Below are positions 1 to 64,000 of a stretch of 64,000 nucleotides of DNA, in pieces. The translations under genes and the position numbers were made by a program. Below the pieces are notes generated by a model, which saw nothing but the letters and a program-made list of their open reading frames with translations, did not search any database and was not told the DNA's origin. Every line of letters begins with the position of its first letter. Within the stretch, counting starts at the first letter, position 1. This DNA is from Amoeboaphelidium protococcarum X5 (taxonomy: Eukaryota > Fungi > Aphelidiomycota). Location of the stretch: positions 1,036,604 to 1,100,603 of the forward strand of contig JALDTO010000146.1 of assembly GCA_023515725.1 (NCBI GenBank). The letters are read 5' to 3'.

Positions 1-144
1 CAGCAGATGTTATAAGTCGCGCTTATATACGATTTAACTAAGGCATACCTATACTTGGGACTGACTTGCTAATAGTCGCTTCTACATATTCTTAACTCCA
101 CCAGCGGTAGACTTGATTAATCGGCCACTTTTGATCATCATCAT
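1..144 (-). CDS. 5' part of a gene running off the window (possible mitochondrial presequence)
   Basis: ATGs at 144/141/138; frame reads MMMIKSGRLIKSTAGGVKNMQKRLLASQSQVQ... with TAR=Gln and no TGA; basic and nearly acid-free; truncated by the window edge. Confidence 0.35.
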
Positions 145-288
145 TGTTGTTGAGTATTTTAACTTTGTCTCTCGGAACGAAAAAGTTTTGACGATCAAAC
201 GCTGTTAATCGCTACTTGGATAGAAAATACAATTTCAATAACTATAAGAATTTAATCTATTCAATTGATATGTAGTTGATGTTCATAG

Positions 289-1629
289 TCAATTAGGTGC
301 TTGGTAGGATTTAAGCCATTCTTAAGTCTAGTCGCCGTATTGGCTATCAAGCGCTGGTAATAACCAAATTCTGAGTACACCATCTTCAGGATAAGTAAAG
401 CGTTTTCTTTGACATGCATTTAACACCGATTCTCCTGTGGATACTTCAGACCACATTACACGGTCATATTAGGCATCAAGCGGGACATATAAGGATACGG
501 ATTGAGGTTTATATGCACTACTACCTTCGAAATCGAAATCGTCTCTGTCAGCAAGAACCTCTTCAAGAAGATCCACCCACCGCGTCTACTCATCGACACA
601 TTGTAACACGTCAAATCTCGATGGTAAAGGGTACACAATTATTATGGGCAGCATAAGGGAGCATTGATTTAAATCTACTTCACTGCAAACATCTGGTTTA
701 TAATCAAAGCCAGCAGGTAAAGTGAATAGCGCTGTAGATAACGTCTGAGGACCAAGTTCTGTACTGCATAATTACTACCTCAACCATTGCGCATTCTACA
801 GATTGATCTTCTTGCCTCTAAAAGCTTCAAGTATCTGATTTTATTTTTATTAAAGAGCCTCAGACTTTTGCAACTTACTCTACTGCTCAAGAGTATAGCG
901 ATTGTACTACTTATCCGCTTCTTGCATCAACGCAGTAAAATCACGTCGCTGACTCTCATTAACAAGACTTAATGCAAACAGAATACATTGCTTAGACTCT
1001 TCAAATTTCTGCAGAGCTAACGTAGCTTTAGAATATCTATAACACGCTTTAAGAAGACTATTGTCCAGTTGCTGCTTTTCACATATTTATGACGATGTGG
1101 CTGCACTCTATCCAGTCTTGATAACCACACCAGAATCAAGAATACAACTCTTATAATTTTGAAGCTCTAAATGCACAGCCGCTCTATTACTGTAGATCTG
1201 CATGGTCAATAGAATATCCACCTACTTTCTGTTATCATCTCGCTCTAGCAATGCAATACCTTTACCATACTTTTCCAGTGCCACAGTCAAGTATTGGCGA
1301 TATTTTGACGCGTCAACATTCTTCTATTTGAACTCCTTCTTGGCCTCGACGAATATCTCATTTCCGCTCACCTTCCATCTCTCCACCACCTCTTGCACCG
1401 TCTCTCCCTCTATCAAGTCATCGCTCATCAACTGCTGGAATGCTTATAGCTGTGGATTGTCTTTCATATCAGCGGGAGATGTTTTATTGCTCATAAATAG
1501 CGGGATCTGGTCCATCTCCTGTGCCCAGTTATCTTCACTCAGTGGCTACCAATCTGTACCTTTAGTTGCCATCATATGACCCAAGAAATCCATATCATCT
1601 TCTCCCTGATTCTACGCGTTATTCACCAT
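289..1629 (-). CDS. CNS1: TPR Hsp70/Hsp90 co-chaperone Cns1/TTC4
   Basis: 446 aa, ATG 1629 to TGA 289 with TAR=Gln; DQIPLFMS, NPQLQAFQQL, KVSGNEIF, YSNRAAVHLELQNY TPR motifs and C-terminal LPIIIVYP wheel-domain-like segment. Confidence 0.85.
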
Positions 1630-1786
1630 CTTAAATTGATCAAAGTTGAGAATTTTTTGAATAAATGGCAGTTTATGACCGGCGATTTCTTAATCAATCT
1701 TGCGCGTTTTTTTTTGTACTTGACAGTTTTGATAGGCAGAGAAAAGTCTTGGCCTATCAAACTTTCCTTCTTTAAAAAAAGGAAAA

Positions 1787-2329
1787 ATGGAAAAATCAAC
1801 GCCCTCGCCCACAACAAGTGAAAGCAGCACTTACTCCATCCATGACCCACCTGGGTACATCAAGCCTTCTTTGCAAGACATGCTCCTCACCGACATTACT
1901 GCTGAAGAGTTGTTGAAAATTGCGGAACGACTTGGAGTGGACTATTTGGGACCAGCAGCTGAATTTCCTTGTTCATTCCCGAAATCTGGGAAAATTCATG
2001 GAAATAACAAGCGACTTATGGTCTCTCTCTCTTGATGCAGAGAGAGAAAGAACTCAAAGCCTATCAACATCATCTTCCTCATCTACACTGGCTCCCCAAA
2101 CACTTTTCTGTGTGAGAAAGCTATGGAGGCACTAATTGGAAAGCCTGGATGCAATATTGGCTCGACGATGGATGTCATGATTTATTCTGATACTGTTATC
2201 ACTTGCCATTTATCTCCTCATGACAAACATTTTTCGGATGTCAATGTGCTTGGAATGGATTTCTTGTCCGAAAATTAGCTCTCTCTTTCAATGGATTATA
2301 AGCATAAATCCTTTGAGCTGAATTTATGA
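1787..2329 (+). pseudogene. Retropepsin-like (clan AA) aspartic protease homolog, disrupted
   Basis: One frame MEKST...RLMVSLS*CRERK...INIIFLIYTGSPNTFL...DVNVLGMDFL; in-frame TGA at 2033-2035; catalytic DTG reads YTG. Confidence 0.6.
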
Positions 2330-2349
2330 GATGAAAGCGATTTGTCTAG

Positions 2350-2945
2350 TTCCATATGAAAGGACTGTTGCGATTGGCTTTATTGCAACTGAATCTAATC
2401 AAGGTGTCCCGGGTTCTGATGAATAGGGTAATGTTTGATTGTCCAAGTAATTATCTTTATTATCGAGCTTGATGAATTCTTTATTATCAGCATTTATCCT
2501 AGCGTTCGTTGTCAAAACTTATAATGCAACGACAGGTAGAAAGAAGTCTTTACTCACCTTATCGCAAAATCTTTGATTGTAACTAGTATAGACTTTAATG
2601 AGCGTGCTTAAATCCAAGTCCTGTCCTAATTTTCATAGATGACAGAAATTACCGATATCTATGTGCAAAGAAGTTAAATTTAACGCGTCTATTGGTAGCA
2701 TAATATACCTCCTACACTAATCCATGATTTTGCCCAAAATACAAGCGCAAGGTTAGAGGGACAGCTTGTTAGCCCCCTCCCCTTAAAGGTATTAAAGCTA
2801 CTTGAATCGCTCTGATTGAGATGAAACTACCGTGTTTATTTGGACAAGACGAGTTTGTTTGAACAGTTATCTGCTGGCAGAGCATACTAAGCAGACTGAG
2901 TGAGATATATTAAAAGAATTGCCAGAGACATGCTGAAGATTTTTA
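2350..2945 (+). repeat. Diverged copy of 9995-10575 (3' end of the second SWEET gene plus about 500 bp downstream)
   Basis: Colinear shared blocks: ctgatgaatagg..aatgtttgatt, gagcttgatga, gcaacgacaggtagaa, aacgcgtctat.ggtagcat, aagcgcaagg, gatgaaact, ctgctggcag, agactgagtgagat. Confidence 0.8.
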
Positions 2946-3300
2946 ATGCTCAAACGATGAATTTAAGAACGAAAGCTACAAAGGCCAATCGAAAAGTTAA
3001 TCCTATTTTCATTTATAGGCTTGTCGGATTTTGTTAGGTGGGTCACTGAACACAGCAGTGAGGACACCAGAAGATTGGGAAACACAGCCCCGATGGGAAA
3101 CACAGCCCGGATGAGCATACAAGCTCGGAGAGAAGACACAGCTTCCATTACTATTTTATTCACTCATACATTAAAGTCATGTTAATCGGTCACTCTGGGA
3201 AAGAGGCGCGTCTCCTTGATCACTCCTTGATGAACTCAACTCTAATAACCTTCGACACATCCCACTCGTCTAACAGATTTCAGTTAAAGTTGAATACTGT

Positions 3301-4056
3301 ATGATGTAGATGATAAATTGCAGAGTGGTTAAAAGACTGTTTAGATCGAATTGGATATAGGAGAGTACCAGATTTTAGAGATAGAGAGGAGGAGGATGGT
3401 AGTGGCTAAATGGCGTTAATCCAGAGCCCGTGATCTACAGTTTGATCGGCGTCAATCTGCTGGTCTTTCTCGAGTGGTAGCGGCGAGAGTATAATGCTAA
3501 ACGGAATGGTGATTACAGGGGATATAAGTAGATGCTGGATAATTTCACCGTGTCAGGGAGCGGAGTGTTGAAAGAGCATCGATATCATACTCTGCTAACG
3601 TCAATGTTCTCACACAAGGATGTGCTGCATCTTGCCATGAATATGCTGGGTCTTTACAGCTTTGGTCCTTCGCTAGCTTACTCAATCGGACTCAAGAGAT
3701 TCCTCTTATTATATCTAGGTGGAGGATTAGCCTCATCAACCACATCCGCTCTCTATCACTATGGATCTAGTTCTAATAATGCCTGGCCGCAGGAGGTTCG
3801 TTCAATGGGTGCCAGTGGTGGTTTGATGAGCATGTTCACCAATTTCGCTCTCCTCTTTCCTCATTCGTAAGTTTGGGTGTTGGTCTTCCCTGTGCCTTCT
3901 AGAGTGGCTCTAATTGGATTTGCAGTATATGATTTCTTTTTCATGGGTAGTGGCGGTGGTGGTGGTACACGCATTGATCATGTTGGCCATCTGGGCGGGT
4001 TAGCCTTCGGTGCCCTGTCAACAGCTCTGCTATTCAGAGGTCGCATAAGATGGTGA
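3301..4056 (+). CDS. Rhomboid intramembrane serine protease (PARL/Pcp1-like)
   Basis: 251 aa with TAR=Gln; TSMFSHKDVLHLAMNM, GASG catalytic Ser, DHVGHLGG catalytic His; ends TGA. Confidence 0.88.
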
Positions 4057-4124
4057 ATTTGTCAAAGTAATAATGAAATGTAAAATGATCCATAAAAATA
4101 ACTTCATATTATTTAAAAATTAAT

Positions 4125-5990
4125 TCAATTCTTCATGGCAACTATCATTGGAGGGTAGTCATTCTTGCGCATAACATTGTACCCAAACATCATGTTAGCA
4201 TTCTGCAGTATCAGAGGGTATTCAGTGTCTGAAGGTACTGGGCGAACATCTTTATCACTCATCAGTAGAGGATTATACGTTTGATTATTGTAACTTATAA
4301 AGGACGAATCCGATGTAACGCGCGCCAGTAGTCTACACACCATTCTGCGCTAGAAAGCAGGTCTCTAATCTAACAGTTGATCAGGTGCAGACAATACGAA
4401 TCCTACGCAACCTGAAATTCCATCTCGACCAGTCATAGCGGCAGAAAAGTTATTGCACGTCTCCCGGCACTGGCTCATCTGATACACATATCTCAGATCC
4501 AAAATGGCATACAGCTGATCATCATTAAACGATTTGTTGAACATGTATGGATTAACACGCTTCGATGGATACGTGTAAATGAACTCTGTTCTATTCTTGT
4601 ACGTGTATCCATCATTGCCACATTCAAAGTTGGTGTTCTGACACAAATGTCGACACTTTCCAAATGGACCACATGCTTGCTGATAGAAAAACTTCCACTA
4701 CCCATTCCCACACTCTCTATCAATGTATGGCTCACCACCGTGCGGACAGATGGACCAGTAATCTTTTTCCATAGTCAACTTACCGGAACAACGCGTAGGC
4801 ATATAAACAGACCACTCGCACTTGAACTCCATCTCTCCAGCGTCTGGATCCCATTTGATCATCTCCAATTCATTTCGCTTGCGTGGTATGAACACGTCTC
4901 GCAGCAAGGTCCAGAAAGTGTCATTGTTCTACACGGCGAAGAAGATAAAGAAGCCCAGTACAGCGACCAGAGCTACACCAACAAAAATCTATGACGCTGA
5001 TAGAGCAGCTACCCAAGCAGCACTAGCTTAAACTATAGCTCCTACTCCTTGAGAAATCAATGGAGCGAGACTGGTCTTCAGTGCCTGGACAACCTGGACA
5101 GCCAGCCAAGATAACAAACCAGCATTAATCACCTAAAATGATCCAGATATGCCCATTATAGCCTACTGCTTGGTATTACTTCCCTGGTCAATAGGAGTCT
5201 ATCTCTCATTCACGAGAGGAGCGACGACTTTATCAATATTCTTATTCGCTGCGACAATCAAATCTATTGCGGCATTAGATTACTTGTACTGAGTGTCAAA
5301 GCAATCGCCTATACGATAGCACGGAGACCCAATGATACACTTTTGGAAGGCAAAATCATTTTCAATTCCAGACAGTCCAGATGTGCACTTGGTATCTTCT
5401 CTTACAAACATGTTAAATCTGCTGATATTACCATCAGCGACAGGAGAAGTCAGATTCACATTACAGATATCCAGTCTCTATCTGGCTTCGTGGCATATGC
5501 CGGGATAGAGAGTGAAATTATGAGTCAGAGTTTTGGTGACCACCTCCCTAAATTCATTCACCGTGATATTTCCATCCTGATTACCATCAAAAATATTTGT
5601 AGATTGATCTTTATAGTCTTGAACTAGTGCTTTAAACAGAGGATCCATCGACGCGTTTTTGGGCGATTCCAACTGCTCCATGCCAGCCTGCAGCTACTCG
5701 ACAGTGATCACCCCAGATTTATTAGGCGTGATCTTATTGAATGTCTTATTCAATTGCGCGTCCAGCTTATCTTGGTCACTATCAAAAAGAATTGCAAACA
5801 GATTGGTTGACGTGTTGGCATATTACTAGTTGTTAATCGTTATAACGCTCAAGAAGTGATTCTCTTGGGATGGCGTTTAGAAATGCTTAGTCTATGTGGG
5901 CAGAGTCAATGGCAGCAGTGGAGTATCATTTGCCGATATTAATCCACACACAGATATCACAACTACACCAAAAAGTTTTGACGCGTACAT
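4125..5990 (-). CDS. Secreted/membrane protein: signal peptide, EF-hand-like motifs, hydrophobic hairpin, Cys-rich C-terminus
   Basis: 621-aa frame joining four track ORFs once TAR=Gln; MYASKLFGVVVISVCGLISA; FDGNQDGNITVNEF; long Ala/Gly/Val-rich stretch; CGNDGYTYKN and CRETC..GCVGF..CRL motifs. Confidence 0.75.
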
Positions 5991-6565
5991 TACGATTCAA
6001 TACTAAGAATATAGTAATTATGGCAAGAATAGTGAATTGCGATAGATTGTGATAAGTCACACGAACAATGTTAATGTTACCCCTTAAAGATGTCACTGGA
6101 GATGCGAGAGGAGTATTCACTAACACCATATCAGTTTATAATTTTGAGATAATGATAAAAATATAAAGGCTATTAATGAGTTTGAGTCGCTATTCAAATT
6201 CCAAATCGGTGAGCAGTTGTGCAAAGCTGTCTTAAGATTTGACAGATTGAGTGAAAACATAGGTTCTATTTAAGCGAGTAACTTTAACTTGCAGTCGACG
6301 ACAATATTGGTCTTCATAAAAACGATTTACTTTATAGATTCTAAAATTGCATTTTCTCATTACATTCCACCAATAAGCATGAGTTTGCGTACAAACGTCG
6401 TATGACAGCCAGGATGGAACTATACGCGCCGTTTAGAAATGACACACTCGACTGTTTAAACACGCGGTCCAATTTGTGTCAACTCGAAAGCTTTCATAAT
6501 CCACCTGTCATTGTGGCTTTCTAGATTGTCAACTTCCCTTTTCTTTTCTAAATAAGCACTCAGTA

Positions 6566-7537
6566 ATGGATTTAGAAAAGTCAACAGAAAAGCTGGTCAG
6601 TACTCACGCAGGTGATGGCGATGAGTTTCAACCTATACAGCCGTTATCTTGGAAAGACTTTAAAATACGAGCCTCGAACATTCACTATGTATTTGGCACT
6701 CCGGATGGTGATGGTGGCAACCTGCATATTCAAGTGGGTTCATTTTTGTTATTTTACGCTGCTATTTAGCATTTCTGCGACTTGGATGCTTTGTGGAGTA
6801 TCATTGCGGGCAAGTACTTTGATAACTCCTATGATCAGTTCTTACTAGTGGTAGTTGGTGGATTCTCGGTAACATCTTTGGCGTACTGGGTGGCAGCTGC
6901 TGTGTATACATTGCTGGAATTCTGGCCTGGCGCGTCGCAGTTCAAGTTGTAACCTGAATGCAAGACTTCATGGTAGGATATAAAATCCGCTGCTTTAAAT
7001 GTTTTACGCAATCAGTTGGTGGTAAATCTGCCACTTACTGTTTCATATTGGCTTGTAATGACTCGCGTCGACTGGTCATTACTATAGCCGTTTCCGACCG
7101 TATGGCGCTTAATTCTGGACATTTTTGTGATTGCCGCAGTTGATGAAGTACTATTATACTTCTTCCATCGCCTGTGTCATACATAGACATTTTGGCGTTT
7201 CCATAAGATTCATCATCAGTTCAAGTCTCCAACGGGAGTAGCTGCTGTTTCAGCCCATCCAGTTGAACATTTACTGGTGAATACTCTTCCAATGCTGGTC
7301 GGCCCAATGATAATGCGTAGTCACTTTGCTTTAGTGATTATATGGATTTGTGCTGCTCAAATCGCTGCCATACACGCTCACTGTGGCCACAAGTATCCTT
7401 CGATGAATACTCCCGCTTTACACGACATGCACCATCGCGTTGGTTACTGCAACTATGGCCCTTTCGGAGTTCTGGACAGACTATTTGGAACTTACAAACA
7501 GCCTCCACCGTTATCTGAATTGAATAATGTCAAGTGA
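6566..7537 (+). CDS. Fatty acid hydroxylase / sterol desaturase family protein
   Basis: 323 aa; His boxes YFFHRLCH, FHKIHH, HPVEH, HAHCGH, HDMHH..NYG. Confidence 0.9.
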
Positions 7538-7567
7538 TTTTCTGAATTGAATAATGTCAAGTGATTT
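7514..7567 (+). repeat. Perfect 27-bp tandem duplication spanning the desaturase stop codon
   Basis: tctgaattgaataatgtcaagtgattt twice (7514-7540, 7541-7567). Confidence 0.9.
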
Positions 7568-8034
7568 ATATTTAATAGCGTTTTCTTGGTACGTTTCTTA
7601 ATCATTCAAGTATTTGGATGTTATCGATAATGTCGGGCGAGTTTTGTAACGATTGAAAACCTTGTTTTCAATGACAATATTAATAAAAAGCGGTGAACTT
7701 TTTTGGTACACATCGTACACTCGGTAATGTAAAGTGCGTTATTGAAATATCATAATTCAGCTTCAGGAGGACACTACTGCAAACACCCGTCCGAGAGTAC
7801 TTGATACGCAAATATCACGATGAATAATCAAATCAAATCGCGATCTTGAATTATGACAAAAAAATTGCGAAAATTTTCAAACTGCTTTGCAATTTTTGTG
7901 GCCGTCATCGGATCGATCGATTGAATTCGTAAATACTTGCTCCACTTACAGTAGATAAGTGATATCCCGCCGCAAATAGCCGTAAGCCTCTATTTGCTCC
8001 TCTTCTTTAGCAAACTCCGCGTATATCGATAAGA

Positions 8035-8952
8035 ATGAAGTGCGAGTCTCAGGCGTGTGTAATAGTCTTGACGTATGTATTTCCTGCTCTGGGTGTGATA
8101 ACTGGAACTTTGGTCAATCTCTCAGCGCTGCCTTCGATATTGAAGATTCATAGATTTATGACTCGCCAGTTCAAGTCGGCGGTGTTGTTGAACGATATCG
8201 ATGCTGACAAGAGACCGGTGATGATAAATCCTCTACCATATGCCTTCCAACTTCCGAATGCTCTGGCTTGGGTCTTTTACTCGTTTGTTGTCAAGGATTA
8301 CTTTATCGCTGCCGTGAATTTCTTGGGATGTATACTCCCCGTCTACTATCTAGTGATGCTTCAAGTTTATGGATCGTATTTGATAGTCGCCTAGAAGAGA
8401 AGTGCTAATTCTCTTGGTATGTCCAAAATGTAATCTATCAGCGAAGATGCTTTGAGTCCGCGCGGCTCTACCCAAGTTATGATGGAAGATGACCAGTAGT
8501 AGTCGCAGGCGACCGCTGTTGATGTCAAATTGGTGTCTAGTTAACTGGCGTAGAGTTTATTAGTCACCACCGTGACTTTTGGTATCAATCTAATCTTGGC
8601 TATCATTGTGTTTATTCCCCTAACTCCAAGAGAAAATGCTGAGCAGTATTTTGCCGCCAGAAAGATGATATTCGGAGTGGCGTCTCTGATTTTTCTAACC
8701 TTCTTGTACGTGGCCCCGCTGTCTGTTTTGTATAGAATTCTCAAGTTGAGATTCGAGTCCAAGGTGCGCGAACTCATCTACATTCCACTTGCGATTGCCA
8801 TGATTATGAATGGCTCCTTATGGTCTGTTTACGGTTTTGTTCTCAATGACTATTTCATCTGGTTCCCGAATGTTGTCGCTGTTGTAGTTGGAGTTTTGCA
8901 AGTTATATTGGTGTCCATTTTTGGAAAGGCTCCGCCAGTACACGAGCTTTGA
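8035..8952 (+). CDS. SWEET (MtN3/saliva) sugar transporter 1
   Basis: 305 aa; INPLPY...NALAWVFYS and YVAPL...NGSLWSVYG...IWFPN MtN3 repeats; ends TGA. Confidence 0.9.
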
Positions 8953-9137
8953 TACTTTGTAAATAGCGATATAGTCTTGCTTTACACACGCGCTTGTAAT
9001 TTTTATGACGAATTTCAGATCCCAGATCGCGCTCCTCTTCCTTCTTAGCCATTTTTCGCCTTTTGGTTTGAAATAATTTTCATAATTTTTGGCTCCCACG
9101 ATATAAATTTTCCCGCCAGCTATCAATTGTATTCAAA

Positions 9138-10076
9138 ATGCTTGTGGAGTGTGCATCTTAAGAGTGTTTTATTGTGCTGAGGTATGTGATTCCGTCGCTG
9201 GGCTCAGTGACCAGTGCTCTGGTGTATTTAGCGGCGATGCCTGTCGTTGTGTAAATGATTCGGTATTTGCTGGCGTACAGAAATACGGCTGGCCGTATGT
9301 TGGTGCGTCCGAAAATGATTAATCCTCTCCCTTATTCCCTTTAGCTTGGTAATGGTCTCGGTATTACTTTTTATAGTGTAGAGAAGCAGGACCTGTTTCT
9401 GTCCTGGGTCGGCTTTATGGGTATTTGTACTGGTATTTTCTACGTGATTGGCTTGGTTGCGTATGGATTCTTTATTTATAACGATGATCTTAGCGATGGA
9501 GTGGCGCCATAAGATGAAGACATTCCACTACAGGCTACCAATGGCTTAGATGCGTCAGATGACTAAAATGCGGATGCTGATGAATAGAGACAGTATCGCT
9601 CATTGTCCTCGTAGAATTAGATTAAAACAGCGGCTGAACCACGCTACGATCCGTAGCTCATGATGAAATAATTAAAAGCCGCCGTGGCTCTGGCCGTCTT
9701 TGGTCCTGCCATCGCTCTAGTGGCATAGCTCGTGGCTTTAAATGCCTTCCGAGACCCGAAATATGATCAGGGTAGAGCCACGTTCATGGGATCGATTAGT
9801 GTCTCTTTCTACACCATAATGTTGGCCAGTCCTCTTACGGTGATTAGGCGTGTCATTAAAAACCCAGAGCAGACTTCAAAATTGATTTACGGCCCTCTTG
9901 CATTCACGTACTTCATCAATGGCTCTTTTTGGGCGATTTATGGTCTGGTCATCGCCGATTATTTCATTTTACTACCCAACCTGTTTTCTGCTCTGAATGG
10001 ATTGGTTCAATTGGCTCTCCTTTACTTGAATAGAAACAAGGTGGTCCCAGTCTCTGATGAATAGGAGAATGTTTGA
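9138..10076 (+). CDS. SWEET (MtN3/saliva) sugar transporter 2
   Basis: 312 aa; INPLPYS, MLASPL...NGSFWAIYG...ILLPN; tandem paralog of 8035-8952. Confidence 0.9.
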
Positions 10077-10986
10077 TTATCTGAGCAATTATCTTCATTA
10101 TAGAGCTTGATGATTTCTACATTCTATTACGTTTTTTCTCTTTGTTATACATGCTTAGCTTATATTGCAACGACAGGTAGAAGTCTTTACTCATCTTGGA
10201 AATGATTAATGACACCTAGATTTGATTGATATGCGCATGCGCAGTAAGATTAAAGTGTTAACGTCATTTTCATAGTCAATAGACATTACCGATTTCTGTC
10301 TAAAGAATTTATGTTAAACGCGTCTATGGGTAGCATTCTGTACTTCCATCACTAATAAATGATCTAGCCAAAGTAAAAGCGCAAGGCGGGAGGGACAGCC
10401 CATTAGTTGACTCCGCGTAACGCCAACGAAATTTCTATCCCATCGATCGGGATGAAACTGCCATGTAAGTTGGATAATGAGCCGTTCTTTAAAACAGTGG
10501 CTGCTGGCAGGGAATTCAAAGTAGACTGAGTGAGATGTACCTCAAAAGATTTGGCAAGATATGCTCAAGATTAAAGACTCAAGCAAAGGCCTGGACGCCA
10601 AAAAGGCTGATTTTTTAAGCTGCATTCAGAAAGACTGCCGGCGGTGCTATATTAACGGACGTCAAATCGGTATGCACCGCGTCTACCCAGAACTATGCAA
10701 CTTTTGATTGAAGATGATGTAACAACTGTATTACTTGTGGATATCCGATGATATATGAATTAAATTGAAACGGCGATAATATTTGAGGCATCTTCTTTTA
10801 AACTCCAAGATGTCACTGATAAGCGACTAATTGGACCACGCGGTTATATTTAAGCAATGCTGCGCCACATTGGTTTTCAGCCGGTGATATGCTAAGCGAT
10901 CCTTAAAAATTTATTGTAATAGGTCATTGTTTCCGTCTTTTTTTTTATATCATTATTTTAGATAGTATCAGAAAATAAAGTTTGAT

Positions 10987-12450
10987 ATGTCTTCTGAAGA
11001 TTTTGACTCTGATATCCGTGGTAGAACCGTGGGCAGTAGCGAGTAAGTAAGACGCTGTATCGTGGCTGGTGGCGGTCCGTGTGGTCTCCTTACAGCTATC
11101 AATTTGCTGAAAGATGGCTGGAATGTTACATTGCTGGAGAAGGGGGATGAGTTGACTGAGGCCACTCGAGCTAAAAGTTGGATGATTAGTATTGCTTCTA
11201 TTGGGCAGCAGGCGTTATCCGAGATTGATGGCCTCTGGGACCAAGTCAAGGTCGCCGTGTAAGAGTCCAAGTAGCTCAATATGCATTTTGGCAAGATAAA
11301 GTTCGAAATCAAGTCTGAGAGCGCCCTGGTTGATAGAAATAACTTGGTGATAAAGCTATTGGATTTTCTGAAAGCGATGCCTGAGGCCACAGAGAGACTT
11401 ACGTTGAGATTTAATTGCAAAGTGGCGTTCGTAGATGGTCGTGAGAGAACTGTGTGGACTAAGGTGAGAGATGAGCCTTTGTAGCCGCTGACTTATGATC
11501 TCCTGGTGGGAGCAGATGGCACATACTCTATGGTTCGCAACTCTTTATTTTCTCAGAGTCCACAGTATCACTTTTCGCAGAGTGATATCCTGCAGAGCAT
11601 AAAGACCATCTTTATCAAGTGTCCGAAGGGCATAAATCCGTCAGCAATGACCTTCTTCCCTAATGTGGTTAAGGGCTGTAACGCCATGATGTTGCCTTCT
11701 GATGGCGAGTATTTGAACTTTATTATTGGCTCATCGGATGAAAATATTCTGGATTAGAGATTTGTCACGTCTGATCCTTTGTAACTGCAGAAATTGTTGA
11801 ATAATGCATCTGCCAAATTGAATCTATCTTTGGAAGATTGCGAGAATCTATTGAAAGCCACATGGTATCAGACTCAACAGCTCACCTGCTATCCGTATCA
11901 CTTGGGCTAAAAGTATGGTAGTGCTGTCCTAGTTGGTGACGCTGCTCATGCGACCAGTCCTGGCATGGGTATGGGATTGAACACTGCTTTGGTTGATGCA
12001 AGCGTGTTATCTCATTGTCTACGCGATAACAACGGTGAGGACATTGACGCTGCGTTGGAGGCGTATGCTGCTAAACGCATCAAGGTTGGACACGCGTTAA
12101 CTTACCTATCCTTCAATATGATGCCATTATCTGCAAGTCGTATGGCGTGGACCCAGACCAAGAATTCTTTGAGAAGATTGGCTAAAAATTTAACCGGCGG
12201 GTGGGTTGATGGTCCCGTTGCTGAAGAGGTTGCATAATAAGGCTGGTATATGGATGAGGCGTTTAGTCGCGCAATGAAACAAGGAGGTATAAAGTAGAAT
12301 GCTGCAAGTAACCAGGGCATCATGCAGAAGCACATGTGGCGCAAGATTGGTCTAATTCCACACTCGGAAAAGAGTCTCAAGGCTGCAGAGTAGAGATCTC
12401 TGCTATTATCCCAGGATATCCACGACTTGAGTGGAAAGACCAAGAAGTGA
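10987..12450 (+). CDS. FAD-dependent monooxygenase (kynurenine 3-monooxygenase-like)
   Basis: 487 aa; VAGGGPCGL, DLLVGADGTYSMVR, LVGDAAHATSPGMGMGLNTALVDA. Confidence 0.88.
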
Positions 12451-12799
12451 ATCTACTGCGGTATGTGAAATCAGCCGTTCTGACGCGTCGGCGATCAGGG
12501 TACTAATGAAAGTTGATAATATTGCAGTCTACAGCTAAGAATAAAGATTTAATTAGAATTATATAATACGGCGAAATTTTCTTTCGTAGTTACTTTATAA
12601 ATAGTAGAATATGTTCTGTTGACACAACAGACCGCTGCAAAAGACCGTCCGCTCTTCCTTAGTTCGTTCGTGAAATGTCATTCTTCACTTTCTTCTCCAA
12701 AGTCTTTGCAGTCTAAAGCATCAGTACTTTATCTTGACATAGTACCAATTTAATTTACTTTGAACGAAATATAATTCTCAGTCACAGCAAATTAGTATT

Positions 12800-15085
12800 A
12801 TGGATCTGTATATTTCTTCTGATGGTCAAGTTTCTATTTGTGCTCATCAAGACACATCTGCTAGTTCTCTATCATCTTCCTCTGCTGCTGCTGCACAAAG
12901 TGATGTGCTGACCATCTCTGCTACAGAATCTGATTTGCAATTTAAATTGGAATAAATACATGATGACTTTGCACCACTCACTTCAAGTAAATATGTGGTT
13001 GAGGAGCGAATTGTATGTATTGCTGGATTCGTGCATCTTGGATTTGCTAGTCTAATTTTTTACATCACTGAAGCCTAGCATATATGCCAGTCGCCTCTAA
13101 ATATGACAGTTGGTGCAAGTAATGCAACATCAGCATCTTTATCAATCTAGAGATGCGTGAAGGCTGGCTCGTAGACTATTCATAAATAATAGTTTCTTAC
13201 TCTGTCTCAAGAGTAATTGCTCCATGAAACTGTATAGAATGTGATTAGTATTCTAGAATCTGGTTAGATTTACTTTAGTGATGATTATGACTTGACTCGC
13301 AGCATTTAGGTGCAGTTATCGTAGTAAAATTAACATAATGAGGACTTATATTGGTGGAATAGATTTTTATAAATCCCTCTGACTCAAGCCATTAAGGATA
13401 ATCCTTAGTTTACATAATTCTAGAGGAAACTCATTTGTGGATACGTTAATTGTATACCTGTACAAGATTAATAAAACTCCTCTAGTACCAGTAATAGTAA
13501 CAATAGGTTCTAATCAGTGTATTTAATTAGTAGAATGTCTCGTAAAAGAGCCGGCACTCGGTACACTAGGCGTGGAATAGATTTGAATGGCTATTGTGCA
13601 ATGATGGCTGAGACTGAGGTGATTTTGGTAAAGTAATTGTCCAGTTAGTTTATGGAGATGTCTTCATTTGTAATGCTTCGTGGTAGTGTGCCATGGATTT
13701 GGCATCACGAGGTTGATCTCAGCTATAAGCCACCACTTATTGTAAGGCAACAGGATGATTTGACTGTACAAGCGATGAAGAAGAGTTTCTAAATGGTTCA
13801 GAATGAGTACCCGGATGTTCGTGTAATTAATCTACTGAATACTTCTGGATATGAGGCTCAGCTGCGTCGTGTATTTTCTGATGCTATGTCCAAGCATCTG
13901 CCGGATGTGCATCATCACGCCATTGATATCAACAGTAGTAGTTTTCAAATGAAAGATCTCCTTGAAAATTTACGTCACTCTGCTGGCGATGAAGGTTCTA
14001 TATTTTCAGTTAGAGTTCCAGTATCCAGCGGTGGATCTAGAATGCGAAGACGAAGTTAAACTAATAGCTGCAATGGTAGTATTGCGGTTCAAGGTCCGTC
14101 TTAAGTATAACAGTTGCCTAACTTGAAGGTGAATAAGATATAAAGGAGCATATTCAGATTGAATTGTCTCGACTGTCTCGATCGAACTAATATGGTCATG
14201 TTTGTGGTGGCATCATACCTCTTGTCCGCGGAGATTGGTGGTGCAGATCACGTTCACTCTATTAGAGATTTAGAGTACAATCTAAATAGCCACTTTGGCG
14301 GAGATTTTATTTAGAAATGGCGCAATATTTGGATTGCTAATGGCAATGCATTGGCGCTTTAGTACACTGGGACAGGGACTTTGCATTGCTCATTCATTAG
14401 GTAGCCACTTACTGGTTGGTCAATACTCGGTCTATTGATGAATTTACTAACTCTGGGTCTGTATGGGAAGTTGAGACCGAAATTGCTGACCATGTTCAAA
14501 ATGTTGAGTAGATATTACATGAACAACATCGCAGACTCGTATAGACAGGACGCGTTGGATCAGTTTTTGGGTTATCATCGAGGCAGCGGTGGTGCTGATG
14601 ATGTATAAGATTTATACTCTCCTTCCTTATACTCGTTGAGATAGTAGTCGCTGCAAAGGCGATAATCCTTGCGAGTGCTTAAATCAAATGTATATCACAG
14701 AGCTAATTAGATATAAAGGTCAATGTCGCTTTCATCCATAGTATCACTATGTTTATATGTGCCTTGTTGGATAGCTGTGACAGTCACTACTCTGTTTGGT
14801 CTATTTCTCCGCCACTTTGCTCCGAGATAATTGTGCTCACTCTATGACTACATTGGGGCAACAGTGATTCTGATTATGTTATCGATTTGGCGCCTCTTTG
14901 TCCTTCCCTTTGTCATATTTGGTCAGCCTAATCAGCAGTCACATTAAAGTTAAGAATCTCGTTAATAATCATCATCATCGTCGTCTTCGTCGTCTTAGTT
15001 GGAACGTTTATTCCGCTGGCGATGGAGTCAACCTCGCTCTGGGAATACTGCATGGGAAGGTGATGACTTCATCATTAATCCTTGA
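12800..15085 (+). CDS. SAC1: SAC1-family phosphoinositide phosphatase with C-terminal TM segments
   Basis: 761 aa; RAGTRYTRRGID, RGSVPWIW, catalytic RLNCLDCLDRTN (CX5R), GNALALQYTGT; two hydrophobic helices near the C-terminus. Confidence 0.88.
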
Positions 15086-15321
15086 TTATTAACATATAAA
15101 CTCACTCTATCAATCTTCTTTTGTACGCTTTGATGCGCCCTTGACTTAAAGTGTAGTTGGCGACTGACTTAGTTTAGATCTTCTCGCTCGCGTTTCTCTC
15201 TCTCTTCTTTCAGCCAAGTGCGTATCAAGTTGTCTGTCGTCCTTCCCATTCCTATTCCCATTCTTATTCCACGTACAAGAAAAATTAAGTCAAAAGTCGG
15301 ATATAATTAATATTGGTCATA

Positions 15322-16214
15322 ATGTCGTACGATAGAGCATTGACAGTTTTTTCGCCTGATGGTCATTTATTTCAAGTTGAATACGCTTTAGAAGCCGTTC
15401 GCAAGGGAACATGCGTGGTAAGTTACATGCTATATAGTTGCGGGTCTATTAATACTAAAGTCATTATTTATATTCTGTGTAGGTTGGTGTTCGCGGTAAA
15501 GATTGTGTAGTGCTGGGTGTTGAGAAAAAGTCTGTGGCTAAACTGCAAGAGTCCAAGACTATAAAGAAGTTGGTCATGTTGGACAGACACATTTGCATGG
15601 CATTCGCTGGTCTGTAGGCTGATGCCAGAGTGCTGATCAACAAGGCCAGAGTGGAGTGTCAGTCTTTCCGTCTCACGCTGGAGGATGCGCCATCGACTGA
15701 GCAGATTGCCAAGTACGTGGCCGGTGTCTAATAGAAGTACACTCAGAGTGGTGGTGTGCGACCATTCGGTATCAGCACTCTGATCATGGGTTTCGATCTG
15801 CAGAGTGATAGCGGTTCATCCACCGAGGCCAAGTTGGCTCCAATGTTGTATCAGACCGACCCAGCTGGTGTATATACTTTATGGAAGGCGGCAGCGATTG
15901 GCAGAAATAGCAAGACTGTGCAAGAGTTCCTGGAGAAGAACTGGACCGACTCTCTGACCAAGGATGAGACTGTGACTCTGACTGTAAAGGCCCTGTTGGA
16001 AGTTGTGCAGACGGGTGCAAAGAATATTGAAATCGCTGTAATGACCGCACCTTCTGCAGACTCTAAGCGTCCGAATGAGGGAGTTATTTCAATGCTCAGC
16101 GACAAGGATATAGAGTAGTTGGTCAAGTCAATTGAAGATGAGAAGGAGCGTGAGGCTGAAGCTAAGAAGCAGCGTCGCGGTACTCAAAGTGCTGCAGCAA
16201 TGGAGACTATGTGA
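15322..16214 (+). CDS. PRE6: 20S proteasome subunit alpha-4 (Pre6/PSMA7); intron 15418-15482
   Basis: [29 protein letters not shown]; 65-nt GTAAGT...TAG intron; AGV(TAA)(TAG)[12 protein letters not shown] corresponds to conserved AGVQQ.YTQSGG.RPFG. Confidence 0.97.
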
Positions 16215-16385
16215 TTATGAAGACAATTTGCTATCGAATTTCAATGTTATATCCTTTACATTTTCTATTTCATAAGAGATTAACTATACAAAGTAGAGGA
16301 AAGTGTAACATCGAATTGAAAGATTGACGCGAAACATGAAAGCATACAACGATTTTTAAACGTTTAATGTATTCACAAAGATCAA

Positions 16386-16727
16386 TCAATAAGGATGCTA
16401 TCGCCTGGAATTTGAGTGTCCATACTGCGGGTAATGAGAGCCTTGTTAATGTTATTATTAATACGACCGATTAGAGTAGTGTGATTAGCGAGAACGTGCA
16501 GGCATATAAGGCGGAGGAACTGGCGAAATCAACGGTGTTGCCTGATACTGAGGATCGGGCTCATACAGAGTATCAAAGAACACGTCCTCCTATTCCTCTT
16601 ATTATTACTATTCTTAATTGAGGCCTTGATCGCGGACATTCTCCACCAATGAAGTCTAGTACTCTACAGGCGATGTTGACTGTTCCATCTCAGACTATTA
16701 TAACGCTTCTTCTCCTTCTTCCATCAT
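16386..16727 (-). CDS. Small acidic/Gln/Pro-rich hypothetical protein (may have upstream exons)
   Basis: MMEEGEEALQQSEMEQ...PVPPPYMPARS...QHPY* with TAR=Gln; GTAAGC/GTGTAT..CAG intron-like signals further upstream near 16810-16990. Confidence 0.45.
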
Positions 16728-17330
16728 CGTTTAGTTTCTCGCTCGCTCAGTCAAAAAACAACCGAACGGGGATCTCTCTTTTCTGCTTTTACTTTTGCAT
16801 TTTCTTGTAGTCTGATTGAGCAACATATTTTGGCATATATAGCCAATGTGTGTTGATATATTAATGAATAGCTAAAGGGATGATAAGAAATATAATATAT
16901 ACACCTGAATTATAGTGAAGGATTGTATTTTAGTTTCAGCCTTGTCTGATTAGCTATATTAATTATATTGCATTAGATAGATTTAGCTTACTCGTTGTCG
17001 GTAACCTTATCTATCCACAATTTGAAGTGCGTGATGAAGAAATATCATGACGGGCGGTCATAATTACATTGATGATTGTCATGAATTTTTATCTGATGCT
17101 TATTGTTTGATGCTTATTGCCTTACGTGCTTTGTAAAAGTATATTCCTATGCTTATACTCAATTTCGAGTGAGCTTTACGCTTTTTCACCATCATCTCGT
17201 CGTTTATCCACGCGTTTCCGGCTTTCTTTGATCAAAGTTTCTCCCTAATCAGTATTGCTTTATAATCAATTGTTATTAAGCCAGTTTATTCATAATTATT
17301 TGCGAGTTATCTGGATAAACTGATTCAAAA

Positions 17331-18428
17331 ATGACAGAATAACTTTAGGGAGGGAATAGAGAGACTCTTTTAGAGGTGAATGATAATGATGTGGAGTTTG
17401 ATTATAATTCAAAGTATCCGCAACTGTCCTTTAGATCATCAGTATTGTTTGCCCGTAAAGCAACGCTGAGAAAGGAGTTGCTATTCCTGCACAATATATA
17501 CCGTCATAGCGATAAGAATAGACTGCTTCAATGCTTCATATAGCTTATGCTCATACATCCTATATTTTATTTCATACTTACACTATGTTGTGGATCGTTG
17601 CTCTTGGCCCTGTCTCCTCACGTGGCAGTGTCAACGACAACATTCCCCGCGGTGGCTTTCAGTATATTTATGATATATGTCGCATTTATTGCATTGTTGG
17701 ATCCTGCTGCTGCACTGATTTACGCGTCTTTTGAACTGGTATTTGGCGTTGGATTTTCATGGCTCTTCTATCACATCTTGATTGATGAAGTGACTGTAGG
17801 AAGAGGTCCTGTCAACACAATACCTTCATATTCATACTTTTTATATGCATACTTTATCGCTTTTGGTGTTGTGATCATGTCGCTTATGCTCTGCTATGTT
17901 TGCTATTTACAATTTGAAGTTGATCATAAGGGATAGACGTCATCTTTGAGGTAATCTTCTTGGCAGCAGTAATCAACACTAAATTCTAATCTATATGGTG
18001 TCAACAAGGTACAGAGCATTAGCAATGCGCGAGATAGATAATTGCTTAAAAGGCTGAATAGTAGAAAGCTTCGATCTCTGGTCTGGAAATCTTATGCCAG
18101 TCCAGTGTTGAGTATGTATCTGACCTATGCTTTGATATGGAAGTTGCCGCGTTTTCTTTCTAGATTTGGTGCTCCTGCTAGGATTATCTAATTTCTTGAT
18201 CGCTCTGAATTGAAATTGTTGTTAGATGAGTCTATTTAATCATAATCAACTACTAATGTGGAGGAATAGGAAGATGAATTGGATGCTGTTGATATTCAGG
18301 AAAGCACTCAAGGTGATGATCATACATCGACTACTGCTCCGATTGCATCATCATCTCAAAGTATCCAACGATAATCCTAGTGCGAACCGTTATTGAATAC
18401 CTCAGACTTAACATTCTTTGAAGAGTGA
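17331..18428 (+). CDS. Multi-pass membrane protein, unknown function
   Basis: 365-aa frame, ATG to TGA; four or five hydrophobic segments and an acidic tail. Confidence 0.65.
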
Positions 18429-18556
18429 GCATTAAAAATGTATTAAAATAATTTCAATTCAATTTATTTTTTGCTTCAATTGGTAATGAATAAACAGAGT
18501 TTGTGAATAATTCGCCCCATATATCCATCCCTACATCTCAGATGTTACAGTATATT

Positions 18557-19875
18557 TCAATTCACCTTCTTCTCTTCAAGCACCTCTTCACCAACTTGCT
18601 TTCCAATATAGAAAGTTTTACGGATAACGGCATCAAATATACCATCTCCCAATGTGCCCACCATCAGCAGAACAGTTCTCAAATTAACACCCAGCACGCA
18701 TTCAGGTCCCACTAGATATCGCGTTGCAGGTACACTAGCCTCGATGGCATCCTTTATGCTCAGACTCACGAATCGTGTAGGAATGCCAAAGTCACGCATC
18801 ATCGTCACCTTGACCTTGATCGCTTCATAAATGTCATGGTACCAAGTATCAGCAATCAGCTTCTTTTCCTTTGGTATCTTTTAATACGCATTGTTATTCT
18901 GCACATTAGCCTTATCGAAAATGGGAGTAAACACCGCACCTACACAACTCGCACAAATATTTACAATAATTTAGAATAAATTTACAAAAAGGAAGCAGAT
19001 TTTACCTGGCTTGATGATGGAAACTGCAATGCCCTGATTCAGCACTTCTTGACGCAGAGAATCCGCAATAGCTTCCATACTAAACTTGGTGGCAGAGTAG
19101 ATACCCATTGCAACTATAGAAGCAGTGCCGCTCTAGCTACTAATAAACACCACACGGCCACTTCCACCTTTACTTCTATCACCGGCATTCTAATCAGACT
19201 GCACAGTATACTTGCGGATCAGAGGGAGAAACGCTTGAGTGATTCTCATCACACCAAACAGATTAATGTCAAACACATTCTGAACATGCTTTAAATCTTC
19301 CATCTCAAGTGGACATGCAAAGCTGACACCAGCATTATTCACAATGGAGATGAGCGATGCATTCTACTACGCACACACCTCCTCCACTCTCTTTACAGCC
19401 TTGTCGATAGTGTCCTGCTTCACAACATCGCACATCAATGGCACAATTTTACCTACACCTATATTGATTGGGATAGTAGAATTAAGTACAAATGTATAAC
19501 AATACCTTGAAATATACCATTTCTAACTGATACTTGAGACTTTTCAGCAATCGATCTGAACAATTGCACCAGACGTTCTCCATCTTCAGGTCTGCGAACA
19601 CAGGCAAAGACCAGGTACCCAGAACTTGCTAAATAAAGCGCTGCATCAGCTCCGATACCTGAGCTGCAACCAGTAATCAGAACCGCTGCCTAAGTAGGAA
19701 CTTGGCCTTGAGCATGTGCTAAAGCAGGACTATTGCGGTTGAAGCGAATCACCAGACCAGGTAGAACATAAGATAGAAGAGTGAACAAAACACCACGCCA
19801 GAACAGATACAGTGAATACAGACGCAGCGTAACTTTAACACCCATACTCTAAGTTTAAACTTGTTCCGTTGCCAT
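18557..19875 (-). CDS. Short-chain dehydrogenase/reductase (RDH/17beta-HSD-like); introns about 19459-19505 and 18940-19005
   Basis: VLITGCSSGIG, VNNAGV, VFISS, YSATK, IIKPG|AVFTPIF; GT..AG introns restore the frame. Confidence 0.9.
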
Positions 19876-20093
19876 CTTATCCTCACTATAATCTTCAGCA
19901 AATCCTGATCGTTGTTGTTATTGTAATGGTAAAATGTATGCACTGATGAGAGTCGTTTCGAGTTCAAAATTGATCGCGACAACTTTTGTTCCTTTGAGAG
20001 GGAGAGAATTCACGCGCGTTTTCGTCGTTTGATTTCTCGTCTTTGTTAGCACTGTAGTACTATAGAGGCGATAGACCACATTTAAACTATTCA

Positions 20094-20190
20094 ATGGCAG
20101 ACCGTAATTAATCTAATCACGATAATTAGTCAGTATACAAAGGCACTTAACAAGTAAGAGTATTTAATTTGAAAAACAAATCATTCATAG

Positions 20191-20221
<31 letters not shown>

Positions 20222-20864
20222 GGGTGGAGATACGAATTTTAGAAGGAAGTTCAGTGTTGCAGATTATCATCAGAATGTGAGCACTGGGGATGACACTGAA
20301 GAGTCGTATTAATAATAAGCATCTACGCAAATTCTGAAGCCATCTGAATTTACTTTATAGACTGGACTTAATCGCCCCTAGATTTTGCCTGATAGTACCA
20401 CAGCGGCGGGGAAACGCGCAGGATAATCTTATAAATCGCTTCAACCGGGATTCTACTGTAAATTGTGTGATCAACTGTTCAAAGACAACAACTCGTATCT
20501 CGACCACTTGAGTTCTCGTTCTCATCGGGACAAATTGTCGGCGCTATCGGACGCGCCCATTCTGAATTCCAGTGTGAAACGGCGACGGGCCACTGTGCAG
20601 GATGTGTTAAAGAAATTGGAAGAGTTGAAGGCGCGAAAATTGTTATAATAGTAATCTGCTTAGAAGAATACAGCGTTTGATTTTGAAGAGCATATCAGAG
20701 GTTTGGTGGATATGGACAAGTAGGAGATGTAAAAGAGGAAATTGAAACTGAAAGAGCAACGGAAACGACGTTTGGCTGAAGATGATGCGATAGTCTAAGA
20801 TTCTCAAGATAACACCGTGGCTTAGCTAATGGGTTTTGGTTCTTTCCAAAGTACTAAATCATGA
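20094..20864 (+). CDS. SNU23: U4/U6.U5 tri-snRNP zinc finger protein Snu23/ZMAT2; intron 20154-20222
   Basis: DTNFRRKF, GFYCKLCDQLFKDNNSYLDHLSSRSH, RATVQDV, C-terminal MGFGSF. Confidence 0.9.
20191..20218 (+). repeat. (AT)n microsatellite inside the Snu23 intron
   Basis: About 14 AT units directly before the 3' splice site. Confidence 0.9.
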
Positions 20865-21222
20865 TAATGTTAATTTTTATATTTATAAACGTATAACTAT
20901 ATCAGTTTAATGTGCATTATTAAAGAGTATTTTGACTTGATCATGCTGAATCTTGATTACCCGTTAATTTTACCTTGTTTGAAACGCGGACGTTCCCAGC
21001 GGTAATAACATTCATCTACCGAGCATTATCTGCAACGAGTTATAAGTGAAATCAATAGAGCTATCGATTTCAATACCACTCAATATAATTAATAATGTTT
21101 TCGCACTTTATTTGACTTTGAAAGCTTGATTGTACTCTATTAGGAGACGCGTAAAAATTCCCTCATCCAAACTTAGTGATTGTTTCCCTTATGATCACTG
21201 TTGAAAAGGAAATTAGTTAAAT

Positions 21223-22422
21223 ATGAAACTGTGGACTAATTCAGAATTTGTAATTCATCTTTAAAATGGATCATAGCATACTGATGCTAGTAGTCTGAGA
21301 AGAAAGATTGTACTTTATAACCATGCTAAAGCTTCATTATTCATGTTATAGGTGGGCTTGAAATTGCGCGTTCCGACTTATACTTACTCTACTGCTTGTT
21401 ATATTCTACACTAGTTCTATGTCCACCTTTCGCTCTAGAGACTAGATATAAATGATAGCAGCTCTCAGAACAGCTAAAGCGAGGACATTTTCAAAATGTA
21501 TCATATCTATGAAATAAGCGCTGCAGCTTTATTTATCGCGTGCAAGTTGGAAGAGTCAATACGGCGTGCTGAAGATTTCGTTACTGCTGTGTGCCGTGTT
21601 GCACTGAAGAATGAAAATTTTCGTATTTAGCCAGGTGATGTGCAGTCGTAGAATGAATTCAGGAAATGGAAGGAAGTGCTGCTGCGCGTAGAAGATATCA
21701 TTGTGGCGGACGTTCTGGGTGTGAGTTTTTGTGAGTTTGGAATGATGCGAGGTGAGTTGAACGTTCCGTTGACTCAGAAGATGAACTCAAATGATGCTGC
21801 ATCGGATTTTCCAGGTATATAGCGAGTTTCTTTTCTGAATAAAGTTAATGCACTCGATAGTAGCGGTATGGGTTATCCTCATGGCTACATTGAGTTTTTG
21901 GTGGAGCGCGTCTCTAATGCCGGTCTCTTGTAATAGTTGGATGAGCATGTGGGTTGGCACTACTAGCTATAGAAGACTACGTGGACTTTTGTATCAGACT
22001 TCCTGAGGACACCAGTGATTTGTAGATTTTAGCCTTATGTAATTGCATGCACAGCTCTGATACTTGCGCAATCTAGATTAGTTACTCAGATAGTACACAT
22101 GTCTTCACAGATCATCGCTCTTACTGGTGGTGCTGATACGGGTGAATTGGTAATTCCTATTGAAGAAAGTGCTGTCAGCTTAATTTCAGCTTTTGATCTC
22201 CATCAGGCACAAAAATGGTGCAAAGTACTCAATATCACGTTTGATGATTATGAAGAAGGTGTAAAGGTTCTGAAGGAAGTCTTCTCCAACGCAGATATTA
22301 GAAGCACGCTTGAAGGTGTATTCTAATCACACCTGGCCGGATCTTTAATGTTTAATATTCTCAAAACAATTAAAATCTAATTGCCCAGTCCATACATTGA
22401 AGAAGAAGGTGAAGTGGAATGA
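21223..22422 (+). CDS. Transcriptional cyclin (cyclin K/T/L-like)
   Basis: 399 aa; QVGLKLRVPTYTYSTACYILHQFY, AAALFIACKLEES cyclin box, PYVIACTAL second box. Confidence 0.85.
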
Positions 22423-22459
22423 TACTAGTAAAGCAAAAATATATTTTATTCTTTTAGAA

Positions 22460-23449
22460 TCACTATCCATTGCGTAGAGATTCCAATAGCATGCATGCTT
22501 TGCATATTTCATTACTAGCAATCATCCCACAGCGAGAACATGTCCTCAACTTGCTAACCGGTGCCGACTTACTACCATCGGAAGACTTTTGGTGCATCCT
22601 CTAATTAGCAATAAGCATCTGCTCCATCTACTCTCCACTACGAATAATATCGAGAATAGCAGTTGGTCGAATTCTCTCCAAGTCTTTCAGGAACGTGCGT
22701 GCATTACCTCTGAATGCATTCGGACTGTAGATGCATTCAGTTGAGAAGTAGTCAAGCTGCTTGTAATGCGCATACAACACAATCTCTTTTTCATACGCGT
22801 ATTTGAGTGGCTTTATTCGCCGTATGGTAGAGCTATTGGCCTCTACATTGGTTGATATATGAGTACACTTTTACAGACGCGTAATATCACCGCGAAATAT
22901 ATTCATCAACACAGTCTCCGCCATATCATCAGCATTATGACCAGTAATGATACCATCTACAGTGTCATTCAGTTATTCGGCAAACAGAATGGCCCCTTTC
23001 TCAAGAGCCTGACGCCTAAATACACCACAGAACGTACAATTATTTTTCAGTCCAATCTATTACACAATCTTATCCATAGTCCATCCTTCATAGAGTGCGG
23101 AGTAGGAGACAATTTTCAGAGGCAACTGCAACCGCTCTTGATTTCTCTTGACAGATTCCAGGCTATCATCTCGATATCCTTTAATGCCTTCATCTACAGC
23201 AACCAGCAATAGATTTACACCATAATCGTGCTCTCGATTCAATTTATCCAGTACATACGCCAACACGGTGGAATCTTTACCGCCAGACATTCCAATCACA
23301 TAACTCTTGCCTCTACCAAAGATCTCATTACTCACAATAGTATCATGAATCTCCTACTCAAAATCCACAAAGAAGCACTAGTCACAATAAGGCTCTGCTG
23401 TCTTGGGTCGTTTCAATTTTGCTTTACCGTCGCACTTTACACACTTCAT
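22460..23449 (-). CDS. NCS6: Cytoplasmic tRNA 2-thiolation protein 1 (Ctu1/Ncs6)
   Basis: 329 aa; N-terminal CxxC pairs, SGGKDS PP-loop, [36 protein letters not shown]-terminal CKAC. Confidence 0.95.
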
Positions 23450-23504
23450 GGCTTTTGTATTAGAAACTGCGATTTTCCTTCTTTTCATTAAAATAGGAGA
23501 GCAG

Positions 23505-23900
23505 TAAGGACCGCCGTGTGGTTGGCTGGCTTTATGCAATCATCTACAATATACTTCTTAATTACTGGATAAGATAGGATTGATAAACGATAGAATAAAA
23601 GTATCAGGCTCGCCAGGTAATACAGACGTACGTATGAGAATATGAGGAAATGTTCGTTACAATGTAGTGACTACTTTGCTAGTCACTTTTGCGTATGGAT
23701 TGATTAATGCTCCAAAACTTTGGAACGACGAAGTTTCCAAGGCATTCAAAGTTGTTGGATTCATAAAGAGTACTATTGAACCGTGTCTTTTATACGTGAA
23801 GTCTGAAAAAGGTTTTCTACTGTTGGTTCTGATAGTGGATGATATTTTTGTCTTTTTCCAAGTGTTAATGCTAATGCTGCTGAGAAGGAACTTCTGAAAG
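23505..23900 (+). mobile_element. Degenerate Ty1/copia reverse transcriptase fragment
   Basis: YGLINAPKLWN...GFIKSTIEPCLLY...LLVLIVDDIF resembles copia RT YGLKQAP..W / YVDD; frameshifted, no LTRs seen. Confidence 0.75.
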
Positions 23901-25479
23901 ATAGATAACTTGGCTAAGAATTTCTCTGTTGAAACTGCGTCTCGTCAAAGTGCTTCTTACAAGGTATCCAATTGTTTGCATCTAGAAGAGGGGAATAAGA
24001 GAAGGAAACTATATATACCGTAGCTATCAGTGGTAGTCCCACGCGGTACTGGAAATAGTAAAAAGGTTGATTATTATCTATTCGCGAATTTGATATTAGG
24101 CTAGTTCATTGCATAGATTAAATGCTTCTATGTTGAGGGGCCTCAATGAACGCGTATTACATACCAGGACGGAAGATGAAGAATACTTGACAAAATCTTA
24201 GACTAAAGCTAAATCTGCGTATGAAAATCCGGTATTTATAGTAGCCAATATATGATAACGTTACGTAAATTCGCAGTTCATTAAAGGTATATTTTGATTA
24301 TAGAGCTGTTCATACTACTGTACAATGCTAACATATTAAATCATGGGTTATGGCACTGATACATCCACTAGTGATGTAAAGGTCATCATCCCCTGCATTG
24401 TAATCATATAAACATGGAGCGCTTAAGCCTGTGTTGAAAGAAGTGATTTTCAGAACGTCTGCCCCTGAACCGAAGCTGGAAAGTTTTTCTTTACGCAAGT
24501 AGATCAATGCTCCACCTCACTGACTTTTGATCCTTGAATGATAGAAAAAAGCCAACGGTCGGTTCAACTGATATATTTGAACAGCTTGCGTCTGCTAAAT
24601 TGCACGCTATAATACTGTTAGAATTGCTTTTGGCTCTTGAAATTCGCGGTATTACGCATGATATTCTGTATTTGGGATATACCGTCAAATATGAATATTT
24701 TGCCTCATTTGCTGCATCTTAGTTAATTTTCAGCATGTGCCATTGTAATTAAATCAAGCAGCGATCAACTACGCTGCAATTGATATTAATAAATTCATTC
24801 AATAGGCCATGGTTCCTGAAATTGCTGTATATCTATTCCAATTTTGGAATGCAAGGCTTCAAGTGTATGATTGCAATGACGTCTTGGATATCATCAGTGG
24901 GATAGATCCAGAATTTTATTTAGTTGGTGTCCATTTGGTGGAATTTATTAAAACGACAACGGATCTTGATGAAATAAATCATATTGCGTAAGATCTGGGA
25001 TTGCCGCGATTAGAGCATGGACTAAGTAAAAAGTGTCTTTCGACTGTATGTAACTTTGTTCTTCATTGATAGGAGTTGGATCATATAAACACCATGCATG
25101 TCAACCGCGTGAACACTCTTCAGTCGCTACAATTAAAGTTATGAAGTTAATGATTATTATTATACATTTTTTTCGTAAATTATTTTTTTATCCCACTTAA
25201 ATTTGTAATAATCCATCTTTCCGCTTTGAAAGGTGTGCGTGCGTGTGTCTTTAACGAGCCAACTACTAAAAGGTTAACAGTGATTGGTCCAGTCTTGGCA
25301 CTATTTGAAACGCGCTCCAATCAGTCAATCGGCCTCTTTGAAGCAATTGTGATCTTTTTCGTTTCTGATTGCTTCATTTATTATAAACTGGGCTGATTTT
25401 ATTGTATTGACCTTCAAGAGTCACTCTTCTTATATTAAGTAGTCGATATATTATAGTTTGTAATTACTAGGAAAGAATT

Positions 25480-26574
25480 ATGGCGATTGCAGCTTCATAA
25501 AATAGGCTGGCGTCATTGCTGCTGCATATCATAAATATCATATTCACCATTGCTGGTCTGGCCATTGCAGCCGGGTTCTTGATTGCGTACATTTTAAATC
25601 TAACCGGTTAGATACGTTCATAGGGAGGATAGACTGCTATATTATGGGCATTAATTGCACTGGGTTTGATAGTTGCGTGTACTGGATTTCTTGGATTTTG
25701 TGGATTGTGTATGGGGAATAAGTGTCTCCTTATCACCTATCTGGCAGTGGTGATCACTATTTTCGTGGCCCAGGTTGTTTTGGCTGCCACGGTATACACA
25801 CAAGCTCTGCGGCCTGATGATGCTTTCTGGTCTGCTATTGGTACAAGAGCCTCTGTGCCGGTCTATGTGCTCCTGTTTATAATGTGTGCTATCGAATTCG
25901 CGGTTATTCTGTTTTCATGTATCCTGTTGGGAAGTTAGCGTAGGCGGAAATCTAATTACGCTGGACGCATTTAGCCTTAAAACACGCCTCCAGTGTATTA
26001 CGCAGATCCAAATGCACAGTATGGAGGTGGTTATGCGAATGGCCCTGTTCCATCGGCACCTAATTTGAAGTAGCCAACTCTGCCAGCCATTCAAGGTTAT
26101 CCAATGATACCGATGCAGCCATATACTGGACCTAATATTAACCACTAGCAGGAGTATGTTGAGTATGAAACTGTTCAAGATTTGTCTGTAAAGTCACAGC
26201 CTCAGAAGTAAGAAGTTGTGTATGAAGAGCTGGATCCTGATTATCGCGGTAGAATTATGGATGATCTTCCTGATTCTTAATTGGCACTTCAGTAATAATA
26301 ATAACAATAGTAATAGGCCTAGTAAAGTCATCGTTAATCATCAATGTATCCGCGTTTAGATGAGCCGACGCTTCCTGCTGTCTAGTAATATGATTCTCTG
26401 GATGCACAATCTTACGGATCAAGCGGTGGTCACAGTCGGCCGCAATTATAGTCTTCATCATCAGTGGCTCAACGTCGCCCAACACCACCGCAGACCAGAA
26501 TGTACGATGAAGTCACTAATTCCGCATCTGAATACGATGATTATCTCCCACCAGCCCCAATTTCCAAGTATTGA
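25480..26574 (+). CDS. Tetraspanin-like four-TM protein with long Pro/Gln/Tyr-rich tail
   Basis: 364 aa; HIINIIF..AGL, GFLGFCGLCMGNKCLLITY, polar Q in TM3 and E in TM4; very short EC2. Confidence 0.75.
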
Positions 26575-27018
26575 CATGTTAGTTTATATATATACTATTG
26601 ATTACTTTGAAAATTTTATAGTTTCGCGCGTATGTCTACTATGAGTCTCGGCCTCTTTCTCTCCTCTCCTCTCCTGTCTTGTTTTACTATATCAGTGAAA
26701 AATTGTATCACGTCATTTTGTTAACAAATTCAATGTTAATGCATGAAACTTTTTCGCGTAGAGCTTATATTCATACAGTTTTCTGCTGCATTATAATAAT
26801 AAGCTTATTAAATCAAAATTGCTCTAATGATAAACGATAGTTATCGCAGCGCAGGCCAAAGAGGCGATATACAGTAGACAGATCGCCAACTCCGAGCGAG
26901 ATCGACCGCCCGTTTTAAAATTCTCCGTTTCTCTCGTTCCAGACCAGCCAGACTTCTTTTTCCGTCAATTCTTTTCCTCCATTCTCTTGCAAGTGACAAA
27001 GAGAGTGAGTGACAGGGG

Positions 27019-27038
27019 AGAGAGAGAGAGAGAGAGAG
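27019..27038 (+). repeat. (GA)n microsatellite upstream of the MYND gene
   Basis: About 10 GA units. Confidence 0.8.
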
Positions 27039-27131
27039 TAGTATACTCGGTAGAATCGATTACATTATCTTCATACATATCAAGTATATTAAACTGTCAA
27101 CTGATTATTTACATCTTGATATTGACTCTGT

Positions 27132-29255
27132 ATGGATCAACAGCATTCATAGTAGCTGTAGTAGTCGTGGTAGTTGTAGTACCGTTAGTAAAACTTTGAT
27201 ATGGATCCGTGGGTCATAACGGTGAATGGAGCAGTAGTATAACCTCAGGATGCATTTGAGAGGATTGTGAGTGGTGATACAAAGTTGGGTAGCAAGTCCA
27301 CTGCGACGCTGTTTATTATGGCTCTGAGACATGCATTAAATAGGCGGTCAGATGATGATGTGTCTCAACTCATGCTCAAGTGCAAGGAGGCAGAGACTGA
27401 TTTTGAGCGAAAACTTGCATTCCGTCTGCTTAGTGGCTCCTCTGATGCAGTTAATGCAGGTCGTCCAGATAAGCTGTACACTCTGCTCATACTTGTGATT
27501 AATTATGCCTATGTTGGTGGCGATACTGTGAGGAATAGCAATTTTTATAATGGCTTTCAGAGTAACGGCAATCTTGATGATAACATGTTCAATCCCCAAA
27601 GTATGACGAATGATATAGAGTAGTTGGATCGATATTTCAAGAGATTATAAAGATAGCGGATGGCTGTGGATCTTCTGAAGCAAGTTTTATTCATCACCAC
27701 TGATATTAGGCGAGTTGTATTGGATGAATTTAGTTTTGTCATTTAATGGATATGCTCCACCATCTGCCAGCTCTCCACCTGCTTCTCTGCACTGTAGATT
27801 AGAAGCTCTGGACCTGATAGCTCTCAAGTGGATGAGGAGATTGCATCTGCTAATGCCAATGCTCAGGAAGAGATTGGAGAGTTGCTGGATTCTTTTATAC
27901 GGTGTCTGTCAGATGTATTTATCATTGCTGAGTAGTAGCATTTTGAGCATTATTTGGATTATTTGTGTAATGTCCTTCTCTCTCTTCAGCAAGTTAAACA
28001 GTCTTCTGTAATTGATCTCGCTGTCCGGTTGATGAGCTTTATTTATGAATTTGCTAATGAGGAAACTCTTACTAGATTTAATGACACGAAGGTGATTGAC
28101 CAGTATTTGTAGATTCTCAAGATTCATCGGTAGTAATTGTCTAATGGCAGTGTCTAGTTGTCATTTGATTACACTTCTGATATTCTTTTGACATTTATGC
28201 AGCATTTGGCCACTCATCTAGTATGTAAAGTCCCTGATTAGTTGAGGCCATATGTGCACTCTGTATGTGAAGATTGGAGAATTGTTATGGGCACGCATAA
28301 CGATTTGAATATAGAGTAGTAGCACATTGTGTCTCTGTAGAATTTCGCTGTGAGGACACTGCACGTACTCAGTTCCACGGGGATATCTGTTGGAATATAG
28401 GCCCTGTTCTCAGAGTCGGTGGAGATTAGAAAGTCGCGGCAGCTGTCCATTAAGCGAAAGTGTGAAGGTTGTGGTATGATTGAGAACCATTTTGGGGATT
28501 TTATGATGTGTGCCGGCTGTAGGAAGGTTCGGTATTGCGGAAAAGAGTGTCAGGTTAAAGACTGGAAGTATCATAGAATGTCGTGTCACTTCTTTAGGCC
28601 TCGGCCGGGATTTAGATCCAGAGGCACTCAGACTCCGGTGGATGTATCGACATAGACTGAGCTTACTTCGGCATCTGGTGCCTAGTCATCGTCTTCATCT
28701 ATGCAGCCTCGGATATCTGCTTTCACACCTAGTGATAATCTTCTCAATTCTCGGAATGTCTCTTTTAGAAGAGTTGATTAGTTAGTCCGAGCGGGAGTAG
28801 ATTAGAGTGGCCTAGTGAGAAGTAACGATAATAGTGGATAGAATACTCCGGCATTTGGGAGGCGGTTGAATGCGATTGATGACGGTATATCTGCTAGTAA
28901 TGATGAAATTGCAGTTGATGTTACAGATTAGGCTCTTTAATCGTAATAATAGAATTAATTGATTGGTGGCCTGGAATCTACAGAATCTTCTGCTCATGAA
29001 TAATAACACGCTGATTCTAGTATGCAAGTTGAAGAGGATTAGCACTAACATACTGTCAGTAATTCATCCTCTAGTGTCCATGGAAGGCGTCATCATCAAG
29101 TCACTCAATAGTCAACCTCTAGCGGGCGTGTGAGCACTTATGTGCAGACTGATATATCTTACGCCGAATAGTGGAGGAGTCGAGTGTATGTTGATGGTTA
29201 GACATAGACTTCACTTCTGGCACATAATACTACAAGCAATAACAATTAGAGATGA
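27132..29255 (+). CDS. MYND-type zinc finger protein with helical N-terminal region and low-complexity tail
   Basis: 707 aa; CEGC...CAGCRKVRYCGKECQVKDWKYHRMSC. Confidence 0.85.
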
Positions 29256-29358
29256 TCGAAATTGTACAGTTTAAATCTATTGAAATCAATATATTCTACT
29301 CTAATCATATCAGTATCATCTTCATCTTAGTCGCGCTCCGTCTCATCTAGTTAGACAT

Positions 29359-31620
29359 TCACATCAAAACACATTTGCAGCCAGCACTAGAAGCCTTCTA
29401 TGCCTAATCAATAGCTTTCTGGGCATCAGCTTTCGCGGCATCAGCCAACTCTTTTATGGCCGTTATATCTTTCTTTAACTATTCAACTTGAAGATTAAGA
29501 TCTTTATTGGCATTCACAACCTCTAGTAACTCTGTACTCTTACCGCGAGCCAGTGACTGTCCTCTATCAGTATAACTATCAGACGCGTCTCCAAGTGGGC
29601 CCAAAATCGGAGACTTGCTCTTCATCTTATCCAATTCTCTGGTGACATCATTACGGAAGTTCTTCTATACACGCTCACCATCCTAGATCTTCTTCTGAAT
29701 GATCTCGAGCTGTTCGCTAACAAACTTGCGTACTGTGCTATCTGTAGTGGAGATTAGCTACTCCATATCAATCTTCACCTGATTTATGTTGTCGCTGTGT
29801 GTGCCAAGACTCTTGTCAAATTCAGACATCTTTTCAGTGATTTACGTGATTGCCTATTGTAAATCACTAAGACTACCACTGGCCAGCTGACTCTCACGCG
29901 ACTGCTTGGCATCTTGAATGGTGGCATACAATTTCTTCTCAATGCTGGATTGATCCTTTCTAACAGTCTCGATCTCCTTTAGAGTTGATTCAAAAGAAGA
30001 TTATAAGGCTGAAACTTTGCTATCCAGCACCGTCTTCAAGTCTGCATACTGCACATTAACTTTCTTAATGTCCACTTCAATGGTATTTAATTTCTAATCC
30101 AGCTGTCTATTGTTATCGGCAGAAGTACCAGGCGATTTAATACTCTCAACTTTGGGTGAAGTAGCGGTGCTCTTTTCGATCGGTTATGCTTTCGGTGCAT
30201 CAACACTCACCTTCTATTGCTGGGTGAGAGAGGGAGCAGCGTCTTTAACTACAGCTTGCGCAACTGTCGCCTTCGCTTGTGAATCCTATTTGCCGGGAGG
30301 CTGAGCGGATGACTTTCCTACCGACCATTAACTTGGAGATTATTATGTCTAAGACTCTTTCAGATTCACATTTAGACTGTCAACATTATTACCATTAGGA
30401 ATCTTTATGGCAGAATTCTTATCTGGGGACGCGTTTTAATTCGTGGTACTATTAGTATCTTTGAGTGGAGACTAAGACTTGGCTTGAGGTGAATCCAAAT
30501 CCTTCGGACTAATAGCAGACTTTGGCTGTTCTACATTGATCTACACCTGAGCCTCCTCTTGTGCTTATGCAAATATTTCGCCCATATTCATTCCACCCTT
30601 TTAAGGCTTACTCTACTCAGATGATGCATCCAGCTACTTAGTCTATCCCAAAGGACGATTATCATCATTATCATTGTCATTTTAAACATTCTCTTCCTTC
30701 TCACTGATAACACTGCTTTTGCTGACTTCACTTACTACCTGAGACTGCGCCAAATTCAGACCACTACCAGCCTTACTCAAAGTCTTAAACAGTACCAAGC
30801 TGGCAGGATCATTAGCCTAAAACTACTTGCACTTTTGTAGCAGCAGCTACATGATTCTGACAGCATTAAAATCCAAAACTGGCAATCTCTTGGTAACCTT
30901 CTCAAAAGCCTAACAGTTGTAGTTGATTATCGCGTGAACATTAGCCAAAGGAACACCAAGCAGTCCGCTTGTAATCTTGAGCACATCAGAAATCTCTGGT
31001 AGTTCATTAAATACTTGATTGTCTCCCATAATCTGTCCGCTAACTAAAAGATCCACTTTACTTACTAGCACCACCGGATCGCGGCCTCTGTCTTTAATCT
31101 AAGCAAGCACTGTCTTGATCTTAGTCAAATCACTACCAGATAGATCCATCACAACTTGCTATGGAATCATGAATGCAACAGCATGTATGGCATTGTAAGC
31201 ATTCGGCTTCTTCTACTGAGTGATCACCTGAGTCAATGCTTTGGCATCTCTAGGCATTGCATACCTATCAGGAAGCATCCCTTGTAGAATGAGATCTAGC
31301 TCAAGAGAATCATAATTACATCCACTGCCATCATCTTTTATGCCCCAAGACTCCCAGAGATTAGTCTTGAGTTGCGGCAAGATAGACGACAGATTGATTT
31401 TGCTGTAACTAGAAGTAACTCTCACTTTAGACGGAGAGTATGCATAGGATGTTCTTGATAGAGATTTGGTAATATAGGACGTTTTCTATGGCTACAGAGA
31501 GGTGCCGAGGCAATTCACAGCAGAGGACACACCTGATCCAGAGTATCCAAACAATAGTACATTGTTGTACAATAGCTCATCATTCCCGCCGGGATTATAC
31601 TGCAATAAGTCTTGACTCAT
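29359..31620 (-). CDS. IFI44-like P-loop domain + coiled coil + C-terminal CaaX protein
   Basis: 753 aa; NVLLFGYSGSGVSSAVN, LWESWG, ILQGMLPDRY, AIHAVAFMIP, PVVLV; long coiled coil; ends SSAGCKCVLM*. Confidence 0.75.
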
Positions 31621-32083
31621 ACCTGCAAAGTTATTAAATGACAAATAGAATTATTAATCAACTGGTTAAACTTAAGCTTTCGCAGCATCAACAAACGTTC
31701 AAGTTGAAACGGATCAGCGTCGCCATGGAAGCGTCAGTCTTAGACGCGGATGAGACTCAGCAGTTTGCACGAGACGGAATGGGCAACACATATCTCTCAT
31801 GCAGTATATTTTGGGAATAAGTATATCAGACTTTAATCTTTTACAACATGCCAACATTTTACACTAAATTCACCTATATTTTAATAGATCACATTGGCGG
31901 GCTGAAGAGTTAATCAGAGATTGGCTGAGTATTAAAGGAATGCAGTGAACATATTAATAGACAACTGGATTATATAGTGAGTGGTATCAAGCTCTTTGTC
32001 TTTTGCTTTATTCTTACTTAGTGACACCTTATTTCTGCCCAGCAAAGTGAAATTTAATAGCTTAGTATCCGATAACATACACA

Positions 32084-33295
32084 ATGGCACCACTAGACAC
32101 CGCTTCCCTGACTGGTAGAATGTAATTGATTAACGGTAATAATGCTGCTACCCCTCAAAGTAATGCTCAAGGCGCGCGTGAGCTGAATGTTTCAACTCCA
32201 AGAAATCGTGACAATGCTGGCGTAATTTACAGCGCAAGTGGGCTATTTTAACAACAGCAAGTGTTATCACCTTAGTAAGATGATCAGTCGCGTTACTCCA
32301 TCACGTCTCTTCTAACGCGTCTTCGCTCTGCCGACTCTCCTGCTAATCGTGTTTTGAATATTATTGATAGTCGCTAATAATAACAGCCGCACCAACATCC
32401 GCATCCTTAATAGTAGCCATAGCAATAGTAATAGTTTACAAGGCCTGCTGTGAGACCGGTGAGCTCTAATCTTCCCAATATTGCGTCAATGCAAGGCTAC
32501 AATCCTTTTAATTTTGCGCGCGAGTCAACCGCCTAATAAGTGCGTCCTTAATCTAATGCTGAAGCTGTACGTGAACACATGGGCAGTGAAGCATTATAGT
32601 AGCTGAGAAACTACTTTCTACATAGCTATGCTGATGTGGCTCCTATTATGAGATTTGGCAGTGAAGACACTGTTGATGATTGCATTGAGGATGATGAAGA
32701 TATCGATGACGATGATCATGATGGTGAAGGTGATATTGAGCCTAGCACTACCAACGTTATTCAGGATTTGAGAAGACGTCAAGTGTTGTATGCGCGCGTG
32801 ATGAATGCGCGTCAACGCCTCAGTGCTGTAAGAGATGCTGAGCTGGCTAGTCCGCATGATCAATTTAGGTACAAGGTTGTGTGCAAGCTGTAGTGCAAAT
32901 CATGCAATTCCGTGTTGTGTCAGCGTGGTATGAAAGCAATATTGCTGGCTGATTAGAAGGTGGAGCTGTATAGCACCGATATGCCGCCTGTGACTAATGT
33001 CGGCACTGTATACTAGGACTATTGTACTGAGAAGTGTTTCTGTAGAGTCCAAGATATTGCGTGTTTGCTCTGTGGTAACATTGTTGGATACCACGTCGCC
33101 TAGCCGTGCGATAGTTGTCTAGATGCCAGCAACAATGGTCATTTTTGGATGTTCCACACGGGCGGTGTAGAGGCGCAGGAGAGACTCGACAAGAAAGGTA
33201 GACCGCTTCTATGGGCATTCCTACCGCCTTCTCACATGGACCCCGCTGTAAATGGCCATGACAGATACAATTACTCTGGTCAGTAAATTCATTGA
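32084..33295 (+). CDS. FAM72: FAM72 family protein with Gln-rich N-terminal extension
   Basis: 403 aa; LCQRGMKAILLAD.KVELYSTD, DIACLLCGNIVGYHV..PC.SCL...NNGHFWMFH. Confidence 0.9.
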
Positions 33296-33930
33296 AATGA
33301 TATATATAATAGACATGTTTGTTTTAACTTGAATGCGTATTAGGTGATATTTTGTTCTCTGGTTTGATTTCAAGTAAAACGACTATCACTTAGATGCAGC
33401 ATATTTGAAAGTGCTCATACAATGGAGAGTATTGGCAACTGTGTAGTTATTCTAAGTGTCGTAACGTTCTACTTGGATCACAGTCTTTGTAATGGGGTAG
33501 TAGAGAACTCAAAACATCAGATTCTGTACAAGATTATAATGACTGTAAAGTAAAATAGGGTGGGTGGATGAAACATTAAGCGAATTTATGTTATATTACA
33601 TTAATTGTTTGGGCAAAGTGTACGTGGACCCCTTCCCAAGCTCTGGTCACTTGATGGTAGAATCTGTGCCAAGAGAATGGCCTATCATGCGACATGTGAG
33701 ATGAAATGACTTTGCGCCTAGACTTAAATCTAGAAATCCAATTTTACAGAAATAGTAATCCTATATTGCTCATATTAATTAATTGGAAATTTGAATTACC
33801 AAATCAATCTAGTTGTTACCAAAAATAGATTTCGGCGATCCTATAAAAGCGCAACTGTCACACTGTCACATCTCCTCCGTTCACAAATCTCTCAACAATT
33901 TGAATATAACTAATACCTTGAATTTCAAGT

Positions 33931-35034
33931 ATGTACTCAACTGTATTTGCTGTCCTGTCTGTTGTTGCAACATCCATGGTGATGGCTTCCTCTCCTGCAA
34001 GTTGTGATGCTGATAGCAGCTACCTCAACGCTGTGCTCACTTATACTGAGAGCTTTTCTGACTTGACTCAGAAATGGTGTGCTGACAACCGTGTCTTTTG
34101 CTCTTATGGTGTTCGTGTGGCGAATGGCTCCTCTTAGCTCTCGATGGGTGAGGCTTAGACTGCCTTTGTGAAGAAATTGGCAGGTGAGGGTGCTGACGGT
34201 AGCTCTTTCAAGCCAGTTGGTCTGGTGATTGAAGATGTTGGCTCACTGCTCGGTCTGAATACCACCAACTTCCGCCAGTATACTGTCACTGATAAGGATG
34301 CCGCTCGTACCACTTTGCAAGATCTGAAGAAGTAGCTGTTGGGAGAATACGTGGGTAAGTTCACTCCATTCGTTGTGATGCCAGAAGTGGGTGCCAATGT
34401 TCTCTTTGGTAGTGCTATGGCAGCTCAATCCTACTCTGAGGTGATCAAGTTTATTGAGGAGAATGGCTTTGTCTATTGGTACGTTCCTGTTGGTCGTGAT
34501 GATACTGCTCGCCTGACTGCTGGTACTTATTATGGGTTCGTGTCTAACTTTTACTACCGCAAGAACAACAATCTGTTGCTGAATTTGAACTTTGGCGTCA
34601 ACCCATCCAAGATTGAGTAGGATGACACTGCATACTGGTAGAGACGTCAGAATTACACTGGCGGCGTTGCTTCATTCCAATCTCCTCAGTACTGGGAATC
34701 TATCAGTGCTCTGAACCAGTTCGCTGAGTACATGAACTCAAAGATTCGCGCCTAATGTCCAGACTTGGACTTTAATGGTTCTTTCCCTGGTTCCAACGGT
34801 GGGAACAATAACAACGGCACCGGCTCAACTGGCGGTAGCGGTACTATCGGTGGTGGCTCAACCGGCGGTAATGGCAGTAACGCCGGTGGTAGCGGTACTG
34901 TTGGAGGCGGCAAGAACAACAACACCAACTCTACTGGTGGTGAGATCTTCACCCCAAACTCTGCTGTCAATGGTTTTGCTATCAACGCTATGAGCATCGT
35001 TTTGGTTTCCATTGCCTCTCTGGTTCTTTTTTGA
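33931..35034 (+). CDS. Predicted GPI-anchored surface protein
   Basis: 367 aa; signal peptide, globular domain, Gly/Ser/Asn-rich stalk, hydrophobic C-terminus after NSA. Confidence 0.8.
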
Positions 35035-35242
35035 CGAAATAATAGCGCGATAAGTGTTTGATTGAAGCGAATACAATGAATTTCAATAGGCGCAATTTGA
35101 GCCTCTTTAATCTCCATTTTACTCTTTGCTGTAGAGACTTTGGATTGTCATATTTCGCTCATGATGCATTTCAGTCATACAGACGACTTTGCTCACTTTT
35201 TTCGTTTCTCTTTTAAGCGTTAGCCTTTCAGTAATTTTATTA

Positions 35243-36583
35243 ATGGCGACATTTAATACATTGATAGACTAAAAATTGCAGAAGGTACGCGTTGGTTCCA
35301 CCCATGTTCCTTTTTACTTTGACAACGAGTCTGATGTAAGTGCTACCGAGACAGACTATTCAGATTATGAAGAAGATTTTCATGGAGACTTGGAGGCCCT
35401 CCTGCAAGAACTCCAGGCGCTATTTGATGAAAAAATATCCACCGGTAAGCTTATTGTCTAGGACACAGACGCGTTCACTGATGATGGAAAGCAAGTTATG
35501 CTGATAAAATAGCCCTTTGCATCTAAATTGAAGCATCACTTGTTCCACCCCGCCATATATCGCAATATCAAACCGTTGTCTTTGTTTGGCGGGACTGGTG
35601 TTGAGTGTCTGGCGCGACTTCTCGGTGTATAAGACATCTGGAGATACACTTATGATATTGCAGTGGCTGATCGCTATGTTGGCCTGGCATTAGCCGGTTT
35701 GATTTCAATGGCTGATGCGAATGAATCTTCAGTAGCTCATTAATTGCATAATATCATCTTGCATGTGTCATATTCGCTTAATATTGGCGTGAAAGCTGCG
35801 GATTAGTAGATGGCTATCGTTGGTGGGTTTATGTGTCACCCCGAGTTTGACTATTTTGGTTTGACTGACCTGCGTGTTCTTTAGAGCGGGCCTAGTGGTC
35901 GCGTTCTACTAAGCACGGAATTAAAAACCTGTGCTGCCTTTCCAAATGGGCATCCTTGGTACGTACAGTCAAGATTAGCTCAAACTCTGAGTTAATTGTA
36001 CTCAACTAACGCCCCGGTACTGCTGCTTACCCCACAGCGTTTTAAAGTGTTCGCCGAGAATGAAGCACGCGACTCTATTTACACCTACCCATACTAATCC
36101 TCCTCTGATAATGCTAATTTGGCATCTAGTGAGTCACTAGCTGTAGATGAAGAGTTGCTAAAGGTAATTGTCATTTGTTTGTGTCAAGCGTTGAAACCTA
36201 TTCTACCTAGTGAATCTGGAGTCTAGCAGGTGATTTCACAGAGCGTCGAATAGTCTCCCGCTAAGTTTAGCGCTAAGCCAATCGACAGTATTTCCAAGGA
36301 CCGCAAGCGAAGCCATGCAGTTGCGTTCAGTTCCTCTGGTAGGCAGCCTATCGTTCCTAAATAACCAAAGTTTAAAATTGGCCAAAATGAAGACGGTAGT
36401 GCAATCTATGCCGACGTGAGAGTCATGGCTGAGTGTGATATGGTGAGATATTTGCCGGAAGAATTGTCGACATCGTCCGATGATTCCTTTACAGATGATG
36501 AAAAGCCAGTAGAAAGTGCCACTGCTCATACAAGTGCTGTTACTGAAGAATGCACAACAAAACCGCTCTAAAATGACTGCTGA
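35243..36583 (+). CDS. Hypothetical protein with PD-(D/E)xK-like motif; paralog of 40324-41642
   Basis: 446 aa; GLTDLRV...LSTELKT...RLAQTLSQLY..NAPVLLLTP..FKVF. Confidence 0.75.
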
Positions 36584-37048
36584 ATTGCTAAGCGATATCT
36601 GTGCAATGCAATGTTGATAATCTTATGTTTTCCCCCATTAATACATTAGTTTGAAGTTGATAAAAAGAAAATGATTTGAATTGACTCTACCTGAATTTCA
36701 AAAGATCTTTCTCCCGTCCTACAGATGAAATCACACATAATAGACTCTTAAACTTCCACTCTGACGCGTTCTGTAGTGAGGTGGCCTTCCTTTCTCATTT
36801 AAATCCTATACAGTTTACATTAAATAACTCACCAGGAGAGACGCGTGTAACTTCATTATTGTGCGCCAATCTGTACTTCACCGACACTTTTGAAACGAAA
36901 ATTCTGCCAGTTTACCGTCTGAGTGAAACGCTGTCTATTTCTCTCTGTCTCTCTTTCTCTCTTTCTCTTCCCCATGCTTCACAGCATTTTGCTTGTAATA
37001 CACCCGTACGAAAAAATTGCTGGATATCCTTTATTAAATTTGACCATT

Positions 37049-38914
37049 ATGGATTCTGAACGTAGAACAAAGAGACGAATGGATGATTAGGGTGGTAGGG
37101 ACGAGGTGAAGTCGAATACCTTTTCCACGTTCTAGTTTGGTGCTTCTTAGATCAATCCACTGCCTTAATAGTCTACGTTTAGCTTTAGTAAACTTGAGCC
37201 TCAGTAGTAGATAGAGTAGACTAAGAGCTCTCAACAATAGAATATTAAACTGATGGGGCTGAACTATTCTTTGATCAAGACTCTATTCAAGAGTGTATTT
37301 GGACATGAAATTGATCTCAAATCTAATCAGAAGATTGATGTCAACTTTCTGGATAGCGATTGGAGTAAGATATTCGATCAGTACACGAATCATTTGACTT
37401 CTATCGGATAATCATCTTCTGAAAATCTGAATGATAATGAGAATGTCAAAGCTTAAGCTCTGCCATTTACTCCTGTGCAATTAAGGTAGAATGGATCAGT
37501 TGGTGTTAGTCCGTTCAAATTTGGTCTGGTTGAGTAGACTCCTCAGGCTCCTACTCCTCCTGCACCGTTGAATCCATTGGCGTTACCAAGCTTCAGTCTC
37601 CCTTAATCTTCAACAAGCGTCTTTGGTTAAAGTGTTAATGGTGGTAACTCAGATAATCCTTTTGCATTGGGTAGTCTGTAATCGTCAAAGAGCACTTAGG
37701 ATGACCAGACATAAACTGTTAAACCATCTAGTACTAAGCCTGCATCTAAGATTTAGATTAAGCCGTTCACTTTTGGTTCGTCTGGAGAGTCTACAGCTAC
37801 CACTGATGAATAATAAGGGAATAAGACTGAGGATGGTTATACGTTGAAAGCTGACTAAAAGACTTCTGTATTCTCACGTCTTGGAACTGGAGGCGAATAG
37901 TCGTAGTCATTGGTAGCAGATGATAAGACCGATGAATAGCAAAGTGATACCAAGTCATCGTTCAGTTTTACCTTTGGTCAGTCTCCATCGACCGCCTCCA
38001 GTTTTGGTAGTGCTGCCGGATAATAATCCTCTGCGCAACCATCTGGATTTAATTTTACATTTGGTTAAAAGTAGTCAGTATAGCCCAATTCCGTGCCTAC
38101 TGAAGATAAGAATCCAATTCCTACTGTGGAGTCAGGTATGACTAAAGTGGTTGAGTTAAAGTCTAGTAATCCATTTAGCTTCGGTACCAGCTATGGTTCT
38201 TCTTCTACCTCCACCGAGACTTCATAAGCCAAGAATGTATTCTCGGGGTTCTAATTTGGATCTAATGCCGGAGGGTTTACCACCAAGACTTAATTTGCGG
38301 CCTCCGAAACCAAATCTCCTTCCAATGGATCTGCATTCAAGTTTAATCCTGGTGCCAGTGCTTTTACTATTCCCGGCCAGTCATCCTCATCTGCATAAGG
38401 CTCTGACGTCAAGCAAGAAGAAGGAGCTAAGAAGGCCCAAGATGACACGTAAACTGATCGTGATGATGAAGCACAAGAGGCTGCAGAGCGTGAACGCTTG
38501 GCACAGGAGACCAAAAAAGAATAAGAGGCTGCATTGTACACCAAAGGGCCTGGCGAGGAGGAGGAAGAAATACAATGTGCTGTTCGTTGCAAAGTATATT
38601 AGAAAATTGGTAATGAATTTCGTGACATGTCTCTGAGTGCTTTGAAAGTCAATAAGAGCCAGGTTGATGGTTCGTACCGTTTATTAGCGCGGCAGTACGT
38701 GACTAACAATATTCTGATTAATTCCAGAATAAACCAGAGTATGGCCGTCACAAAAGTTGAGAAGCCTCAGATTTTGTCATTGATGTTCCCAGCTGCGAAA
38801 GACGATGGAAAGGTTGAGATACTGTAGTATAGTATTCGATGCAAGTCTGGCGAAGATGTCGATAAAATGATCAAAGCTATAGAGAAGGCGCGTTTAGAGT
38901 CAGTTAAGCGTTGA
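37049..38914 (+). CDS. FxFG nucleoporin with Ran-binding domain (Nup2/Nup50-like)
   Basis: 621 aa; LMGLN...DWSKIFDQY segment, several FxFG motifs, C-terminal GEEEEEIQCAVRCKVY..RLLAR RanBD. Confidence 0.85.
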
Positions 38915-39185
38915 ATGATATTGCTTGAACAATGGAACTTCTGCCGTCTGATCGATTGAACAATATAACTCGTAAATTTGCTCATTCGTATGATGCTCTT
39001 TTCATTAATGCTCACGTTAAAGGTTGTGGTTCGCTTTGCAGGACCATCAAAACGCGAAACGCAGCGATGCAGAGAGATCGTTTGTTTCAGCTCAACTTCA
39101 GTCGGGCGAACGTTCTTCGCGGCTCTCGACTTTACTTCATTAGAGTCTGGTACTATTAGCTTTTAATATTCATAGCTCATAAATA

Positions 39186-40166
39186 ATGGAGAATAATATT
39201 GATAATAAGGAGAAAAAGTAAGATGATCAATAGTCTCTGTTTGAATAGTATTAAGCGTAAAAAGCTTAGTTCGAATAAATGGTGCACAGTGATCTGGCAT
39301 AGATGCCTGCTAAGTAGACTAACTCACTGCATGGAGGAAATTAAATCACAGCTCTTTCACCCCTTCTTGGCTAGCATTAATAGTCAACTGTATAGTATAG
39401 TCATGGTTTGAATGCTGTAAATTAGAATCATGCAGGTAGTCGACAGCCATCTATTCCCGCGCCCTCATTCAATTCTACGCTGACACAGGATGTTAATCGT
39501 AATGATGACGTTGATGGAGATCTCCTTATGGAACTTGATGCTGATGATGATTCTCACAATATATCGATCCTTTCAAAATTATCTCAACTATGGACGAGAG
39601 AATAATGCAGCCCTGGTATATTGTCATTCGATCAAGACACTGTGCAAGATGCTATTGAATTGATGGAAGCGTAGAGTGAAATCATACAGGACTCGCGAAT
39701 TGAAATGCTGCACCGTGGTGAGATTGATTAAATTATCGGCGTTGAGCTGATGGAATTCGAGTTGGAACGGGTGCGATACACGCTAAAGCAATACCTGCTA
39801 TCAAGAATATAAAAGATTTAAGACAATGCCTGGTGGATTGTAGCAGAGGAGAACAGTGATCAGAACGTATTGCAACGGCTCAGTCATTCAGAGTAAGAGT
39901 TTGTACTTTATTACTCGTAGCTGACCGCCAGACATTACAGTTCTGCATTGTCTCAACTTCCTGATAAGCATTAAGAACTGGCTACTGATTAAATGGTCTC
40001 TGAGCCTCCACTAGACGCGCCTGTTCTGGTACGCGTCAAGAAGGACCTTGGAGTGGTGTAGTTGTTTGAAAATGTGCAGCTTGAAATGAAGATTAACGAA
40101 ATCTACTTTATCCGGTTTCGGTACATTGAAGAGCTGCTGCACAGAAATGTTGTTGATATCCTGTGA
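39186..40166 (+). CDS. SLD5: GINS complex subunit Sld5 (GINS4)
   Basis: 326 aa; LWTREQCSPGIL, ELERVRYTLKQYLLSRIQKI, LSHSEQEF, EPPLDAPVLVRV. Confidence 0.88.
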
Positions 40167-40323
40167 GAATAGATTATTCGTACCATGAAATTATTAATGT
40201 CATAGTTTCCTCTCAAAGAGTCGGCTCGGTTTAACTTGAAACGAGATTTGCACACGATCCGTTCTCTAAATACTGAAACGAAATCTCTCCTTTCAATTTC
40301 CAAATTTACGCGTCTTATCAGTA

Positions 40324-41642
40324 ATAGCCAGCTTCAACACATTAATAAACAACGAATTGCCCAAATAAGTTCCAGTGGACGCACCTCCCCATATTGATTT
40401 CGAGTCTGAAGGTTCTGCCTCCGAGTCTGATTATAATGAAGATTTCTATGGAGATGTGGAATCACTGCTGAAAGAGCGTCCATCTATCTTCGACTAAAGA
40501 CTATCAGTCGGCAAACTAAATGCTCAGGCTACTGACGCGTCAACTGACAGTGGTGAGCAGATACTATTGATTAAAAAGCCTTTTGCGTCTAAATTGAAGC
40601 ATTGGTTATTCCACCCTGCTATATATCGAAATGTGAAACCTATGTCGTAGTATGGCGGGACTGGCGTAGAGTGTCTGGCACATCTTTTAGGTGTGTAAAA
40701 TATCTGGAAATGCTATTATGATATTGCAGCAGCAGATAAGCGCTCTGAATAGGCATTAGCCTATTTAATTTCATTGTTTAATGCGAATTAAGCGTCAATT
40801 GCTCATGGTTCACATACCTTAGTCTTTAATGTAGCGTCTTTGCTCAATATTGCTTTGAACTTAGTTGATTAGGAGTTAGCTGTAGTAGGTGGATTCATGT
40901 GTCGCCCGTAATACGACTATGCAAGTTTAACCGACCTGCGTATACTACAGAGCGGCCCGAGTGGTCGTGTTCTATTAAGTACAGAGTTGAAAACTTGTGC
41001 TGCATATCCAGTCGGCCATCCTTGGTACACCAACTCCCGGTTGGCTCAAACATTATGCCAGTTGTATTCCACCAATGCTCCTGTGATTCTGCTGTCACCT
41101 CAGCAGTTTAAGGTATTCGCTGAAAATCCTGAGCGCGACTCAATTTTCACGTATCCGTACCTTGACTAATCAGATAACGCGAATATGGCGTCTAGTGGAA
41201 CGATGCCAGTAGGCAAAGATTTGTTAAAGGTTATAATCATTTGTCTATGCAAAGCGTTGAAGGATTAGTTGCCACCTATTGTAAGCCTTGAATAAGTTGC
41301 CTTTACAAGCATTCATTAGTCTCCTTTCAAATTAGAGCCTAAGCCGATGTATAGTATCACTAAAGCCGGCAAAAGTCGGCGCTCTGAGTCATCATATTCT
41401 ACAGATATTTCGGATGGTCGCCCAAATAGCCAAAGTTCAAAGTTGGTGAAAATGAAGATGGTAGTGCAATCTATGCTGATGTGAGAGTTCTCTAAAGATA
41501 TGATGCGTAACTGTATCTTACAGATGACAAGTCGGAATCCTCTGACGACTATGGGACCGATTGCGAGTAAGTGGAGAGTCCTCAAGAAGCATTGCTTGTT
41601 TCCTCAGAAGAAGTCTTAGCTTCCTAATCAAAATCACTATGA
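40324..41642 (+). pseudogene. Decaying paralog of 35243-36583
   Basis: Start aligns to ATA instead of ATG; shares KPFASKLKH.LFHPAIYRN, GGTGVECLA, STELKTCAA, SRLAQTL; frameshift near 41400-41420 relative to the paralog. Confidence 0.7.
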
Positions 41643-41763
41643 TTTAACTTAAATATTCTATTGTTAACATGTTTTAATTTATCCCGCTCTGCAAAATTGC
41701 TTTCGGAGGTAGTTGATTCGAAGTTCTCGTTTTTTAGATACGCCAGTCGTATTAGATCGCATT

Positions 41764-42917
41764 ATGATGTTCAGTAATACTTGCACTATTGCGCTTCATG
41801 AAATCTCACCTCAGCCGGATGTTTTAGATTTTGATCTTCTACCTAGAGGTAATTATATGTCTTCTTTAACATTAACATGTACAATATTTGTTTTGTAGAT
41901 TTATATCATGTACTGGCTATCAAATCGGCAAAAGACTTGTCAAAAGTTGTAAATATTCTCAATTAAATACGCGTCATACTTCCATTCATCAAGTAAATAT
42001 CTTCGAGATTTTGTAAAAAAGATGCTGGTAGTGATAATGATAAACTAAAGAGATAGCATGTACTGCTATTCACGACTGATTAAGCGGATTCAATTGATAG
42101 TCTTCGGGTACTACTTCAAGAACATGAAATCGCTGATCTATTCGATTGGAATGCACATAGTCATGTCACATTGCCTTTAGAATGGCCGCAATCTGAAGAA
42201 GAGCTTTAATACTGGTAGCGAAAGAGCTCTTAATGGCCAATGTCACGTTTCGTTAAACCAAAAATGGTCACTATTGATGATGGAGGAGATTTGCCTGATT
42301 TAGAATTTGTGAAAGCTATAATGCTTAAAGTTTTCGTTGGCGCAAAACTAAACTATCAACGAGGATTTGCTCCCAATTCATGCATTATAGTTGATCCTTA
42401 GACTTAGTAAATTCTTGCTGAAAGTTAAGATAGACGGAGGTTGTCGCGTAAATAGATGTCCTTCTGCAATGTCAAGAATGACTATGACTCTTTGTTCGCA
42501 GTGGAAAGCTGTGGTGATTAGCTCTAAAGGAATTCTAGTAGAGAGGAATCAGGATCGTAGCTAAGCCATGCAGTCATGAATTGTATCGATGTTTTGTGTG
42601 AGTAGCATGTCGAATTCAGAAAGACTCTTGCTGAAGATGTGGACAAGTCATCCATTCCGTATTACTGCACCGGATATAACGCGTACATGTTTTGGGAACC
42701 TTGCTGGATGTGTGGCATGGCTCTACTACATTCACGCATTAGACGCGTGTTTTATTTTAAAACGATGCGTAATCAGATGGCAGGCGCGTTTCATTCTATT
42801 ACATGCGATAGTGAAGACACATAGAGCAAGTTGAAGGGAATGCTGCATGTCCGCAAGGAACTAAATCACCGATTTAGAGTATTTGAAGTTGAAGTTATTT
42901 GCAATGATATAAATTGA
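41764..42917 (+). CDS. TAD3: tRNA A34 deaminase subunit Tad3/ADAT3; intron 41849-41898
   Basis: [16 protein letters not shown] (HAV, non-catalytic), [35 protein letters not shown]. Confidence 0.92.
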
Positions 42918-42940
42918 TGATTAACAATTAGAATATCGTT

Positions 42941-43435
42941 TCAAATATTACTATTCCAAGTAGACTTGTCTAATACAGCGCCAGAATCACGTAGAATACA
43001 AGGACCATTGTACAATGTCACACATCCCTTCTACCGTAACTTTTCTAGAATGTCTTGGCAACTATCATCTGATGACCCTGGCTGGCAGCAAAAATTAACA
43101 ATAATGTCTCTATCAACAACGGCTTTAAGGATAGTTTGGATGTAGTCTTTAGTTACACTTGGAGGAGTAATAAATGAAACCGATGCCGCCTTGTACCTTC
43201 CTGTGAGCAGCTCATCACTCAGCGATTTAGATGTCTTGACTCCCAAAATCTCATCCTCTTTCGGATGAATTGGCACAATTTGAATAGTGTCTAGATTATA
43301 TTTTCCACTTATTTATGTTTAGTGATTGAGATACCATTTTAGCACTTTATAGCCATATTTGTTCGGGTCTCTGGATGCTCCTATCACCAGAAACTTGCCT
43401 ACACTCAGGAACTTTTCAATTTGATGATTCATCAT
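42941..43435 (-). CDS. CoA-binding domain protein (YccU-like)
   Basis: 164 aa; FLVIGASRDPNKYGYKVLKWY, VPIHPK, VSFITPPSVT, QPGS, GPCIL. Confidence 0.88.
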
Positions 43436-43583
43436 TGACGCTTCGATGAGTTGCATAAGAAGAGTTTTGTATCACTGAATGGACTGGAATAAAGAATAAT
43501 TATAACACGCTTTGTCTCCTATTTCTTCACTTACTGTACTTAGAAAGCTTTGAAACGATTCAAATTATACTAAAATATTCAAA

Positions 43584-43931
43584 ATGACTAAAATGACAGA
43601 GGCTGAGCACAAGGAGCACGATAAGCGTGTTGAAGAGCACCCAGAATTGAAATAGGATGAACAGTAGCATCCGTTTATCGACCCCGACATTGATTTGAAT
43701 GAAGGCGATCGAGTTGAGTACTATCCTGTGGCTCATCAAACTAAGGAGAGAACCTCAACTGGTGTAATCAAGAAAATAGTCATGCATGAGAATGAGGCTG
43801 AGACTGTGGCAAAAGGCCGCACGCGCCATGTCCACGCTAATCCGGACCATCCGCGTTATTTGATTGAAAATGATCATACCCAGAAGGAGTCTGCAATAAA
43901 AAGAACTCATATTATTCGCATAGTTAAGTGA
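43584..43931 (+). CDS. Hva1/DUF2945-like Tudor-domain small protein
   Basis: 115 aa; EGDRVEY, STGVIKKI, HANPDHPRYLIENDHTQKESAIK. Confidence 0.7.
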
Positions 43932-44327
43932 AATGGTGATATGATATGAAACACTATAATATAGCAAGATTTTAAAAAGGTGATTCCTTGCGTGTTAAAG
44001 TGAATCTAAGGTTGCTTTGTGCTCTTTTAAGCCTTTCGCCATCTCTCTCCTCCTTTCTCTTTCTCATAATTGCCAATGATTTGATTATTTTAAACTCACA
44101 GACCTGTTCCTATTCAATAGTTGAGGACAACGAGTTAAATGAGGCAATTTGTATAATTTTATTTCATTTACCTTTTCAAGTAATCATTTTTAATTTAAAA
44201 TCGAGCCTGTATTGGGCACTTGACGCGCTCATAGAGTGGTCCAACACCTTGAATCGTAGACGCGTTTGTTTAGTTTTGCGATTGCGTTTCTCTGCGGCCT
44301 CACTGTTTCACCTTCATTCAAACGTCC

Positions 44328-44368
44328 TACGGAATCCGAGAGCCGCAAAAGCGCGTCGCTATTTAAAA
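44328..44368 (+). repeat. Left terminal inverted repeat
   Basis: tacggaatccgagagccgcaaaagcgcgtcgctatttaaaa; core repeated as gttcgagagccgcaa at 44414-44428. Confidence 0.8.
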
Positions 44369-45117
44369 AGCAGAAACGAATATTTGTTTCTTACAACTGT
44401 TTTTGTTTTTAATGTTCGAGAGCCGCAATCAGTGCCTCACATTAATACATAACGTTTTTGCACTTGTAATACGCGAATGCGACTTAACAAATTGATTAAT
44501 TTTTGTGATTACTTTCTTATTTATATCATGCTGCAAAATCAAATGTATTAGTCATGCACCGTGTGTGTGTTGCTTTACTTTAATGTGCAACTTGCGCAAC
44601 TGCAGCAGTATTGGTGTAAATATCTCAAGATTTTTAATATAGCAGTATTTGCTCCGCTTCTCTAGTAAAGAAATATATGCACCAAACCTCAAGCAAAAAT
44701 TTGCAAACTGTTTGTGAGTAGTGGTTGCTCGATCTTTGTCACAACTGATTGCTTGATGCGTTAATCTCGAAACTGGCGCTTGCAATTTAACAGTAAGTAA
44801 GCGATTATTTGTGATAAATTGTTTTGATACTGAATGATACTTTATTATCTCTTACACACTATTCACTAAACTACTTTTTAACAACGTACAATCTTATTTG
44901 CGAGATAAGCATACAGGTATAAGCAATGCAGCATTGGGACGCCGTAGTGTTGTCATTACTTGCTGCGCCACCCCCCTTACGCCACTCTAAGATCTTACGC
45001 AATCATATTATTAATAACAGCTCTCATAGTTCAGATAACTAAAACGCGACAAATATACGCAATCTCTTTAGTTGATATCTATATCCTAGTGTCTTTTGAA
45101 TAGAATCAGTATCAAGC

Positions 45118-47133
45118 ATGTTTAATCCGTTGTAAGATGTGTTATGTCCCAATTCGTCCGGACTCAAAAGGGAGGACTGTCATTGTGCTGGATGTAAATC
45201 TTGGCAATAGGCGCAAGCCTAGTTGATGCATTCACAAATGCAATTTGAGTAAAAGAAAAAGCTTGCGGTGCAGACAAGAACCGAGTCAATGGTAAATAGA
45301 TTGCACAGTGGATACCAGACTAAGCCGCCGCCCCCTGTTCATAGAAACGGTCCTGGTAGTGGAAATAGAGGTTTGACGCGTAAAAACGCGCTGGTGCAAA
45401 TTAGCATTGTCCCTTGTATTTCAGGATCAAAGGTTGGATAATTTAAGCGTCTGGAAAATGTTGGCCCATAGATGATTTAGATTGACAAGTATAATGACAA
45501 TTATCAATCTGTCTTAGCATAAGCTTGTGCATTGTTTCACTATCAAGTTGAGCAATCGTCAATTGGACAAAGTCAAATCCACCAAATCCCCTAATTTGGA
45601 GTTGATTTTGACGTAATATAATGGACCCAGAATATTCAATTGGCAGGATGTAAGTATACCTCTAATAAGGATAAGGTGCTATATTTGATTCCGTTGGTTG
45701 AAAGCAATCGCGTGTAATTGCATCCTAGTTTAAAGAGAAACTATGAGTCTCTACAGTAGCTGAATTTTTTGAATGTCGAGGACTTTGATTACTAGTATGG
45801 TTTGCCAGATGAGAAGATGCAGGATAAGGATGATTTTGAAATTGTTGAACCGACGCGTACTTTAGATGAGCCTATTATTCAACCTGTCAAGCCTGTCAAA
45901 AAGATCAAATCTGCGCAGGAGTCTACGATCATACCTGTCAGTTCAAATGTTGCGAGAAATAGTTAGATTGAACATAAGAATAAGTTTTGCTAGTTTGAAA
46001 ACATTTCCAAGGTGTCCCCTCAGCGTGTAATAAAAAATACGCGCTCCTTGTAAGGCAGTGTGGTTGTGCATGTCTACGACTATGAAACAGGCTCCTGGTT
46101 CACTGAGGATCCAGGAGTAGTTGGAATGCCAGATCTGGCAGGAAAGACTAACAAAGGGAATATAAAAAGATGCTACTATAATGGATCTCTGGTCAAGTTT
46201 TTTCCAGATCTGCCAGTAGTCTTTAAGTGCGCAATTGATAAGGATGACGATGATTATGGATTACATGCTAGGGAAATATTAAACTCTGTTTGCGCTCAAA
46301 GGTGCTTCCTAGATTTTGACGCGGAATTGATTAAGACGCTGCTGGGTTAAGAATATCTATAGGTTGCTGGTGAGTAGCGTGGAGTTTGTGCTGGCGTGAT
46401 GCTGGAGATTAGAGACAAATAAAATGAGGAATTTGGTGATATGGTGGATCTAGCAAAGATATGGACAGTTGAACCCTTCGTAGATGGCCAATTTGTGAAG
46501 TATATCGACAACGAGCATTTTATGCAAATTTGTGATGATGATCAGACTTATGAGGAGAACTTTCGTGAAGAAGTGGCCTGGGCTTTTGCCCATTACTCCT
46601 ATTATTGGTTTGAGAAGGAGAACTACGAGTAAATGATAGTTGATATTCAAGGCTCTAAGTGTCACTTTACAGATCTTTAGGTGTGCACTGTCAATGGCAC
46701 CGATTGCAGTATTGGCAATATGGGTTTACCAGCAATTGTGAAGTTCTTCGTTATGCACTAGTGCAATTAGATTTGCAAGGCTTTGCATTTAGATGTCGCG
46801 ACCATTCCGTCTTTAGTAATGGAGAAGATTATGGAAGATTCTCTCTTAATGGATAAATTCGAGTCCACTGTGTTTGGATCTCCAGCATAGGCCGCTCCTA
46901 ATCCTCTTGGATAGTAGAAGACATCATTGAAGTCGGATGTCTCCATAACTTCTGTGTCTAAACAGGTAGAAGTTAATAATCAAGCCACTCAGGATTTGCA
47001 GATAGTAAAGGAGAAATCTAAGATTAAGTTGGTGGATCCTATTGTTAAAAACATACGTCCGTCTAGCAGAAGACCTAATACGCGTGCTAAAAATGCTGCG
47101 TAGAAGAAATTGCCAACTTTGACTGAGGATTGA
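45118..47133 (+). CDS. Alpha-kinase (eEF2K/MHCK family), transposon-borne
   Basis: 671 aa; WTVEPFVDGQFVKYIDN, AFAHYSY, MIVDIQG..FTDLQV, GNMG..AIVKFF.MHQCNQIC..L. Confidence 0.9.
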
Positions 47134-47218
47134 GTATTTAGTAGCTCTGGTGGAGTTAACAATGAGTACGTAAAGATAGTAATAGCAATAAGAAATTTTT
47201 AATTATTCAGACCATTCT

Positions 47219-48598
47219 TCACTAAGCAATTTCCTACCCTCTCACTTACTATTCTGCTATCAACAATTAATCTCTAAATGCATCCAGCGCGCTTACGAGA
47301 TCGCCATCGGACACTAAAGCCTTGAACACATCTTGACAATTGTCAAAGGTAAGTTGATCAAAACCTTTCTCTATAACAACTTCATCAATAAGATGCCTAG
47401 CGTAATTAATTCTAAACCTATCATTCATATCTATAGTACTTGGTCCAAACAATTGAATAGCCATATCACGCATGTCTTGAGGAGGCTCCAAACCACATTC
47501 TACTCCATCAAACATCTCGGGAACTTGATAACGCATGATGGGCTGTCCTTGATTTCGAATCTTATGGTAATTCCACAAGGTGGTAATTTTATCTAAACAC
47601 TCAGCGATATAATGTCCAAAACAATACTGAGAAATTGTCTTATGAGAATAAAGCGTGGTATTAAAATAACCTGCAAAGTGAAGATTGTTCAGCGTTCCTA
47701 TCCAATATTCAAGCCCATAATGATTCTATCTGCCCCAGTAACTTTCTATACGCGTATTGAAATTGGATGAACCCACAATATAAGAGTTCTCACCTACCAA
47801 TATTTCTTGCAATTACTTGATGTAATTGTTCTCAGTTCCGCCATCAACACGAACTTTTCCAGGCATAACATTGCATTTGTCAGCCGCATCCAGAAAATAT
47901 TCCAGTATGTAACGCGCGGGCCTATTCGTATCTGCGACCATACTAAACACAACATACCTACTAAAACCATCTACACACGCACTTATTCCAAAGCCAAACT
48001 ACGACAGCTTATCGAAGCCATCTATATGCCACACTTAATTAGGACCATCATTTTAATATTCACGGCGTTTCAACTTGCGCCTTTTACGCATTTACACAGC
48101 CTCTGGATTGTCGAATCTTTAGCAAACCATAACCATGTCTCGAGATACTTATTGGCCTGATAGTTCACGAAGGACTTATGTAGTTGATCTAATTCCCAAT
48201 CTTTCACCTTCATCCTGATTTACAACATGCACTAAATCCAAAACTTCGACAGGAGATAGCGCACAATGTCTCGTTCCAATTTAATGCTGCGACAAAATCG
48301 ATTGCAAAGTCCTTAAGGACATTTAAATATTATGCTTCTATTTCAGCCAATCCAATAATTATTGTTAAGTGGACCCGCCATTAATTAGATGGCGAGCTTC
48401 TTCAATCCAATGTTCACTTTAATCCGCAAATGTGGCTCTATTTAAAGCAGTACTCAATCCATGTTCAGTCATAAACCGGTCCAATTTGGACTTGGAGCAG
48501 ATTGTTCCACTAGAATTTAGAGTATCTAAAATTTCCTTGCGCTTCAAACCTTAATTTACTAACTGCCGTACCTGTTCCAAGTCGATTTCTTAAGACAT
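47219..48598 (-). CDS. DDE transposase (integrase core, IS3EU type) with N-terminal HTH-like repeats
   Basis: 459 aa; RREYQNDGPNQVWHIDGFDKL, VDGFSR, KVRVDGGTEN, GSSNFNTRIESYW, WNYHKIR. Confidence 0.9.
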
Positions 48599-48772
48599 TT
48601 TGCTGCAAAAAATGAATTCGAGTTAAGATGTCCCCTATTATAAGGCGGATATAGTGCATGATAAGAAACAAAATAGCAATGAATTTATTTTTAAAATTAC
48701 AAAACAAAATAAAAATTAAAAATCATTTAAAATATTAATGGGAACTTTCATTTTACTTTCTATGTTTAGTAA

Positions 48773-48813
48773 TTTTAAACTGCGAGGCGGTTTTGCGTTT
48801 CTCGAACTCCGTA
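48773..48813 (-). repeat. Right terminal inverted repeat
   Basis: Reverse complement reads tacggagttcgagaaacgcaaaaccgcctcgcagtttaaaa. Confidence 0.8.
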
Positions 48814-48868
48814 AACGTCTGAATCTACAGTACCAAATTCTTATAGCGTTGTATATCACTTTTAAATA

Positions 48869-49442
48869 ATGAGTTTAAATTCGCTTTCTAGCTTCGTATC
48901 CGATGAGGTATTCCTTCTAAATTCATAGGCATATATCAAAGTTTACATAACCGATGTGTAGGAGGCTGTTCCATTCTTCGATGCTATTAACTCTGGTGAT
49001 TCCACCACAGTTCGTAAAATGCTGAGCGAGGACAAGTCATTGACTTTGGCAAAACGTCGTTCTGAGAAGTTTAAATACGATAGTGATGTTGAATTAGAGG
49101 CTTTTAAATTTCTAGGTGCTTATATCGGAGCTGTAACTGGTCTATAGCTGGCCTTGTTGATCGGTAGAGATGATATCGCAAAGGATATAATTGATGATAC
49201 ATTGGAGGCTAGCGATTTTGATGTCACTTATGGAGGAGGCAATACTGCTCTTCATTTGGCGGTGTTTTTGAACGCTAATGAAGTTGTGAAAGCCCTTATT
49301 GATCGTGGTTGTAACACACATTTGAAGGTAATCTCATCGTAATGTGTTCTGGGTTCACTTTATTCTAATTGTGTAGAACAGCAAAGGTTACTCTGCTTTG
49401 GATATCGCTGATACTTAGGAAATGAGACTGTTGTTTGAATGA
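48869..49442 (+). CDS. Small ankyrin-repeat protein; introns 48908-48961 (probable) and 49328-49376
   Basis: TGLQLALL, GGNTALHLAVFLNANEVVKALIDRG, NSKGYSALDIA. Confidence 0.85.
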
Positions 49443-49560
49443 ATGATTTACTGATTGATTGTATGAAAGAATGTTGAACTTTAGAAACAATCATTTCTAA
49501 TATCCTTTTATCATATTCATAGATATATTCATCTTATAGTATTAAAAACTACTTATAACA

Positions 49561-51333
49561 TCAACAGAGGGGAACATTGACAGCCAGTCCACCAAGGGAC
49601 GTTTCTTTATATTTGTCTTTCATGTCAAGACCAGTTTGTCGCATAGTCTCAATCACTTGATCAAGACTGACGCGATGAGTTCCATCCCCAGCCAGAGCTA
49701 GTTGTGCAGACGCAACTGCTTTTACAGCTCCCAAAGCATTACGTTCTATACATGGAATGATTACATAGCCCCCTATTGGATCGCAGGACAAGCCCAGATT
49801 ATGCTCCATCGCAATCTCGGCAGCATTCTCAATCTGCCTCACTGAACCTCCAAGAACAGCAGTAAGTGCCGCTGCAGCCATTGAACAAGCAACACCAACC
49901 TCAGCCTGGCACCCAAGTTCTGCAGCTGATAACGATGCTGATCGTTTATACAGCATACCGATACAGCCTGCAGTAAGTAGAAATTCCAAAATTTCATTCT
50001 CTTTCTCAGTGTCTTTAGCACCAGACACAAACTCCAAAAAGTACTTCAACACGCTCGGTAGAACACCAGATGCACCATTTGTCGGACTTGTGACTACTCT
50101 ACCGCCAGCGGCATTCTCTTCATTGACAGCGATCGCGTACAGAGAAAGCCAGTCCACAGCAGGCAGACTCCTCTTGTAAGATTTAGTCATTGAAAACGAG
50201 GATGGTACTTATTTAAGAACCTCGCTATGCTTGTTCGTATCGACTTTAACCAAAGATTTCTAATCTTTAACTGTCGCAGCCAGTGTATTATCGCGCGATT
50301 CTGGTAACTATTGTTATATAGCCTGCTACTTTTGCATCAGATTTCGGTATAAACTAGGAGCTCGACGTTTTACATCTAAATTACCAGGCAGATATTACTG
50401 ATTTTGAGGATTCTTTATTCCATTATCGATACATTCGTCCATCACCTTCCAGATTTTTAGCAAACCAAGGCGTACTTCTTGCGCGGACTTCCATCTCAAC
50501 TCATTCTTAAATACAACCTGTGCGATGCTGAGATTATGATCTTCGCACAGCTCCAACAGATCTTGGGCGTTAGTAAACGGTAAAGCGGTTTAAATGTAGT
50601 CTTGCAATTTACGGTTGTAATCATCTGCGTCCAGATCATGAGATCCTTCGATAACATCTCCTGCTTAAATACGATCTTATTCAACCAAAGAGTGCCTCAC
50701 TTCTTCTGAAGTCTTATCTTTAAAATACGCATTCTCACCATGTGCAACCTTGGTACTTTCATTGACGACAAAGCCGCCTCCAATGCTAAAATATTCGTTG
50801 GTTGCCAGCATATCACCAGCCTTATCAAAAATCGAAAATCTCATCCCATTCGAATGTTATGGAAGTCGTTCTGTCATGCGGAACACGATATCTCGCTCAA
50901 TGTCAAATGGAATCTTGCGCTTACCATCAAGAAGTATCAGCTTTTCACGTTTGATTCTTTCAACGCGGGCCGGTATTTGATAAGGGTCGATCTTATCAGG
51001 CTGTTCACCTTCCATCCCGCAAAGCAGTGCAACATCAGTTTTGTGGCCAACACCCGTTAGTGCTAAACTGCCATACAAATCAATCTTCAGTCTCGCCACT
51101 TTGTCAAGTAATCCCAGTCGCTTGACATCTTCCAGAAATATAGAGCATGCTCGAAGCGGGCCAGAGGTGTGAGATGAAGAGGGCCCAATGCTGATAGAAA
51201 ACAGATCAAACACAGACACCACGGCATGGTTAACCTTCTCCTTATCAATCTTGCTCTCTTTAGAATACCAGCTCTTGCAAGATTAGGTTTAATTGACATA
51301 TGGCCGCAAGTATTAAGTACAGCGAAGCATCAT
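49561..51333 (-). CDS. sdaA: Fe-S-dependent L-serine dehydratase (SdaA type) with putative mitochondrial presequence
   Basis: 590 aa; [85 protein letters not shown]. Confidence 0.95.

Positions 51334-64000: not shown

Follow-up and report, generated by a model that had tools for sequence, protein, structure and literature searches.

The 4,486-bp unit bounded by TACGG and CCGTA at positions 44328-48813 of the window, the 64-kb stretch of Amoeboaphelidium protococcarum DNA analyzed here, is a DNA transposon of the IS3EU/GingerRoot type that encodes a transposase and an alpha-kinase. It is very likely that this element is young and autonomous and that its kinase is a selected accessory protein acting inside the cell. 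The earlier note on this locus considered it a candidate for an undescribed system, a claim that has to be withdrawn, since IS3EU elements pairing a transposase with an alpha-kinase gene have been described before from rust fungi and a truffle (Kojima 2025, PMC12730594). New are the two-gene version lacking a TET gene, the aphelid host, the burst confined to one strain and the low divergence of the element between strains.

Structure and coding capacity of the element

The terminal 41 bp of the unit form terminal inverted repeats (TIRs) in which 33 of 41 positions match, with a local alignment score of 59 compared to a maximum of 45 for shuffled sequences (binomial probability about 2e-8, allowing for a 200x200 search). 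The TACGG and CCGTA termini mark the same boundary in every copy. The following features were assigned, with coordinates given on the window:

44321-44327, plus strand: left target site duplication (TSD), AACGTC with one extra C; both flanks are identical in contigs of the source strain
44328-44368, plus strand: left TIR with the TACGG end, 33/41 match to the right TIR, boundary constant across copies
44414-44428, plus strand: subterminal direct copy of the TIR core, containing a 12-bp exact repeat of the left TIR core
45118-47133, plus strand: alpha-kinase gene, 671 aa with TAR read as Gln
46429-46776, plus strand: match to PF02816 (kinase C-lobe)
47219-48598, minus strand: integrase-like DDE transposase gene, 459 aa
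48690-48779, no strand assigned: right subterminal AT-rich inverted repeat with arms at 48690-48706 and 48763-48779, which extends into the inner end of the right TIR
48773-48813, minus strand: right TIR with the CCGTA end
48814-48819, plus strand: right TSD, AACGTC

The subterminal copy of the TIR core is a probable additional binding site for the transposase. The target duplication of 6-7 bp that had been proposed for this locus stands in part, as the rule for the family is 6 bp, while the duplication flanking this particular copy is imperfect and consists of AACGTC, the left-hand copy of which carries an additional C, or, alternatively, of 7 bp with one mismatch.

Both genes are uninterrupted only if TAA and TAG are translated as Gln, which we take to be the code of Amoeboaphelidium protococcarum. 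Reading the window with translation table 6 instead of table 1 increased the number of ORFs of at least 120 aa from 5 to 110, and about half of the Gln codons in both element genes are TAR, as is the case in host genes. With this code the two convergent ORFs of 459 and 671 aa described previously were recovered without interruption, and 85 bp separate their stop codons. A TET/JBP gene between transposase and kinase is absent from this gap, so the element is not a member of a TET-containing IS3EU family. A third conserved ORF in the 790-bp 5' region was considered and rejected, since comparison with the kinase relics described below gave no consistent or conserved reading frame.

The transposase (459 aa from the start MSQEID, or 510 aa from an upstream Met) scored 98 bits against the rva_4 profile PF24764, for which the cut-off is 26, and contains an intact catalytic triad (D193/D252/E285) with a D-58-D-32-E spacing. 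The core is preceded by a basic cluster (KRRKLKRR), and no N-terminal HHCC motif was seen by eye in the translation. The closest Atlas clusters to its C-terminal piece consist of eukaryotic rva_4 proteins, while searches with short stop-free pieces of the transposase returned only the protein itself, queries of this length being uninformative on the absence of relatives. The IS3EU classification that had been put forward is borne out by the agreement of termini, 6-bp TSD, TIRs of more than 30 bp and a DDE transposase without the HHCC motif.

Copies, recent movement and strain distribution

The surveyed genome assembly (23.6 Mb in 346 contigs, 40% GC) contains 17 full-length copies of the element, which are separated by a single SNP, as well as one interrupted copy and several ends located at contig breaks. 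After re-pairing of swapped and split copies, a perfect 6-bp TSD was present at 15 of the 19 paired sites and its sequence was different at each. The insertion targets are GC-rich (57% vs 40%, P=0.002), and 42% of the insertions lie in long open frames compared to 78% of random positions, a background taken from this window only. Several copies interrupt long reading frames of the host. Two inverted copies on C142 bracket an apparent 339-kb inversion.

A homeologous empty site was not found inside the assembly. Contigs from both haplotypes of a second strain, and others from a biofilm metagenome, connect the flanks of the window copy directly, with the target present only once, and an empty allele therefore exists. 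The sequencing depth of the element contig was about 16-17x that of the flank in the source run, while in other samples it was close to the depth of a single haplotype or roughly double that of the flank (approximately 1-2x), both ratios being a rough guide and not a copy number. Together, the near-identical copies, the empty site elsewhere and the contrast in depth indicate that the burst is recent and strain-specific. Approximately 17-21 near-identical copies are present and the expansion is observed in this strain only, with the qualification that differences between copies may have been lost in assembly. In each of two independent samples a single contig carries both the kinase C-lobe and the transposase, in one case with a new right flank, and the 2-kb kinase frame was intact in other populations where it was covered. 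The element thus transposes as a unit of constant length (4,486 bp) in which both genes travel together, as expected for the mobile module proposed in the earlier note. None of the outcomes that this note had set against its own reading, namely a lone kinase at the syntenic site, a lack of other linked copies or TIR similarity without significance, was encountered.

Two assemblies of Amoeboaphelidium protococcarum (24.7 Mb, 40.5% GC) encode proteins that are about 92% identical (PMC10608142). Between strains the element diverges by 0.2-0.4%, compared to approximately 7% for its flanks at this locus, which suggests recent passage between diverged lineages, either by hybridisation or by horizontal transfer, two routes that a single locus cannot separate. 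The transposase protein of the 17-copy variant is identical to that of SRR845265, while its kinase carries Leu at aa 408 and Arg at aa 483, where three other samples encode Pro408 and Cys483. These two substitutions may have hitchhiked with the founder copy.

Motifs and selection in the alpha-kinase

The kinase protein scored 81 bits against PF02816, above the curated cut-off of 21.3, and the profile had no match in 14 control genomes. The match covers only positions 89-185 of the profile, the N-lobe being divergent. The protein consists of an N-terminal region without a recognised fold (aa 1-310), the kinase domain (approximately aa 330-556) and a low-complexity tail with a basic patch. Within the C-lobe we identified the motifs VEPF and YIDN, the DxQG motif (D509-I-Q511-G), T-D519, G533-N-M-G and the zinc site (H492/H547/C549/C553), in agreement with the intact catalytic and zinc-binding motifs noted previously, and manual mapping of the N-lobe located the catalytic Lys (K370) and the hinge Glu (E452). 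Departures from the usual pattern are TDL in place of TDP and, in the manual alignment, a Lys at the usual position of the P-loop Arg. The catalytic and zinc-site motifs also align with those of the sole host-type alpha-kinase found in the genome (C98), which shares 27% identity with the element kinase across 113 aa. Neither a signal peptide nor a transmembrane segment was detected in the element protein, the maximum 19-residue hydropathy at the N-terminus being -0.13.

Kinase-only relics are present at C212, C233, C162 and C214. Compared with the old, broken relic at C212, the C-lobe (aa 481-560) gave a dS of 0.70 and a dN of 0.04 (dN/dS 0.06) with its catalytic and zinc-site residues unchanged, while the tail gave a dN/dS of 0.33; aa 285-375 compared with the relic at C233, in which the start region of the kinase is kept, gave 0.26. 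The core of the kinase is under strong purifying selection and has been kept intact, and the protein is thus probably functional, as had been supposed. Sequence reading covered neither the relics at C162 and C214 nor the central part of a 4-kb nested insert. The relics used for dN/dS contain no transposase within their 1.5-kb flanks, so some of the selection could predate residence of the kinase in the element. All examined relics are broken and dispersed, and one adjoins a copia-like fragment resembling a reverse transcriptase. A diverged transposase relic was not found in the genome. In the relic L023 a stretch resembling a Myb/telobox domain was noticed by eye ahead of the kinase; Pfam gave no support for it.

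Distant relatives were sought with short stop-free pieces, and the joined proteins were used only in local comparisons. A phmmer search of 1.8 billion representatives with a 69-aa kinase piece returned no distant homolog, and homolog and Atlas searches with stop-free kinase pieces were blank or returned only the kinase itself, results that are uninformative on absence given these short queries. Scans of metagenome and viral contigs for related loci, also with short stop-free queries, were likewise blank or limited to the element itself. The best match of short kinase pieces in the PDB was 4kuj, a putative protein kinase (E=0.41).

Relatives and proposed role of the kinase

The closest described elements are the IS3EU families of seven rust species and one family of Tuber indicum, which have TAYGG..CCRTA ends, TIRs of more than 30 bp and 6-bp TSDs. 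[quoted passage not shown] That study assigns no function to the kinase and leaves unstated whether "opposite" means convergent. The present element resembles these TET-containing families of the Pucciniales and Tuber indicum in its ends, TIR length, TSD and gene orientation, and its first seven bases (TACGGAA) are identical to those of IS3EU-2_PGr. It differs in lacking the TET/JBP gene, in being intron-free as read, in its TAR=Gln code and in its aphelid host outside the Dikarya. A search of metagenomes for the TIR pattern of the rust elements gave no match. With IS3EU/GingerRoot elements in general (PMC10045372; PMC6839031), for which PMC8232023 quotes two proteins, it shares TA..TA termini, an integrase-like DDE transposase, a 6-bp TSD (occasionally longer) and GC-rich targets, while GingerRoot TIRs span 100-150 bp compared to 41 bp here; the word "kinase" is absent from PMC10045372 and PMC6839031. 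Styx/REP9 of Zymoseptoria (PMC10853768, PMC8232023) likewise combines an IS3EU-related transposase and 6-bp TSD with recent strain-level bursts and an association with rearrangements, but contains four ORFs including GATA, CCHC and DUF accessory genes, with no alpha-kinase reported. Compared to PF02816 alpha-kinases of the eEF2K, MHCK, TRPM7 and ALPK1 type, the element kinase scores above the profile cut-off and its catalytic and zinc motifs align, while its N-lobe is divergent and an N-terminal region is added.

The anatomy of the element and its family membership point to cut-and-paste transposition with 6-bp staggered insertion. By analogy with the family, the DDE transposase would bind the TIRs and the subterminal repeat, excise the element and insert it by 6-bp staggered strand transfer, and additional copies would arise through gap repair. 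The kinase would stand outside this cutting chemistry as an optional factor that benefits the element from within the host cell, a reading based on its being selected, not secreted and missing from the Styx ORFs. Since the accessory ORFs of Styx include no kinase, the superfamily as a whole does not depend on one for transposition.

Regarding its target, we tentatively place host chromatin or the silencing machinery ahead of the element's own transposase, at somewhat below even confidence, because the fungal relatives carry TET/JBP beside the kinase and one relic has the Myb-looking stretch. That the kinase instead phosphorylates the element's transposase, tuning transposition up or down as a self-encoded switch, is the leading alternative, though less likely than not. 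[quoted passage not shown] The recurrence of the oppositely oriented gene pair in fungi also fits such a switch, as does the finding that the 17-copy variant differs from three other samples at two kinase residues while its transposase protein equals that of SRR845265, but related elements transpose without a kinase and the changes at aa 408 and 483 may be passengers of the founder. A broader version, in which the alpha-kinase has been a dedicated IS3EU partner since before the aphelid/Dikarya split, acts on chromatin or silencing proteins or on the transposase to switch transposition, and contributed to the burst through its two private substitutions, is unlikely when taken as a whole.

The kinase-only relics, together with the failure to find a diverged transposase relic, might also reflect a recent Pack-type capture of a host alpha-kinase, independent of the kinases in fungal IS3EU elements; the kinase would then be a passenger whose conservation stems from an earlier host role. 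No homolog link to the fungal element kinases was obtained with the short query pieces, which would also fit such a capture. It is nevertheless quite improbable, as the examined relics, including the one abutting the copia-like fragment, are all broken and dispersed, the only host-type alpha-kinase found is a distant one, no break was seen in the frame in those parts covered in other populations, and elements of Pucciniales and Tuber pair the two genes in the same orientation. Classic substrates of alpha-kinases are eEF2, which acts in translation, and the cytoskeleton. The substrates known for this kinase fold and the strong constraint on the core would be compatible with an effect on general host physiology, or with an addiction or drive factor favouring carriers; we give this little credence, since nothing resembling an antidote gene was noticed, the 790-bp 5' region lacking an ORF conserved against the relics, and strains with 1-2 copies exist as well as those with about 17. 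Least credible by far is a secreted effector delivered to the algal host and spread by the transposon, a possibility raised in the earlier note. The organism lives within algal cells as a parasitoid (PMC10608142), but the lack of a signal peptide or transmembrane segment makes an effector role unlikely, and conservation of the start region in a relic makes a missed leader unlikely as well.

The element also shapes the genome of its host, in which reading frames are interrupted and the apparent 339-kb inversion is bracketed by copies. Knowledge of the gene pair had been limited to a brief mention in a single paper, and neither a function for such a kinase nor a functional report of a transposon that controls its own activity by means of a protein kinase it encodes, which the present element would be if the broader version above were true, was found in the literature searched. 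The element offers a compact test case, as it comprises just two genes, lacks a TET gene and, as read, introns, and has a strongly selected kinase core, fresh copies with known empty sites and low-copy variants elsewhere that differ at two kinase residues. With its aphelid host, the pairing of transposase and kinase reaches the sister group of Fungi.

Inverted and interrupted copies

Two stretches of the genome assembly held inverted or interrupted copies of the element:

C142, 18577-366393: L006 and L007, two mutually inverted element copies with the target site duplications (TSDs) CTGGCT and CGCGTC
C146, 611538-615575: L018/L019, a single element copy whose kinase gene is split by an insert of 4 kb

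The two TSDs on C142 were exchanged between the inverted copies, and re-pairing the flanks produced perfect duplications as well as two uninterrupted reading frames (784 and 450 codons). Because both are restored in this way, the 339 kb separating L006 from L007 are inverted, through either ectopic recombination or misassembly. The 4-kb insert on C146 exhibited a 9-bp duplication, GG..CC ends, a long ORF and no clear terminal inverted repeats (TIRs); by eye it looks Mutator-like. This insert must be of the same age as the recent strain-specific expansion of the element, or younger. At L016, another locus, the TSD was imperfect in the left flank, with the 6-bp target CCGGTC displaced 15 bp leftward and followed by filler ending in TACG-CCCGTA. 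This filler, similar to both element ends collapsed together, is possibly an excision or repair scar.

Element ends, insertion site and neighboring ORFs

The TIR core GAGCCGC (window 44328-44368) resembles, by eye, the repeated subterminal motif of the rust elements IS3EU-1 and -4 (supplement, PMC12730594). Since an ankyrin-repeat-like gene (window 48869-49411) starts 55 bp beyond the element end, the element probably sits within the promoter or 5' UTR of this gene. The non-coding 5' region of the element had a 75% match at L029:1501-1613 (contig C264), adjoining an unrelated Gly/Arg-rich ORF; this perhaps represents a further relic or a different element with a common regulatory stretch. Partial copies were accompanied by other ORFs:

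L021, 2606-3922: ORF past an N break adjoining a truncated element copy, resembling D5-like primase-helicases
L020, 1-1027: ORF near another partial copy, similar by eye to KDZ/Zisupton-type transposases in their C-terminal portion

The L021 ORF carries a Walker A motif (GTGKS) and perhaps derives from a Polinton-like or viral element.

Kinase relatives and the N-terminal region

Alpha-kinase-related sequences were present on two further contigs:

L030, 1486-2043 (C98): host-type alpha-kinase, 157 bits
L023, 1787-2430 (C233, about 513.8-514.4 kb): relic with the kinase N-terminus and N-lobe and a replaced middle

L030, the sole host-type alpha-kinase found, contained an in-frame TGA after DLQG and TDR in place of TDP; the gene either has an intron here or is decaying. 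The relic began with the kinase N-terminus (aa 1-62, 40% identical), followed by a decayed Myb/telobox-looking stretch replacing aa 63-284 and then by the kinase N-lobe. This stretch had no Pfam match, and part of it had a 76% match on C214. The relic possibly represents a domain-swapped sister family. In the element's kinase, aa about 90-200 (window 45380-45720) displayed a strand-helix pattern by eye. Visual inspection suggests that this region may be a ubiquitin-like beta-grasp domain.
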